Below are positions 1 to 64,000 of a stretch of 64,000 nt of DNA, piece by piece. The stretch's first letter is position 1; each line of letters starts with the position of its first letter. The notes beneath the pieces were generated by a model. That model ran no database searches, was not told the origin of the DNA, and worked only from the letters and a program-made list of their open reading frames with translations. The position numbers and the translations under genes are program-made. Location: NCBI GenBank assembly GCA_963662265.2, contig CAXXHA010000003.1:1-64000 (forward strand). The letters are read 5' to 3'. Source of the DNA: Spirochaetia bacterium. GTDB lineage: Bacteria; Spirochaetota; Spirochaetia; CADAEX01.

Positions 1-349
1 CGCCATGCACCAGATAGGCGGTGAGCTTGAAGAAGCTGCAGAAGTTGCCGGATCCTCGTGGCCGAGACGTTTTATGGATATTGTCTGGCCGCTTTCCAGG
101 ACAGGATTTATCTCGGGGTTTTTAATTGTATTTGTAACAATTATGAGGGAATTAAGTCTTTTTATACTTCTGATATCCCCCAGCAACCAGGTTCTGACTA
201 CCCTGACTTTCAGATATGCAGAGCTTGGAGTTCCCCAGCTAAGTAATGCTCTTATGTCATTTCTGGTCCTGCTGATATTTATTATCATCGGAATTGTGAA
301 GCTGTATGAAAAACTTACAACCAAAAACAAAGTTTTAATTAAATCATAG
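1..349 (+). CDS. ABC transporter permease (Fe3+/polyamine FbpB/PotC-like), C-terminal part
   Basis: EAA loop ELEEAAEVAGSS followed by TM helices; 5' end lies outside the window; precedes an ABC ATPase. Confidence 0.85.
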   Translation, partial: AMHQIGGELEEAAEVAGSSWPRRFMDIVWPLSRTGFISGFLIVFVTIMRELSLFILLISPSNQVLTTLTFRYAELGVPQLSNALMSFLVLLIFIIIGIVKLYEKLTTKNKVLIKS

Positions 350-381
350 ACCTGTCAATCAGGTAGTTATCAGGAGAAAAC

Positions 382-1512
382 ATGGAAGAAGGAATAAAAC
401 TATCAAATATAACAAAAACATTCGGAAAAGCAGTAGCGCTTGATAATGTTAACCTGAATATTGCTCCGGGGAGTTTCACATCTCTTCTCGGACCTTCGGG
501 CTGCGGGAAAACAACCCTGCTGAGGATACTTGCAGGGCTGGAAGATGCAGACAGCGGGTTAATTGAAGTTGGAGGAAGGACTTTCTTTGATAAGGACAAT
601 GACATATATATTCCTGCAAGAAAAAGAGAGATAGGTCTTGTTTTCCAGTCTTATGCTCTGTGGCCTCATCTTACAGTATTTGAAAATGTATCATACGGGC
701 TGCGCATATCGAAAGTTTCAAAAGAAGAGATTGCCCGGAGGGTTGATAAAGTGCTTGAAAAGGTTGAAATGACCGGTTATGAAGGCAGATATCCCAATGA
801 GTTATCCGGCGGTCAGCAGCAGAGAATTTCAATGGCAAGAGTCCTTGTTACTGAGCCTTCTGTTCTTCTCATGGATGAACCGCTTTCCAATCTGGATGCG
901 AAGCTCCGCCTCAGCATGAGGGCTGAGTTGAAACGGTTTCACAGGGAAATGGGACTGACAATTGTATATGTTACTCATGATCAGAGTGAAGCAATGACAC
1001 TGTCAACAAATATTGCCGTTATGAAAAGCGGTGTTGTTCAGCAGTATGATAATCCGGAAACAGTATACAACCGACCAGGTAATCTTTTTGTTGCTGATTT
1101 TATGGGGGATCCCCAGGTCAATCTGATGGACGGACTGATTTTAAAGCAGAATGAAGAAACTACGGTTAAAATATTTGATGAAACTGAGCTTGATATTTCA
1201 GATGATCTTGAGGGAACAGTGGAAGACGGTCAGGAAGTTTCTGTTGCAATACATCCTGAGAATATAAAAATTTCACAGGAAGAAAAACCCGGATATATGA
1301 AGTTTAAAGTCATTGCTGTACTTGATTCAGGTGCATACAGGTATATTTATATAAGCAAGGGCGAAAGCAGTATAGTTGTTCATGATGTTTTTAAGGTATC
1401 AAGTAAAAATGATGAATATCTTTATATAGAGTTCCCGCCTGAGCATATAAATATGTATGACAAGGAATCTGAAAATATTATCAGCAAAAACAACTTGTCT
1501 GGTGATAAATGA
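382..1512 (+). CDS. ABC transporter ATP-binding protein (FbpC/PotA/MalK family)
   Basis: Walker A GPSGCGKT, signature LSGGQQQR, Walker B LLMDEP, H-loop VTHDQ, C-terminal TOBE-like region; RBS AGGAG. Confidence 0.95.
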   Translation: MEEGIKLSNITKTFGKAVALDNVNLNIAPGSFTSLLGPSGCGKTTLLRILAGLEDADSGLIEVGGRTFFDKDNDIYIPARKREIGLVFQSYALWPHLTVFENVSYGLRISKVSKEEIARRVDKVLEKVEMTGYEGRYPNELSGGQQQRISMARVLVTEPSVLLMDEPLSNLDAKLRLSMRAELKRFHREMGLTIVYVTHDQSEAMTLSTNIAVMKSGVVQQYDNPETVYNRPGNLFVADFMGDPQVNLMDGLILKQNEETTVKIFDETELDISDDLEGTVEDGQEVSVAIHPENIKISQEEKPGYMKFKVIAVLDSGAYRYIYISKGESSIVVHDVFKVSSKNDEYLYIEFPPEHINMYDKESENIISKNNLSGDK

Positions 1513-1687
1513 CAGATCCTGTTTATCTTCAGGAATATCAATGTGATAAAACTGTTGATAAATTGATATAAAAATCAGACATAGAAAAGAATCATCTTAA
1601 AATCAAAACTGTAATCAGGAATAATTTTTTCCTGTTTACAGTTGTTGTTTATGAAACTTGGTTTTAGAATTAAGGCAGGTAATTTAT

Positions 1688-2464
1688 ATGGAATCAATAA
1701 GAAATCTGATAGGTTATGTTGTAGAAGCAGGCGACATGGCTTATGAAGAGCAGAGCAGGGTGGTCAGGAATATAAAGAAAGACGGCTCTGTAGTAACAGT
1801 CATTGATAAAAAACTCAATGATTTTCTTTCAGAAAAAATTAAAAAAGAATATCCGGATATCAACCTGATAACAGAAGAGGATGACAGCAGTTATAATGCT
1901 GCACTGGAATACAGTTTTGCTGTGGACCCCATAGACGGAACAGATCCATACAGCCAGCAGATGCCTGGATGGTGTGTTTCTGTAGGGCTTCTTAAAGGTG
2001 CAACTCCAGTTGCAGGTATTATTTATGCACCCTCATGGGGCGCCAGTGGAGGGACACTTGTTGTAGGGGATCTTGACGGCTCTGTTGAAGTTAACGGAAA
2101 TAAAATTAAATACTGCGATAACGAACCTGACACTGATACATTCCAGATTATGACAGGTTCTCAGGTTTTCCGCCGGTTTGATGTTACTGGATTTGACGGG
2201 AAAATAAGATCTGCTGGTTCTTCAATAATTGCAATGATCAGCCCTGTAATTCATACAAATATGAAAGCATCAATTATTAATCAGGCTTATATCTGGGATA
2301 TTGCAGCAGCTCACGCAATTGTCAGAAACTACGGCCTTAAAACAGAATATATAAACGGCAGTGAAATTGATTATGTACCGCTTTTCAGAAGAGAAGCAAC
2401 TTCTGATTTTATAATATCAGGTTTTCCTGATTACTGTGATCTGCTGAAGCACTCCATTTTATAA
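1688..2464 (+). CDS. Inositol monophosphatase family phosphatase
   Basis: TEE, DPIDGT and WDIAAA motifs; ATG at 1688 preferred over upstream TTG. Confidence 0.9.
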   Translation: MESIRNLIGYVVEAGDMAYEEQSRVVRNIKKDGSVVTVIDKKLNDFLSEKIKKEYPDINLITEEDDSSYNAALEYSFAVDPIDGTDPYSQQMPGWCVSVGLLKGATPVAGIIYAPSWGASGGTLVVGDLDGSVEVNGNKIKYCDNEPDTDTFQIMTGSQVFRRFDVTGFDGKIRSAGSSIIAMISPVIHTNMKASIINQAYIWDIAAAHAIVRNYGLKTEYINGSEIDYVPLFRREATSDFIISGFPDYCDLLKHSIL

Positions 2465-2564
2465 TGATAATTTTGCAGATAACGCGGTATAAAAAACTGT
2501 GATTAAAGATTCTCTGATCAGTAAAAAAGTGATTTTCAGGATAAGGAACTGAGGAAAAATTCTA

Positions 2565-2617
2565 CTCACAAGTACAGTTAAAAGACAATAATTGATCAGA
2601 ACCACTGTACTTGTGAG
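2565..2617. repeat. Perfect 14-bp inverted repeat with 25-nt spacer
   Basis: CTCACAAGTACAGT (2565-2578) and ACTGTACTTGTGAG (2604-2617). Confidence 0.8.
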
Positions 2618-2919
2618 AGTGAATTATGTATTGCTGTACATCAAAAAGCATGGAAGCAAATTGTTCCCGGAAGAAAAAAATATTTTGAAAAGTCACCCCC
2701 CTGTTAATTTAAAAGAGTTTTCTAATTCATGTTTCTGTATTCTTTCAAGAATCCCGATTACATAATTGTATTTTTGCAACTCGCTATAATTCTTTATATT
2801 ATAGAGATTTAACTGTTAGTCTTAAACAGTTGTGAAACAGCTTCTCTTTTGTCCTGGAAACAGTAATCCCTTCATATTTCAATGAAAAATTATTCCCCAT
2901 GGTAGTGAAAAAAAATTTC

Positions 2920-2947
2920 TTGACAGCTGCATGATCAGTGGTAAAAT
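2920..2947 (+). promoter_or_regulatory. Sigma70-type promoter of the M20 hydrolase operon
   Basis: TTGACA-N16-TAAAAT with TG extension (TGgTAAAAT). Confidence 0.6.
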
Positions 2948-3052
2948 ATTTATGTAATGAAATTTCCTTTCACAAGGGTAGGAAAAATTATTACGCCGCG
3001 GAAAAATCTGATATCAGTTATAGGCCTGGATTCAGGACAGGAGGGAGGAAAA

Positions 3053-4333
3053 TTGCTTTATTGCGTTAGAAAAAATGAAAAGGACTGGATAAGGTTTACC
3101 CAGGAAATAGTACGATTTCCGTCCTTTACAGGAGAAGAAAAAGCATTTGCTGACTATTTACTGGATAAGCTGAAAACACTTGGAATAGACGAAACATTTG
3201 TTGATGGTGCCGGAAATGTTGTAGCTGTTATAAGGGGAACAGGAAAAGGTCCCAATATAATGCTTAATGGCCATCTTGATGTAGTGCCTGAAGGTGATGA
3301 ATCAAACTGGAACTATAAACCGTTTGCAGCTGAAATTGACGATGATCGTAACATAATCGGCAGAGGTGTCTGTGATCTCAAGGCAGGACTTGCAGCACAG
3401 TTCTTCGCTTTAAAAGTGTTTAAGGAAGCAGTAGATGAAGGTCTCGAATTGCCGGGAGACCTTGTTTTTACAGCTGTAGTGCATGAAGAAGCTGCTGAAA
3501 TGCTTGGAATGGAATATCTGTTTGAAAAGACAATGGATGCGCATGATTTAAACTGTGATCTTGTTTTTCTGTGTGAACCTTCAACCAATGACCTTGCAAT
3601 AGGTCACAGGGGTAAAGTTGAAATCGTTGTCAAAACCAAAGGACAGACTGCCCATTCATCACAGCCTGAGCTTGGAATAAACGCTCTTGAAAAAATGATC
3701 CCGATTCTGGAATCAGTGTTTGCCAAAAAGGGAATAAACCTGAAATCTGATCCAGTTCTCGGTGACAGCTCTGTTACAGTAACAAACTGTAAAGTCAGTC
3801 CGGGAGCACTCAGTATTGTACCTGATGGATGTGAGATATCGATTGACAGAAGGTATATGCCAGGTGAAAAACTTGAAGATATTGTTACAGAATTTGAGGT
3901 GATTTTCAAAGAAATTGAAAAGACTGACAGTGATTTCAAGGCTGAAGTAACTCCAAGGATTTTCAATGAAACAACATACACAGGGTACAGTAAAGACATT
4001 AAAAAATATCATCCGCCATGGGTAACACCAAGGAATCATGAGTTTGTTGTAAAGTCATTCAAGGCGCTCAGGTCTCTGGGACAGGATCCTGCTGAAAAAT
4101 ACTGGAAATTCGGAACAGACGGAAGTATGTGTGCCGGTATATACGGAATTCCTACAATAGGATATTCCGGGGCAGAGGAAAAATGGGCTCATCAGCCAAA
4201 TGAAAAAGTAAATATTGATGAAATGCTGAAAACTTTTGAAGGCTATGTAGCTATGTTATGTGAACTTTATGATATTGATATATCTGTTTTTGAAACAGAA
4301 AGGAGTAGGGAATTATGGACGCAGTCGAATTGA
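3053..4333 (+). CDS. M20 family metallohydrolase (ArgE/DapE/YgeY-like)
   Basis: GHLDVV, GRGVCDLK, HEE, CEP, HSS and AHQPNE motifs; in-frame TTG at 3053 follows strong RBS GGAGGGAGG (ORF track starts at 2957). Confidence 0.9.
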   Translation: MLYCVRKNEKDWIRFTQEIVRFPSFTGEEKAFADYLLDKLKTLGIDETFVDGAGNVVAVIRGTGKGPNIMLNGHLDVVPEGDESNWNYKPFAAEIDDDRNIIGRGVCDLKAGLAAQFFALKVFKEAVDEGLELPGDLVFTAVVHEEAAEMLGMEYLFEKTMDAHDLNCDLVFLCEPSTNDLAIGHRGKVEIVVKTKGQTAHSSQPELGINALEKMIPILESVFAKKGINLKSDPVLGDSSVTVTNCKVSPGALSIVPDGCEISIDRRYMPGEKLEDIVTEFEVIFKEIEKTDSDFKAEVTPRIFNETTYTGYSKDIKKYHPPWVTPRNHEFVVKSFKALRSLGQDPAEKYWKFGTDGSMCAGIYGIPTIGYSGAEEKWAHQPNEKVNIDEMLKTFEGYVAMLCELYDIDISVFETERSRELWTQSN

Positions 4334-5553
4334 AAAATGATGAAGTGAATTCTGTTGCGGTAAGACCTGCAAGACCTGTTGCGGGATTTTTAATAGTAAT
4401 TGCTCTTGCAATGCTTGTATATGCCTGGAGTTTTCTTCCGAAACCGGAAGTAAATATAGTATCGGATTATTCAACATGGCTTGCAAAGTCTGCTGAAGGA
4501 AGCTTTGTCCACAAGATTGCATGGCTTCTTGGAGACTGGGGAGATGCACAGTACCAGAGAACTGCACTCGGTGGTGTATTGATGATTCTTGGTTCAGCTC
4601 TTGCTGTTTTTCTTGAAAAAAACAAAAAGATGTGTACTTTCGGAATATGCTACGGTACCGGACTTTTCTGGAGAGTTCTTGTTTCTCAGTTTATTGCGGC
4701 TTTTATTTCAAATTTTCTTTATCAGAATATTTTTGTTACAACTGATCTCAATTGGGTACCGACATTTATTCCTATAGTCAGTATAACACCAGGTCTCGTC
4801 CTTATATATGGAGGGGAATGGAGAAAAGTTTTTACTGCCGGTGTAATCGGTGGTATAATCGGGTGTCCGTTTACTTATTATGTATTCAAGCATTTTGTAA
4901 CGCCATGGGGACTTATCGGTGCAGTTGCCAACGTAACACCGATGATTGTCGGCGGTCTTATAGCTTTCGAAGTCTGTAAGTTCCTTCCATGGATGGCAAA
5001 ACAGGAATCTGATCCTGAAGAGCCAGCTGCTGCTGTAGAAGAAGAAGCAGCGCCTGCTGCTGAAGCACCTGTTATGAATTCTTCATGGTTTGTAAAAAGA
5101 GTATTTGCAGATTTTACAGAAGCAAATTTTTACGGCAGTGAAATTGCAGGATTCCTTTTTATCGTGGGGGGGCTTATTACAATATATCTCAACCCACTCA
5201 ATCCCGGGTACGGAAGCGGTAATTTATACCTTGTAATGCTTTCTTCTCAGCTGCTTGCATCAGGTATAGGTGTGTTTCTTTACTGGCACAGATGGTATGA
5301 ACTTGGATGGTATCCGACATTTGTTCCTGTAGTAACTATGGGGCCTACGTTTGTCCTTCTCTACGGAACTGATCTCCATGTTGTTTTAACAGGAGCTTTC
5401 ATTGGCGGATTTGTAATGCCCCCTTTTGCCAACTGGGTATCCAGGAGCCTTCCGGCTCACCACCATCCATATATCGGTGCAGTTACCTCAATGTTTGTGA
5501 ACTGTATAGTATTTATTGCAGTTTTTAATTACGTTCCCGGATTCGGAGTATAA
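4315..5553 (+). CDS. Polytopic membrane protein with internal two-fold repeat (possible channel or transporter)
   Basis: About 10 hydrophobic segments; halves share YGTG/YGSG, SQFIA/SQLLA, WVPTFIPIVS/WYPTFVPVVT, LIYG/LLYG and IGAV. Confidence 0.75.
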   Translation: MDAVELKNDEVNSVAVRPARPVAGFLIVIALAMLVYAWSFLPKPEVNIVSDYSTWLAKSAEGSFVHKIAWLLGDWGDAQYQRTALGGVLMILGSALAVFLEKNKKMCTFGICYGTGLFWRVLVSQFIAAFISNFLYQNIFVTTDLNWVPTFIPIVSITPGLVLIYGGEWRKVFTAGVIGGIIGCPFTYYVFKHFVTPWGLIGAVANVTPMIVGGLIAFEVCKFLPWMAKQESDPEEPAAAVEEEAAPAAEAPVMNSSWFVKRVFADFTEANFYGSEIAGFLFIVGGLITIYLNPLNPGYGSGNLYLVMLSSQLLASGIGVFLYWHRWYELGWYPTFVPVVTMGPTFVLLYGTDLHVVLTGAFIGGFVMPPFANWVSRSLPAHHHPYIGAVTSMFVNCIVFIAVFNYVPGFGV

Positions 5554-5567
5554 TAAGGAGATTAATC

Positions 5568-6527
5568 ATGGAAAAAACTATAGAAAAAAATAAACTTGTA
5601 AAAACAAATATAGATGAAGCTATTGCAAGAATAGAGAGCTGGAAAGGCAAGAATGTAAAATATGAACTCCTTACAAAGGGTATAACCAACCCAAACTACA
5701 AAGTTACAGTTGATGGCGAAGATTTCTTCCTTAAAATACCCGGAGCCGGAACTGAAGCTTTTATTGACAGGGACAACTGCCACAAGGCTAATCTTATTGG
5801 AATGGGAACAGGTATCGGCCCTGAAGTTCTTCATTATTTTGAAGATACAGGTGTTGAAGTCTGGGAATGGCTTCCAAATCACAGACAGGTGATTTTCGGA
5901 GATATCTACAATGAAAAAATCTTCAGAAAAATAGGTGAAGCTGCAAGGAAATTTCATAATATTGACGGAGTAATCCTCCCTGTTAAACAGACTCTTTTTG
6001 AACAGGCATGGCAGATGATAGATCTCGCTAAAAACGGCGGGTATCTTCCACCATGGTATGACAGGATGGTTTTCCTTCTCAAGGAAATTGAAGAAGCTAT
6101 TAATGCGGACGGTATTGATTTCAAACCCTGCCACAACGATTTCTGGACAGCTAACTTCATGTATGATGATGCAGCAGATGACTTCAAGCTGATTGATTAT
6201 GAATATGCTTCAATGAACGACCCATACAATGACCTTGGCTGTTTTTCAACAACAAACTATCTTACAGAAGAGATGGATGTTGAACTGTGTAAAATATATC
6301 ATGGCGGATGGGATGAAAAGGGATTCGCAAAGATGAAACTCTATAAAATTGTTGCAGATATCAAATGGGGCTTCTGGGCGCTGCAGCAGTACCTTAATTC
6401 TGATGTTAAATTTGATTTCATGGACTGGTATGGTATGAAGGTCGCAAGGCTTCAGCACCTCTGGCTCGACCCTAGAGTTGATTACTGGCTCAACCTCCTC
6501 AAGGGAAGACCTCTTTTCAGGCAGTAG
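5568..6527 (+). CDS. Choline/ethanolamine kinase family phosphotransferase (LicA-like)
   Basis: GITNPNYKV, Brenner motif PCHNDF, LIDYEYA; RBS AAGGAG. Confidence 0.88.
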   Translation: MEKTIEKNKLVKTNIDEAIARIESWKGKNVKYELLTKGITNPNYKVTVDGEDFFLKIPGAGTEAFIDRDNCHKANLIGMGTGIGPEVLHYFEDTGVEVWEWLPNHRQVIFGDIYNEKIFRKIGEAARKFHNIDGVILPVKQTLFEQAWQMIDLAKNGGYLPPWYDRMVFLLKEIEEAINADGIDFKPCHNDFWTANFMYDDAADDFKLIDYEYASMNDPYNDLGCFSTTNYLTEEMDVELCKIYHGGWDEKGFAKMKLYKIVADIKWGFWALQQYLNSDVKFDFMDWYGMKVARLQHLWLDPRVDYWLNLLKGRPLFRQ

Positions 6528-6560
6528 AATCGCTTCCCGAATATAAAAAAATATTTTCCA

Positions 6561-6595
6561 GAGCTGTCTGTTTAAAAACCGGCAGCTCATTTTTT
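6561..6595 (+). terminator. Rho-independent terminator
   Basis: Stem GAGCTGTC / GGCAGCTC followed by a T-run, between convergent genes. Confidence 0.7.
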
Positions 6596-6608
6596 ATGCC
6601 GAGAGAAT

Positions 6609-8006
6609 TTATCTGATTGTTTTATTAATTATATCAATTCCTTTTTTAATCGAGACTGTATCAAGCATGCCGTAACCAAGTATGACAGTATTTGAGAATC
6701 TGTTTTTATTAATACAGTGACTTTCAACCGGATATACAACTGTACCGTTTTTTTCAAGCCTGGAAAGAAGTTCCCTGTTAAAAACAATTCCGCTGAACCC
6801 TGCACAGAGATGCAGGCCTGTTGATTCTCCGGTAATTTTAACATCATTTCCAAAAATTTTATAAAGATAACTGGTTATAAAATCTCTTCTTTTTCTGTAT
6901 ATTTTTTTCATTTTACTTATATGTCTTGAGTAATGTCCTTTATTGATAAACTCTGAAAGAATCAGCTGATCTAGTGATGCGTTATGAAGGTCTGTCTGCC
7001 ATTTTATCTCCCGTCCTTTGTTAACCAATATTCGGGGAAGTACAATAAATGCTGTTCTCAGAGCCGGGAAAAGTGTTTTGCTGAAAGTTCCGATATAGAT
7101 TACCCTGTCCGGATTAAGGCTTTGTATTGATGACAGCGGATGTCCGTCATACCTGAATTCACTGTCATAATCATCTTCAATAATATAACTGTTATGCTTC
7201 TCTGCATACTTTATAAGCTCGATTCTTTTTTTTGCAGGAAGAATAGTGCCCAGGGGATACTGGTGTGAAGGTGTTGTATAGATAAAGCCTGGATCAATAT
7301 TCTCATCAATCAGGTTTATATCTATGCCATTGTCATCAGCTTTCAATGGAATAACTTTTCCATTCCTGCCTGTAATTATCAGGGGAATATCCAGGGTAAC
7401 AGGATCTTCTATTATAACAGGTTTTCCTGTTTTTCCGGCAAGAAGCTGTGTGATAATTCCAATAGCCTGTGTTGTTCCTGCAGTTATTACAATCTGGTCA
7501 GGAGTACATACTGTTCCCCTTGAAATACTCAGATAATCAGAAATTGATTTTCTGAGCTCAAATCTTCCTTCAGGGCTCTGATATGAAAGATCCAGAGGTT
7601 TTATTTTTTCCAGCATTTCTCTGCTGAGCCTGTTCCATACCTGTATAGGAAAGTATTTCAGATCAGGAAGTCCTGACCGGAAATCAATTACATCTGTTCT
7701 GAAAGGTTTGAACCCGACATCCTTCAGTAGATCTGCCTTTATACCTGTTTTCTGTTTCAGACTTGTTCCTTCTGAAACATAAGTTCCGTCTCCCTGCCTT
7801 GAATGGATAAATCCTTCAGCAATAAGGAGATCGTAGGATTCAACAACACAGTTTCTTGATATCCCGAGTTCACCGGCAAGTTTCCGGCTTGAAGGGAGTT
7901 TTGTACCCCCCTCAAGAATGCCTTCAAGTATTCTGCTTTTTATTGATTTATATATCTGCATGTAGATGGGAGTGTCTGATTTGTATTTTAAATCTATGAA
8001 TAACAT
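6609..8006 (-). CDS. MocR/GabR family PLP-dependent transcriptional regulator
   Basis: N-terminal GntR wHTH (LPSSRKLAGELGISRN) plus aminotransferase-like domain (TPSHQYPLG, IEDDYDSEFRY, GTFSKTLFPALR). Confidence 0.95.
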   Translation of the reverse strand: MLFIDLKYKSDTPIYMQIYKSIKSRILEGILEGGTKLPSSRKLAGELGISRNCVVESYDLLIAEGFIHSRQGDGTYVSEGTSLKQKTGIKADLLKDVGFKPFRTDVIDFRSGLPDLKYFPIQVWNRLSREMLEKIKPLDLSYQSPEGRFELRKSISDYLSISRGTVCTPDQIVITAGTTQAIGIITQLLAGKTGKPVIIEDPVTLDIPLIITGRNGKVIPLKADDNGIDINLIDENIDPGFIYTTPSHQYPLGTILPAKKRIELIKYAEKHNSYIIEDDYDSEFRYDGHPLSSIQSLNPDRVIYIGTFSKTLFPALRTAFIVLPRILVNKGREIKWQTDLHNASLDQLILSEFINKGHYSRHISKMKKIYRKRRDFITSYLYKIFGNDVKITGESTGLHLCAGFSGIVFNRELLSRLEKNGTVVYPVESHCINKNRFSNTVILGYGMLDTVSIKKGIDIINKTIR

Positions 8007-8055
8007 ATTGGTACTGTTGATTTTATCATATATTGGCTCTGTTTAAAACCAATAT
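8005..8055. promoter_or_regulatory. Putative MocR operator: two direct repeats and one inverted repeat
   Basis: ATATTGG at 8005 and 8030, CCAATAT at 8049, in the divergent intergenic region. Confidence 0.7.
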
Positions 8056-8087
8056 CAGCGTATATATTGTTTTACAAGCGAGGAAAA

Positions 8088-9011
8088 ATGATAAAAAAAT
8101 ATAACAGGATAATAGGAATCAGCGAGATGGTACTTGCAATGTCGTTCGGCGGAAGCAGCGTGGTTGCGGGGAAATTTCTCAGTGGAAATTATTCTGTATT
8201 TCTAATAGGTTTTATGAGTCTGTTATTTTCTCTTGTTTTCATGATACCTGTCCAGCTGTTTAAAGTACGTGAATTGCTGTCATTGAGAATGTGCGATCTT
8301 AAATACATGATTTTTCAGGCACTTTTCGGAATAGTATTTTTCAGGCTTTTTACCCTTCTCGGGCTTAAGTTTACAACAGCTTTATCTGCAGGAATTCTAA
8401 CCAGTACTACACCTGCAGTTATAGCTGTTGCTGCAGTTATACTGCTCGGGGAAAAATTCAGGGGAAAAGATGCAGCAGCAATCATTCTTGCAGTTCTCGG
8501 TATACTTGTTATAAATATTTTTTCCGGACAAAACAGCGGAGGATTTTCCTTCTCTGCAGAAGCAATTGTAGGGAATCTTTTCATACTTATGGCTGTTGCC
8601 GGAGAAGCACTCCTTACAATATTCAGGAAAAAAACAGTCAGAGAAGTCTCTTCAGTTACAAATACTACTGTTTTATCTGTTATATCACTTCTGCTTTTTC
8701 TCCCTTTTGCTGTTCCCGATATACTAAAACTGGAATTAAGCTCTGTTACAACATGGGATCTGATTATCATTATTTACTACGGATGTTTTGTTACAGCAGC
8801 AGGTTATATGCTGTGGGGCGACGGTGCTGTCAGAATTCCTGCAAAACAGACAGGAATAATATCATCCTGCATGCCGCTTGCAGCAATATTACTTTCAACA
8901 ACAGTGCTTAATGAAGTGCTTGAGTGGTATCATATTACAGGGGGCGGATTAATTTTTATCAGTCTTTTAACCGGGTGCATTGCAAAAGAGGAGGTTGAAA
9001 GCAATGTTTAA
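8088..9011 (+). CDS. DMT/EamA family transporter
   Basis: About 10 TM helices in two EamA repeats (GLKFTTALSAGIL, LLGEK, LNEVL); ATG after GAGG. Confidence 0.9.
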   Translation: MIKKYNRIIGISEMVLAMSFGGSSVVAGKFLSGNYSVFLIGFMSLLFSLVFMIPVQLFKVRELLSLRMCDLKYMIFQALFGIVFFRLFTLLGLKFTTALSAGILTSTTPAVIAVAAVILLGEKFRGKDAAAIILAVLGILVINIFSGQNSGGFSFSAEAIVGNLFILMAVAGEALLTIFRKKTVREVSSVTNTTVLSVISLLLFLPFAVPDILKLELSSVTTWDLIIIIYYGCFVTAAGYMLWGDGAVRIPAKQTGIISSCMPLAAILLSTTVLNEVLEWYHITGGGLIFISLLTGCIAKEEVESNV

Positions 9012-9045
9012 TTTAAAGAAGTATTATAAATTCCCACTTTCTGTT

Positions 9046-9270
9046 TTATTGGAGTGATAAATTATCCTGAACCTGTTCTTCACTATTTCGAAGAGTGCTG
9101 CTGATTAGGAAAAGGATGAATCCTTCAATCATAACCATTATACTGCTTCCCCTTGCATCTCCGGTTCCGGTGTATTTCCCGATGCTTCCGGCAAGAAATC
9201 CCCCTTCAGAAAACATCGGGTTGAATAATCTGTCTGCAAGAAAACCTGTGCATAAAAAGGATAAAAGCAT
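9046..9270 (-). pseudogene. C-terminal remnant of an MFS transporter (MefA-like)
   Basis: GFLADRLFNPMFSEGGFLAGSIGKYTGTGDARG resembles the last TM segments of MefA-like MFS proteins; the rest of the gene is absent. Confidence 0.55.
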
Positions 9271-9310
9271 TCCTTTTTCCCTTTCTTATCCCGGCAGCTG
9301 AAACATCTGT

Positions 9311-10180
9311 TTAAAGAATCTCACCTGCATGGCCGGAGGAATCACTGCTTTTTTCCTGATTAAACTTTATGCCGATTTTATTAAAAAACAGCTTTCTGTC
9401 GTAAAGAATTATTAAAGCTGTAAATCCGGTAAGTACAAATGTCTGTATGCATTTTGTTTCCTGTGTAATTGCAAGCATTTCCTGGGACATGTTGACAATG
9501 AAGTGGAAGAGGATTGCTGAAAATACACTTTTCCTGTTCTTGATGCATATCCAGCTTATGATAAATCCCATTGGTATTATGCTTACGAAAAAGTTAATTC
9601 CGTAAATAATATTTTCATTCAGTATTTCATACTGGTATGAATCTTTAACAAAAATTAACGGCAGGTGCCAGATTGACCACAGAATGCTGAAGTAAAGGGA
9701 TGCTTTAAAATTGCTGAACCGGCTCTGGAGGCTGTCAAATGCATAACCTCTCCATCCAAGTTCTTCAAATCCTGCAGCAAGGAGCAACAATGTGAGAACA
9801 GGTACTATACCAGTCGAAAAGGAAAAGCCATCCGCCCATTCAAACTGGTCCGGTGATCCGCCGAACAGCAGTGAAATAGAAACTGACAAAAGCACAGATG
9901 CCGGCATGATAAGAAAATAGAGAGGGATAATTTTCATATTGATAAGTTTGATGTTGAAAAGTCTGTTGAAATAATCCTTTATCATGGCTTTGTTTTTTGA
10001 GCTGAATGTCATGATGAGAGAGATGATAAAAGGGATTATAAGTCCCGCAAGCATGAGAATCATATAAAGACTCCCTCTTGCCTTGTGGCTGGCTATGGCT
10101 CCTGCTGTCCAGAATATATAAGTCAGTATAAAAGTTAATGCATAGTATTTATGTGGTTTATAAATGTCGTTTGCTTCCAT
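9311..10180 (-). CDS. CPBP/CAAX (Abi) intramembrane glutamic endopeptidase
   Basis: EELGWRG, WSIWH and HFIVN motifs; multiple TM segments. Confidence 0.92.
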   Translation of the reverse strand: MEANDIYKPHKYYALTFILTYIFWTAGAIASHKARGSLYMILMLAGLIIPFIISLIMTFSSKNKAMIKDYFNRLFNIKLINMKIIPLYFLIMPASVLLSVSISLLFGGSPDQFEWADGFSFSTGIVPVLTLLLLAAGFEELGWRGYAFDSLQSRFSNFKASLYFSILWSIWHLPLIFVKDSYQYEILNENIIYGINFFVSIIPMGFIISWICIKNRKSVFSAILFHFIVNMSQEMLAITQETKCIQTFVLTGFTALIILYDRKLFFNKIGIKFNQEKSSDSSGHAGEIL

Positions 10181-10284
10181 TGTTTTCTCCCTGGATAAAT
10201 TGATTATTTAAAAAATGTGATTTGTTTTAAACTGAAAAATCATTTTATATCCGGCTGAATCAGCCTGTCTTTAACGAAGTATTA

Positions 10285-11258
10285 CTAAAGCAGGTAAGCT
10301 GCCTGTATATTGAGATAAAATCCTCTTCCATGGTCCTGTTCATTGCTTTTTTCATAATATGTTTTTCCTTCTGCATATCCGAAGGTGATTTCAAGAAGTG
10401 ACAGGTCAAGAGTTGAATAATATGCTTTCCATCCTGTCTGTATTGTCCTGTCATTTTCTCCTGATAAATCGGCGCAGTAGTCATCTGTCATTATTCCCAT
10501 CCTGACGCCTGCAAAATCACCATATACATGATCTCTGGAAAAAAAGCGGTATTCAATATTTACATCATATTTAATGCCGTATTCATTCCATCTTGCAGGA
10601 TCAGCAATAAGAACTGATGTATTTACTTTCAGTCTGTTTTCAGGTGCTATGACAAGGTCAACCATGGGTGATGTTGTAAGATCAAAAGCTGTAAACAGCA
10701 GCGGCGATGAATATTCATAGTGGATGAAAGGGAGAGGTATTAAAGGCCATGCAGAGCCGTTTGTCATCTCAATGTCCCAGTCTGAAACTGCAAGTGATGC
10801 TCCAAGATAGAGGGAATGTTTTTCAGAGTGTATTAATTCATATCCGTATCCTGTGACAAAGGTAAAAGTTTCAAGTCCCCCTGTTACAGGTTTGTCGGAA
10901 CAGCTCTTAAGAGCTAAAAAATACTGATGGTACTGTTTCTTTCTCTGAAGAAAGAATTCTATGTTACTGTATTTTCCGGGGTACTCGTAGAGGGGGTGAT
11001 TTTTCATATTTACTACCGCTGTAAACAAGGGCGGCAAGAAGACTGTTTTTTTTTATCAGTATAATCTGCTTCAGTATTTCCTCTTGCAATTATAAGCCCA
11101 CCCCCGTAATTGCAGAGATTCTGTTTTTCAAGTGATAAATTTTTGTAAAAAAGAAGAGGGATGATATTGGTGTTGTCTTTTTCATTGCTGTCTTCAGATT
11201 CTGAAAAAAGGTACTGCGTTGAGAAAAGCAGCATAGTTAAAATTAAAATATGTTTCAT
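10285..11258 (-). CDS. Exported, probably outer-membrane protein, frameshifted at a T9/A9 run
   Basis: Signal-peptide ORF 11013-11258 and ORF 10285-11037 join across the homopolymer at 11046-11054; amphipathic beta-strand-like segments. Confidence 0.6.
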
Positions 11259-11273
11259 GATAATTCAGCTCCT

Positions 11274-11993
11274 TCATTCATGAGAGTTATTGTGGTCTGA
11301 TTTTATTACTGCTTTGTAGTTTTCTAGCATTCTGCCGGTCAGTACCATTTCTTCCACAGCTTTCTGAGTCATGCTTAGCAGTCTGGAAACCGATGATGTA
11401 AAACCTCCAATCAGCTCTTCAAGCTCTGAAACAGCATTATTTTTTCCACTTCTGATTATTCTCCTGACCTGATTCATCATTCCCGAGTCAAGGTGGTGTA
11501 TGAAAAGCGCCATGTTTTCCGGTGAACCTGTAAATGAACATTCCCCCTCTGTTCTTCCCTGTTCAAAGAGAGGAGAAAATACTTCGATATAGATTTTTTC
11601 ACTGTAGTAATCGAAGAGTTTTTCCATGGCAGCATTTGCAGTGCTTATATGTGTTTCTGGCAGATCAGATGCAAATGTTACAGATGCCTGGTTCATTTCC
11701 GAGCTTCTTACCATTGTCATGATTTCCTTTATTTTTTCAGACATTGATATCCCTTCTTTTTCAGTTACAGGAATAAATGTCTTCTTCATGAACTGATAAA
11801 AATTAAGGCAGATCCTCTCAAGCACCTCCTCCTTGGATTTGAAATGGTGATAAAGCGCCCCTTTTGACAGGCCGCAGCTGTCTGCGATGTTCTGTATAGA
11901 TGTATTTTCGTATCCCTTTTCGTGAAAGAGTCTTTCAGAAACCTGCAGTATCTCATTCAGTGTCTGTTCTTTCTGCTGTTCCCTTTTATTCAT
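11274..11993 (-). CDS. TetR/AcrR family regulator
   Basis: LFHEKGYENTSIQNIADSCGLSKGALYHHFKSKEE; ATG at 11993 after GGAGG. Confidence 0.93.
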   Translation of the reverse strand: MNKREQQKEQTLNEILQVSERLFHEKGYENTSIQNIADSCGLSKGALYHHFKSKEEVLERICLNFYQFMKKTFIPVTEKEGISMSEKIKEIMTMVRSSEMNQASVTFASDLPETHISTANAAMEKLFDYYSEKIYIEVFSPLFEQGRTEGECSFTGSPENMALFIHHLDSGMMNQVRRIIRSGKNNAVSELEELIGGFTSSVSRLLSMTQKAVEEMVLTGRMLENYKAVIKSDHNNSHE

Positions 11994-12011
11994 AACGCCT
12001 CCTTTTTGCGT

Positions 12012-12043
12012 ACCGTTGTTCAGTGACTGACCGTTGTTCAGTA
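12012..12043. promoter_or_regulatory. Putative TetR autoregulatory operator
   Basis: ACCGTTGTTCAGT repeated at 12012 and 12030, including the dyad ACTGA-N7-TCAGT. Confidence 0.6.
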
Positions 12044-12207
12044 TAAGTAAAGACTGAAAAAAGTCAACCCGCATTCTGACATCAGGTTGAAAAAAATAAA
12101 AAAATCAAAACTGCGGCCTGTCTTCGAGGCAAATTCTGATGAAAATGCCTTTAGAATCTTTGATAAACAGGTACTTCTAATAATAGAAAACAGTATTATC
12201 AGGAGTT

Positions 12208-12777
12208 TTAAAACATCCAGCCGATTTTTACAGATGCGGAATTCAGGAAGTACTTTTCACGGAATGATGTTTTTTCTGTCTTAACCGATTCAGGGGCAGG
12301 GTTGAAATGCATTGCTGCAAAAGGATTTAGGTAAAGATGTTTCCCAAGCATGAATGTATATCCCCCTCCCAGTGTAATTATAATGCTGTCCCATGAAACA
12401 TCTTCTCCTGTTACCTCATCTCCGGCCCTGTTTTTCCAGAGTTCAATACCCCCTCCAATCCAGGGGCCCCTGTTCATTTCCTTAAAATAGTAATCAGTTA
12501 TAAAAGCAATCACTGTTAATTCATGAGAATCTGTGCCTTCATACAGAAATATTTCAGGGATTTCAGTCTTTGCAGCAACAACCCTGTATTTATAACTGCC
12601 TGACGATACCCACCCCTGGATGCTGAACCCCTCATTGCCTGCAGCGGCTGCTGAAATATACGGGAGAATATCGGTAGATAATCCAAAGCTTGGTTTTTCC
12701 CCCGGTGAAAGATCCCCGGCAAACAGGGAGGGGGTAAAAAGCAGAAATAATAAAATCAGGGCAATATGTTTCTTCAT
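12208..12777 (-). CDS. Putative small outer-membrane beta-barrel protein
   Basis: Signal peptide, alternating beta strands (GPWIGGGIE, LGGGYTF, YLNPF), C-terminal Phe (VKIGWMF). Confidence 0.65.
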   Translation of the reverse strand: MKKHIALILLFLLFTPSLFAGDLSPGEKPSFGLSTDILPYISAAAAGNEGFSIQGWVSSGSYKYRVVAAKTEIPEIFLYEGTDSHELTVIAFITDYYFKEMNRGPWIGGGIELWKNRAGDEVTGEDVSWDSIIITLGGGYTFMLGKHLYLNPFAAMHFNPAPESVKTEKTSFREKYFLNSASVKIGWMF

Positions 12778-12789
12778 ATCAGACTCCTT

Positions 12790-12836
12790 ATCGAATATAT
12801 GTTCGATTAATGAGAGTATCGAATAAATAATCGATA
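12790..12836. promoter_or_regulatory. Tandem palindromic operator-like sites
   Basis: ATCGAA-N6-TTCGAT (12790-12807) and TATCGA-N8-TCGATA (12817-12836). Confidence 0.55.
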
Positions 12837-12989
12837 AGCAAGTGCTGTTTCATTGAAAATAAAATTTTATTTTAATGACAGGGTATTTTTCTGTATTCTA
12901 TTTCAATATAAAGATACGTGAAAAAAGGTGTCTTCTTGTGAAGATGATATATAAGGACATGTGCTTTAATATATGATAATATTTACTCT

Positions 12990-15278
12990 ATGCTTGATGA
13001 ACTTATCCAGACAATAAAAGAAGATTATGATTTTAAAAGGAACATTACACACTGGGAACATATTGAACCCCGGGAAGGGCAGTATGCAGATTTCCCTGAA
13101 AATATAGACCCTGTTATCAGAAAAATTTATGACAGCCGTGGGATAAAACGTCTTTATACTCACCAGAGAAAGTGTTTTGACCTTATTGGAGAGGATAAGA
13201 ATGTTGCAGTTGTTACACCCACTGCATCCGGAAAAACTCTCTGCTACAACCTGCCGGTTATTGACCACCTTCTGAAGAATCCCGAGGCAAGGGCGCTCTA
13301 TCTTTTCCCGACAAAGGCGCTTTCCCAGGACCAGCAGTCAGAGCTGAACGAAGTGCTGCTGTCTGAAGATCTCCCTATAAAAACAGTCACATATGACGGT
13401 GATACTCCTTCATCTGTCCGGGTTGCGGCAAGGGACGGAGGAAGGATTATAATAACAAATCCGGATATGCTTCATTCAGGCATAATGCCCAACCATCCCA
13501 AGTGGATCAAGTTTCTTTCAAATATTAAATTCATAATAATCGATGAGGTTCATATTTACAGGGGAGTCTTCGGTTCCCATGTTACAAATGTAATAAGGCG
13601 GCTGAAGAGAATCTGCAGGTTTTACGGTTCTGATCCTGTTTTTATCTGCTGCAGCGCCACAATAGGCAATCCTCTGGAACTTACTGAAAAGATAATTGAG
13701 ACAGATGCCCACCTTGTTGATGATAACGGGTCTCCATCCGGTGAGAAGAATTTCATTCTCTATAATCCCCCCCTTGTTGATGCTGTCCAGGGGATAAGGA
13801 GGGGTGTTGTACTTGAATCGCAGAAGCTTGCCCTTAAATTCCTTAAGAGGGGGGTGAAAACAATTGTGTTTTCCCGTTCAAGAATACGTACAGAACTTAT
13901 TTCCAGCTATATAAACCAGAGGCTTGAAAATATTTACAATGATAACAGCAGGGTAAAGGTCGAGGCTTACAGGGGAGGTTATCTTCCAGGTGAAAGAAGA
14001 GCTATCGAGAAGGGCCTCAGAAGCGGGGAGATACAGGGGGTGGTTTCAACAAATGCACTCGAGCTGGGGATAGATATCGGGGGGCTTGATGCCTCGATCA
14101 TGGCAGGTTTTCCCGGCAGCATTTCATCCTCCTGGCAGCAGGCCGGGCGTGCGGGAAGGAGGGCAACATCATCTGTGTCTGTTCTTATAGCTTCCTCTTC
14201 CCCCATAGACCAGTATGTTATTGAACATCCTGATTACTTCTTCGGCCGCAACCCAGAATCGGCATGGATAGATCCTGACAATATCTATATCCTTCTTGAC
14301 CACCTTAAATGCGCTGCTTTTGAGCTTCCCTTTTCCGATTCTGAAAATTTCGGGAAAAACTCCGAAGAGCTCCTTGTTTACCTCGAAGAGGAGGGGGTAG
14401 TCAGAAGGACAGGCGGAAAGTATTACTGGGCAGACAGGTCATACCCTGCAGAAACAGTATCGCTCAGGAGTGCGACAGCTGAAAATGTTGTGATAATTGA
14501 TCAGACAAACGGGCGTAACACAGTAATCGGCGAGATGGACAGGCCGTCTGCAAAGGAAATGATTTTTGACAATGCTGTCTATATCCACCGGGGGGATCAG
14601 TTTATTGTAAAGAAGCTTGATATTGAAAACAGGAAATGCTTTGTCGAAAAATCAAACCTCAACTATTATACAGATGCTGTTGTAAAGGCTGATATTAAAA
14701 TACTTGAAGAGGACAGGAGTTCCGTAAAATCAGGCGCGAGAATTGCAGAGGGTGATGTTCTTGTAAGGAAACAGGTGACAAAATTCAAGAAGATAAAATA
14801 TATGAGCCACGAGAATATTGGTTTCGGTGAGATATTCCTTCCTGAAGAGGAGATGCATACAAGAAGTGTTGTATTTATTTTTGATGAAAATACCAGCTCC
14901 TCATCAGCTTTTGAAGATATCCCTGATGATATAAAGGAACATGTGATCGGAAGAATAGGAAGCCTTATACAGAATGTTGCTCCTGTTTTTCTTCTCTGCG
15001 AGAGAAGGGATATTGGTGTTGCTGAAAGGCTTAAAGACCCTCATTTCGGAAAACCCTGTATATATATTTATGATAATTATCCGGGAGGAACCGGCCTTTC
15101 CGAGGGCTTGTCTGGAATTACTGATGAAGTTCTGAATGCTGCTTACGGCAGAGTTACCGACTGTCCGTGTGAGTCAGGCTGTCCTTCATGCATAGGGCCA
15201 GATGATGATTCCTCTGCTGAATACAACAAGAAAGAGCAGATAATTTCATTTTTCAGAGAGTGGCTTGGAAAGGAATGA
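12990..15278 (+). CDS. mrfA: DEAD/DEAH-box helicase with C-terminal DUF1998 Zn domain (MrfA/YprA/Hrq1 family)
   Basis: PTASGKT, PTKAL, DEVH, SAT, TNALELGIDIG, QQAGRAGRR and C-terminal CPCESGCPSC. Confidence 0.92.
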   Translation: MLDELIQTIKEDYDFKRNITHWEHIEPREGQYADFPENIDPVIRKIYDSRGIKRLYTHQRKCFDLIGEDKNVAVVTPTASGKTLCYNLPVIDHLLKNPEARALYLFPTKALSQDQQSELNEVLLSEDLPIKTVTYDGDTPSSVRVAARDGGRIIITNPDMLHSGIMPNHPKWIKFLSNIKFIIIDEVHIYRGVFGSHVTNVIRRLKRICRFYGSDPVFICCSATIGNPLELTEKIIETDAHLVDDNGSPSGEKNFILYNPPLVDAVQGIRRGVVLESQKLALKFLKRGVKTIVFSRSRIRTELISSYINQRLENIYNDNSRVKVEAYRGGYLPGERRAIEKGLRSGEIQGVVSTNALELGIDIGGLDASIMAGFPGSISSSWQQAGRAGRRATSSVSVLIASSSPIDQYVIEHPDYFFGRNPESAWIDPDNIYILLDHLKCAAFELPFSDSENFGKNSEELLVYLEEEGVVRRTGGKYYWADRSYPAETVSLRSATAENVVIIDQTNGRNTVIGEMDRPSAKEMIFDNAVYIHRGDQFIVKKLDIENRKCFVEKSNLNYYTDAVVKADIKILEEDRSSVKSGARIAEGDVLVRKQVTKFKKIKYMSHENIGFGEIFLPEEEMHTRSVVFIFDENTSSSSAFEDIPDDIKEHVIGRIGSLIQNVAPVFLLCERRDIGVAERLKDPHFGKPCIYIYDNYPGGTGLSEGLSGITDEVLNAAYGRVTDCPCESGCPSCIGPDDDSSAEYNKKEQIISFFREWLGKE

Positions 15279-16330
15279 AAGTTTCAGATCTCAGATCAAG
15301 GCTTGATGCCATAAAAAAGCGGGATAAGCAGGATATCCCCGGCAATAACAGTAAGTCTGATGAAAAATCTTCAGGAATCTTGAATCCTGCAGGTAAAAAG
15401 GAAACTGAAAGTTCAGGCCTGAATAGGGATTCCGGGGGGAATACTCCAGGCAGGGATAATGAGTCTGAAAAATCTGATACCTGTATTCCCGGCAGCAGCC
15501 TCCCTGCTTCTGAAAGAGCCCTGCTTGAAAACGGCTGGAAAAAGCTTTCAGATATGGTCTATGAGAAACTCACCATGTGTGATAATCCCCTCCCTGAAAA
15601 TATCTCTGATTTTCTGATGATGCAGCCTGCGGAATCGGGAAGGCTTGTTTTTTATGATACTGAAACTACAGGTCTTTCGGGAGGAGCAGGAAACATTGTA
15701 TTTCTTATAGGTTTCGGGTTTACGGAAGGGGGGAAATTCAAAACAGTCCAGCTCATGCTTACCGATTTTCCCGGTGAACCAGTCTTTCTTGAGGAGGTTG
15801 GAAATTATTTATCTCCCGATAAAATTTATGTCTCTTATAACGGGAAGAGTTTTGATTCAAATCTCCTTAAAAGCCGCTTTGCAATGAACGGCATGAGGCT
15901 TGAATTCGGATATCAGCTTGACCTTCTTTATCCTGCAAGACGGCTCTGGAAAAATATTATCGGAAGCTGCTCTCTTTCTGATATTGAAGGAAAAATACTA
16001 AAAAAGGGGATGGCTGAAGGGAGTTTTTTCTGCGGCAGGGAGCTTGGTCTCTATTACAGGAAGTCAGGCAGGTACCTTGAGTCGTCTAAAGTCTGGAGAA
16101 GCCTGTGGTCTGATGGCAGGAGTGTGTTTGCAGGGGTTGAACTTGCAAAATATTATGAGCACCGGGAAAAGGATATAGAAAAAGCTTACAAGATAACAGA
16201 AGAAATTCTCTCTCTCGAGCAGTTCCGGGTAAAATTATTTAAGACTGATCTCGAGAAAAGAAAAGCAAGGCTTGAAAATAAGCTTGTAAATATAAATCTT
16301 AATAAGCACTCAAACCTGCGAGAATCTTAA
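15275..16330 (+). CDS. mrfB: MrfB/YprB-like DEDD RNase H-fold exonuclease with TPR-like tail, apparently internally deleted
   Basis: FYDTETTGLSGGAG, SYNGKSFD, DLLYPARRLWK and ELAKYYEHREKD; ATGA overlap with the helicase; ExoIII segment not visible. Confidence 0.8.
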   Translation: MKVSDLRSRLDAIKKRDKQDIPGNNSKSDEKSSGILNPAGKKETESSGLNRDSGGNTPGRDNESEKSDTCIPGSSLPASERALLENGWKKLSDMVYEKLTMCDNPLPENISDFLMMQPAESGRLVFYDTETTGLSGGAGNIVFLIGFGFTEGGKFKTVQLMLTDFPGEPVFLEEVGNYLSPDKIYVSYNGKSFDSNLLKSRFAMNGMRLEFGYQLDLLYPARRLWKNIIGSCSLSDIEGKILKKGMAEGSFFCGRELGLYYRKSGRYLESSKVWRSLWSDGRSVFAGVELAKYYEHREKDIEKAYKITEEILSLEQFRVKLFKTDLEKRKARLENKLVNINLNKHSNLRES

Positions 16331-16452
16331 TTATTGTTAATAGTATAAAGAGTTTTTCAGCTTCACCTGTCTTTAAATTTCACTACATGAACATTTTTTC
16401 ATGAATCACTGCCAAAATAAGTAAAAAAAATGCTTTTTTAAATAAATAAAAA

Positions 16453-16489
16453 TTGACTTATAATGATTATAAGATATAATGATTATAAG
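16453..16489 (+). promoter_or_regulatory. Promoter overlapped by tandem palindromic operators
   Basis: TTGACT-N16-TATAAT; perfect palindrome CTTATAATGATTATAAG (16457-16473) and second copy TATAATGATTATA (16475-16487). Confidence 0.75.
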
Positions 16490-16514
16490 TTTAACTTTAG
16501 GGGGTAGAATAAAA

Positions 16515-17579
16515 ATGTGGAGAAAATTGTCTTTAATGGCAATTATTGCTGTAGTTTTATTTTCAATGATTTCATGCGGAGGCTCAAATAATGATGCAGC
16601 TGCAAAAACAGAAGTAAAAAAAGAGGTTATTAAATGGAAGATGCAGTCATGGGCATCTGCAGGTGATTCAACTTATGAAGCAGCAGAAGCTTTTGCTGAA
16701 ATGGTTAATGAGGCATCTGATGGAAGACTGGTTGTAACACCATACAATGCAGGAGCTATTATTCCTGCAGGTAAGGAATTCGATGCTGTATTGTCAGGTA
16801 CTGTAGAAGCTGTTCATGGCGCGCCTGCCTGGACTCTCGGTTATTTTCCCGGTGCGATTTTCTATAACAATACTGTAGGCGGACTGACATGTAACCAGCA
16901 GACAATGTGGCTTGAAAAAGAAGGTCTTGAACTTGCAAGAAAGAACTATTCTCCTCTCGGAGCTTTCTATGTAGGTCCTCTTACACCTCACAGCCCTGAG
17001 GTTTTTGCTCACAGTACAAAAGAAATCAACTCTGTAAAAGATCTCAAAGGTCTGAAACTCAGAATGGGTTCTGCAGCTCTCAATGAGATTTTTGCAAAAA
17101 TGGGTGCGGCTCCTGTATTCATGCCGGGCGGCGAAGTCTATGAAGCAACCCAGCGAGGCGTTATCGATGGTTTTGAATATGTAACTCCATCTGTTAACTA
17201 CGGCATGGGCTTTCATGAAGTTACAGAATATATGTATCTTTCTCCATCAAGAGCACCTACAGATGCTCAGGCTCTTTTCGTAAACCAGAAAGTATGGGAA
17301 TCACTTCCTGCTGATCTTCAAGTAATTGTAGAGAATGCTACAAAGACTGTTGCTTATCAGTACTATGTGGAAGAAGTTTCAAGAGATGCTGAAGCTCTCA
17401 AGAAATTCGAAGAGTATGGAACAAAAATAAGAACAGTTCCTGAAGATGTTGAGAAACTTCTCTTTAAAACTGCTGCTGAATACTATGCTGCTGAAGCTGC
17501 AAAAGATCCTTCTTACAAGGAAATTTATGATTCAGTAATGGACTGGAAAGCTGTCTGCGACCAGTTTGACATCAAGTAG
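16515..17579 (+). CDS. dctP: TRAP transporter substrate-binding lipoprotein (TakP-like)
   Basis: Lipobox MISC, WKMQS, DLKGLKLR and GGEVYEATQRGVIDG. Confidence 0.92.
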   Translation: MWRKLSLMAIIAVVLFSMISCGGSNNDAAAKTEVKKEVIKWKMQSWASAGDSTYEAAEAFAEMVNEASDGRLVVTPYNAGAIIPAGKEFDAVLSGTVEAVHGAPAWTLGYFPGAIFYNNTVGGLTCNQQTMWLEKEGLELARKNYSPLGAFYVGPLTPHSPEVFAHSTKEINSVKDLKGLKLRMGSAALNEIFAKMGAAPVFMPGGEVYEATQRGVIDGFEYVTPSVNYGMGFHEVTEYMYLSPSRAPTDAQALFVNQKVWESLPADLQVIVENATKTVAYQYYVEEVSRDAEALKKFEEYGTKIRTVPEDVEKLLFKTAAEYYAAEAAKDPSYKEIYDSVMDWKAVCDQFDIK

Positions 17580-17590
17580 GATAAGTTTAT

Positions 17591-17614
17591 TTCTCCCCTG
17601 TAATCAGGGGAGAA
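17591..17614 (+). terminator. Intercistronic stem-loop after dctP (attenuator or mRNA stabiliser)
   Basis: TTCTCCCCTG-TAAT-CAGGGGAGAA perfect 10-bp stem. Confidence 0.7.
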
Positions 17615-17631
17615 TTCAGGAGTAAACAAAT

Positions 17632-18192
17632 ATGATAAAAGAGCTTATCAAAAAGATTGTTACGGGAATAGATAAGTTAGGTGATTTGATGGGCCAGCTT
17701 GTCAAATTTTTAATTCCTGCCTTGATTTTTGTGCTGTGTTTCGAAGTTGTTGCAAGATATGTATTTGGAAAACCTACTGTCTGGGCGCTTGAGACTTCGA
17801 AGATGATTTTCGGTGCTATCGGAGCACTCTGCTGGGGATATACACTGAAAATCGGTGGACATGTCAGAGTTGATGTGTTTTATACAATGTTTTCAAAGAA
17901 ATGGAAAGCTATAGTTGATGTTGCTTTAACTGTACTTGTTCTGTTTCCTCTCGAAGCTGTTTTGATTTATACAGGGTATAAATGGTTTTTCTTTGCAGTA
18001 AAGACAAATGAAAGAATGATAGACAGCAGCTGGATGCCGCCATCTGCTCCTTTCCGTCTTGTTCTTTCAATTGGTTTTACACTGTTTTTAATTCAGACAA
18101 TATCTGAACTGATCAAGAATATTTACTTTCTTGTAACTGATAAAGACCTTGTGGAACGTGATGAAGATTATGCGAAGGAGGAGTTGATATGA
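17632..18192 (+). CDS. dctQ: TRAP small permease
   Basis: 4 TM segments, EVVARYVFGKPTVWA, GHVRVD. Confidence 0.92.
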   Translation: MIKELIKKIVTGIDKLGDLMGQLVKFLIPALIFVLCFEVVARYVFGKPTVWALETSKMIFGAIGALCWGYTLKIGGHVRVDVFYTMFSKKWKAIVDVALTVLVLFPLEAVLIYTGYKWFFFAVKTNERMIDSSWMPPSAPFRLVLSIGFTLFLIQTISELIKNIYFLVTDKDLVERDEDYAKEELI

Positions 18193-19529
18193 TGAGTATT
18201 GTTCTTACTCCGGAATTTTTAACTATAGGAATGTTTTCCTTTCTTTTTATAGGGGTCCTCACAGGATATCCGCTTGGTGTGCCTATTGGAGGTGCAGGTC
18301 TTTTATTCGGATACCTGATGTTTCAGGGGGCTGCCTTTGATATGTTCTATACAAGGGTTTATGCCCAGCTTACAAGTACCGGCTTCATGGCTGTTCCTCT
18401 CTTTGTTTTCATGGGCGGTATGCTTGAGAGGTCCGGTATAGCAGCAAAGATGTATGAAAGTCTTTATATATGCTTCGGGAAATTCCGCGGCGGGCTGGCT
18501 ATTGTAAGCATCCTTATCGGAACAATAATGGCTGCATGCATAGGTGTTATTGCAGCTTCAATATCAATGCTTACCATGGTTGCTCTTCCAGTCATGATAA
18601 AGCGCGGTTATGACAAGGGGCTTGCTACCGGTTCAATCTGTGCAGGCGGTACTCTGGGGATACTTATTCCGCCAAGCATAATGCTTATTATTTATGGTCC
18701 TGCAGCATGGATTTCAGTCGGAAAGCTTTTCATGGCTGCTTTCGGCCCAGGTATAATGCTTTCTGTTCTTTATATGATTTATATAGCAATACGGTCATTT
18801 ATCCAGCCTTCAATTGCACCGTCAGTAAGTGAAGAAGAAGGGAACTATACTTCTACGGAAAAAGTATTCATGCTTGTGAAATCACTTCTTCCCACACTCT
18901 TTCTGATCTTAAGCGTACTGGGGGCTATTTATACAGGTATTGCAGCTCCTACAGAAGCAGCTGCTGTTGGTGCGTTTGTTTCTGTTCTTCTCACAGCTGC
19001 CTACAAGCAGTTCAGCTGGAAAGCTCTAATGGATGTATCTTTAAGCACAATCAAGCTTACATGTATGGTACTCCTGATAGCGGCATGTTCTACTGCTTTT
19101 GTAAGTGTTTTTCTTGCAGGCGGCGGCGGTGAAGTTGTGAAGAATTTCATACTGAGCTTCCCGGGAGGGAAATGGTCAGTATTTGCAATGATCATGGTTG
19201 TCACCTTTGCTCTCGGGGCGTTTATTGACTGGGTCGGTATAATTTTTGTTCTAGTTCCGATTCTTTCTCCGATTATTCCGGAACTTGGATTCGATCCGTT
19301 GTGGTTTGCAATGATGATTATTGTTAACCTTCAGATGTCATTCCTCACCCCGCCTTTTGCATATGCAATGTTCTTCCTGAAAGGTGCTGCAGATCCGGCA
19401 CTGGGAATCGAGACGAAGGATATTATACGGGGAATGCTTCCTTTTGTAGGTATTGTAGCCGTGGGGCTCATCCTGCTGATTATCTTTCCTCAGATTGTTA
19501 CATGGCTGCCGAGTACCATGGGAAAATAA
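18189..19529 (+). CDS. dctM: TRAP large permease
   Basis: AVPLFVFMG, GTLGILIPPSI, PTEAAAVG and FLTPPF. Confidence 0.95.
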   Translation: MMSIVLTPEFLTIGMFSFLFIGVLTGYPLGVPIGGAGLLFGYLMFQGAAFDMFYTRVYAQLTSTGFMAVPLFVFMGGMLERSGIAAKMYESLYICFGKFRGGLAIVSILIGTIMAACIGVIAASISMLTMVALPVMIKRGYDKGLATGSICAGGTLGILIPPSIMLIIYGPAAWISVGKLFMAAFGPGIMLSVLYMIYIAIRSFIQPSIAPSVSEEEGNYTSTEKVFMLVKSLLPTLFLILSVLGAIYTGIAAPTEAAAVGAFVSVLLTAAYKQFSWKALMDVSLSTIKLTCMVLLIAACSTAFVSVFLAGGGGEVVKNFILSFPGGKWSVFAMIMVVTFALGAFIDWVGIIFVLVPILSPIIPELGFDPLWFAMMIIVNLQMSFLTPPFAYAMFFLKGAADPALGIETKDIIRGMLPFVGIVAVGLILLIIFPQIVTWLPSTMGK

Positions 19530-19616
19530 AATAATAATGTGCTGATATTTCAGCACATTATTACATCCAAAAAGATTAAGAAGAAAAGTCAAACTGATAT
19601 TAAATATGGAGACTGT

Positions 19617-20885
19617 ATGAATAACATAGATAAAGCCCGAAAACTGCTTGGAGAATTCAAGGGAAATAACTACCTGTATGGGGATGGTCTTCTTGATCAG
19701 GTAGGGGCTGTTGCTTCAAAAATCGGTAAAAAAGCAATAATAATCAGGGGGACTTTTCCCGGTTCTGATTCCTATGTTGATGTTATAAAAAAATCTCTTG
19801 CAGATTCAGGGATTGTTGTTGCAGCAGTTGAAAAAGGGGCAAGACCTAATTGCCCGCTTGAGGACCTTGCAAGGATAACAGATTCCCTTGTTAAATCTGA
19901 AGCAGATATAATAGTAAGTTTCGGAGGCGGAAGCACAATAGATGCAGCCAAGGCTGCCGAAGTGCTAAGGACTCTCGGAGGCGAAATTGAAGATTATTTC
20001 GGTGTCGGGCTTGTAACAGCAGCATGCGAGAAAAAAGGGGTTGTCCTTGCTCCCCACATCGCGATTGAGACTGCAGCTTCATCCGGTGCCCATTTGACCA
20101 AGTATTCAAATATAACAGATCTTGAAACAGGACAGAAAAAACTTATTGTAGATCCTGCAATTGTTCCTTCCCATCCTGTTTTTGATTATTCAGTAACATA
20201 TGGTCTCCCTGTTTCTGTAACAATGGATGGCGGGCTTGACGGAATTGCCCACTGTCTGGAGGTTTTTTACGGATCAGCAGGGACTGAAAATTATGAACTC
20301 TGCAGAGAGATTGCCGAAGCAGGTATTTCCCTTGTGGTTGAATATCTCCCCCGGGTCATATCTGATCCTTCAGATACTGAAGCAAGAGCAGCATTGTGCC
20401 TTGCCACAGACATGGGCGGTTATGCTATCATGGTCGGCGGTACAAACGGGGGGCATCTGACAAGTTTTTCACTTGTTGATATCCTCTCGCATGGACGGGC
20501 ATGCGCAATTATGAATCCATACTATTCTGTATTTTTTGCGCCTGCTATCGAAAACGAACTCAGATTCGTAGGAAATATATTCAAGTCATATGGTTATTCA
20601 GATAATGATTTCGAATTACTTTCAGGAAACGAACTGGGGCAAGCGGCAGCCGGGGCAATGTTTGCACTGGCAGAAAAAATTGGTTTTCCTGTTTCTCTCG
20701 GTGAAGTACAGGGGTTTACTGATTCCCATATAGAAAAAGCAATCAATGCTGCAAAGAATCCCCAGTTAAGAATGAAACTTCAGAACATGCCGGTTCCCCT
20801 GGATTCCCAGACTGTTGATAAATATATGAGGCCGGTACTTGAAGCTGCTAAGAAAGGGGATCTTTCAATAATAAAAAACATATAA
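19617..20885 (+). CDS. Iron-containing alcohol dehydrogenase family protein
   Basis: GGGSTIDAAK; metal ligands in DGIAH, GGH and SHG; ATG at 19617 after GGAG. Confidence 0.88.
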   Translation: MNNIDKARKLLGEFKGNNYLYGDGLLDQVGAVASKIGKKAIIIRGTFPGSDSYVDVIKKSLADSGIVVAAVEKGARPNCPLEDLARITDSLVKSEADIIVSFGGGSTIDAAKAAEVLRTLGGEIEDYFGVGLVTAACEKKGVVLAPHIAIETAASSGAHLTKYSNITDLETGQKKLIVDPAIVPSHPVFDYSVTYGLPVSVTMDGGLDGIAHCLEVFYGSAGTENYELCREIAEAGISLVVEYLPRVISDPSDTEARAALCLATDMGGYAIMVGGTNGGHLTSFSLVDILSHGRACAIMNPYYSVFFAPAIENELRFVGNIFKSYGYSDNDFELLSGNELGQAAAGAMFALAEKIGFPVSLGEVQGFTDSHIEKAINAAKNPQLRMKLQNMPVPLDSQTVDKYMRPVLEAAKKGDLSIIKNI

Positions 20886-20891
20886 GGATTT

Positions 20892-22271
20892 ATGATGAAA
20901 ACTGAATTTGAATTGGGCGATAATAAATATAGCATAAATCTGCCGGATAATACAAAAATACTTACCATGAAAGGGGCTGAAGTTGTACCTGATCCGCGCA
21001 ATGAAATCAGGAGATCTCTTGATAACCCTATTGGATCAGCTGGATTTAATGAAATAATAAATAAAAAGCTGAAGGTGAATCCTGAATCAAACGCTGTAAT
21101 TGTAATTTCTGATAATACAAGGCCTGTCCCATACAAGGGGGAACAGGGGATTCTCCTTCCGCTTGTTGAAAGGCTTATCGATGCAGGGGTTCAGGCTGAT
21201 AAAATTACTGTTTTATGCGCGAACGGAACACACACGCCTCTTTCCGATGAAGTCCTGAGGAGCATGATTGATCCTGAAGTATATAACAGAGGGGTAAAGG
21301 TTATAAACCATGACTGCCTTGATGATGATAATCTTAAGTTTGTGGGATACACATCGAGAGGGACAGAAATAAAAGTCAACAGGATATATGTAGATGCAGA
21401 TATAAAAATACTAACCGGGCTTGTTGAAAGCCATTTCATGGCAGGTGTATCGGGGGGGAGAAAATCAATCTGTCCCGGTCTTATAGGCGAAGGATCAACT
21501 TTCATTTTCCACAGTGTTAATATTCTTGATAATGAAAAATCTGAAGATCTGAATCTGAAAGATAATCCCTGTCATGAAGAGGCGCTGGAAGTTGCAAAAA
21601 GCGTAGGCGCTGATTTTATTTTCAATGTAACTCTTAATCAGTATTTCAATGTGACAGGTTACTTTGCAGGCGACATGGAAGAAGCACATCTTGCCGCTTT
21701 TGAGAAGGTGAAAGACAGCGTGGGAATTCATGAGAGTGAAAAATATGATATAGTTGTAACGCATGCAGGTTTTGTAGGGAAAAACCATTACCAGGCTGCC
21801 AAAGCAGGTGTTGCATCAATTCCACTTCTGCATGAAAACAGTTATCTGATTATGGGAGCCGACTGCATTGATGTTGACCCTGTTGGTAAAGACACTTACA
21901 GGAAAGTTCTTCCATATCTGAAAAACAGTGATGCTGATGATTTTATCAGAATGCTGAGGTCTGCTGAATGGACATTCATTCCTGACCAGTGGCAGGTTCA
22001 GATGTGGGCAAAAGTGTTCAGGGTTATGCCCCAGGATAATTTCATTTATTATGCTCCCCAGATATGCAGGAAAGATTATGAAATCCTTTCAGGGCAGGAT
22101 GGTAACAGATATCTGCCTGATGACAGAAGGTATGAAGCGGGTACAAAAGATGATATAGTCCCCTTTATTGAGTCCTCGTTAAATGCTATTATTGAGAAAT
22201 TAAAGGTGGAGGGCAATAAGGACATTAAAATAGCATGGCTTGCAGATGGTCCTTATGGTATAATTATATAA
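20892..22271 (+). CDS. larA: Nickel-pincer-dependent lactate racemase / 2-hydroxyacid racemase family (LarA, DUF2088)
   Basis: SDNTRP, ANGTH, VESHFMAGVSGGRK, FH and YQAAK match LarA active-site positions. Confidence 0.88.
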   Translation: MMKTEFELGDNKYSINLPDNTKILTMKGAEVVPDPRNEIRRSLDNPIGSAGFNEIINKKLKVNPESNAVIVISDNTRPVPYKGEQGILLPLVERLIDAGVQADKITVLCANGTHTPLSDEVLRSMIDPEVYNRGVKVINHDCLDDDNLKFVGYTSRGTEIKVNRIYVDADIKILTGLVESHFMAGVSGGRKSICPGLIGEGSTFIFHSVNILDNEKSEDLNLKDNPCHEEALEVAKSVGADFIFNVTLNQYFNVTGYFAGDMEEAHLAAFEKVKDSVGIHESEKYDIVVTHAGFVGKNHYQAAKAGVASIPLLHENSYLIMGADCIDVDPVGKDTYRKVLPYLKNSDADDFIRMLRSAEWTFIPDQWQVQMWAKVFRVMPQDNFIYYAPQICRKDYEILSGQDGNRYLPDDRRYEAGTKDDIVPFIESSLNAIIEKLKVEGNKDIKIAWLADGPYGIII

Positions 22272-22281
22272 TAAAAAAATA

Positions 22282-22929
22282 ATGATTAGTACGAAGATGA
22301 AACTATTTAAACAGAAAGACATAATTACTCAGCAGATAATCACTGATATACTGGATGGCAAGATACATAAGCACGGTAAACTTTTTCCTGCCTCTGATCT
22401 GGCAAAAGAATACGGGATTTCCATTGTAACTATGAGGGAGATACTGAAGGCTATGGAAAGTCTCGGCATTCTTACTGTCAATCACGGTAGGGGTATATTC
22501 CTGAACAATCCTGACACTATTTTTCTGGATCTCTTTGATACCAGGATAGTAATAGAAAGCAGTATTGCCGGATTGTCTGCAAAAAACAGGACAGAAGAGG
22601 ATATTGAAAGTCTAAAATACATACTGGCAGATCTTAAAAAAGCTTCTGTCGAAGACGATATTGACCTGTATACTGAAGCTGATTATGAATTTCATTTTTA
22701 TATTGCAGAAACATGTAAAAATGTGATACTTAAGAAAACTCTTGAAAATATCCGGAACTTTCTTCACTATCAGCAGCTGGAGACAAATATCAAACTTCTT
22801 CCTTCTTTAGATGTTTCATGGGAGGAGCACAGGCTTATTCTTGAAAAGATAATTGAAAAAGATGAATGCGGCGCAATTGAGGCAATGAAAGATCATCTCA
22901 ATAAAACCAAAAAACTCTGGATGAAGTGA
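22282..22929 (+). CDS. GntR/FadR family regulator (FCD domain)
   Basis: N-terminal wHTH; DYEFH, N, EH and H residues of an FCD domain. Confidence 0.9.
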   Translation: MISTKMKLFKQKDIITQQIITDILDGKIHKHGKLFPASDLAKEYGISIVTMREILKAMESLGILTVNHGRGIFLNNPDTIFLDLFDTRIVIESSIAGLSAKNRTEEDIESLKYILADLKKASVEDDIDLYTEADYEFHFYIAETCKNVILKKTLENIRNFLHYQQLETNIKLLPSLDVSWEEHRLILEKIIEKDECGAIEAMKDHLNKTKKLWMK

Positions 22930-22936
22930 CAGATTT

Positions 22937-23320
22937 ATGAATAGTATAAAGATATTTAATTCAGAAAATATTTTTCCAGCTTTTGGTCCTTTTTCACATG
23001 CTGCAATGACTGAAAATTTCTTCCTGCCTTCCGGTCAGCTGGGAATTAATCCTGAAACAGGTTCTCTGGTGGATGGGGGAGCCGGGGAAGAGACAAGGCA
23101 GATTTTCAGTAATATTGAGGCTCTGCTTTCTGAAGCAGGATTGTCCCTTAAGAATATAATCAAGGCTACTGTTTATATAACAGACATGGAATACTTTGAT
23201 GATATGAACCGTATCTATGCTGAATATTTTGACGGAGATTACCCGTCCCGGGTATGTGTCGGAGTTTCTTCACTTGCAAAAAACGCAAAAGTTGAAATCG
23301 ATTTTATCTGTGTGAAATAG
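22937..23320 (+). CDS. ridA: Rid (YjgF/YER057c/UK114) family enamine/imine deaminase
   Basis: GPFSHA, SGQL, MNRIYAEYF, PSR (catalytic Arg) and VEID. Confidence 0.88.
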   Translation: MNSIKIFNSENIFPAFGPFSHAAMTENFFLPSGQLGINPETGSLVDGGAGEETRQIFSNIEALLSEAGLSLKNIIKATVYITDMEYFDDMNRIYAEYFDGDYPSRVCVGVSSLAKNAKVEIDFICVK

Positions 23321-23453
23321 ACTGATACAGCGCTTTTACAGCTGTATTATCTGTTATTATCCATAGCAGAACCTTACTGTTCTCTTCAGGGTTTTCATAT
23401 CAGGTTTTAAGCTGATCCCTTTTATAATCCTTTTTTTACAGATATCAATACAG

Positions 23454-24071
23454 TTACCCTGTTCCTGAGAATTTCTGTTTCAGGACTGAATCAAGATAGG
23501 TAATTGCCTTGTCCAGGTTTTTTCCCGCGCCGGGGCTTAGATTTTCACCAAGGTCCCATTCATACCCTTTTATACTCAACATATATGCTTCAGGCACCCT
23601 CGAATACAGTCCGCTGCATAGAGCAAGAACAGACCCGGGAGACATTGAATGTGTTGAAAATGCAATGGATTTATCCGGATATATTTTACTGAAGGTGTAA
23701 TCTTCAATCGCTTCAACTGATGCATCTGCAAAAATAACTGTATTAAATTCTGAAATCAGTAAAGCATCTTCTATATTAAGCTGATAGTTGAATTCAACAC
23801 TGATATTTGGAAACTCTCCATTATCCAGCATTTTACTGCACCATTCAGCAGTCAGATATCCCAGTGCATCATCCTGCCTTCCCGGATTCCCGTAACCGTA
23901 AACAAGAATTACAGGTAGTGATTTATCTGTTTTTAGATTTCCTCTGCTATTATTTACTGCATTTATTCGCAGGTCGGGTCTACTCCCCCGCAGCTTGCTG
24001 CGTAATTTTAAAAATAAGTAAGATTTAGATTGTATATAGTTTTTGAGTCCTGGACCCGACATACAATCCAT
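23454..24071 (-). CDS. hoxW: Hydrogenase maturation endopeptidase; true start uncertain because the N-terminus derives from a repeat
   Basis: YGYGNPGRQDDALG, FADA and FSTHSMSP; directly downstream of hoxH. Confidence 0.85.
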   Translation of the reverse strand: MDCMSGPGLKNYIQSKSYLFLKLRSKLRGSRPDLRINAVNNSRGNLKTDKSLPVILVYGYGNPGRQDDALGYLTAEWCSKMLDNGEFPNISVEFNYQLNIEDALLISEFNTVIFADASVEAIEDYTFSKIYPDKSIAFSTHSMSPGSVLALCSGLYSRVPEAYMLSIKGYEWDLGENLSPGAGKNLDKAITYLDSVLKQKFSGTG

Positions 24072-24110
24072 TCCTTACAGATCCACATAACCTGCTGCTT
24101 GCGGCGGGTT
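23960..24110 (-). mobile_element. ~150-bp structured repeat (MITE/PATE-like), copy 1
   Basis: Terminal hairpins CCCGCCGCAAGCAGCAGG and CGCAGCAAGCTGCG; aligns along its length with 62287-62415. Confidence 0.7.
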
Positions 24111-25562
24111 TGTTTGTTTTTTCATTTTTGATATTTCTGTCCCCTTACTGTCATAAAGAATAATTTCAAGCGGCATTTTCCCCAGAGCATGTGTCGCGCA
24201 TGAAAGACATGGATCATAGGCTCTTATCCCCACTTCGACCGCGTTCATCATCGGCTCTGTAATCTCTTTCCGCCCTGTCATCTGTTTTCTTGCTATGAAG
24301 TCAACTGCCCTGTTCATCGGTTCATTGTTATTTGTTGTTGATACTATGAGGTTTGCCATGCTTATGAGATCGTTATCATCCACACGGTAATGGTGGAACA
24401 GGGTTCCCCTCGGCGCTTCAATAAGGCCAACTCCCTCATTCGTATGACTGCCTTCCACTACAAGGCTGGAATCATCTGTAATATCCGGGTCTTTGAGAAG
24501 AATTTTCATCATCTCAGCTGCAAAAAGAATTTCTATCAGCCTCGCATAATGGGTATGCAGGCATATATTGTTTGGTTTTCCATTTGTAATTGATTTGTAT
24601 GTTTCAAATTCCTTCTGTGCCAGCGGTGTGGGGATGAAATCGCAGGTATTGAGTCTTGCAAGCGGTCCCACTCTGTACCAGCCCTCTTTTTTCCCGATAT
24701 GCTTCAGGTAGGGGAATTTCATGTAACTCCAGTTTTTGACTTCCTCCCTTATCCAGTCAAGGTAGTCCTGGTAATCAATATCATCGAGTATTTTCTTTCC
24801 CTCTGAATCAACTGCGCGGAGAACACCGTGGTAAAGATCAAGAGCACCGTCTTTTCTTACAAGACTCAGGTGGTTTGAGGGGAAGTATGAGAAGTTGTCA
24901 ATCCATTCGCTATTCTTACTGTGATAATCTTTGAAAAATTCAAGAGCTGAAAGTGACCACTCAATCATCTTTTCTATGTTCAGCGGATCATCTCCTTTCA
25001 GGAAAAATTCTCTCTCCTCTTCAGAAAGCGCCTTGTTCATACCTCCCGGTATTGCACCTGTTCCATGTATCTTTTTGCCTGCTGTTGCTTTTATTATTTC
25101 CTGGCCGAACTTTCTCATCATCACGCCCTGTACTGCAAGCTCCTTATGCTCCATTGCGACACCTATCACATTCCTGATTGCAGGATCTGCATCAATACCG
25201 AAAAGTAGATCAGGGCTTACAAGGTGGAAGAAGTGAAGGGCATGTGACTGGAAAACCTGCCCGTAATGCATCAGCCTTCTCAGCTTGTCTGCCGCAGGAG
25301 TAAGCCCCTCTCCTGTGCCTGCCCCTGCAATGACATCCATTGCTTTTGCTGCTGCAAGATGATGGCTTACAGGGCATATACCGCACAACCTTTCAACAAG
25401 TACCGGGGCTTCCCAGTAAGGTCTTCCCTGGACAAATCTCTCAAATCCCCTGAATTCAACTATATGAAGCCTTGACTGGCTGACATTTCCTTTCTCGTCA
25501 AGGTTGATTGTAACTTTTCCGTGTCCTTCAACTCTGGTAACCGGATCTATGGTAATCTTCAT
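24075..25562 (-). CDS. hoxH: Group 3d [NiFe] hydrogenase large subunit
   Basis: TRVEGHG, L1 RLCGIC, EAPRGTLFHHY, L2 DPCLSCATH plus C-terminal extension. Confidence 0.96.
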   Translation of the reverse strand: MKITIDPVTRVEGHGKVTINLDEKGNVSQSRLHIVEFRGFERFVQGRPYWEAPVLVERLCGICPVSHHLAAAKAMDVIAGAGTGEGLTPAADKLRRLMHYGQVFQSHALHFFHLVSPDLLFGIDADPAIRNVIGVAMEHKELAVQGVMMRKFGQEIIKATAGKKIHGTGAIPGGMNKALSEEEREFFLKGDDPLNIEKMIEWSLSALEFFKDYHSKNSEWIDNFSYFPSNHLSLVRKDGALDLYHGVLRAVDSEGKKILDDIDYQDYLDWIREEVKNWSYMKFPYLKHIGKKEGWYRVGPLARLNTCDFIPTPLAQKEFETYKSITNGKPNNICLHTHYARLIEILFAAEMMKILLKDPDITDDSSLVVEGSHTNEGVGLIEAPRGTLFHHYRVDDNDLISMANLIVSTTNNNEPMNRAVDFIARKQMTGRKEITEPMMNAVEVGIRAYDPCLSCATHALGKMPLEIILYDSKGTEISKMKKQTNPPQAAGYVDL

Positions 25563-25573
25563 TATTATCCTCC

Positions 25574-26125
25574 CTAGTCATATTTAAATATTTCATACGG
25601 AAGTGATAATTCCTTCCCTGTTAAAAGAGCTGTCAGCACTTCCCAGATAAGGTCGGCATTTGGAGGGCAGCCGGGCAGAAAATAATCAATTTTTACAACT
25701 TCATGGCATGGGTAAACCCGGTCAAGAATCATAGGGATCTCACTGTCGCTGGGTAGTATTTTTTCATCATTGCAGTCTGAAACTGTCGGACCGTAGAGAT
25801 ATGCCTCTTCTATGCATTCCTTTACAGGAATGTTGTTTCTCATTGCAGGGAGCCCCCCCATCATTGCGCATTCACCGACTGATATCAGTGTTGAACAGTT
25901 TTTCCTGAAGCTCTTAAGGACATGCACATTTTCATGGTTGCAGCATCCCCCTTCGATAAGCCCTATATCGCAATGCTTTGTGAAAGTCTTTATATCGTCA
26001 ATCGGGGATTTGTTGAATTCTACTAGTTCAATCAGCTCAAGTATTCTTTCATCTATATCCAGGATTGACATATGACAGCCGAAACATCCTGCAAGGGATG
26101 TTGTGGCAACTACCGCTTTACTCAT
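25574..26125 (-). CDS. hoxY: NAD-reducing hydrogenase small subunit
   Basis: LAGCFGCHMS, EGG, GEC and LPGCPP; short single-cluster type. Confidence 0.95.
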   Translation of the reverse strand: MSKAVVATTSLAGCFGCHMSILDIDERILELIELVEFNKSPIDDIKTFTKHCDIGLIEGGCCNHENVHVLKSFRKNCSTLISVGECAMMGGLPAMRNNIPVKECIEEAYLYGPTVSDCNDEKILPSDSEIPMILDRVYPCHEVVKIDYFLPGCPPNADLIWEVLTALLTGKELSLPYEIFKYD

Positions 26126-26835
26126 AATTTATTCTCCCTGTTTTCCCCTTCTATATCTGTGCCGATTTCAAATTTATCGAATTTTCTCATACCCACAGGC
26201 ACTTTGAAACCTATCCGTCTTTTGATAATTGCACCCACAGGGCATATATCCATTGCCTTCTGTGCAAGTTCTTCCGATATTTCAGAAGCAAGCGCTGTAT
26301 CAATAGTTATCGAGACTTTATGTCCCCTGTCTTTGAAAGCAAAAATACTCTTTCCCTCATCATTTTTGACAGCCCTTATGCATCTCTTGCAGAGAATGCA
26401 TCTGTTCTGATCCTTGATAAGATAATTATTTGATTCGAGGGGCCTTACCGGGTAAAGATAGGGGAAACGGGGCGCTGTTATCCTGTAGCGGTATGCAAGC
26501 GCCTGAAGTTCGCACTTCCCGCTTTTTTCGCAGGCCGGGCAGAAATGGTTGCCTTCCACAAACATCAGTTCCAGAATAGACTTTCTCATTTCTTCCAGCT
26601 GTTCTGTTCTGCATTCAACCTGCATGTTGTCTGTTATTTTTGTCGTGCATGCAGTAATCAGCTTTCCGTTTATCCTGACAGTGCATATCCTGCATGCCCC
26701 TTTTGGTTTTATGCCTGGATAATTACAGAGTGTAGGTATATAAATACCGTTATTTGCAGCTGCTTCCACAAGGTACTCGTCAGACTGGCCAATGCATTCT
26801 TTTCCATCTATTGTAAATTTAATCACTTCACTCAT
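26122..26835 (-). CDS. hoxU: NAD-reducing hydrogenase diaphorase Fe-S subunit (NuoG N-terminal-like)
   Basis: IPTLC, GACRIC, HFCPACEKSGKC, CILCKRC and CPVGAI. Confidence 0.95.
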   Translation of the reverse strand: MSEVIKFTIDGKECIGQSDEYLVEAAANNGIYIPTLCNYPGIKPKGACRICTVRINGKLITACTTKITDNMQVECRTEQLEEMRKSILELMFVEGNHFCPACEKSGKCELQALAYRYRITAPRFPYLYPVRPLESNNYLIKDQNRCILCKRCIRAVKNDEGKSIFAFKDRGHKVSITIDTALASEISEELAQKAMDICPVGAIIKRRIGFKVPVGMRKFDKFEIGTDIEGENRENKL

Positions 26836-26846
26836 CACCTTCTCCC

Positions 26847-28676
26847 TCAGATCTCAAATATCTCATCCTGATAAAGATCACGTCCTGTTACGGAGCAGTA
26901 ATCTTTAACAGCTTTGGAAAGGTCAAAAGCAGAAACAAAATTGTCATCTGTTTCTGTAATCCTGTTTTCATAAAGATGTCTGAAGTTTTTGATTGTAGTG
27001 AGAATGGGATTGGCAGCTGTCTGCCCCAGGCCGCATCTGTTTGCAGCCATCATAGTACTCCAGGAGAGCATATCGGTAAGGTCTTTCATTCTGCCGTGTC
27101 TGGAAAGTATTTTCTCAAGTGTTATTTTGTACATCTGTGTGCATGCCCTGCACGGTGTACAGGACCCGCATGATTCCTCTATGAAAAACTCAATAAAGTT
27201 ATGTACAACATCACTGATAAGGTCTCTCTGGCTGTTGAAAATAATAAGGCTTCCGCCTGTAGCCAGGTCTTCATAGCCCAGTATTCTTGAAAAATCATCA
27301 GGCGCGATACAGGAACCGGAGGGTCCTCCAACCTGGACAGCCTGGATTTCATCAGGGTCTGCTCCCACCATATCAAGGACATCATTTACAGAAAATCCCC
27401 ATTCTATTTCATAAATTCCGGGATATCTGCAGTCTCCCGAAACACTCAGTATCTTGGTCCCCCTGGATTTTTCTGTTCCAAGCGATTTATACCAGTCAGG
27501 ACTGTTTATTATTATTTTTACAGCAGAGCATATTGTTTCCACATTGTTTACAACTGTCGGCTGTCCCAGGTATCCCTTTTCAACGGGAAAGGGCGGCCTG
27601 TCCCTCGGCTCGCCCCGTTTCCCTTCTGCCGATTCAATAAGGGCTGATTCTTCTCCGCATACATACGAACCTGCTCCGAACTGGATTCTTATATCAAAAT
27701 CAAAACCTTTTATCCCCCCCACATCTATCCCGAGGAGATTCCTGTTCCTCATTTCCTCAAGCTTGTGTTCCAGAAAGGCTTTCATGTAATGGTATTCATA
27801 CCGTATATATAGAATACTTTCCCTTGCACCTATTGCATAACCAGCAAGAGTCATCCCCTCGAAAATAAGTCTCGGGTATTCCGTCAGTAGGACGCGGTCC
27901 TTGAATGTTCCGGGTTCCCCTTCGTCTGCATTGCATATTACATAATGCCTGTCCCCTTCAGAGTTCCTGCAGAATTCCCATTTGAGTCCGGTCGGAAAAC
28001 CTGCGCCGCCCCGTCCCCGTATTCCCGAATTCTTGATAACTTCTATGACCCCTTCCGGCGTGATATTGCTTTCCCTGATTTTCTTCCATATTGAACCAGG
28101 TTCATATTCTGATAAAACAACAGCCCCTTTTTTCATTATATGGTTATTGACAGCTGAATTGAGATAGGGGTCAGAATTATTCCCGTCACCGAGCTCAGAA
28201 ACCTGCATGTCTCTGACATCCTTTCCTTTCCTCATATCGCTGACAATTTCCCTGACCCTGAAAGGGGTAAGCCTTGTAAATACTATTCCGTTTATAAGGG
28301 CAGCTGGTTCCTGATCGCTCATTCCAATACATGAGGAATCAAAAAGCCCTGCAAGTCCGTCACTTGAAACAGCGTTCCATTCACAGGAAAGCGCATCTTT
28401 AAAAGCTTTTACAACCTTGTCTCTCCCCATAAGATTGGCAACAAGACCGTTGTTGAGGTAAACATTGTATTTCCCCCCTTTTTCCATCCTGAAAAAATGG
28501 TAGAACGACAGGGTCTGCATAACATCCACAGCAGCTATATTGAGTTCAGATGTGATTTCACTTACAGCTTCCTGTGAGATATATCCGTACTGGTCCTGAA
28601 TGTCCAGAAGTATATCTATCAGGTTAGTAGGATTACCACCGTAATGTTCTACAATACCGGCAACAGAATTTTTCAT
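26847..28676 (-). CDS. hoxF: NAD-reducing hydrogenase diaphorase flavoprotein (fused NuoE/NuoF-like)
   Basis: GRGGAGFPTGLKW, NADEGEPGTFKDR, YVCGEESAL, ESCGSCTPCR and CGLGQ; N-terminal NuoE-like domain lacks most 2Fe-2S cysteines. Confidence 0.95.
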   Translation of the reverse strand: MKNSVAGIVEHYGGNPTNLIDILLDIQDQYGYISQEAVSEITSELNIAAVDVMQTLSFYHFFRMEKGGKYNVYLNNGLVANLMGRDKVVKAFKDALSCEWNAVSSDGLAGLFDSSCIGMSDQEPAALINGIVFTRLTPFRVREIVSDMRKGKDVRDMQVSELGDGNNSDPYLNSAVNNHIMKKGAVVLSEYEPGSIWKKIRESNITPEGVIEVIKNSGIRGRGGAGFPTGLKWEFCRNSEGDRHYVICNADEGEPGTFKDRVLLTEYPRLIFEGMTLAGYAIGARESILYIRYEYHYMKAFLEHKLEEMRNRNLLGIDVGGIKGFDFDIRIQFGAGSYVCGEESALIESAEGKRGEPRDRPPFPVEKGYLGQPTVVNNVETICSAVKIIINSPDWYKSLGTEKSRGTKILSVSGDCRYPGIYEIEWGFSVNDVLDMVGADPDEIQAVQVGGPSGSCIAPDDFSRILGYEDLATGGSLIIFNSQRDLISDVVHNFIEFFIEESCGSCTPCRACTQMYKITLEKILSRHGRMKDLTDMLSWSTMMAANRCGLGQTAANPILTTIKNFRHLYENRITETDDNFVSAFDLSKAVKDYCSVTGRDLYQDEIFEI

Positions 28677-28913
28677 AATTAAGCACTCCTTGATATATTT
28701 GATAGGTGCTGAAAAATATATGTAAGTTTATTTATACCCGGCAAAATTGATGGGACTGAATAGTTCCGGGCAGTCACATGGCAGGAACAAGTCTATCTAC
28801 ATAGTATGGTGATTAAATATCCTGTTGTCAAATTTATGCAGTTACAACAGATTTTTATTATGGATTTTATCTGAACATCAACTATCATTTAAAACGGGGT
28901 ATATGGAATTAAT

Positions 28914-31194
28914 ATGGGTATCCATTTAAGAACAGTTAAATGCAGCATTAAAGGGCTTGTTCAGGGGGTTGGTTTCAGGCCGTTTGTCTACAGAACCGCA
29001 AAAATGCTGAATCTGGCAGGTACAGTCTGCAACTGCTCAGATGGTGTTGAAATAGTGCTGCAGGGGATGGAAAAAAATATTGAAGAATTCATACTAACAG
29101 TCAAGACTTCATATCCCCCTGCATCAGAAATAGAAGATCTTGAATATAATATTGTCACGGGTAACTTCATATATGAAGATTTTACTATTGCTGAATCACA
29201 GTCATGTGATGGAAATATAACAGAAATAAGCCCTGATATTGCTGTGTGCCCCGATTGCCTTGATGATTTAAAGAAGCAGGAAAACAGGATTAACTATCCT
29301 TTTGTGAACTGCACCAACTGCGGTCCCCGTTTTTCAATAATAAAATCACTTCCCTATGACAGGTGCAGTACAACCATGTCTTTATTTGATATGTGCGGCA
29401 GCTGCAGAAATGAATATGAAAATCCTGAAGACAGAAGGTTCCACGCGCAGCCAGTTTCATGCCTCTCATGCGGCCCTGTATACAGGCTTCACATGAACGG
29501 AAGAACCGTAACGGAAACAGGGACAATTCTGAAAATTGCATCAGAGATGATAGATAACGGGAAAATTATCGCATTGAAAGGGCTCGGGGGATATCACCTG
29601 ATCTGCAATGCACTTGATCATTCTGCTGTTAAAAGGCTCCGGGAAATCAAAAAAAGGGAGAGTAAACCTTTTGCTGTAATGCTTCGAAATAAAGATACTG
29701 CGGAAAAGTATGTATTTATAAATGAAAGTGATTTTAAAGCTTTAAGCAGCTGGAGAAGGCCAATAGTTCTCTGCCCTGACAGGAGAATACTCCCTTCCGG
29801 AATAAATTGCAGCCTTTCAAAAACCGGAGCAATGCTTCCATATATGCCGTTTCATTACCTGCTTTTTGAGGAACTGGAAACAGACTGCATAGTTGCGACT
29901 TCAGGCAATTTTCACGGGGAACCTCTGATAACCAGACAATAACGAAGCGCTTGAAAAATTCCTTCCTGTCACCGATTGTGTGATTACCTACAACAGGGAC
30001 ATACAAAACAGATGTGATGATTCTGTCCTTTTCACATCTAAAGGGAAAATATCCCTTGTAAGAAGGTCCAGGGGATGGACACCGAGAAGCATTTCACTTG
30101 ATATGAAATGCGGCGGTATTCTTGCCACAGGGGCTGAGCTTAACAACACATTCTGTATAGGCCGGGGAAATAAGGCATTTTTAAGCCAGCATATTGGAGA
30201 TCTTAAATCATATGATACAGAAATGTTTTTCAGGGAATCTGTAAAAAGGTTTTCTGATCTGTTTAAGATTGAAATAAAAAAAATAGTCCATGATCTTCAC
30301 CCCGATTACCTGTCAACAAAATATGCCCTTGAATCAGGTCTCCCTTCAATAGCTGTCCAGCATCACTGGGCCCATATTGCATCGACGCTGGCAGAACACA
30401 GGATAAACAGAAAGGTTTCTGGATTTGCCTTTGACGGAACAGGTTACGGAATAGACGGCGCTGTATGGGGAGGAGAAGTTCTTATCTGCGATCTTCAAAG
30501 TTTTGAAAGATATTCACATCTTGATTATGTGATGCTGCCTGGAGGAGATTCTGCAGTTAACGAGCCGTGGAGGATGGGGCTCTCATATCTTATCAGGGCT
30601 TTCGGTTATGACTGCTTTGGTCTTAAACTTCCTCTTTTTGAGGTAATCGGGAAAAGGGAGATAAAAACAGTAACAGCAATGATTGAAAACAGAATCAATA
30701 CCCCCCGGACATCCAGTATGGGAAGACTTTTTGATGCGGTTTCTGCAATAACAGGACTTTGTTTCTATTCCGGTTTTGAATCTGAAGCTGCAATGCGGCT
30801 TGAAAGCGAGGCAGATAAAGCATGTTGCGGCATAAAAACAGAAGACTGTTATTCATTCCATCTGAACAGAAACAATGCAATAGATGTTACACCTGTTATA
30901 AAATCAGTCGCCGAAGATACAGTTTCCGGCATTCCTGCAGCTGAAATATCTTTAAAATTTCATAATACAATAGCTGAAATAATCTTGTTCATGGCTGAGA
31001 AAATACGGGATGAAATAGGCATTAATTCTGTTTCTCTTTCAGGCGGAGTTTTTTACAACAGGCTGCTTCTTTCCTCTGCAGAAAACAGACTTTCAAATGC
31101 AGGGTTTGAAATATATTCAAACAGAGAAGTTCCTTCAGGTGACGGCGGTATTTCTCTCGGACAGTTTGCAATTGCAGCTGCAGGTGGAAATTGA
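28914..31194 (+). CDS. hypF: Carbamoyltransferase HypF (one apparent +1 frameshift near 29932)
   Basis: GLVQGVGFRPF, zinc fingers CPDC/CTNCGPR, RRFHAQP, HDLHPDY, QHHWAH, DGTGYG and GDGGISLGQ across two ORFs. Confidence 0.92.
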
Positions 31195-31282
31195 TTTTTT
31201 TTCTACTAAACATGAAAACTCTATACTATAATTTTTATAGATAACTGCTGATTAAATCAGAATTCAGCGAAACGGAGGGATT

Positions 31283-31500
31283 ATGTGTCTTGCAGTCCCG
31301 GGACAGATTATTGAAATAGGAAAAGAGAGGGCGCGGGTTTCTATTAACGGTGTAGTTTACGATGCAGGTATAGCGCTTATGGAGAATCTTTCTGTCAACG
31401 ACTGGGTACTGATGCATGCAGGCTTTATAATAGAAAAAATTGATACAGAAGAGGCTGAAAAGACCTTGAAGCAATAAGAAAATACACAAACCTGATTTAA
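31283..31500 (+). CDS. hypC: Hydrogenase chaperone HypC (as read, ORF stops at 31477; one added C extends it to 31500)
   Basis: MCLAVPG and LMHAGF. Confidence 0.93.
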
Positions 31501-31502
31501 AT

Positions 31503-32585
31503 ATGAATATAGAAAAAGAATATAGCCGGAAAGAAATTATCCAATCCATTCTGACAGAAATAAATAATTATAAACAATTCAAAGTCAGAATGATGGAAGT
31601 CTGCGGCGGACATACCATGTCTATCCATAAACATGGTATACATTCCCTTCTGCCAGACAACATTACGCTTCTTTCAGGACCTGGATGTCCTGTTTGTGTT
31701 ACAGGTACAGAATACATAGACAGGGCAATAGCCATGTCATATAACAGGGATGTTATTATAACTACCTATGGAGATCTTATAAGGGTCCCCGGTTCTGAAA
31801 AATCGCTTCAGGATGCGAGGTCTGAAAACAATAATATAAGAATAGTCTATTCAACACTTGATGCACTGAAAATAGCCGAACAAAACCCTGAAAAAAAGAC
31901 TGTTTTCCTGGGTATCGGATTTGAGACAACTTCTCCCGCGTCAGGTGCAGCAATACTTGAGGCGGAGAAAAAAGGGATTGATAATTTTTATCTGTATTCT
32001 TCCCACAAGATAATGCAGCCTGCAATGGAAGCTCTTGTTTGCAGCGGGGAATCAGATATCTCCGCATATATTTGCCCGGGACATGTGAGTGTAATAACAG
32101 GCACATCAATATACATGAAGATTGCATCTGAATACAGAATACCATGCGTAGTATCGGGGTTCGAACCTGCAGACATACTCAATGCAGTCCTCTATATCCT
32201 GAGGCAGATAGCAGAAAACAGGAGCGAGGTTGAGATAGCATACAGGAGGGCAGTAACAGAGAAAGGCAATGTAAGGGCCAGGGAAGTCCTTGAAAAAGTC
32301 TTTGAAAAGTCTGATTCAAACTGGAGAGGTCTCGGTGTAATTCCGGGCAGCGGATTGAAACTTAAGGCACAATACAGTAAGAGGGATGCTGAAATTATGA
32401 TACCGGCGGAAATATCTCTCTCTTCGGAAAAAAAAGGGTGTATATGCGGATCAATCTTGAGAGGGATAAAGACCCCTTCTGAGTGTCCCCTTTTCGGATC
32501 AGTATGCACTCCGTCAAATCCGGCCGGGGCATGCATGGTTTCATCTGAAGGGAGCTGCGCCGCCTGGTACAGGTACAAACGATGA
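31503..32585 (+). CDS. hypD: Hydrogenase maturation protein HypD
   Basis: MEVCGGHT, GPGCPVC, GFETT, PGHVS and CMVSSEGSCAAWY. Confidence 0.97.
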   Translation: MNIEKEYSRKEIIQSILTEINNYKQFKVRMMEVCGGHTMSIHKHGIHSLLPDNITLLSGPGCPVCVTGTEYIDRAIAMSYNRDVIITTYGDLIRVPGSEKSLQDARSENNNIRIVYSTLDALKIAEQNPEKKTVFLGIGFETTSPASGAAILEAEKKGIDNFYLYSSHKIMQPAMEALVCSGESDISAYICPGHVSVITGTSIYMKIASEYRIPCVVSGFEPADILNAVLYILRQIAENRSEVEIAYRRAVTEKGNVRAREVLEKVFEKSDSNWRGLGVIPGSGLKLKAQYSKRDAEIMIPAEISLSSEKKGCICGSILRGIKTPSECPLFGSVCTPSNPAGACMVSSEGSCAAWYRYKR

Positions 32586-33625
32586 TAAACAATAACGGAA
32601 AAATACTTCTTGAACACGGATCAGGGGGGGAGCTTACAAACAGAATTATAAATGATATTTTCCTTTCCCAATACTATCCATCTGGAAATACAGGCAGAAT
32701 CCGGAAAAATCAGACAGACAGCGCAATACTTGAATTTGATGGCAGTATAATTTCATTTACAACTGACAGCTATGTGATTAAACCGCTTTTTTTCCCCGGC
32801 GGTGATATCGGTAAACTTTCGGTATGCGGAACAGTTAATGATATTGCTGTATCAGGTGCTGTTCCGAAATACATATCTGCATCGTTTGTCATAGAAGAGG
32901 GCTTCCCTGTCAGCGATCTTGAAAAAGTCGCCAGGTCCCAGGCATCAGCAGCTCTTGAAGCGGGGGTGGAAATTGTATGCGGAGATACCAAGGTAGTTGA
33001 AGAAGGATCCTGTGACGGATTATTTATAAACACATCGGGAATAGGATTTCTGGAAAACAGGTTCAGAGGCAATCTCAACTGCAGATAGCCTTGAAACGGG
33101 AGATGTCATTATTGTGTCCGGATGCATAGGAAGCCACGGCACTGCTGTTCTTGCTGCAAGGGAAAATCTCCCCTTCAGTTCTGATGTGGTTTCAGACTGC
33201 GCGCCTCTCTCCCCCGATGATAAGGGAGCTTCTTGAAAATGTTCCCCGATATTGTATTTATGCGGGATGCAACAAGGGGGGGGGATTGCCACAGTGCTTT
33301 GTGAACTGTCGGAAATGACAGGATCTGATCTGAAAATCAGCGAGGATAAAAATACCTTATGACAGCCAGGTCAGGGCACTCACAGATATACTGGGTCTTG
33401 ATCCGCTCTATCTTGCAAATGAGGGGACAATAATAATTGCCTGCGAAAAAAGGGACAGAGGAAAAAGTCCTCTCTGTGCTGGGAAATAACAGATACGGGA
33501 GAAGATGCGCCGTGATAGGTGAGGTTACAGGCCGAGAAGGTGGAAAAGTACTTCTTGAAACTGTGATAGGCGGGAAGAGGCGTTTATACAGGCTGACAGG
33601 GTTTCAGCTGCCGAGAATATGCTAG
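32582..33625 (+). CDS. hypE: Carbamoyl dehydratase HypE (several apparent homopolymer frameshifts)
   Basis: HGSGG, TTDSYV, GTVND, GDTKVV, then in other frames MRDATRGG, LYLANEG and the terminal QLPRIC. Confidence 0.9.
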
Positions 33626-33847
33626 GATCGTGAAAAACAGCAGCTAAAGTGGTTTCATATGGGCAGGGAAGGAAAAGATCTGATGCTGTCAGCCGGACGC
33701 GGTATTCCAGGTACCCCCTGTGGTACAGGATTGCCTTCAGGGTGCAGGGGGGGGGGGACAGGTTATTTCCCCGGATAACAGCAGGTGTACCTTTATATAG
33801 ATAATACTGCCTTGAGGTTGGAGATATAGCAGGTGAGGATGTAGTAA

Positions 33848-34192
33848 TTGCATGAGATAAGTTTGATGGAAAGGCTTTTTGAAATACTCGATAATATTAT
33901 AAAGGAAAACAGCCTTAAGAGTATCAGCAGCATTACAGTCTCGATAGGGGAGATGAGGCAGGTAATACCTGAGTCATTCAGGCTTGCCTTTCTCTCACTG
34001 AAAAAAGATACCGCAGCTGAAAAAGCGGACCTTATAATGGAGTTTGTTCCTGTTAAGATCCGCTGCAGTATCTGCGGCAGGGAAAGCCGGGTAAAAGATA
34101 ATATATACCTGTGCCCCTTCTGCAGTTCGGTTGATACTGAAGTTACTGAAGGGGATGAAATAACAATAAAACATATTGAAGCTGAAAAATGA
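33848..34192 (+). CDS. hypA: Nickel metallochaperone HypA
   Basis: MHE start (TTG), CSIC and CPFC zinc site. Confidence 0.95.
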   Translation: MHEISLMERLFEILDNIIKENSLKSISSITVSIGEMRQVIPESFRLAFLSLKKDTAAEKADLIMEFVPVKIRCSICGRESRVKDNIYLCPFCSSVDTEVTEGDEITIKHIEAEK

Positions 34193-34228
34193 GACTCTTT
34201 TGAATATTTATGAAAAGGAGATTTAGTA

Positions 34229-34880
34229 ATGATTATAGAGATTAATCAGGACCTTTTTGAAGCAAACAACATACAGGCGGAAATCAACAGAAAACTGCTT
34301 ACAGAGCGGCAGGTACTCATGCTTGACCTTGTCGGATCACCGGGATCAGGTAAAACAACGCTTCTCGAAAAGACAATTGAAGCACTCAAGGATAAATACT
34401 CTATCGCAGTTATTGAGGGAGATGTCAGCACAAAAAGGGATGCCCAGCGCCTTGAAAAACACGGCATACCATTGATATCTGTAAACACAAATGGAGCCTG
34501 CCATATTGAATCAGTAATAATAGATAATGCGCTTTCACAGCTTGATCTTGATAATACAGATATAATCTTTGTTGAAAATGTGGGAAAACCTTGTATGTCC
34601 TGCGGAATTTGATCTGGGTGAATATGGCAAGATCGCGGTAATAAGCACACCTGAAGGTGATGACAAACCGATGAAATATCCTCTCATATTCAGGAAGGCT
34701 AAAGTTATACTCCTGAACAAGATTGATCTCAATCCCCACCTTGATTTCAGTTACGAGAATTTTGAAAATGATGTGATGAATTTAAACAGTAAGGAGAACA
34801 TAATACAGCTGTCAGCAAAAACAGGTGATGGATTTCATGAATGGATTGATTTCATAAAAAGCAGGACTTCTTCAGAATAA
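34229..34880 (+). CDS. hypB: GTPase HypB (apparent +1 frameshift in the A-run at 34585-34588)
   Basis: GSPGSGKT, IEGD, GACH, ENVG|NLVCPAEFDLGE, KYP, NKID and SAKTG. Confidence 0.93.
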
Positions 34881-34910
34881 TATCTGTTGATAATAAGCTT
34901 TATAAATTTC

Positions 34911-35541
34911 CTATTTTTCGAGAATTACTGTTTTTCCTCCTGTTCTCTCCATATAGACAATCCTGTCTGCAATCTCGTTTGCAATCCTTGTATCATGTGT
35001 GACATGAAGCACTGTACGCTTTTCCTTTCTGAAGAGTTCTTTCATCAATACTGCCATCCTGTCCTTCAGCCTGTCATCAAGAGATGAAAAAGGCTCATCC
35101 ATCAGAAACAGGGATGCATTTTTCCCGAGAGCCCTTGCAAGCGATACCCTTCTCTCCATTCCCCCGGACAGTTCCGCCGGGTAGCTTTGTTCGAACCCTT
35201 TAAGCCCCACTTTCCTGATCAGCTCCATCCCTTTTTGTTTTCTTATCTTTTCCGGCATATGGGTGTCCATTAAATAGCTTACATTACCGATAACATTCAT
35301 CCATGGAAGAAGCCGGGATTCCTGGAACAGGAATGCTACTTTCCCTGTTGTATCAGGAGATATTGTCCCTGTGTCAGGTTTTACAGTTCCTGCAAGAAGG
35401 TTAAGAAGTGTTGTTTTTCCGCATCCTGACGGGCCTAAGAGGCATGTGATTTTTCCCCTCCTCCAGTGTGAAGTCGAGGTCCTCAAAAATATTTATTCCC
35501 GGATAGGACTTGCAGATGTTTTTCATTTCAAGTTTCATCAT
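34911..35541 (-). CDS. NitT/TauT-type ABC ATP-binding protein (apparent +1 frameshift near 35450)
   Basis: MMKLEMKNICKSY...EG|KITCLLGPSGCGKT, FQESRLLPW, LSGGM and MDEPF. Confidence 0.88.
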
Positions 35542-35645
35542 GGGCTCCGTTGTCAATTACTTCAGGATGTATACCTGCAAAACAGCTTTGAATAATACCT
35601 GGACAGCTTAATTTGCAATAAACAAGGTTCACAAAACATATAACT

Positions 35646-36419
35646 TCAAGTTCCATTTCTTTTCTCCAGGTCCCTGCTTACTTTCAGATTTGCAAACCTC
35701 TGAATCATGTGTTCAAACAGCGATGATGCAGCTATCATGAATACGCACCATGCCATCACTGCCGCTGTATTGAGCTGGGCCCTTTCTATCTGAAATACTG
35801 TGCCTATGGCCCTGTCAGGCTGGCTCAGTACTTCTGCTGTTATCATTACCTTGAATCCCAGCCCAAGCGAGGTGATTGTTCCTGTCTTCAGGAATGGAAA
35901 CATGGAGGGGATATAGAAATATTTCAGCTGTCTCCTGAAATGTATCTGATGTACTTTATGGAAGACTATGAGCTTCTTATCTATGTTGTGAATTCCGCCA
36001 ACAACACTCCTGTAGAGAATCGGGAAAATAATCAGTGATGTTACAAAGATGGGAGTAAGTTCTGAATCAAGCCATATGAGCGAAAGAAGTATGATCCCCA
36101 TTGTGGGAACTGTTCTAACCGCGGATTCAACCGGCCTTACAGCCTGTTCAAAATTGTCATTGATGCCTGCAGGTATACCTGCTGCAAGAGCGAGTATAAG
36201 GTCAAGAATAAATGTTATCATTATTCTTGACAGGGTTGAGAATATTACGGTCCATGCTGTACTGCTTGTGAGTATTACTGCAAGCTCTCTTCCTACCGAG
36301 ACAATAGAGGGTATTATTATTTCCTGGTCAACAGCAGCAGAGACTGCCTCCCATATAACAAGGAGGCTTATTATTGAGATCCAGTAGCTCTTACCTGCTT
36401 TTGAAGTAGAACCTGTCAT
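35646..36419 (-). CDS. NitT/TauT/SsuC-type ABC permease
   Basis: TM helices, RTVP and FKVMITAEVL; start MTGSTSK overlaps the binding-protein gene end. Confidence 0.88.
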   Translation of the reverse strand: MTGSTSKAGKSYWISIISLLVIWEAVSAAVDQEIIIPSIVSVGRELAVILTSSTAWTVIFSTLSRIMITFILDLILALAAGIPAGINDNFEQAVRPVESAVRTVPTMGIILLSLIWLDSELTPIFVTSLIIFPILYRSVVGGIHNIDKKLIVFHKVHQIHFRRQLKYFYIPSMFPFLKTGTITSLGLGFKVMITAEVLSQPDRAIGTVFQIERAQLNTAAVMAWCVFMIAASSLFEHMIQRFANLKVSRDLEKRNGT

Positions 36420-37378
36420 CAGGCAGTTTACCCCCCACAGAGTCAGGATTTGATTCATAGAGAACACTGAAATATTCTTCCATTGATTTTTTTGCATCCG
36501 CCGCATTAACCCACTTCAGGTTTCCCCCGGGTATTGATTTTGCAATAATCGGAGCAGGAGGCGCCTGTAAAAATGATGATGCCTTTTCTCCAGCGGATGC
36601 AGGATCTGAATTTATCTTTTCAACAGATTCTGAATACTGCCTTATAAATTCCTTGATCAGCCCGGGATATTTTTCAGCTGTCTCCGCTTTTACAAACAGA
36701 GATGCCTGCGGATAACTCTGTGAATCACCTGATATTTTTTTCCACTCTTCCTGAAGATCAATAATGACTCTGGCATCAGGTTTTTTTGTTCTTACAAGTG
36801 AAAATGCAGGTTCAGGCATCATTGATATTGAAGATTTCCCTGATATAAAGGAGGGGGCAAGTTCGGATGTATTCTGCACATACTTGAGTTTGACATCTTT
36901 TTCAGGGTCAATCCCGTTTATTTCGAGGAGGTGCCGGGTAATTATATCAGGGCTCAATCCTCTTCCAAGCATTGCTATTTCCCTCCCTTTAAGATCATCC
37001 CAGCCGGAAATATCTTCTGCTGATACAATGTAGAGTATTCCCCAGATAACAGTCCCCGCATATTTAATATCTATACCCTTGTTGTACAGTTTTGCTCCCA
37101 GTATTGAAGGTGCAAGAAAAAGATCAGCATCCCCTGAAATTACTTTTGAAGCAAGAAGATCGGGAGATTCAAGTATGCTGTATTCAAGACTTATATTGTC
37201 ATCAAACTGCCTGTTCTCTGAAATCAGTTCAGCAAGTGATATTGCTGTAAAACCTGTAGGTGTGACCAGTGTAAGTTTAACAGGCTCTTCCTGTTTAGTT
37301 TTTATTTTCACTCTCTCCCCCTGCATGGATAAATGAAACTGCAAAAAATACTGTCAGCAGTAGAATAAGTTTTTTCAT
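36391..37378 (-). CDS. NitT/TauT/SsuA-like ABC substrate-binding protein (frameshift just after the signal peptide)
   Basis: Signal MKKLILLLTVFFAVSFIHAGG in another frame from 37378; LYNKG, DLKGREI, PDII and PEP. Confidence 0.85.
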
Positions 37379-37696
37379 GGGACCTCCCTGATATCATAAG
37401 CCATTTACAATATCTATTATAACTATTGATTTCCGACATTCAATCACAGATTTTAAAAAGTTATAAAATATTGATATGCTCCTGGCTGTTTACAGTAATT
37501 ATCATTGGTAAGTTCCTGAATACCCTGGTTTTGTATTTATGAAATGTGCTGTTAATAGTTTAAATCAGGTGATTTTCCCTCCATATTTCTGAGTCTGAAA
37601 CATGTTTCCTGATGGCAGACGGTTAAAAATAAGATGATTATGAGACAAAAACAGATGTTTTTGATGTTATAATATAGATACATTCAAGGAGTCTTC

Positions 37697-39665
37697 ATGT
37701 TAAAAAAAGAACACAGAATCAGGACGCTGACACCGAAACTTGAAAAAAGAATACAGAAAAATCCTCTCCTGAACATAGATACTTTCATAATACCGTCCCC
37801 CTATATCAAGTATCCCGATATTTCAAAAGATTATAATCACAGCTATATCTGGTATAACGAGAGTGAAATACTCGGCTACATGATTGTATATTCGAATCCT
37901 GAAAAAAACATTTACTTCATATATAAACTGGCAACCAGCCCTTTCGGAAGAGGGAAGGGGATAGGCAGTTCCTTTATCAGGCACCTGGCTGAAAACCTTC
38001 CCCGGGAGGCCAGAATATCTCTATATATATGGGAAAAGCAGGCAGATACAGTGGATTTTTTCCATAACAGGGGATTCATGACAGAAGAACAGATTGTTTA
38101 CAGGAATCTTATCTACTACTATCTTTCTGCAAGGAAAGAGGATGTTGAATCTAGACTGTCGGAAAGGGGGGATACTTCAGAGGCAAAGCAGGAAGAGATA
38201 GGCAAGACAAGGCATGATGCAAGAAAAACACTCACCCTCCTTTCAGATATGGTGGAAATGCTTTCAATAGACAACTGTGACAGGATTATAGAGGATATAA
38301 ACAGGGAAACCACTTCTCTTATAAACATGCTTAACTCCTACCGCGACAGCATGGATGTACTTCATGAAGTTAACCTGAGAGAGCTTATCATTGCCCGCCT
38401 TGTTCCCTTTGTCAAGACAGCGCCTGTTCCGTGCCGTCTGCTTGTGAATCTTGATACAGAATCCCCTGTAGTCATGGGGATATCACGTAAATATAAGCCG
38501 TGCCCTTCTGAATCTTCTTTCCAATTCAATTGAAGCAATAGAGGAGTCCGGCAGGAAGGGAAACATCAGAATAAGCCTTCATGAAAGCGATGACAGGATA
38601 GTACTTGTACTTCAGGATAATGGCATCGGGATCAGGGAGAAGTTTCTTGAAAAGGATGAAAACAATATCCCGAAATTTGTTGGAAACACCACAAAAAAGA
38701 AAAACTCAGGTGAGGGGATAGGAACCCGGCAGATATATTCCACATTCTGTCCCGAGAACATTACTGTCGACAGTGTTTATGGAAAGGGAACCAGGTGGGA
38801 AATATTCTTTGACCGGAGTTCTTGTGCACCTGACAGGCAGTTCTTAAGACTTGAAAGGCAGTTCAACGAGTTCAAGACGCTGTGGGAGGATTATTCCCTT
38901 TCCGGCCAGAGAACAAGAAACGATGTAATTGCATATATCTGGCAGATAAGGAAGATGGAAATATTCCTGTTTGACCTTATAATGCAGTTCAGCAAATACC
39001 ACAATATAAGGATGATATACAGGACAGTTCTTTCATTTTACGCGGACCAGATTACAGCAGACAGGTTCAGGGAGACTGTTGAAAATTACAGGTCAGATAA
39101 TGATAAAGCCTGCGAATGGCTGTATGAAATTGTTTCTGAAATAAAAGTAAGGGAAAAATACCTCAGGGAAAAGGAAGATACTGATAAATTCCGGGGAGCC
39201 CTTTTCAAGAGCTACGGGCAGGCTGTTGAAAACAATATTATCTTTACAATGGACCCTGAAAACGGTGAATTTCTTGCTACAGACAGAAAACTGGCAGAAC
39301 ATCTGGATCTTGCCGCCTATCTTCAGAATGACAGGGACAACCTGCTCAGGGGTGAATTTAAAGGTGATGTCAATAATGATTCCCAGCCCATTGTTCTCGG
39401 GCTCTGGTCGGTTGAAAGCCGTGAAGACCTTGAAGACAAGCTCCTCCTCCTGAGGCAGGGGGCTGCAGTGCTTGTCAATATGGGGCTTCACCCCGCCAAA
39501 AAGCTTTCTTTTTATCAGACTACTTATCCTAAATATAAATATGATGTTGATACATACCGGACTATGACATTGCAGCAGTTTGTAAACATGAGCGATGAAG
39601 AACTTTTTGACTGTACGAAAATTACTGATGATGAGTTTTCTGATTACGCTTTTGCTGTTGACTGA
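37697..39665 (+). CDS. GNAT-histidine kinase fusion with an extra C-terminal domain (one apparent +1 frameshift in the G-run at 38476-38479)
   Basis: GNAT motif RGKGIG; H-box-like RHDARKTL; after removing one G the frame reads NLLSNSIEA, DNGIG, FVGNTTK, GEGIG and GKGT and runs into ORF 38955-39665. Confidence 0.75.
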
Positions 39666-39707
39666 TAAACCGGTATTTTCATGAACAGGATTTGATCCTG
39701 CGGGTTA

Positions 39708-39737
39708 TTGACTCGAAACGTATAGTATGTATACAAT
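39708..39737 (+). promoter_or_regulatory. marR promoter with operator CGTATA-N5-TATACA
   Basis: TTGACT...AAACGTATAGTATGTATAC...TACAAT, ending 7 nt before the GTG start. Confidence 0.7.
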
Positions 39738-39743
39738 GTCTCT

Positions 39744-40191
39744 GTGGGTGATCTGGAAAAAATACGCGAACAGCTGATGTATCTTTCTGAAAAGATGTCG
39801 CAATCAAACAGGAAATCATATGATTTCGGAGACGGTATTGATCTTTATAAGAGTGAAATTCACACAATAGATATAATAGGCCGTTTCCAGGGAATTCATG
39901 TCTCTGAAATAGCCCGTAAATTCGGTGTTACAAAGGGGAGCTGTTTCACAGCTTCTAAAGAAGCTTGAGAAGAAACAGCTGATAGATAAATATCCTGATA
40001 AAAGCAACAATACTCGTATTCTCATCAGGCTGACAGAAAGAGGTGAGCTTGCCTTTAAAAAGCATAACATGCTGCATGAAGTTGAGGACAGAAAGCTGTA
40101 TAATTTTCTTGAAAACCTCGATGACCATGATATGAAAATTCTTTATTCATTTCTTGTAGAAGTAAATGAGATGTGTGAAAAACATATTTAA
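39744..40191 (+). CDS. MarR family regulator (apparent +1 frameshift in the G-run at 39935-39938)
   Basis: SEIHTIDIIG...VSEIARKFGVTKG|AVSQLLKKLEKKQLI...IRLTERG. Confidence 0.88.
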
Positions 40192-40247
40192 TTGCTGTTA
40201 TCTGTGATGACAGGCAACATATTAAATCCATAGTACGGATTTTATTT

Positions 40248-40275
40248 TTGACAAAACGTATAGTATGTATACGAT
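40248..40275 (+). promoter_or_regulatory. dtxR-like gene promoter with the same operator, CGTATA-N5-TATACG
   Basis: TTGACA followed by AAACGTATAGTATGTATAC, a 19-bp block identical to the one upstream of marR. Confidence 0.72.
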
Positions 40276-40294
40276 AAATCCGGGAGAAAGTGTT

Positions 40295-40777
40295 ATGAAT
40301 GATGAAAAATTAACTGCAAACCAGGAAGAATATCTTGTGACAATTTATAAACTTGAGAAGAAAAACAGGGTTGCAAGAGTTTCTGATATTTCCAATATAA
40401 TGAAGGTAAAGATGTCTTCCGTCGTAAGCGCGCTTAAAATATTAAACAAGAAAAAATTGGTGATCTATGAGAAAAAAGCATATATAACAATGACAGGGAA
40501 AGGTCAGAAAATTGCAAGAGTCCTGTGTGAGAAATTCATAATTATAAGGGAATTTCTTGAAAAAACTCTTGAGATTAACTCAGACGATGCAGTGAAACAG
40601 GCTTGTAAAATTGAGCACTTTATAGATACCGAGACTGCAAAAAGACTGTGCAGATTCACAGCTTTAATAAATACACTTTCTTCCAATCCCGAATTTCATA
40701 ATTATCTGCAAATTACAAATAAGGGACCATGTGCTAATGATAACTGCCAGCGGAGGAAAAATTTAACAGCAGTTTGA
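40295..40777 (+). CDS. DtxR/MntR family metal-dependent repressor
   Basis: QEEYLVTIY, ARVSDIS, SSVVSAL and ACKIEH; ATG at 40295 after GGGAG. Confidence 0.9.
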   Translation: MNDEKLTANQEEYLVTIYKLEKKNRVARVSDISNIMKVKMSSVVSALKILNKKKLVIYEKKAYITMTGKGQKIARVLCEKFIIIREFLEKTLEINSDDAVKQACKIEHFIDTETAKRLCRFTALINTLSSNPEFHNYLQITNKGPCANDNCQRRKNLTAV

Positions 40778-40822
40778 TTTTTTATAATTCAAAAAAGTGC
40801 AAAGCTGTTTTAAAAATAAATA

Positions 40823-40851
40823 TTCCCCCTGAAAACAATTTTCAGGGGGAA
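40823..40851. terminator. Probable bidirectional terminator
   Basis: TTCCCCCTGAAAA-CAA-TTTTCAGGGGGAA between convergent genes. Confidence 0.8.
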
Positions 40852-40879
40852 ACTTCTGTCAGAAATGATTGAAATATTC

Positions 40880-43060
40880 TTATCTTTTCAGTTTAAAACG
40901 GGTGAGCTCGTTGTTGATGCTTTCTATGACTTCGCTTGTTGAGTCTGCAATATATTTTACACCGTTTATGGAACTGTTTATATCGTTTGTACCGTTTGTT
41001 ATTTCCCTGTAGCTGTTGAATACTTCGGCATTAGTTCTCTTGAATTTGTCAAGTTCCCCGGTTATCTGTATTACCCCGTTGTTCATTTCAAGAGATCCGT
41101 TTCTTACTGCATCGGTGATTGAATTGATGTTTGATATTGCTTCAAGAATTTGTTTTGAGCCTTCAATCTGTTCCGCCATTGAATTTTCAACTTCATACCT
41201 GAGGTTGTCGATGTTTGACACAACATCCATGATCTGGTCGAATGTCTCTTCCGCTCTCTGTGAGGAATCAACAATTGAATCAATTACCTCTTTTACAGAT
41301 CCGAGCTTCTGTGCAATTTCCTTTGACTGTGATGCTGAGTTTTCTGCAAGCTTCCTGATCTCATCTGCTACTACTGCAAATCCTTTTCCTGCTTCACCCG
41401 CATGGGCTGCCTCGATCGCAGCATTCATTGAGAGAAGGTTTGTCTGTGCGGCAATTCCGCTTATCACATGGTTTGTCTCCATAAGGTTGGCCGACTGAAC
41501 CGATATTTCATTTACCTGTGTATTTACAATATTGAGCTTCTTCTTCCCCTCATTTGAAGTTTCAACAAGCTGCTTGTAGTTGTCTCCGAGGACAGAGAAA
41601 ACCTTGTTTACATTAGTGATGTTTGCAACCATTTCTTCGATTGAAGCTGATGATTCTGTAACGCTTGCAGACTGGTCTTCAATCATCCTGTTGAGCGATT
41701 CCATTGCCCGTGAAATCTGTTCAACAGCTGAAGCTGTTTCTGTAACACTTGCCTCCTGGTTGTCGAAAAGTTTTGATGAAGAATTAACATTAGCCGCAAT
41801 CTCATTTACAGCTGCGGCAGTGCTTTCCATGTTTGCCTTTAATTCACTTCCAGACCTGGACAGGTCGACTGATGCAGTTTTTATGGAACTGATTGTACAG
41901 TACAGTTTTTCTGTGAAATTGTTGAAATGTGATGCAACTTTTCCGATTTCATCATCAGATTTGATATCAAGCCGCTGAGTTAAATCTCCGTCCCCTTCCG
42001 CTATTTCATTCAGCCTGTTTCCAATTTTTGAAATCGGCTTTATGAATTTAACAAGTGTAAAATAGGTGAATATAAGTATTATTGCTGCAAGTGCAATTGA
42101 AAGCAGTGTTATGACAACTGTGAAATTCTTTACAGGAGCAAATATTTCCTTTTCAGGAACAAGAATTCCGAAAAGCATTCCGCTGTCAGTATCCCTGCAG
42201 GAGATAAAGTATTTCTCTCCGTCAATTTTAAAATTTCTGAAATTGTTTTCTGAATCATTCCCTTTAAGTATTTCACTAATCCATGGAACTTCATCTGCAG
42301 ATTTCATAGTCAGTTCTTCATCAAGAGTGTATGCCAGAAAAAGTGATGAGTTTTTATCCACAAGAAATGTGTGGCTGTGTTCTGTCACTTTAAGACTTTT
42401 AACAAAGTTAAGCAGGTCATCAAGTACCCAGTCTACAGTTGTCAGACCGATTATATCCCCTAAATTGTCTTCTATAAATGCAGCAACAGTAATCATAAGC
42501 GCTTCTGTTCCTGCTTCATCTACATATGGGGCTGACCAGTAGAATTTCTTCTCCCTTTCCTTGCTTCTATTCCAGTTTGACGGCAGAGGATCTGTATACC
42601 ATTCCTGGTTAAGATAATCATACTCCGGGGTCGAAAGATCCCATGTATTTACGACTTTGTTGTTTTCCCAGTAAACATATGGACCGAAATATTTTATATT
42701 TTCATCAAAAACATAACTGTCATACCATATACCCCCTCCTATTGATTCTGGAATTGAGTAATAGCTGTCTATGAGATAATTTGTAATTTTTTTACTGAAA
42801 TCCTCATCGGAAAAGTCCCTCTTCAGGTTGTAAAAAAGTTTACCCCCTGTAGCGAGTTCCTCGGCTTTTTTTTCCATAAGTTTTGTATTTTCGTTTATTT
42901 TATTGATACTTATTGTGATTTCCTTGTTGATTTCAGATACTTTTAGATTGGAATAGAAATTTCTGCTTAGATTGAAACTGATAAGTATAAACAAGCTGAA
43001 TGATACAAGCAGACAAAGTCCAATTATAAATGAAATCCTCGATATTAGAGATTTTTTCAT
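40880..43060 (-). CDS. Methyl-accepting chemotaxis protein (dCache-HAMP-MA)
   Basis: Two TM segments, Cache motifs YLNQEWY and WSAPYVD, HAMP GDGDLT..DEIG, QTNLLSMNAAIEAAHAGEAGKGFAVVADEIRKLAE. Confidence 0.96.
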   Translation of the reverse strand: MKKSLISRISFIIGLCLLVSFSLFILISFNLSRNFYSNLKVSEINKEITISINKINENTKLMEKKAEELATGGKLFYNLKRDFSDEDFSKKITNYLIDSYYSIPESIGGGIWYDSYVFDENIKYFGPYVYWENNKVVNTWDLSTPEYDYLNQEWYTDPLPSNWNRSKEREKKFYWSAPYVDEAGTEALMITVAAFIEDNLGDIIGLTTVDWVLDDLLNFVKSLKVTEHSHTFLVDKNSSLFLAYTLDEELTMKSADEVPWISEILKGNDSENNFRNFKIDGEKYFISCRDTDSGMLFGILVPEKEIFAPVKNFTVVITLLSIALAAIILIFTYFTLVKFIKPISKIGNRLNEIAEGDGDLTQRLDIKSDDEIGKVASHFNNFTEKLYCTISSIKTASVDLSRSGSELKANMESTAAAVNEIAANVNSSSKLFDNQEASVTETASAVEQISRAMESLNRMIEDQSASVTESSASIEEMVANITNVNKVFSVLGDNYKQLVETSNEGKKKLNIVNTQVNEISVQSANLMETNHVISGIAAQTNLLSMNAAIEAAHAGEAGKGFAVVADEIRKLAENSASQSKEIAQKLGSVKEVIDSIVDSSQRAEETFDQIMDVVSNIDNLRYEVENSMAEQIEGSKQILEAISNINSITDAVRNGSLEMNNGVIQITGELDKFKRTNAEVFNSYREITNGTNDINSSINGVKYIADSTSEVIESINNELTRFKLKR

Positions 43061-43244
43061 CTTTAAACCTGCCCTGTAATGAATATGTTGAATCCATTAT
43101 ATATCGGTTTGATCAGTTTTAAAAATCTTTTATTCTTATCGATAACGCAAAATTAAGAACTTTTAGTTCATGGTTATGTTTATTATGAAAACAAGGCCAT
43201 TCGAAAAATTAAGGTAAATAAAATAATAAATAGATAAAAAAATA

Positions 43245-43273
43245 TTGACATGTGTGTCCATGAGTCATATTAT
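43245..43273 (+). promoter_or_regulatory. Near-consensus sigma70 promoter of the hyd maturation module
   Basis: TTGACA-N17-TATTAT. Confidence 0.75.
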
Positions 43274-43279
43274 GTAGCT

Positions 43280-43690
43280 GTCTCTGACGGAAGGTTTTAT
43301 TATTCTGATGATCATATGACCAGCAGAATGAAATGCTGTCCCGGAAATCTTCAGTATTTCCGCGATACGGAATACCCTGCAGTATTTATCTCCATGCCCG
43401 GACTGGAGTCCGGATACGGGAAGTCAATACACTGCGGTAGCGGCATTCCATAACTGACTGAAGGAGTAAGAGAGATTCTTCAGTGCGTATTTTGAATCAA
43501 AATACTGCTTCTGAAATTATTCAGCCTGTGTATCCGGCTGATACTCTTCCTTACACTTCTTTATCAGCAAACAAACCACTTCCTCAGAATTCCATTCGGG
43601 ACTTTAATCAGTCACTGAAATCTGTTTATGCGTGCTGTTGTGTTAACGTTGTCTGACAGGTTTTCATTATTCTGAAAAGTTACCGGAAAT
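43280..43690 (+). ncRNA. Candidate structured 5' leader or cis-regulatory RNA, family not identified
   Basis: About 430 nt between promoter and first CDS, with several nested hairpins. Confidence 0.4.
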
Positions 43691-43708
43691 TAAAAGGAGT
43701 TTTGTCTT

Positions 43709-43963
43709 ATGGAGGAAAAGCGGTACGGTTTTGCAGGTATTTTTGTTGAGAAAGGGGAAGGTAATGTCAAAAAAATACAGGATATCCTGTCGGATTATTC
43801 AACCTGTATTCTCGGTAGAATGGGGCTTCCCCATATAGGAGATGACAACCTTTCCATAATCACACTGATACTGCATGCAACAACCGATCAGATCGGTTCT
43901 CTGACAGGAAAGCTGGGTAATATACCCGGCGTTACAGTAAAATCCGGAATCAGTAAAAAATAA
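43709..43963 (+). CDS. TM1266-family iron-only hydrogenase system putative regulator
   Basis: ILSDY..ILGRMGLP and IGSLTGKLGNIPGVTVK; adjacent to hydG. Confidence 0.9.
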   Translation: MEEKRYGFAGIFVEKGEGNVKKIQDILSDYSTCILGRMGLPHIGDDNLSIITLILHATTDQIGSLTGKLGNIPGVTVKSGISKK

Positions 43964-44288
43964 CAGAAATCATGTCTCAGTAGCAAAGCAGCTTCTCTGC
44001 TGAAGTGTGAATAACTGCATATAACTTCAGTTGTTCTGATTGGGACTTAACCGGATTAATCAACATTACTGTCTTGCGGATAAATCATGGAAACAAAAAT
44101 GCAATTATTTTCTGTTAATTCAACTGCCCTGAATTAATAAAGGGTTTTTACCTGTTTTAATGACATCCAGTTTTAAACAGCAGAAATGAAAATGCAGAAT
44201 CATAAAATTACCGCTCAAGACAGGTGCATGGAATCCATGCAGAAATTTGAAAGTCTGTCAGGAGAACAGGCTATACAAGGAGTGAAGA

Positions 44289-45758
44289 ATGAAACCAGCA
44301 GCAGGCCCCTGGGCTAAAAATGTAATCAAACAGGATGAAGTTGATAAATATCTCATTGATGGAAAAGATTTTATTGATGACAAGCTGATAAATAAGCAGA
44401 TTGAGGAAAATAAAAATCCCGGTAAATCAAGAATAAAGGATATTCTTGCAAAGTCATATGATCTTCAGACCCTTGCCCCTGAAGAAACAGCTGCTCTTCT
44501 CGATGTAACTGACCCTGAAATACTGTCTGAAATGTATGAAACAGGGCTTAAGGTAAAACAGAAAGTTTACGGTACCCGTATTGTTACTTTTGCCCCCCTG
44601 TACTGTTCAAACCACTGTGTAAACAACTGTCTATACTGCGGATTCAGATCTGAGAATACAAAAGAGAGGCGGAGGAAGCTTTCACTCGATGAGATTACCA
44701 AAGAAGCTGAAGCTCTGGAAAATATCGGGCACAAACGGCTTATCATGGTTTACGGTGAGCATCCTGAATCTGATGCTGATTATATCGTTGATACTGTGAA
44801 ATCTGTTTATGACACAAGAGTGGGTAATGGTGAGATCAGAAGGGTAAATATCAATGCAGCACCGATGGAAATTGAAAAGCTTAAAAAACTTCATGAAGTC
44901 GGAATCGGTACATTCCAGGTCTTTCAGGAAACATATTCCCATGACCGTTATTCACAGGTCCATCCTGCCGGAATAAAGAGCAACTACAGATGGAGACTCT
45001 ATGCTCTTCACAGGGCAATGGAGGCTGGTATTGATGATGTAGGTATGGGTGCTCTTTTCGGTCTTTACGACTGGAAATTTGAGGTTATGTCTCTCCTGTA
45101 TCATACACTGGATCTTGAAAAACAGTTCGGCGGAATCGGGCCCCATACAATTTCATTTCCCCGCATCGAAATGGCTTCAGGGCTTTCTCTTCCTGATGCG
45201 CAAAAATACAAAGTTGAAGATGATGAATTTAAAAGGCTTGTTACAGTGCTCAGGTTAAGTGTACCTTATACAGGAATGATTGTGACAGCAAGGGAAAAAC
45301 CCGAGATAAGGAAAGAGGTTTTCAATGTGGGATGTACACAGGGGGATGCTTCTTCAAGGATAGGTATCGGAGCCTATCATGAGGAGGAAACCGGGGAAAA
45401 TCAAGATCTTGAAAAACAGCAGTTCGAGCTCGGGGATACAAGAGATCTTGATGAACTTGTTGCAGATCTTGCTGATCAGGGTTATCTGACATCATTCTGT
45501 ACCGCTGGATACCGCTGCGGCAGGACAGGCGACTCTTTTATGGATGTTGCAAAATGCGGCAAGGTCCATGCATTCTGTATGCCTAATGCTGTTCTTACAT
45601 TCAAGGAATATCTTCTTGATTATGCAGGGGAAAATACTCTTGAAAAAGGCAATAAACTGCTTGAAAGTGAATTTGAAAAACTGAATGAAAATATAAAGCC
45701 GAAAATAAGGGAATACCTGGGCAGGATTGAAAAAGGGGAGAGAGACCTCAGGGTCTGA
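44289..45758 (+). CDS. hydG: [FeFe]-hydrogenase H-cluster radical SAM maturase HydG
   Basis: FAPLY..CVNNCLYC, RRVNIN, FQETY, GPHTISFPR and auxiliary cluster CX5CX19C (CTAGYRC...FCMPNA). Confidence 0.96.
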   Translation: MKPAAGPWAKNVIKQDEVDKYLIDGKDFIDDKLINKQIEENKNPGKSRIKDILAKSYDLQTLAPEETAALLDVTDPEILSEMYETGLKVKQKVYGTRIVTFAPLYCSNHCVNNCLYCGFRSENTKERRRKLSLDEITKEAEALENIGHKRLIMVYGEHPESDADYIVDTVKSVYDTRVGNGEIRRVNINAAPMEIEKLKKLHEVGIGTFQVFQETYSHDRYSQVHPAGIKSNYRWRLYALHRAMEAGIDDVGMGALFGLYDWKFEVMSLLYHTLDLEKQFGGIGPHTISFPRIEMASGLSLPDAQKYKVEDDEFKRLVTVLRLSVPYTGMIVTAREKPEIRKEVFNVGCTQGDASSRIGIGAYHEEETGENQDLEKQQFELGDTRDLDELVADLADQGYLTSFCTAGYRCGRTGDSFMDVAKCGKVHAFCMPNAVLTFKEYLLDYAGENTLEKGNKLLESEFEKLNENIKPKIREYLGRIEKGERDLRV

Positions 45759-45770
45759 GGTAGGTGTCTT

Positions 45771-46040
45771 GTGAATAGTTTTAAAGAGATTACCGGCAGT
45801 ATCCTTGAAAAGAAATCAGAATCCTGCGGTTGCTATCTGTGGCTTGTTGAAGTCATTGGAAAAAGATTTTCCTTTGTCTGCGGCAGAAATCCGGATTATC
45901 CTCTTTTGCAGGAAATAACAGAGATAAGTGTCAGCAGCAGGTACAGGCTTCTTGCCCAGAAGGAGTCCGGCGAATTCAGAGCTGAAGATTTATCTGTATT
46001 AAAGGAAACTGGAGAAATAATTGGAAAACATATACCGTAA
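45771..46040 (+). CDS. Small hypothetical protein between hydG and hydE
   Basis: 89-aa ORF with RBS GAGGTAGG; overlaps the hydE start. Confidence 0.6.
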   Translation: MNSFKEITGSILEKKSESCGCYLWLVEVIGKRFSFVCGRNPDYPLLQEITEISVSSRYRLLAQKESGEFRAEDLSVLKETGEIIGKHIP

Positions 46041-47022
46041 TTTTGATTTATCTGAAAAAACTGTAGAACTCCTTAAAGAAGCCAGGAAAATAACAGATTC
46101 TGTTTACGGCAGAGGGATTTATATAAGGGGAATTATTGAATACTCCAATATCTGCCGTAAAAACTGTACATACTGCGGAATAAGGGGTGGCATGCCGGGC
46201 ATTAACAGGTACCGTCTTACCGAAGATGATATGGCTGGTATTGCTGTGAATCACATAAATAACGGTATTAAGACTGTTGTTCTTCAGGGAGGTGAAGATC
46301 CCGGAATTACAACAGAATATCTTTGCAGAGTCATTGAAAAAATCAAGAAATTTGATAGTGAATCTGCAGTTACCCTCTCAATAGGGGAGAAAAGCTATGA
46401 AGAGTATTGTGAACTGAAATCATCCGGAGCAGACCGTTTTCTGATCCGGTTTGAAACTTCAAATGAAAAGCTTTACCAGGACCTCCACCCGGGTGAAACT
46501 TTGAATAAGAGACTTCAGGATATTTACAATATAAAAAAAGCCGGATTCGAACTCGGATCCGGCTTCATGGCCGGACTTCCAGGGGAAGAGGAGGGGGATA
46601 CAGATAGAAATCTTGAGCTGCTCAGGAGCCTTGGCGTTCATATGGTGGGAGTGGGGCCGTTTATTCCTGCTCCGGGAACACCTCTTGAAAATTTTTCTCC
46701 TCCGTCTGTTGACCTTCTTATTTCTATCTATGCCAGGATGCGAATCATGATGCCTGATGTGAATATTGCCGCAACTACAGCAATGGATGCGCTTCAGACC
46801 GGGGTAAGGGCGCTGTCTCTGGAGGCAGGGTCGAATGTTCTTATGCCGAATCTGACACCTCCTGAGATACAGGCAGACTATAACCTTTATACACGCAAAG
46901 ATAAAGTTGACAGGAATCTTTCATCATTTTCATCTGTTGCTGATGAGCTTGAAAAACTCGGGTACAGGGCCCTGTTTAACGAGAGGGGAGATTCCAGGAA
47001 ATTTCTCAAAGAGCATTCATGA
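46021..47022 (+). CDS. hydE: [FeFe]-hydrogenase radical SAM maturase HydE
   Basis: RGIIEYSNICRKNCTYC, LQGGED, LSIGE, RFET, GSGFMAGLP, ATTA, MPNLTP and YNLY. Confidence 0.9.
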   Translation: MENIYRNFDLSEKTVELLKEARKITDSVYGRGIYIRGIIEYSNICRKNCTYCGIRGGMPGINRYRLTEDDMAGIAVNHINNGIKTVVLQGGEDPGITTEYLCRVIEKIKKFDSESAVTLSIGEKSYEEYCELKSSGADRFLIRFETSNEKLYQDLHPGETLNKRLQDIYNIKKAGFELGSGFMAGLPGEEEGDTDRNLELLRSLGVHMVGVGPFIPAPGTPLENFSPPSVDLLISIYARMRIMMPDVNIAATTAMDALQTGVRALSLEAGSNVLMPNLTPPEIQADYNLYTRKDKVDRNLSSFSSVADELEKLGYRALFNERGDSRKFLKEHS

Positions 47023-47116
47023 GTTGAGTCTGTATGAGACTGAAACTAAAATAATAATTTATAAAAAACTCTGCTTTTGCGTGTTTTATCCTTATCCTGA
47101 AACAGCATGATTTAAA

Positions 47117-47150
47117 CCGGGCGGATGAGAAAAAATCTTCCGCCTGTTTT
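47117..47150. terminator. Probable bidirectional terminator
   Basis: GGGCGGA...TCCGCCT stem flanked by A/T runs between convergent genes. Confidence 0.6.
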
Positions 47151-47622
47151 AAAAAATACTTTTCCTGAGTGCCTTCCCTGCAATTTCCGCGATTTCTTCA
47201 ACAAATATTCTGTCAGTTTCTCCGAAAGATGAATAGCTGCGGCTGTCAATATCAATGACAGCTATGATTTTTCCGTCACAGAATACTGGAACAACTATCT
47301 CGCTTCTGGATTCTGAATCACATGCAATATGACCCGGAAAAAGATCAACATCCTCAACAATAACTGTTTCTTTTTCTCTGGCAGCTTTTCCGCATACCCC
47401 TTTTTTTATATCAATTGCTGTGCAGGCAGGTTTCCCCTGGAACGGTCCGAGGTAGAGTGTGTTCCCCTCAAGAAGGTAAAAACCTGCCCAGCTTATCTTG
47501 TCAAAACTGCTGAATAGAATTGCAGATATATTTGCCAGAACTGTTACTCCAGGAAGATTTTCTCCTGCGAGTTCTCTTATAGCCTGAATAACTGTTTTAT
47601 AAACTGTTTCATCTGTATTCAT
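47149..47622 (-). CDS. msrC: GAF-domain free methionine-(R)-sulfoxide reductase
   Basis: WAGFY, LGPFQGKPAC, GVCG, HIACD, SEIVVP and DIDS. Confidence 0.92.
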   Translation of the reverse strand: MNTDETVYKTVIQAIRELAGENLPGVTVLANISAILFSSFDKISWAGFYLLEGNTLYLGPFQGKPACTAIDIKKGVCGKAAREKETVIVEDVDLFPGHIACDSESRSEIVVPVFCDGKIIAVIDIDSRSYSSFGETDRIFVEEIAEIAGKALRKSIF

Positions 47623-47829
47623 GATACTTATTTTAGCATATCTGAAGCTGATGTCGAGTTTTCAATAAATGTATTTTTTCATTTTCATGAAGCTTCCATT
47701 GGGGAGGGCAGTTTTCTTATGCCGGTTACCCGGCTCATGGATTCCATGACAGAGCTGCGTATGATTACGGCATGAGAGCGGCTGAATCATCTATTGAGCA
47801 AACTGAATACTAGTTATATATTGGATTTC

Positions 47830-49389
47830 ATGACTTCTGAAAAAGGTGATTTTAAAAAAATATTTCTCCTGGGAATACCACTCTTTGCAGGTAACTTTTC
47901 AAAGTACCTTCTGCAGCTTGCCGATACTGTGATGGTTGGAAGACTCGGTACCATGGAACTTGCTTCAATTGCAATTGCAGGTCTTTACTGCCATGTTCTT
48001 CTCACATTTATCTGGCCCCTTACAAGCGGTGTTCAGGCAATTGCTGCCAGAAGATTCGGTAAACAGAAATTTACCGGGCCGGAAGATGATTTTACAGAAG
48101 AAAATCAGCCTGCAGCTGTATCCGGCAGGGAGGCTGGTAAGCTGCCGGTAAATGCCGCCGATAAGATTGCAGCGGATGATTTTTTCTGTGTCCCTGATTC
48201 TGACGGAGGACGGATTTGTCCGGATAAAGTTTCTTCTGGTAAAACCTTTTCAGTCAGCGTTACAAGGCCTGACGGATTATCTGCAGAAGCTTTTACAGGA
48301 AGGGCTCTTACAGGAGGATTTCTTGCAGGTGCAGGCGCGGGATTTGCCGCCTTTATAATATCATTTGCAAGCAGCTTTATTCTGAATATTCTCATTGATG
48401 AAAAGCAGCTTCTTCCCCTGGCTCTTGATTATACCAACCTCTTCAGATGGGTTTTCCCTATAGCCGGTCTCGGTGTTGTAATTTCAGGATTTCTTGCTGG
48501 AATAAACATGACATTCCAGATCATGGTTGTTACTATTGGAACAAATATTCTCAATATATTCTTTAATTATCTTTTCATCTTCGGGTCATTTGGTTTCCCT
48601 GAAATGGGAGTAAGAGGCGCTGCACTCGGAACTGTTCTTGCTGAAGTTTTCGGAACGCTCTATCTTCTGGCTTATCTTCTTCAGGAGAAAAAACTGCTGC
48701 CTTACAGGATTTTCAATATAAGAAAAATTAATTTTTCGACAGTCAGGGACATTGTAAGGATATCCTCTCCCATAGCTGTCCAGAATATAATAGCTCTGAC
48801 CGTGTTTCTTGTGTATGAATCCTTTATCGGAATGATAGGAACCGCATATCTTGCCGCGACTCACATTATTTTCAGCGTATTCAGGGTGAATAAGACAATA
48901 GTCGGAGGTTTTGCAAGGGCAGGGGGAATTCTTGCCGGTAATTACCTGGGGGCAGATAAAAAGGATAGAGCAATTAGCATAGTGAACTGCTGTGCAGTTA
49001 CAGGACTTGTTATAGGAATTGCTATTGTAGTTGCTGTACTGGTCTTTCCGCAAAGCATAGCCTCTCTTTTTACAACAGATGCGGAAACTGCTTCAATTAC
49101 AGTGAAAGCTCTCCGTTTTTTTGCTCTATTTTTCTTTATTGAAGTTTTTGGCTATACATTCGAGATAATATTTTCAGGGATAGGGTGGGGCAAATATGTG
49201 CTGTTTTCAGAGTTTACCACAAATATGGTTTTCATCCTTTTCATGACATGGATGTGCGTTAAAATTCTCGGTCTCGGTATTTACTGGGGATGGCTCAGCT
49301 TTGCACTTTACCAGGTTTTCCATGCTCTTATCTTGAGTTCCGGGTGGCTTTCAAGGCGGTGGCTCCATGTTGAGGTTGAAACAGGGTAG
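47830..49389 (+). CDS. MATE family efflux transporter with a ~75-aa hydrophilic insertion
   Basis: DTVMVGRLG and NIFFNYLFIFGSFGFPEMGVRGAALGT; about 12 TM segments. Confidence 0.92.
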   Translation: MTSEKGDFKKIFLLGIPLFAGNFSKYLLQLADTVMVGRLGTMELASIAIAGLYCHVLLTFIWPLTSGVQAIAARRFGKQKFTGPEDDFTEENQPAAVSGREAGKLPVNAADKIAADDFFCVPDSDGGRICPDKVSSGKTFSVSVTRPDGLSAEAFTGRALTGGFLAGAGAGFAAFIISFASSFILNILIDEKQLLPLALDYTNLFRWVFPIAGLGVVISGFLAGINMTFQIMVVTIGTNILNIFFNYLFIFGSFGFPEMGVRGAALGTVLAEVFGTLYLLAYLLQEKKLLPYRIFNIRKINFSTVRDIVRISSPIAVQNIIALTVFLVYESFIGMIGTAYLAATHIIFSVFRVNKTIVGGFARAGGILAGNYLGADKKDRAISIVNCCAVTGLVIGIAIVVAVLVFPQSIASLFTTDAETASITVKALRFFALFFFIEVFGYTFEIIFSGIGWGKYVLFSEFTTNMVFILFMTWMCVKILGLGIYWGWLSFALYQVFHALILSSGWLSRRWLHVEVETG

Positions 49390-49494
49390 AAAAAATATAT
49401 TGTTTTTCAAGTTCCCCTGCAGGCAGAAATCCAGGGTAGATGTTCGGATTCTGCGGGGGAAAAACAGCAAAAACGGGTTTCCATAAATACAAAT

Positions 49495-49531
49495 GAATGA
49501 AACAGGAATGAAACAGGAATGAAACAGGAAT
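49495..49531. repeat. Tandem 11-bp repeat, about 3.4 copies
   Basis: GAATGAAACAG three times plus GAAT. Confidence 0.9.
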
Positions 49532-49603
49532 ATTAGTTATTCAGCAATATTCCGGAATAAAAAAATTATGAATAGTCAGAAAAATGTAATATAATTATTT
49601 ACT

Positions 49604-50836
49604 GTGAGAACGGTAAATAATTCACATAATTCTTTATATCACGGAATTCTTTCTCTTGTTATTGAGAAGCTGGATTCCTTTATTATTATAGCGGATGAAG
49701 AAACTAATATCGTTATATGGAACAAGGCAGCTGAAAACTGTTTCTGTATACCGGAAGAATTTGCTGTAGGTAAAAAAGTATTTGATCTTCCTGTCATATG
49801 GGACAGGGATCAGATCCGGGAACAGCTTGAGCAGTCAGGCAGCATAAATGCTGACAGATTATTGAATCTGGAACTGGAAAGACCGGATAACCAGAAAAGA
49901 TGGATCTCTTTCAGGATATATAAAATTAATTCTTCGGAAGATAATAACAGTTCCTATATTTTTCTGGTTGGAAATGATGTTACTGAACAGACAAAAAGCT
50001 TTGAACTTCTTAAAGAGGACAACAAGTTCAAGGCAATCGGAGAACTTTCCGCCGGTATAGCTCATGAAATAAATTCCCCACTGCAGTATATCCATAATAA
50101 TCTCACTTTTATAAGCAGTGTGCTTGAATCCCATATGAATATTGAAGATAAGCTGCTCTCCATTCCGAAATCCCAGGACAGCAGCAGTCTGGAAAAATTT
50201 GTGAAGAACCTGAAAGAGGAAATTGAACTTCAGCAGACAGATGAAATATCATCTGAAGCAAGGGAAGCTATTGATCAGTCTATGGAGGGAGTGAGGCGAA
50301 TTGAAGTAATAGTAAATTCCCTGAAGAACTATGCTCACCCGGAAAAGGATGAACCTGTTGATGTCAATCTTATTTCAGTAGTGCAGGATTCAATTAACTT
50401 ATCGATAAATGAATGGAAATATGTGGCTGATATAGAAACTGATTTTCCTTCTTACCCTGTAATTATAAAAGGTTATCCGACATATTTAAGCCAGGTAATT
50501 GTCAATATTCTTGTAAATGCGGGGCACGCAATCGAGGAGCTCCGTGTAATAAAAGATATTAAGGGCCTGATTAAACTGAATGTAAGTACAGGCGACGGGA
50601 TGGCTGGAATCCGAATTGAAGATAATGGTATAGGCATGAGGGAGGAAGTCAGGAGCAGAATATTCGAGCCGTTTTTTACTACAAAGAGAATTGGAAAAGG
50701 GACAGGCCAGGGGCTTGCAATTGCCTACTCAATTATTGCCAATAAGCACATGGGACAGATAACATGTGAATCCACTGTTGGTGAAGGCTCTGCTTTTTAC
50801 ATAGAGCTGCCGGTTGATATGAATGATGGGAAATAA
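49604..50836 (+). CDS. Cytoplasmic PAS sensor histidine kinase (NtrB-like)
   Basis: PAS (WNKAAE), AGIAHEINSPL, NILVNA, DNGIG, FEPFFTTK and GTGQGL. Confidence 0.93.
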   Translation: MRTVNNSHNSLYHGILSLVIEKLDSFIIIADEETNIVIWNKAAENCFCIPEEFAVGKKVFDLPVIWDRDQIREQLEQSGSINADRLLNLELERPDNQKRWISFRIYKINSSEDNNSSYIFLVGNDVTEQTKSFELLKEDNKFKAIGELSAGIAHEINSPLQYIHNNLTFISSVLESHMNIEDKLLSIPKSQDSSSLEKFVKNLKEEIELQQTDEISSEAREAIDQSMEGVRRIEVIVNSLKNYAHPEKDEPVDVNLISVVQDSINLSINEWKYVADIETDFPSYPVIIKGYPTYLSQVIVNILVNAGHAIEELRVIKDIKGLIKLNVSTGDGMAGIRIEDNGIGMREEVRSRIFEPFFTTKRIGKGTGQGLAIAYSIIANKHMGQITCESTVGEGSAFYIELPVDMNDGK

Positions 50837-52080
50837 TATTAACAGTTCACATCCATGGTTGCCCGGAGGAGATTATTACCAGACTGCTCTTGATAATTTT
50901 CCTGATATTGTAATTATCCTTAACTGCAGGCTTGAGCTTGAATATTTAAACAGAATAGGATTGGAAATATATAAAACTGACATTGTCAGATCAGGATTTA
51001 CCATCAAAGAGCTGTTCCCTGATGCTGATGATCTGCCGGAAAAGCTGATGCAGTTGAAATCAGGCAGATTTTTGAGTAATTATGAAATTATAAACAGCCG
51101 CGGCGATGGGAAAAAATACAGTTTTGTTTCCGCCGGAATTTTTAAAGACTGTATTACAGGTGAAGAAAAATATCTTCTTTTTGTCAAAGACATGACATCT
51201 GAAATAAATGAATTTGCCAAACAGATCAAGTCAAATATTGAACTGATAAACAGCAATGAAATGCTTAAGAAAAAATATGCGGATTTAATTATAGAAAACA
51301 GGATGTCTTCGATCGGGCAGCTTGTCGGCCGGTATAGCACATGAAATAAACAATCCTCTCGGATATATAAAAAGTAATTTCAATGTTCTTACAGAAAATA
51401 TTGAAATACTTGAAAAATATATCTCTCTTCTTAAAAGCAGTTCTTTAAATTCTGAAATTACAGAATTTGCTGATAAAAACAATATTCAGGAAATATTTGA
51501 TGATCTTGAGGATATCAGAAAAGAAACAAACCATGGGATTTCAAAAATAAAAACAATAATTGACAGCCTGGGAAGCTTTTCCCATACAAATATTCTTGAG
51601 AAATATGAACAGGTCAATATTAATGATTCTATTGAAAATATGCTTGTTATAACTGAGAATCAATACAAATATGATATTGAAGTGATATACCGTCCGGGAC
51701 AGGTGCAGGACACTTACTGTATGGTCTCAGAGATAAATCAGGCTTTTCTCAATATTTTCATGAATGCTGTGGAAAATACACGTAAAAGCAAGTCAGAGAA
51801 AATAATAATTATTGAAACCTGGATGAGTGATAATATGATTTATATTTCTTTTGAAAATCATGGCGATTCTGTTGATGAAGCAGATCTTGAGAAAGTATTC
51901 AATCCTTTTTTTACTACTAAAAAAACCGGAGAAGGGATGGGGCTTGGTCTTACAATTGTTCAGGATATTATCCGGGACAGGCATCAGGGAAGTATAGTCT
52001 TAACCAATACAGATAACGGTGTATGTGTTAAGGCCTCAATTCCCGTTATTGAATATTCGGAGGATACTTATGGAACATAA
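50823..52080 (+). CDS. Second PAS sensor histidine kinase (apparent frameshift near 51321)
   Basis: PAS ORF ends RMSSIGQ and continues in another frame as LSAGIAHEINNPL, NIFMNA, FNPFFTTK and GMGLGL. Confidence 0.88.
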
Positions 52081-52979
52081 CATCTTGTTTGTTGATGATG
52101 AAGTAAATGTTGTAAAAGGAATAAAGAGGCTGTTTCTGCGGACAGATTACAAGGTATTTATTGAAACAGACTGCAGAAAAGCGCTTGAAATAATTAAAGA
52201 AAACAGAATTAGTGTTCTTGTTTCTGACATGAGAATGCCAGAAATGAACGGAGTTAAGTTTATAAAACTTGCCGATGAAATAGATCCCATGGTTGTCAAG
52301 ATAATACTGTCAGGGTATTCAGATATTGATGATATCATGTCTGCCATCAATGAAGGTCATATATACAGCTACATTACAAAACCCTGGCATGATGAAGGTC
52401 TGAAACTGCTTATATCCAATTCCTGTGATTATTATGAAAAAAAAATCAGGGAAAAGGAGCTTATTGCTGAACTGAAGAAAAAACAGAAACAGCTTGTAGA
52501 TATGAATAAAAACCTTGAAAAAATTGTTGAGGAAAGGACAAAGGAGATAGCTGAGACAAATAATATACTGAACCTGATTATCAAAGGTTCTGACAGGGAA
52601 ACAATATATTCCAGTATTGCTGAAAATATCAAGCAAATAAACAGAAGAGGCGCTTCTGTTCTTGTGATGGAAAACAGCAATGCTCAGTACTACGGGGATG
52701 AAAATATCACTGTGGATAAACCGGAAGATATAAAAAAGTCTGAACAGGCTTTTGAATATAAAGATCTGGTTGTTTTTCCGATTACCTATTCAGGAGAACT
52801 TGTAGGAGCCTTCCTTCTGAAAAATGATATGAGTCTTGATATCTCAATAACTGAAAAAACGGATATCATCATTTAAATCTGCCGCCAAGCTGTATATGAC
52901 ACAGCGCTTTCTTCTCAGTGATTCGGGAGGATTTATCAATAATATTGATAAAATGATAGGTGAGTTGTCTGATGAATGA
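52070..52979 (+). CDS. Response regulator (REC, coiled coil and GAF-like tail); likely frameshift near 52855
   Basis: ILFVDDE, SDMRMPEMNG, ILSG and YITKPW; ORF as read ends at 52876. Confidence 0.85.
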
Positions 52980-54864
52980 TCTGCCGGATAAAGCTGTTTA
53001 TCTGCAGTTTTGATAATTCTTCCGACAGAAAACAGTTCCTGGAAAATGCTGAAAAAAAATATAAAGATACTCCCGGTTTTAAAAAAACATTTATTGATTT
53101 TATTTTGTTCAACAGATTGGAGAATTTACTGGGGGCGGATATTATTATTTCTGAACCGGTTAAAGAAAGGCAGCTTAAAATTCACGGTTTTCCTGACATA
53201 AGAACATTCAGTGAACTGGCTAATATCAGTGCTGTTTTTGAGAAGCTTTCTGAATGCCTGGGTAATACTGATCCGGCAGATACAGCACTTCCTCCTTCTC
53301 TTTTTTTCAGGAAAGGTGATACAGTCGCGGAAATATTCAATACAGAAAATACCAATTCTGCTGAGATATCTGATATTATTGATTTCGATTCAGACAGTTT
53401 TAATGTTGAAAGATCTGAAAACATGCAGATATGCAAGGCTAGAAAGAGCGGCTATCTAGTTTCGTCCATCGGAAGACTGTCAATTTCCTCACCAGTGGTA
53501 TTTTCGAGTGTGAGAAAACAGAAGTATATGTTTATTATTTTCCTGTCATATACAGGAAGAATGATCTTCTTGATTATATTTATAACTGGTTTAGCCAGTT
53601 TTCTGTAAAATACCCCGAAGCCCCGTTCCGTGAATTACCTGACAGAAAGTATCTTGAGAATTCTGATGCGAACAGGTTTCTGGCGATAAAAGGTAATACA
53701 GCTGTAAGCGGAAGGGATGCTTCAATTGAAAAACTATGCTGCTATACTGACAGTATTGCTGATGAAGAGGGGAGAATCGATCACAGATCTTTCAAAAGAT
53801 ACACAGTTGTAGACAAGGACCAGCTTCTTTTCAGAAAATTTAAAAAACTTGATCCTGTCCCCGGAGTCGATATTTACGGCAACCGGATTGAAGTAGATGA
53901 AAGCAGCGACAGGGAAATAAAAGCGGAAGGATTAATCAGGGAAGAATCTGAAGGGGAGTATATAAACTATTATTCTGATTCTGCAGGGCTCTTTTCTTTC
54001 GAAGAAAACCGGGCTCTGGTTGAAGAGGTGATGATAGTCGACGGAAATGTTGATTATAGGACAGGCAATATTGATTTTCCGAATAATGTTAATATCAGGG
54101 GTGATGTTGCCCCCGGGTTCAATGTCAGAAGCGGAAAAAATGTAATTGTCGAAGGCTGTCTTGATAACGGTTCATTTGTCAAATGCGGGGGGGACCTTGT
54201 TGTAAAAAACGGGATAATCGGCGAGGGGACCAGGATTGAATGTGAAGGTGATGTTTATGCTAATTATTTTTCAGAGGCAGAGCTTTACTGCAGCGGTAAG
54301 ACTGTAATTGAAAAATATATGATGGGCGGTTCAGTTTTTTCGGAAAAAATGATTGAAGTACATGGAAACGGAATAAAAAAACCTGAAATATCTTCTGTTT
54401 TCGGAGGCAGATACTACTCAATGGGGAGTATTTCAGTTCATTCGGCAGGAAATATGAACAGAAGCACTCTTCTTTGCTGCGGCTATAATCCATATCTGGA
54501 TTTTAAACACAGGGAAACAGTCCGCGCGTGTGCAGCAGTTGACAGTGAAATCTCCGGTATTTTAAACCTGCTTCGCGGCAGGTACGGTATAACTGAAAAC
54601 CCTGAAACTGCAAAAAATAAAACAGCAGATGAAAAAAGACTTATAGTGGAAAAACTGAAGAAACTGAAAGAATTGAATAAAACACGGAACAGCCTTTCAG
54701 AGCTTGGAAACAAAATACTGTCAGATATTTATTCGCATGAAAACAGCAATATATCTGTTTCAATACAAAAATATTTAATTCCTGTTGTCGAAATCCAGAT
54801 GATCAGGGATATTCAGGTTATCAGGGAAAAGAGAAGCAGTGAAATTTTTAAACTGCCTGATTAA
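52972..54864 (+). CDS. FapA/DUF342 family protein (several apparent frameshifts in the 5' half)
   Basis: PGVDIYGN and VDGNVDYRTGNIDF..NVNIRGDV beta-helix repeats, then a coiled coil. Confidence 0.8.
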
Positions 54865-54989
54865 TAATAATATTGTCAAATCATTGTTTAAACAATGTTT
54901 CATGCAGATATAAATACTTGATTATTAAGCGGATATACCTTTAATATTGTATCGATATTATACAAAAACTTATAAATAAGAGGCTGCCA

Positions 54990-56243
54990 TTGGGGACGAA
55001 GAATTCAAAGATATTGTATTTTCTTATAATGCTGATATTATTCCTGATTATTTCCGGATTGCTGATTGACGGTCCGGGAAATGCATTGAGGAGTTTTTTC
55101 AATCTTCAGGTACTGCCTGCAAGGCTTTTAAATGATTTTATTCAGACAGGAAGTATCGGGGGAACATTAATAAATGCTGCTCTTGTAGGAGCTATCGGCC
55201 TGTTCCTTACAGTAATTCTCAAGGTACAGCTGTCAGGTCCGACTTTTGCTGCAATTTTCACAATGATAGGGTTTGGATTTTTCGGAAAGACAGTTTTTAA
55301 TATTATACCTGTAATTACAGGTGTATATCTTTCTGCAAAAATTGTCAGAAAAATGCTTCGTGAATACATAATTATTGCGCTTTTCGGAACTGCACTCGGC
55401 CCTCTTGTAAGCCTTATAAGTTATGAGATTGGTTTTACAGGGATAAAGGCAGTCATTGCAGGAATAACAGGCGGAATAGCTGCAGGTTTTTTTCTTCCTG
55501 CAATTGCGGTTGCAATGCTCCATCTGCATCAGGGATATAATCTATACAACATGGGGCTGTCATGCGGGTTTTTCGCATTATTTGCAGCTTCGTTTGTAAA
55601 AGCGACAGGTTACAGGTTTGAGACTGCTGTTGAATGGTATACTGAAAAATCACTGGTCTTGCAGTTTCTTGTACCTGTAATATCTGCTGTCCTTATAACA
55701 GCAGGTTTAATATCGGGAGGGAAAAAGTGTTTAAAAGATTTCCGCGATATACAGAAACTGTCAGGACGTCTTCCTTCCGATTTCATGGATCTCTGTTCAA
55801 TAGAGGGATCTCTTTTAAACAGCGGGCTTATCGGGCTTGCAGGCTCTCTGTATATCTATATAATCGGTGGGGATTTCAACGGTCCTGTAATCGGAGGATT
55901 ATTTACAATAATGGGGTTTGCCGCATTCGGAACCCATTTTAAAAATTCATGGCCGGTTGTACTTGGTGTAATTCTCAGTTCCCTGCTGTTTTCCCAAAAC
56001 CTTTCATCTCCCGGACCTGTTCTTGCTGTAATTTTCTGTACAACTCTTGCTCCCCTTGCCGGGCAGTTTGGTATTTTTACCGGTATAACAGCAGGATTTA
56101 TACACCTTGTAATGGTGCTTCAGACAGGCAGCTGGCAGGGGGGATTAAACCTCTACAATAACGGGTTTGCAGGCGGAATTACTGCTACATTAATAGTTTC
56201 TGTTATACAATGGTACCGGATTAATAAATCTGATTATTCATAA
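54990..56243 (+). CDS. DUF1576-like duplicated membrane protein
   Basis: Repeated halves: GPTFAAIFTMIGFGFFGK / GPVIGGLFTIMGFAAFGT and QGYNLYNMG / GGLNLYNNGF. Confidence 0.82.
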   Translation: MGTKNSKILYFLIMLILFLIISGLLIDGPGNALRSFFNLQVLPARLLNDFIQTGSIGGTLINAALVGAIGLFLTVILKVQLSGPTFAAIFTMIGFGFFGKTVFNIIPVITGVYLSAKIVRKMLREYIIIALFGTALGPLVSLISYEIGFTGIKAVIAGITGGIAAGFFLPAIAVAMLHLHQGYNLYNMGLSCGFFALFAASFVKATGYRFETAVEWYTEKSLVLQFLVPVISAVLITAGLISGGKKCLKDFRDIQKLSGRLPSDFMDLCSIEGSLLNSGLIGLAGSLYIYIIGGDFNGPVIGGLFTIMGFAAFGTHFKNSWPVVLGVILSSLLFSQNLSSPGPVLAVIFCTTLAPLAGQFGIFTGITAGFIHLVMVLQTGSWQGGLNLYNNGFAGGITATLIVSVIQWYRINKSDYS

Positions 56244-56266
56244 TATAATCTATCAGGAGTTTTTCA

Positions 56267-56644
56267 TTGAAAAGAAAAGATTTTATCCTGCATCTTATCG
56301 GGGAGATTGCAAACTATATTCTGGAAGAAGATCCCAGGAGAATGGTGATTTCACTGCATCAGGAAACAGACGGGCTTCACCTCTGTATACTTGATGATAA
56401 TTCTCATTCTGATGAGGAAATAGAAAAGATGGAAAAGGCTTTAAACAGCCAGAAAAGACCGGAGCTTTCCGGGTATTACGGTGCCATGACCGGGCATGAT
56501 CTTCTCGGCTCTTCCCGGCTCAATCTTATCGGGTGGCAGATCAAGCATGCTGATGTCAGCCGGACAGACAGCGGAATAAAGATTGACCTGTGGCTGGGCG
56601 GAGACAGGTTTGACAGTAATAATTTCAATATACCGGAAAAATAA
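56267..56644 (+). CDS. Hypothetical cytoplasmic partner of the DUF1576 protein
   Basis: 125-aa ORF with RBS AGGAG and TTG start; KRPELSGYYGAMTG..LNLIG motif. Confidence 0.7.
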   Translation: MKRKDFILHLIGEIANYILEEDPRRMVISLHQETDGLHLCILDDNSHSDEEIEKMEKALNSQKRPELSGYYGAMTGHDLLGSSRLNLIGWQIKHADVSRTDSGIKIDLWLGGDRFDSNNFNIPEK

Positions 56645-56657
56645 AAATTCCCGAAGT

Positions 56658-56697
56658 AAAAAAGCTGTACCAGGGTTATTCCAGTACAGCTTTTTTT
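56658..56697. terminator. Bidirectional rho-independent terminator
   Basis: AAAAAAGCTGTAC...GTACAGCTTTTTT between convergent genes. Confidence 0.85.
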
Positions 56698-56719
56698 AAA
56701 CTTTTAAATATGAATGTTA

Positions 56720-58132
56720 TTATTTTTTTACAATAGTTTTTTCCGGAGCATCAAAAACCATTGTTGCTCCCTCAATATTGATTACATCCCCGGGTTTCAG
56801 TACCCGTTTTTTTACAGCCCTGTTGTTAACCCTTACCTCATTGCTTGAAACAAGTGTGTAGCTGTCTGTTTTTTCATCCCTTACTATTGTCGCATGTGAT
56901 TCCCTGATTGACGGAATCCCTGTTATTGTATAATCAGCAGATGCTGATCCTCCGATTACAGTATTCTGTGACGAGATAAGCATTGTCTTCTCAAGAGCCC
57001 TTCCTCTTCCCCGGCCTGAAAGCAGCTGTGTCAGTTCCGCCTGATGCGCCTCTTTTTCCAGTTTAAGGAACAGCAATACAGCAAGTATTATTACACCTGT
57101 AATTATAAGAATAAGGGCGGGAAGTGGTGAACTGAGACTTCCTGTTCCGAATATAAGTGCCGGTGAATATGACATGCTGTCATCTGCCGTATTATTGAGA
57201 TTCACATCAACTGAAGGAGCCTTTGAAAAAGTAACAGGAACCCTGACTCTTATTCTGAACTCCTCATTTATGCTCTTTCTTATATTTTCATAAACACCTG
57301 TGAGTTCCTCTTCATTTGATGCATCGAAAACTCGTCCTCCCGATGTTACAGCTATCTCAGCAAGGGGGATGTCTTTCTCTTTTGAAAAATTCACGGCATA
57401 AAGTGTTACTTCGTTTTCGGAAAGCGCTTCTGCTGCCTGACCAGGCAGGTAACTTTTATCTCCGAGTTCAGGGTGCTGTTTTCCCGATACCTTGAAGTAC
57501 GGGTAATTCTCTCCATCGGAGAGAAGTATAATTGCTTTCCTTCCGGCAGTTTTTCCCATTTCTCCTGCAGCCTTTATTATTGTGTAATAAAGCTCTGTAT
57601 ATGATTCCTCCCTGGTCGGTTTTTCAATTGTCTCAAATATATCGTTTATGCTGCCCAGGTTCACGCCTGGCTGAGCGAGCAGGGAGAAATCCCTGTTGAA
57701 AACAGCAACACCCCCAGAGTCCCTGTCCTGATCAAGTCTGGAAAAAAAGGTCCTTGCAGCCCTGACTGCAGCTGAAATCCTTTCAGTTTCCGGATCTTTA
57801 TCAGTTTTCTCATACATGCTTCCTGAATTATCCAGAAGCAGCATAAATGTAATTCCATCTGAGCTTTCACTGTTTTTTCCGGTTTCAAGCACTTTAAGCG
57901 GCTTTGACCCGGATTCATCTGTCTGTGTAAGACTGATTGATGATCCGGGATTTTTTATTTCAAGAGGTTTGCCCCCCTTATCTGTTATCCTGACATAGCA
58001 GTCGACTGTTGAGGATATAAAAAGCCTGGAAGTATCAAGCTGTGATATTGATATATTTTCCCCCCATGCAGGAGAAGATGCGATTAACATGATAAAAGCT
58101 GTTTTTAATATTGATTCAAATGTTTTTCTCAT
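56720..58132 (-). CDS. Signal peptide-VWA-TM-FHA protein
   Basis: MIDAS DNSGS...T...LSDGEN; TM PALILIITGVIILAVLLF; C-terminal FHA-like region (IG..D..I...SHA..VN..LKPGDVINI). Confidence 0.88.
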   Translation of the reverse strand: MRKTFESILKTAFIMLIASSPAWGENISISQLDTSRLFISSTVDCYVRITDKGGKPLEIKNPGSSISLTQTDESGSKPLKVLETGKNSESSDGITFMLLLDNSGSMYEKTDKDPETERISAAVRAARTFFSRLDQDRDSGGVAVFNRDFSLLAQPGVNLGSINDIFETIEKPTREESYTELYYTIIKAAGEMGKTAGRKAIILLSDGENYPYFKVSGKQHPELGDKSYLPGQAAEALSENEVTLYAVNFSKEKDIPLAEIAVTSGGRVFDASNEEELTGVYENIRKSINEEFRIRVRVPVTFSKAPSVDVNLNNTADDSMSYSPALIFGTGSLSSPLPALILIITGVIILAVLLFLKLEKEAHQAELTQLLSGRGRGRALEKTMLISSQNTVIGGSASADYTITGIPSIRESHATIVRDEKTDSYTLVSSNEVRVNNRAVKKRVLKPGDVINIEGATMVFDAPEKTIVKK

Positions 58133-58142
58133 TTCTTTCTCC

Positions 58143-59030
58143 TTAACGCGCAGGCAGGAACAGGAGTTTCACACTTCCTATCTGTATGACATCTTCATAC
58201 TGTAGACGCTTCTTACCTGTTTTTTCCTCATTTATGAAAACTTCCCCCTCAAGTGATTCAAGTACTACTTCATCCCTTGTTGAGACAAAAAGAGCATGGC
58301 TGCCTTTAAGTCCAGAGTAATCCTCAAAATCAATTGCACTTTTTTTGTCAGATCCCAGAACTGTTTTTTTCATAATCAGAACATATTCCTTGCCCCTGAC
58401 AGGGCCTGTCAGCACTTTGAGCATTCCGAAGGCTTTCACCGATTCAAACAGCGAATAGAAAAGCCCTATTGAACCTCCCATGATAAGGAAGCCTGTTCCT
58501 CTTGCTGCAAATCCGCTTTTCATGAAAGTTGTTATGAATTCAAGAACAGCTCCCCCTGCAAATCCTCCGCTTAATCCTCCTACCACTCCGATCCATACCC
58601 TGTTAGGTGACCGGCTTCTTATCCCCTCTATTGCTCCTACTACAGCTCCCAGAATCATCCATCCGACAGCCCTGCTGATCGGTAGTATCAGATTTTCCGC
58701 AGTTTTCAATGTGAATATATCAGAGCTGATAAGCGCACTCAGAAGACCCTGTATCAGAAGAACGACAAGAATCCCGGACGCTGCTCCTGTTGCAGCCCCT
58801 GCAAGGCCTCCCTGTATACTCCTCTTCCTGTCTGAAACAAGAATCCCCTCCGCTGTTCCGAAACTGAATCCGAAAAAGAGTCCAAGCAGGGCACCTTCTG
58901 AAAGGGAGAGAACCAGGTAGCCGCCTATTCTGCTTCCTGCAAGGAGCAGCAGTTCCATGCTTCCCCATGCGCAGAGTGCCCCTGCAAGCCCCAGTATTAC
59001 CATCAGTATTTTTCTTATTATTAAATTCAT
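58143..59030 (-). CDS. Gly-rich polytopic membrane protein with C-terminal FHA domain
   Basis: About six GxxxG-rich TM helices; LKVLTGPVRGKEY...SHA...FIN...LQYEDVIQIG. Confidence 0.85.
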   Translation of the reverse strand: MNLIIRKILMVILGLAGALCAWGSMELLLLAGSRIGGYLVLSLSEGALLGLFFGFSFGTAEGILVSDRKRSIQGGLAGAATGAASGILVVLLIQGLLSALISSDIFTLKTAENLILPISRAVGWMILGAVVGAIEGIRSRSPNRVWIGVVGGLSGGFAGGAVLEFITTFMKSGFAARGTGFLIMGGSIGLFYSLFESVKAFGMLKVLTGPVRGKEYVLIMKKTVLGSDKKSAIDFEDYSGLKGSHALFVSTRDEVVLESLEGEVFINEEKTGKKRLQYEDVIQIGSVKLLFLPAR

Positions 59031-59045
59031 TTGTTTTCCTTGTAA

Positions 59046-60629
59046 TTATTCCCTGTACAGTCCCGCCTGAAGAACCATAACATCCTGGCTGTTGTTAATT
59101 TTTAGTGAAAAGATTTTATCCCTGTATCCGGATGCTTTTACAAGTATTTTTATTACTCTTCCGGACATCAGTCTTTCAGCCTCTTCAATAGCCACCCATT
59201 TATTTCCCTCTCTGAGAAATATTTCCGCTTCGGAAATGATGTCATCTCCTGTGACTGCATCCCTGACATTCGGAATAAATTTCAGAGGCTGCGGATCTCT
59301 TTTGTGCCTGTAGTAAGTCACAGCTTCTCCGCCCCTGGTCTTTGATTTTTTCCATGGTTCGACAGTGAATGAGTTCCAGAAAACTTCGTTTGAAGCTGTA
59401 ATTTTCACCCTGTAGTTACCTTGCTTCAGAAAAACCGGAAGTGAAGTGACTGATGAAAATGATTCGCTGCTGTCGTTAATTAAAAAGAGAGGCATGTCAT
59501 CAACATCAGGTATTTTTTTATCATCATCAACAAAAATTGATATATTTACAGAATCTGCATCAAGAGGAGGAATATCGGCAGGTGTTTTTACAGAAAACAC
59601 AACTCTTCCGTATGTATCAGGAAACAGAAGTCCCCTGTACAGCTTGAAATTATATACAGCTGATCCTGCTGTGAGAAAAATAAGCAGAAGCACTGATGCT
59701 GCAGTTATTTTCAATCCTTTCCTCTTAAGCTTTATTCTTTCAGGGATTGTGATTTCCTTTACCTGAGCTGCCTCCGCAGTACTCTGAACAAGCTGTTCTG
59801 AGTTCCATTTCTTTATTGTTTTTTCAAGCAGCAGAATAACAGGATCGAGATTTTTGTATCTCTTTTCCCTGTTTGTTCTCATGGCTTTCCTTATGAAGCG
59901 GAGCAGGTTCCTGTCAATTCCCGGTATTATCTTGTCCGGTGAAGTATATTTACCTGTCTGTATGTTTTTCATCAGTTCGGGTGAGTAGCTGCCGGGAAAA
60001 GGTTTTTTCCCTGTGAGCATCTCATATGCCAGTACTCCAAGTGAGTATATATCTGCCCTGAGATCAACGTTGCGTGAATCTTTAAACTGTTCGGGAGGCA
60101 TATACCCCGGAGTCCCGAGTGTCATCCCGTCAATAGTAAGCCCCTCTTCCTGGCTCTCTTCCGATGAGGCAATTCCGAAGTCTACAATTTTGACAGCGCC
60201 CTCTTTTGAAACAAGTATGTTTGCAGGCTTTATATCCCTGTGAACAACTTTTTTTGAATGTGCATATTTAAGGGCTCTTGCAGTATTCAGAAGTATGTAT
60301 GCTGCAAGGCTTGAGTGGATATAGCGGTTGTTCAGTATCATCTCTTCGATTGACATTCCGTCAACATATTCCATGACAAGGTAATATGATGATCCCTCTT
60401 TAAAATGATCATACATGCTTACTATATGATCATGTCTGAAATCCATCAGTATTCTTGCTTCCCGCTTAAATCTCTCTGTTATCGCTTTCCTGCTGGAGAG
60501 GGTCAGCTTCTTGATAATTACCGGCCGCTTGAGGGTGGGGTGCTCAGCCTTGAATACTGCGCCCATTCCCCCCTTTGCAATAAGTGATTCAATCTCATAT
60601 TTTCCTATTGATTCAGGTAATTTTGCCAT
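59046..60629 (-). CDS. Hanks-type Ser/Thr protein kinase with one TM helix and an extracytoplasmic beta domain
   Basis: KGGMGAV, VIIK, RFKREA, HRDIKPAN, DFG, GTPGYMPPEQ and DIYSLG; ATG at 60629. Confidence 0.95.
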   Translation of the reverse strand: MAKLPESIGKYEIESLIAKGGMGAVFKAEHPTLKRPVIIKKLTLSSRKAITERFKREARILMDFRHDHIVSMYDHFKEGSSYYLVMEYVDGMSIEEMILNNRYIHSSLAAYILLNTARALKYAHSKKVVHRDIKPANILVSKEGAVKIVDFGIASSEESQEEGLTIDGMTLGTPGYMPPEQFKDSRNVDLRADIYSLGVLAYEMLTGKKPFPGSYSPELMKNIQTGKYTSPDKIIPGIDRNLLRFIRKAMRTNREKRYKNLDPVILLLEKTIKKWNSEQLVQSTAEAAQVKEITIPERIKLKRKGLKITAASVLLLIFLTAGSAVYNFKLYRGLLFPDTYGRVVFSVKTPADIPPLDADSVNISIFVDDDKKIPDVDDMPLFLINDSSESFSSVTSLPVFLKQGNYRVKITASNEVFWNSFTVEPWKKSKTRGGEAVTYYRHKRDPQPLKFIPNVRDAVTGDDIISEAEIFLREGNKWVAIEEAERLMSGRVIKILVKASGYRDKIFSLKINNSQDVMVLQAGLYRE

Positions 60630-60630
60630 T

Positions 60631-61653
60631 TTACTTACTCTCCGGTTGTTTTGTATTATCAATATAATGCAGACCAAAATTATTTTCAAAGCCTGATGCA
60701 GTTTTGAGGAAAACAACAGGATATCTTAGCGGATTATGTATCTGAATATATTTTCCGCCGGCCCTCAATCTGTACATTTCAGTCACAGGCCTGTGCCCGC
60801 CGTACATCATTGCCTTATTGTTGCCCGGAAAGTATTCATCGAGGTATTTTTTTACAGTACCTTGTTCTGATTCCCCGTTGTCTGTCCATGTAAGATCATA
60901 TATTATTTTTCTCTTCTCATAACAGGATATAATTTCATCTCTTGTGTAATAATTTCTCGGTTCAGCATGAGTTATGCAGCAGAATTTTCCTACAGCCATT
61001 ACAGGCAGGAACTTTTCAAAATCATAGTACCTGCTTAAGACAGATGTTCCCAGGAAACGCTTTGACCAGTTTTTCACCATTTCCCCTTCTGATGTGAATT
61101 TGGCAAATGACCGGTTGTCTTCTGTTGTCTCATTCATGATATTTTCATGATTGCCCTTTAGAAAATGAAAATTTTCACAGAAGCGTGTCTTCCAGTCCAT
61201 GACAATAAGCATCAGATTGAGACTGTCTCTCATTTCACTGTCTATTGCCTTGTGCCTGACAAATCCCCCCCTGTATTCACTGTATGCTTCAATCCATCTT
61301 GCTCTTTTCAGCCCCTCGCTGTGAAAACCGTCTCCGGCACATACTACCTGTATTTTACCCTCTTCAAGCAGCTTTAAAACAGGCTTATCCATTCCGGGCG
61401 GAATCCAGTATGCAAGTGTCCTCATGTAATCCACTCTTGCATGCAGATCAGGCACAATAACAAGAGGCAGGTCTTTAAGCTGAATGAGTCCGCCCGGATA
61501 TCCGCCCCTGTCACGGGGACGGATAAGCGGATTTTCATTATCCATTACTTTTTTAACCTGCTTAAGTGCGGCCTGCAGTTTTTCAGGTTCCGGGTATTTC
61601 CTTCTCCTGATCAGTTCCTCCAGCCGGAAATAAGCGCTGCCTGTTTTTAACAT
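60631..61653 (-). CDS. Calcineurin-like metallophosphoesterase (PPP-type phosphatase)
   Basis: PDLHA, GDGFH, KGNHEN, THAE, LTWTD and GGHRP. Confidence 0.88.
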   Translation of the reverse strand: MLKTGSAYFRLEELIRRRKYPEPEKLQAALKQVKKVMDNENPLIRPRDRGGYPGGLIQLKDLPLVIVPDLHARVDYMRTLAYWIPPGMDKPVLKLLEEGKIQVVCAGDGFHSEGLKRARWIEAYSEYRGGFVRHKAIDSEMRDSLNLMLIVMDWKTRFCENFHFLKGNHENIMNETTEDNRSFAKFTSEGEMVKNWSKRFLGTSVLSRYYDFEKFLPVMAVGKFCCITHAEPRNYYTRDEIISCYEKRKIIYDLTWTDNGESEQGTVKKYLDEYFPGNNKAMMYGGHRPVTEMYRLRAGGKYIQIHNPLRYPVVFLKTASGFENNFGLHYIDNTKQPESK

Positions 61654-61662
61654 ATCTTTTTA

Positions 61663-62196
61663 TTATTCACTTATTAATGTTTTGTTTATTTCTATAAACT
61701 CATCTGTAAGCTGATGAGTGACCTGAGTTAGAAGTTCGTTTGCTTCTTCATATTCAATTGATTCCCTGACAATTGCTATTCTGTAAACAGGGGAGCTTTT
61801 ATCAATCGGCCCGTTTTTGAATTTTACAGCCTCATCAATGCTTATATCTTCTGCAAGCTGTGAATTACTCTGCTGAAGGAAATCCGGAACATCTGTCCTG
61901 AATCCGACACTTGTATATTCTGTCTGTCTTCCGTTTTCTTCAAGCGGTCCCAGTTTTATCAGCGAGCCTGAATAGGTCATTACAAGAGCTCCTCTAGTCT
62001 CTGATGCGGAAAAAGAATCCGCAGGTTCAAGTTCATTTTCCTCTATCTGTCTGTTGAAAACCTCATCTTTTTCAAGCCATCCGCCTGCCAGTATTTCAAG
62101 AGGATCTTCAGTGATGTCTGAAAGCTGTATATTGCCTGAAAGCTGTTTCAGGTGGTTCTGGACTCTTTCCGATACCTTAGAAAAATTGTTTTCCAT
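61663..62196 (-). CDS. Hypothetical protein, stand-alone copy of an uncharacterised ~170-aa domain
   Basis: Paralogous to the N-terminus of 62604-63485; RBS GAGGGAG. Confidence 0.8.
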   Translation of the reverse strand: MENNFSKVSERVQNHLKQLSGNIQLSDITEDPLEILAGGWLEKDEVFNRQIEENELEPADSFSASETRGALVMTYSGSLIKLGPLEENGRQTEYTSVGFRTDVPDFLQQSNSQLAEDISIDEAVKFKNGPIDKSSPVYRIAIVRESIEYEEANELLTQVTHQLTDEFIEINKTLISE

Positions 62197-62273
62197 TTTA
62201 TTTCTCCCTCAGCAGATAATCTGCTTTTTTAAACTACCAATACGGTTTAAAATGTAATTACATATTTTCTGTT

Positions 62274-62415
62274 AAGCACATACTCCGGGGTATGTGCTTC
62301 TGATAGGAATGGATTGTATGTCGGGTCTGAGACTCAAAAACCATTCATATCCAAACCTTTCAATTTTTTTAAATTATGTTGCAAGCTACGGGATCAGACC
62401 CTCCTTGCGAATAAA
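62274..62415 (+). mobile_element. ~140-bp structured repeat (MITE/PATE-like), copy 2
   Basis: Shares AGGAATGGATTGTATGTCGGGTC, GACTCAAAAAC and GCAAGCT.CGGG...AGACCC...TGCGAATAAAT with the reverse complement of 23960-24095; 5' hairpin AAGCACATAC/GTATGTGCTT. Confidence 0.72.
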
Positions 62416-62603
62416 TTAATTTATAACACAGATAATACACCATTTTCCAGAAATGTCCATAAAAATCGGTGAAATTTGAAAAAAATATGATATAATCATG
62501 AAAAACGGCTTGTTTCAGGTATTTTTTTACTGTTAAGGTATGTAAAATACATGAAAAGCCAGTTAAAAAAGACCTTGAAAAAGTCTTATACAGGAGTTGT
62601 AGT

Positions 62604-63485
62604 ATGCAGATTGAAAAGCTGCCTGAAGCAGTACAGGCACATCTTTTGCATTTAATCAGGAGTTCTGCCCTCCCTGATACTCCGGAATTCCGCTCCCGTC
62701 TTGCCGGAATCTGGAACAGGAAATGCACCTTGTTTGAACAGCAGATAAATTATCTTGAAATGGAGCTTGTTGATAAAGTTGATACAAACGAATCAATGGC
62801 AATGATAATTCTCACATACTCAGGTTCTATAATAAGTATAGGCCCTCTTAAGGAAACCAGGGATGTTGAATATGCGAGTATACACTTGAGGGCGGATGTT
62901 CCGAAATCAGTTGTCGTGACTGAGACAAATATCGACGGAGAGCTTCTCCGCGACAAGCCGGTATGTTTTAAAACAGGCGCAATAAAGAAGACTTCTCCCG
63001 CCTTTATGATAGCTGTTTGCGACAGTAATCTTGATCCCTCTGTTCAGTCTGAAAGAATCAGGGAAGCAATGATTTATCTTACAAACGGATTTCTCAAGAT
63101 AAACCAGTCGATACATATTGACCGTAAGAGTGTGCCTGATCATTTTACCGCGAAATCAATGGCAAGATATATTGCGAAAAGACATGACCTGACAGGTGCT
63201 GCTGTGCAGAATATTCTGGAAGATTTTTACTATCTTATTGAAACAGGAATGCTTCTCGGGGAAACTGTTCCGCTCGGCAAAATAGGACGGCTCTCGCTGA
63301 AGAAGAAAGAGGCCCAGAAAGCCAGAATAATAAGGCACCCTGAAACAGGAGAGGAGATTACTGTCAGGTCTAAGCCTTCAATGTATGTTCCCAGGATATC
63401 GTTCAGCAGCCATATAAAAGATAAGGCAGCTTCCCTTCCTGATGACAGCAATTCAATAATCAGGATGGACTATGATGATGAATGA
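62604..63485 (+). CDS. Uncharacterised domain fused to a C-terminal HU/IHF-like DNA-binding domain
   Basis: C-terminal KSMARYIAKRHDLT...GETVPLGKIGRL...ARIIRHPETGEEITV..KP...PRISFSSHIKD; RBS AGGAG. Confidence 0.88.
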   Translation: MQIEKLPEAVQAHLLHLIRSSALPDTPEFRSRLAGIWNRKCTLFEQQINYLEMELVDKVDTNESMAMIILTYSGSIISIGPLKETRDVEYASIHLRADVPKSVVVTETNIDGELLRDKPVCFKTGAIKKTSPAFMIAVCDSNLDPSVQSERIREAMIYLTNGFLKINQSIHIDRKSVPDHFTAKSMARYIAKRHDLTGAAVQNILEDFYYLIETGMLLGETVPLGKIGRLSLKKKEAQKARIIRHPETGEEITVRSKPSMYVPRISFSSHIKDKAASLPDDSNSIIRMDYDDE

Positions 63486-63664
63486 AAATTCAGATCTTAT
63501 GCTTTTTTTGTGGAAATAAATTATACACATGCTTGATGTAAATCTGAATTCTGTTCAATTTATTTGCATGACAGATTTAATGCCCTGCGGGCACTTTGCA
63601 CCCTGCTGTGTGTTTTATCGCATTCTGTATGAATTAGATGGTATTAAAACTGCTATAAAATTAT

Positions 63665-63721
63665 TTCATCGCAGACCAGTTTAACCAGCTGCCTTCAGCA
63701 GTTGTGTTGATCTGCGATGAA
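63665..63721. terminator. Long hairpin between convergent genes
   Basis: TTCATCGCAGA / TCTGCGATGAA enclosing CAGCTGC / GCAGTTG. Confidence 0.5.
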
Positions 63722-63782
63722 TGGAATTCATATTACATCCTGCAGCATGTAAACATATTTATCAGGTGCTGAAAACAGATAA

Positions 63783-64000
63783 TTAAATAAACTCTGCAAT
63801 TTCATCAAGCTGCTTTCTCTTTTTGTCACTTTTCTTTACAAATCCTTTCGGTGTGTATCCGAGAGGTGTTATCACGAAAACCGTTTCCCCCTCTTCGAGT
63901 TCAAGCACTTTTTTAAGAATATCAGGATCGAATGCTGCAATCCAGCATGTCCCTATCTCCTCGTTTTCCGCGGCAAGAATCATATGGTCCATGGCTATTG
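63783..64000 (-). CDS. Nitroreductase family protein, C-terminal part
   Basis: DHMILAAENEEIGTCWI, TPLGY and KRK; 5' end lies outside the window. Confidence 0.88.
   Translation of the reverse strand, partial: IAMDHMILAAENEEIGTCWIAAFDPDILKKVLELEEGETVFVITPLGYTPKGFVKKSDKKRKQLDEIAEFI

Follow-up and report, generated by a model that had tools for sequence, protein, structure and literature searches.

A conserved six-gene membrane signalling cassette with a new domain family in spirochaetes

Modules that combine vWA and FHA domains with a Hanks kinase and a phosphatase are already known, and the locus reported here is a variant of this module type, whose members include the Arn network, the T6SS threonine phosphorylation pathway (T6SS-TPP), Esr and the vWA-STK-FHA-PP2C operon of Deinococcus. 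PpkA of the T6SS-TPP has a vWA ectodomain, the phosphatase of this pathway is a PP2C, and both the pathway and the TerY-P triad are characterized by a PP2C-type phosphatase and by linkage to T6SS or ter genes. The archaellum network of Sulfolobus acidocaldarius comprises the FHA protein ArnA, the vWA protein ArnB, the kinases ArnC and ArnD, and PP2A; as outlined in the abstract on it, phosphorylation and the removal of phosphate by the PPP determine the state of the FHA-vWA complex, and the network's output is gene regulation (PMC7472852). In the Esr system of oral Actinobacteria, the output protein is described in the published outline as having variable output domains, some of which bind nucleic acids (PMC13622651).

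Here we report a membrane signalling cassette of six genes that is real and conserved in spirochaetes. In the window, i.e. the whole stretch of 64,000 nucleotides that was analysed, it consists of a five-gene operon (56720-62196, minus strand), which encodes domain X, a PPP-type phosphatase, a membrane Hanks kinase, a polytopic TM-FHA protein and an exported VWA(MIDAS)-TM-FHA protein in this order, and of a divergently transcribed gene for a second X protein fused to HU (X-HU). The features are as follows:

about 56654-56703, minus strand, intrinsic terminator at the operon end (RNA fold and sequence reading)
56720-58132, minus strand, VWA-TM-FHA open reading frame, 470 aa
58143-59030, minus strand, TM-FHA open reading frame, 295 aa
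59046-60716, minus strand, longest open reading frame of the kinase (start revised to the ATG at 60629)
59046-60629, minus strand, kinase with revised start, 527 aa
60631-61653, minus strand, PPP phosphatase open reading frame, 340 aa
61663-62196, minus strand, X open reading frame, 177 aa
62197-62603, no strand assigned, divergent intergenic region with back-to-back promoter-like sites
62604-63485, plus strand, X-HU open reading frame, 293 aa, divergent from the operon

The ATG at 60629 (Met30 of the longest open reading frame) is the most likely start of the kinase because the orthologues align from Met30. With this start, the gaps along the operon are 9, 1, 15 and 10 nt, in agreement with the 1-15 nt given in an earlier note on this DNA; every element listed in that note was recovered in its place by open reading frames, Pfam matches and the terminator fold. 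The terminator hairpin (-20.5 kcal/mol, z -4.74; 0/200 shuffles equally stable) was picked up by RNA folding but not by a scan for consensus terminators; it is bidirectional in form (A-run, hairpin, T-run) and located between convergent genes. Promoter-like hexamers, which are consensus matches only, were found in the divergent region at 62459-62432 (minus strand) and 62469-62496 (plus strand), each with 10/12 positions, and a block of about 70 bp (62426-62499) is kept in the close relatives L033 and L032. By hydropathy, the kinase and the VWA protein each have one TM segment and TM-FHA has at least five; X, the phosphatase and X-HU have none, and X (177 aa) and the phosphatase (340 aa) are cytoplasmic. 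Other genes nearby in the window encode FapA and DUF1576, which are related to envelope or motility.

A literature search found no description of the cassette. The earlier note, which had not recognized it as a named system, was right in this respect, but the type of module it belongs to is not new. Compared by domain inventory alone, the Arn network has the same set of FHA, vWA, Hanks kinase and a phosphatase of the PPP rather than the PP2C type. It is archaeal, and the abstract on it does not describe ArnA and ArnB as membrane proteins (PMC7472852); the cassette, in contrast, has an exported vWA protein and two FHA proteins embedded in the membrane. The Arn network, with its soluble ZnF-FHA and vWA architecture, lacks X and the HU fusion and is not encoded in a single six-gene cassette. 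DRA0331-0334 of Deinococcus radiodurans also unite vWA, STPK, FHA and phosphatase in one operon; in the available outline, however, the PP2C is fused to FHA, X and the HU fusion are absent, and the organism belongs to another phylum. Esr shares vWA, the kinase/phosphatase pair, an FHA-containing output protein and a transcriptional output, but is outlined as requiring MoxR, a surface beta-propeller sensor and an FHA-based output (PMC13622651); the cassette has neither MoxR nor propeller, and its variable-output module is X (X, X-HU, X-Y). With the T6SS-TPP (PpkA, PppA, Fha) it has in common a membrane Hanks kinase, an opposing phosphatase, FHA and, as outlined in the source, a path that couples a cue at the envelope to a machine in the cytoplasm, although the output of that pathway is T6SS assembly (PMC3953482). 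The PPP phosphatase, and the lack of T6SS linkage and of conserved neighbours beyond the six genes in 80 loci, separate the cassette from both the T6SS-TPP and TerY-P.

X is a new, previously undescribed, well-folded domain family, which merits a family definition of its own. The predicted structure (pLDDT 90.2, pTM 0.85) consists of N-terminal helices, eight beta-strands and a long C-terminal helix. No match was found in Pfam, NCBIfam or PADLOC, no fold match in PDB or BFVD, and no sequence match in PDB; 236 relatives were recovered among 1.84 billion protein representatives. Invariant are the hairpin T74-Y-S76-G77-S78 and the residues W40, K43, F47, R90, Y94, S96, R100, P104 and S135. X occurs alone, fused to HU, fused to a C-terminal domain Y, and once behind VWA-TM, in a protein (P0100) of the architecture signal peptide-VWA-TM-X-Y, where it occupies the usual position of FHA in VWA-TM-FHA. 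All X sequences (49/49) and all X-HU sequences (49/49) have Ser at position 76, but all members of the subfamily X3 (11/11) have Asn; the X3 genes, like those for X-Y, are located away from the cassette. X3 proteins adjoin housekeeping genes instead of a kinase, and even away from any kinase they keep T74, G77, S78, R90, Y94, R100 and S135, so that the conserved site is possibly a pocket for binding rather than an acceptor site.

In X-HU, the X domain (about residues 1-175) is followed by a C-terminal domain of the HU/IHF type (about 182-274; Bac_DNA_binding, 43.5 bits against a cut-off of 22.4 in Pfam). Over residues 5-170, X and X-HU are 34% identical (E 2e-29), and the X domains of X-HU proteins form one clade. 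The beta-arm motif R-x-P-x-T-G is present, and the arm motif AQKAR..R(N/H)P.TGEEI is conserved in 60 sequences. The same genome encodes a separate canonical HU, so X-HU is predicted to bind DNA in an accessory capacity, rather than being "the" nucleoid protein as which it had been introduced in the earlier note; nor does anything speak specifically for the chromatin remodelling suggested there.

In the kinase (Pkinase, 185.7 bits in Pfam), the kinase domain is N-terminal and is joined through one TM helix (308-326) to a C-terminal ectodomain. Across 59 sequences, conservation reaches at least 95% for the G-loop, catalytic Lys, HRD and DFG; the stretch GTPGYMPPE of the activation segment is also conserved, while the ectodomain is poorly conserved. 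The canonical second motif of PPP phosphatases is GDxVDRG. The cassette phosphatase and its orthologues have GDGFH(S/A)E instead, and Metallophos reaches only 19.3 bits, below the Pfam cut-off of 21.5; the enzyme is therefore a divergent PPP member. Its assignment to this type, already made in the earlier note, proved right: 49/49 matches of its profile in PDB are PPP-family phosphatases, and the nearest folds of its model (pLDDT 87.8) are PP5, PP1, PP2A and PPZ1 (E 2.5e-11, TM 0.59/0.65), with the best 50 of 174 Foldseek matches at E<=1e-3 all being PPP. The metal-site motifs are invariant across 19 orthologues: D69xH71, G107-D108xxH111, G167-N168-H169-E170, H229 and G286-H287. Judged by the kept catalytic motifs and the PPP fold, both kinase and phosphatase look active.

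The VWA protein matches VWA_2 (41.4 bits), VWA (32.0 bits) and FHA (29.1 bits) in Pfam; its MIDAS (D101-x-S103-x-S105, T179, D206) is invariant in 17 orthologues, its one hydrophobic segment lies at about 326-358, and its signal peptide was read by eye only. TM-FHA is Gly-rich (17% Gly in residues 1-200) and has a C-terminal, YscD-like FHA domain, for which Yop-YscD_cpl (36.6 bits) scores higher than FHA (23.0 bits); the FHA scores of both membrane proteins exceed the Pfam cut-off of 20.7. The two proteins are fused into a single open reading frame in nine loci. Canonical FHA domains contact phosphothreonine through the Arg of the G-R dyad and the Ser of S-x-x-H. In the window, IGG and LGS replace IGR, and xSHA replaces SRxHA; the canonical Arg is absent in 17/17 VWA-FHA orthologues, and in 50 aligned TM-FHA sequences the Arg after the conserved Gly is not conserved. 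As both membrane FHA domains lack this residue, phosphothreonine-dependent recruitment by them is doubtful.

The gene order recurs in 80 spirochaete loci from other genomes, in which the cassette is nearly invariant, so the arrangement is more than chance. Linkage to X was found for the phosphatase in 78/80, the kinase in 77/77, TM-FHA in 61/62 and VWA in 58/59 loci, counts in which related genomes are non-independent samples; the two misses of the phosphatase are ORF-calling artefacts (overlapping ORF starts), with the gene visible at both loci. X-HU is divergent in 61/76 loci and convergent in two more, and the stop of X lies within 10 nt of the PPP start in 54/78. No conserved seventh gene was detected, the largest flanking cluster being present in 10/80 loci. 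Usually there is one copy of the cassette per genome, and the gene order is stable across families. The check set beforehand, that X and X-HU are linked to kinase, PPP, FHA and VWA genes, thus held across the 80 loci; the linkage of X with kinase and FHA genes in the earlier note applies to the cassette but not to the whole X family, as some members (X3, X-Y) are unlinked. In a sample of the phylum, X is present in 60/401 genomes (40/153 genera), compared with 87/401 for the PPP-kinase pair. All sampled genomes with a match to the VWA part (50/50) also hold X. The PPP subfamily occurs in 55/60 genomes with X (lists compared by hand) and in 32/341 genomes without it, so the enzyme pair can do without X. 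Conversely, two genomes of one genus (L140, L141) have the cassette without PPP.

The PPP-kinase pair is older and wider than X. In many spirochaetes it is not accompanied by VWA, FHA or X, and the four loci fetched from an X-poor family (f23; L135-L138) encode a triad of small canonical FHA protein, PPP and kinase. Their PPP belongs to the same subfamily (E 1e-87 to 1e-116 against the profile of the cassette PPP), and their kinase is orthologous over its full length, including the ectodomain, with the same order of PPP before kinase; the triad differs from the cassette in that VWA, TM-FHA and X-HU are absent and a canonical FHA protein of 114-123 aa, with intact GR, SRHHA and NGT motifs, takes the slot of X. 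An intermediate locus (L019) has the order X, small FHA, PPP, short kinase. We take the locus to have been built by accretion on an older gene pair of PPP phosphatase and Hanks kinase, in a series from the pair to the FHA-PPP-kinase triad, to X-FHA-PPP-kinase and to the full cassette, which offers a natural case of FHA being replaced by a different domain. Trans-envelope sensing by VWA, as envisaged earlier, is an add-on to a pair that often occurs without VWA.

With moderate confidence, we propose from these sequence comparisons that proteins of the X family are dedicated cytoplasmic clients of the kinase/PPP pair in a self-contained Ser/Thr phospho-signalling cassette, with X-HU as the DNA-binding output; accretion is part of this explanation. 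A periplasmic or envelope cue would be sensed by the variable kinase ectodomain and the exported VWA-MIDAS protein, and TM-FHA and VWA-TM-FHA would form a membrane scaffold with the kinase. Kinase and PPP would set a phosphorylation-dependent state of the X-family proteins; X-HU would translate this state into the binding of DNA and the regulation of genes, and standalone X may be a co-client or modulator. X would fill the role of the small canonical FHA protein in the triads, either as phospho-acceptor, with the exposed hairpin T74-Y-S76-G-S78 as candidate site, or as phospho-dependent reader. We prefer this explanation because of the six-gene linkage, the fusions, the replacement of FHA by X in the same slot, the active-looking enzymes, the invariant MIDAS, the conserved HU arm and the pattern of S76. 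Against it stand the site kept by X3 without a kinase, the unlinked X3 and X-Y genes, PPP without X, the two cassettes without PPP and the FHA domains without Arg. More tentatively, X could be a receiver/reader module dedicated to Hanks-type Ser/Thr kinases, a counterpart of the response-regulator receiver that possibly displaced FHA as cytoplasmic kinase partner in these spirochaetes and switches via the invariant T74-Y-S76-G-S78 hairpin. As a module, X would occur by itself, direct its output to DNA in X-HU and deliver a different one in X-Y, and have a one-protein version in VWA-TM-X-Y.

If X is not a substrate, it might be a ligand- or phosphopeptide-binding sensor or adaptor and a functional analogue of FHA, whose cluster of K43, T74, S78, R90, Y94, R100 and S135 would accommodate either an anionic ligand or a kinase segment in phosphorylated form; X would tune PPP and kinase, and X-HU would be a direct reader of the same signal. 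The polar invariant set that X3 retains beside housekeeping genes is consistent with such a role, as are the two independent contexts in which X stands in an FHA position (P0100 and the triad slot), the tight coupling of the X and PPP genes, and the loss of the canonical Arg from the FHA domains of the cassette, as though reading had been handed over to another component. We nevertheless consider it rather unlikely, as X resembles no known binding fold in PDB, BFVD or the PDB sequences, and Ser76, whose invariance is confined to the cassette-linked X and X-HU, fits an acceptor site equally well.

An anti-phage or inter-bacterial conflict system, in which kinase, FHA and vWA sense a threat and X or X-HU acts on DNA as effector, is improbable. 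In its favour are the patchy distribution of X (60/401 genomes, 40/153 genera) and the variable flanks of the cassette; vWA, kinase and FHA parts recur in threat-sensing systems as outlined in published work (PMC7159879, PMC13622651), and the kinase resembles PADLOC models such as PD-T4-6 and mad6. Those matches (PADLOC-DB v2), however, concern the generic kinase domain only, with none for the other five proteins, and Pfam and NCBIfam detected no effector domain, such as a nuclease, protease or NTPase, in the cassette. Neither a MoxR or STAND partner nor conserved adjoining defence genes were seen in the 80 loci; the usual single copy, the stable order across families and a core pair that is a common chromosomal module in related genomes also argue against defence. 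The defence role considered in the earlier note thus gained no support, and PADLOC found no described defence system. The actinobacterial FhaA/FhaB-PstP-PknB cluster is the comparison for a post-translational regulation of envelope or cell-shape processes, in which X and X-HU would be peripheral. The operon resembles this cluster in uniting FHA proteins and a kinase, all in the membrane, with a phosphatase, and the neighbouring FapA and DUF1576 genes would fit. Such a role is nevertheless very improbable: linkage to peptidoglycan or division genes was seen in none of the 80 loci, the phosphatase belongs to the PPP rather than the PP2C type, and X and X-HU are linked as tightly as the enzymes.

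The preferred reading of X-family proteins as clients is of interest because Hanks kinases in bacteria are usually pleiotropic, with outputs that are difficult to identify. In the cassette, the kinase/phosphatase pair is accompanied by an apparently private client domain without known fold, and since this domain is fused to a DNA-binding domain in a paralogue, a route from cue to DNA could be traced protein by protein. At least one cultured carrier of the cassette exists, Breznakiella homolactica RmG30 (locus L034), which makes the hypothesis testable.

The cassette, in which a gene for a protein of undescribed domain (X) heads an operon that continues with genes for a PPP-type phosphatase (PPP), a Hanks kinase and two membrane FHA proteins, and is flanked by a divergent gene for an X paralogue fused to HU (X-HU), is a real feature. 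In the window, its open reading frames were recovered at the same positions that an earlier note had assigned from the sequence alone:

56720-58132, (-) strand: VWA-TM-FHA protein, ORF of 470 aa
58143-59030, (-) strand: polytopic TM-FHA protein, ORF of 295 aa
59046-60716, (-) strand: kinase, longest ORF
60631-61653, (-) strand: PPP (metallophosphatase), ORF of 340 aa
61663-62196, (-) strand: X, ORF of 177 aa
62604-63485, (+) strand: X-HU, ORF of 293 aa

The kinase likely starts at the ATG at 60629, because the alignment of orthologous kinases begins at Met30 of the longest ORF, and with this start the gaps within the operon are 9, 1, 15 and 10 nt. The closing terminator of the earlier note corresponds to a hairpin directly 3' of the VWA stop codon, with a folding energy of -20.5 kcal/mol (z -4.74; fold matched by 0 of 200 shuffles); it is absent from the output of the consensus scanner, and Rfam gave no match within 56200-64000. 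By hydropathy, the kinase and the VWA protein each have a single transmembrane segment, TM-FHA has five or more, and PPP, X and X-HU have none; a putative signal peptide of the VWA protein was assigned by eye.

The window genome contains X only as X and X-HU, and X was present in 12 of 41 related genomes. When single genomes representing each species were scanned with the 14 closer rows of the X alignment as query, 152 relatives emerged; 80 were retained, 79 of them in records labelled spirochaete and one in a record labelled only 'uncultured bacterium'. Carriers include Breznakiella homolactica RmG30, Sediminispirochaeta, Alkalispirochaeta, Salinispira and MAGs of Treponema sp. A gene was counted at a locus only where the contig extends far enough. 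PPP directly follows X at 78 of 80 scorable loci, and the kinase (77/77), TM-FHA (61/62), VWA (58/59) and a divergent upstream X-HU (61/76) accompany it; X-HU lies convergent at the far end in two more loci (L086 and L105). The two PPP misses (L098 and L107) arose because the start of the longest ORF overlaps X, and the gene itself is there. The linkage of X to kinase, PPP, FHA, VWA and X-HU genes elsewhere, proposed as a check of its neighbourhoods, recurs across the 80 loci at these rates. No further conserved gene was found beside the cassette, the commonest flanking cluster occurring at 10 of 80 loci.

X is a new domain family. As had been read from the sequence, a paralogue of X is fused to HU: X aligns with the N-terminal part of X-HU (residues 5-170, 34% identity, E 2e-29), and X-HU matches Bac_DNA_binding in Pfam (43.5 bits), with the HU arm motif kept in 60 sequences. 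A separate canonical HU (94.5 bits) is encoded in the same genome. X has no Pfam match, and NCBIfam gave nothing specific for the cassette proteins. The model of X (pLDDT 90.2, pTM 0.85) comprises N-terminal helices, eight strands and a long C-terminal helix, and a Foldseek search against PDB and BFVD returned 0 hits at E ≤ 1e-3 (TM ≤ 0.27); weak rows suggesting likeness to a cNMP-binding domain and to lectins were taken as chance. The X profile matched nothing below E 0.1 among PDB sequences, and the best score in the ESM Atlas (0.82) was under the usable level. Against 1.84 billion representatives, the profile recruited 236 proteins at E ≤ 1e-3 (131 at E ≤ 1e-10), mostly of about 175 or 290-300 aa and all named 'hypothetical' among the matches listed. 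Invariant residues are W40, K43, F47, S76, G77, S78, R90, Y94, S96, R100, P104, S135, F167 and N171, and T74 is nearly invariant; T74-Y-S-G-S is located at the turn that joins strands 70-74 and 79-82 of the model. A complex prediction for X and the X domain of X-HU scored 0.00 (mark 0.32; own alignments of 49 rows each), a result that bears on their binding in neither direction.

The phosphatase is a divergent member of the PPP family, in agreement with the earlier assignment. Its Metallophos match in Pfam is sub-threshold, and D69xH71, G107-D108xxH111, G167-N168-H169-E170, H229 and G286-H287 are kept in 19 orthologues, the second motif being GDGFH(S/A)E. All 49 PDB matches of its profile are PPP-family phosphatases (best BSU1, 7.8e-5, with an alignment that spans only the helix and GNHE), and the folds nearest to its model (pLDDT 87.8, pTM 0.90) are PP5, PP1, PP2A and PPZ1 (E 2.5e-11, TM 0.59/0.65; 174 hits at E ≤ 1e-3). 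A homologue of 486 aa (L134:9318-10778) is enlarged by about 135 residues inserted between metal-site motifs one and two. The kinase matches Pkinase in Pfam (185.7 bits) and keeps all catalytic motifs across 59 sequences, with poor conservation of the ectodomain.

The VWA protein matches VWA_2, VWA and FHA in Pfam, and its MIDAS residues are identical across 17 orthologues; TM-FHA matches Yop-YscD_cpl and FHA. Certain residues of FHA domains contact phosphothreonine, among them the Arg of the G-R dyad. Both membrane FHA domains match the FHA profile yet are without this Arg, its position reading IGG in all 17 VWA-FHA orthologues and, in TM-FHA, LGS; the full canonical residue set is present in small FHA proteins of related genomes. 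The missing Arg makes it doubtful that the membrane FHA domains read phosphothreonine. In nine loci (L054, L082, L084, L090, L094, L096, L101, L104 and L106), TM-FHA and VWA-TM-FHA form a single ORF of 761-838 aa, a fusion that speaks for joint action of the two proteins in a single membrane complex and implies a polypeptide with many membrane crossings, two FHA domains in the cytoplasm and a VWA domain in the periplasm.

In an evenly sampled set of 401 genomes of the phylum (153 genera), X was present in 60 genomes and 40 genera, with 0/75, 0/38 and 1/50 genomes in three large families. The PPP subfamily occurs in 87 of the 401 genomes, including 27 of 50 in an X-poor spirochaete family (f23); by hand comparison of the lists, it is present in 55 of the 60 genomes with X and in 32 of the 341 without. 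The X genomes without PPP are G069, G178, G192 (86% complete), G206 (71% complete) and G224. PPP followed by the kinase alone is the simplest context (L131-L134, L139); in four f23 genomes (L135-L138) a small canonical FHA protein (114-123 aa, 80-82 bits) precedes the pair, and in L019/L063 the order is X, small FHA, PPP and a short kinase; the full cassette is the most complete context. Two genomes of one genus have X, kinase, TM-FHA and VWA-FHA without PPP (L140:4604-9172 and L141:4170-9941); the phosphatase gene is present in a third genome of that genus. Given this range of contexts, and since the kinases of the FHA-PPP-kinase triads align over their full length with that of the window, the PPP-kinase pair is the old core of the cassette.

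In two independent settings, X occupies a position that elsewhere belongs to an FHA protein. In P0100, an X-domain protein from the profile search, a signal peptide, VWA, a transmembrane segment and X, which occupies the usual FHA position, precede a C-terminal extension, Y, of about 125 aa. No relatives of P0100 were found in metagenome contigs and no full-length VWA-TM-X fusion in the 401 genomes; its VWA part has matches in 50 genomes, all 50 with X (counted from tables). X-Y proteins of about 290-340 aa are encoded apart from the cassette. In loci L126-L130 (e.g. L127:9127-10053), X carries at its C-terminus a domain of about 120 aa that has no Pfam match and is homologous to the extension of P0100, and no kinase genes lie inside the contig flanks. 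Two further proteins, P0158 and P0165, have N-terminal extensions, and the P0158 cluster includes a protein from a Candidatus Saganbacteria MAG. A distant subfamily, X3 (L112-L119, e.g. L113:9104-9634; about 170-195 aa, hairpin LT[VI]NGS), is encoded divergently from a lipoprotein-like protein of about 260 aa that belongs to no known family; next after the latter's gene comes one of pterin-binding (dihydropteroate synthase) type, and clpB is close by in several loci. A description of X3 as 'kinase-free' was rejected, as four of five such genomes hold a PPP-kinase pair elsewhere. In a quick IQ-TREE phylogeny with SH-aLRT support, the X domains of X-HU formed one clade (49 rows, support 100) nested among standalone X, X3 split off on a long branch of its own (support 100), and P0100 grouped with X-Y (support 89.9).

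Building on the observed linkage, fusion and conserved catalytic and binding sites, a periplasmic cue would be sensed by the ectodomain of the kinase and by the VWA-MIDAS protein, with TM-FHA and VWA-TM-FHA as a putative scaffold of the kinase; kinase and PPP would set the state of X-family clients, and this state would be passed to DNA binding via X-HU. X may be the phospho-acceptor, as its Ser/Thr hairpin is exposed and position 76 is Ser in all 49 X and all 49 X-HU sequences and Asn in all 11 X3 sequences. Alternatively, X may be a phospho-reader or a binding pocket, a role consistent with the retention of T74, G77, S78, R90, Y94, R100 and S135 in X3, the twofold replacement of FHA by X and the degenerate FHA domains of the cassette itself. 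The possible role in defence mentioned in the earlier note found no support; PADLOC matched only the kinase, to generic kinase models, and none of the other five cassette proteins.

The closest known system is the Arn network of Sulfolobus. The PP2A of this network is a PPP-type enzyme, and a second kinase, ArnD, also belongs to it. PMC7472852 lists the FHA protein ArnA, the vWA protein ArnB, the kinase ArnC and the phosphatase PP2A. A Deinococcus operon is described as likewise combining vWA, STPK and FHA with a phosphatase, there PP2C, and the Esr pathway (PMC13622651), vWA conflict systems (PMC7159879) and the T6SS threonine phosphorylation pathway (PMC3953482) are further relatives in kind. 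X, the HU fusion and the membrane architecture of the cassette appear in none of these five in the excerpts covered. The main text of an HU-superfamily survey (PMC5499826) has 0 occurrences of 'kinase' and 'FHA' and never mentions a phosphatase; neither the HU fusion nor the cassette is in the main texts of PMC5499826 and PMC7159879, whose supplements might list either. No published description of the cassette was found in the literature; the X domain family within it is new, and the vWA/FHA/kinase/phosphatase kind of system is already known.

Some 80-100 nt upstream of the X start, a near-perfect 26-bp palindrome (62274-62299) is complementary at 12 of 13 arm positions; it was rejected as a conserved operator, since it sits in a window-specific insertion missing from the intergenic regions of the closest relatives. 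A GTG ORF of 119 aa (62369-62728, (-) strand), which runs through the divergent intergenic region and over the start of X-HU, probably does not represent a gene. Just past the cassette (54028-56243, (+) strand) are one gene of the FapA family (136 bits) and one that matches DUF1576 (329.8 bits, two stretches), neither linked to the cassette in other genomes. An ORF of 125 aa (56267-56644, (+) strand), which has no Pfam or NCBIfam match and is not a conserved neighbour of the cassette at other loci, is convergent on the operon and shares its bidirectional-looking terminator.
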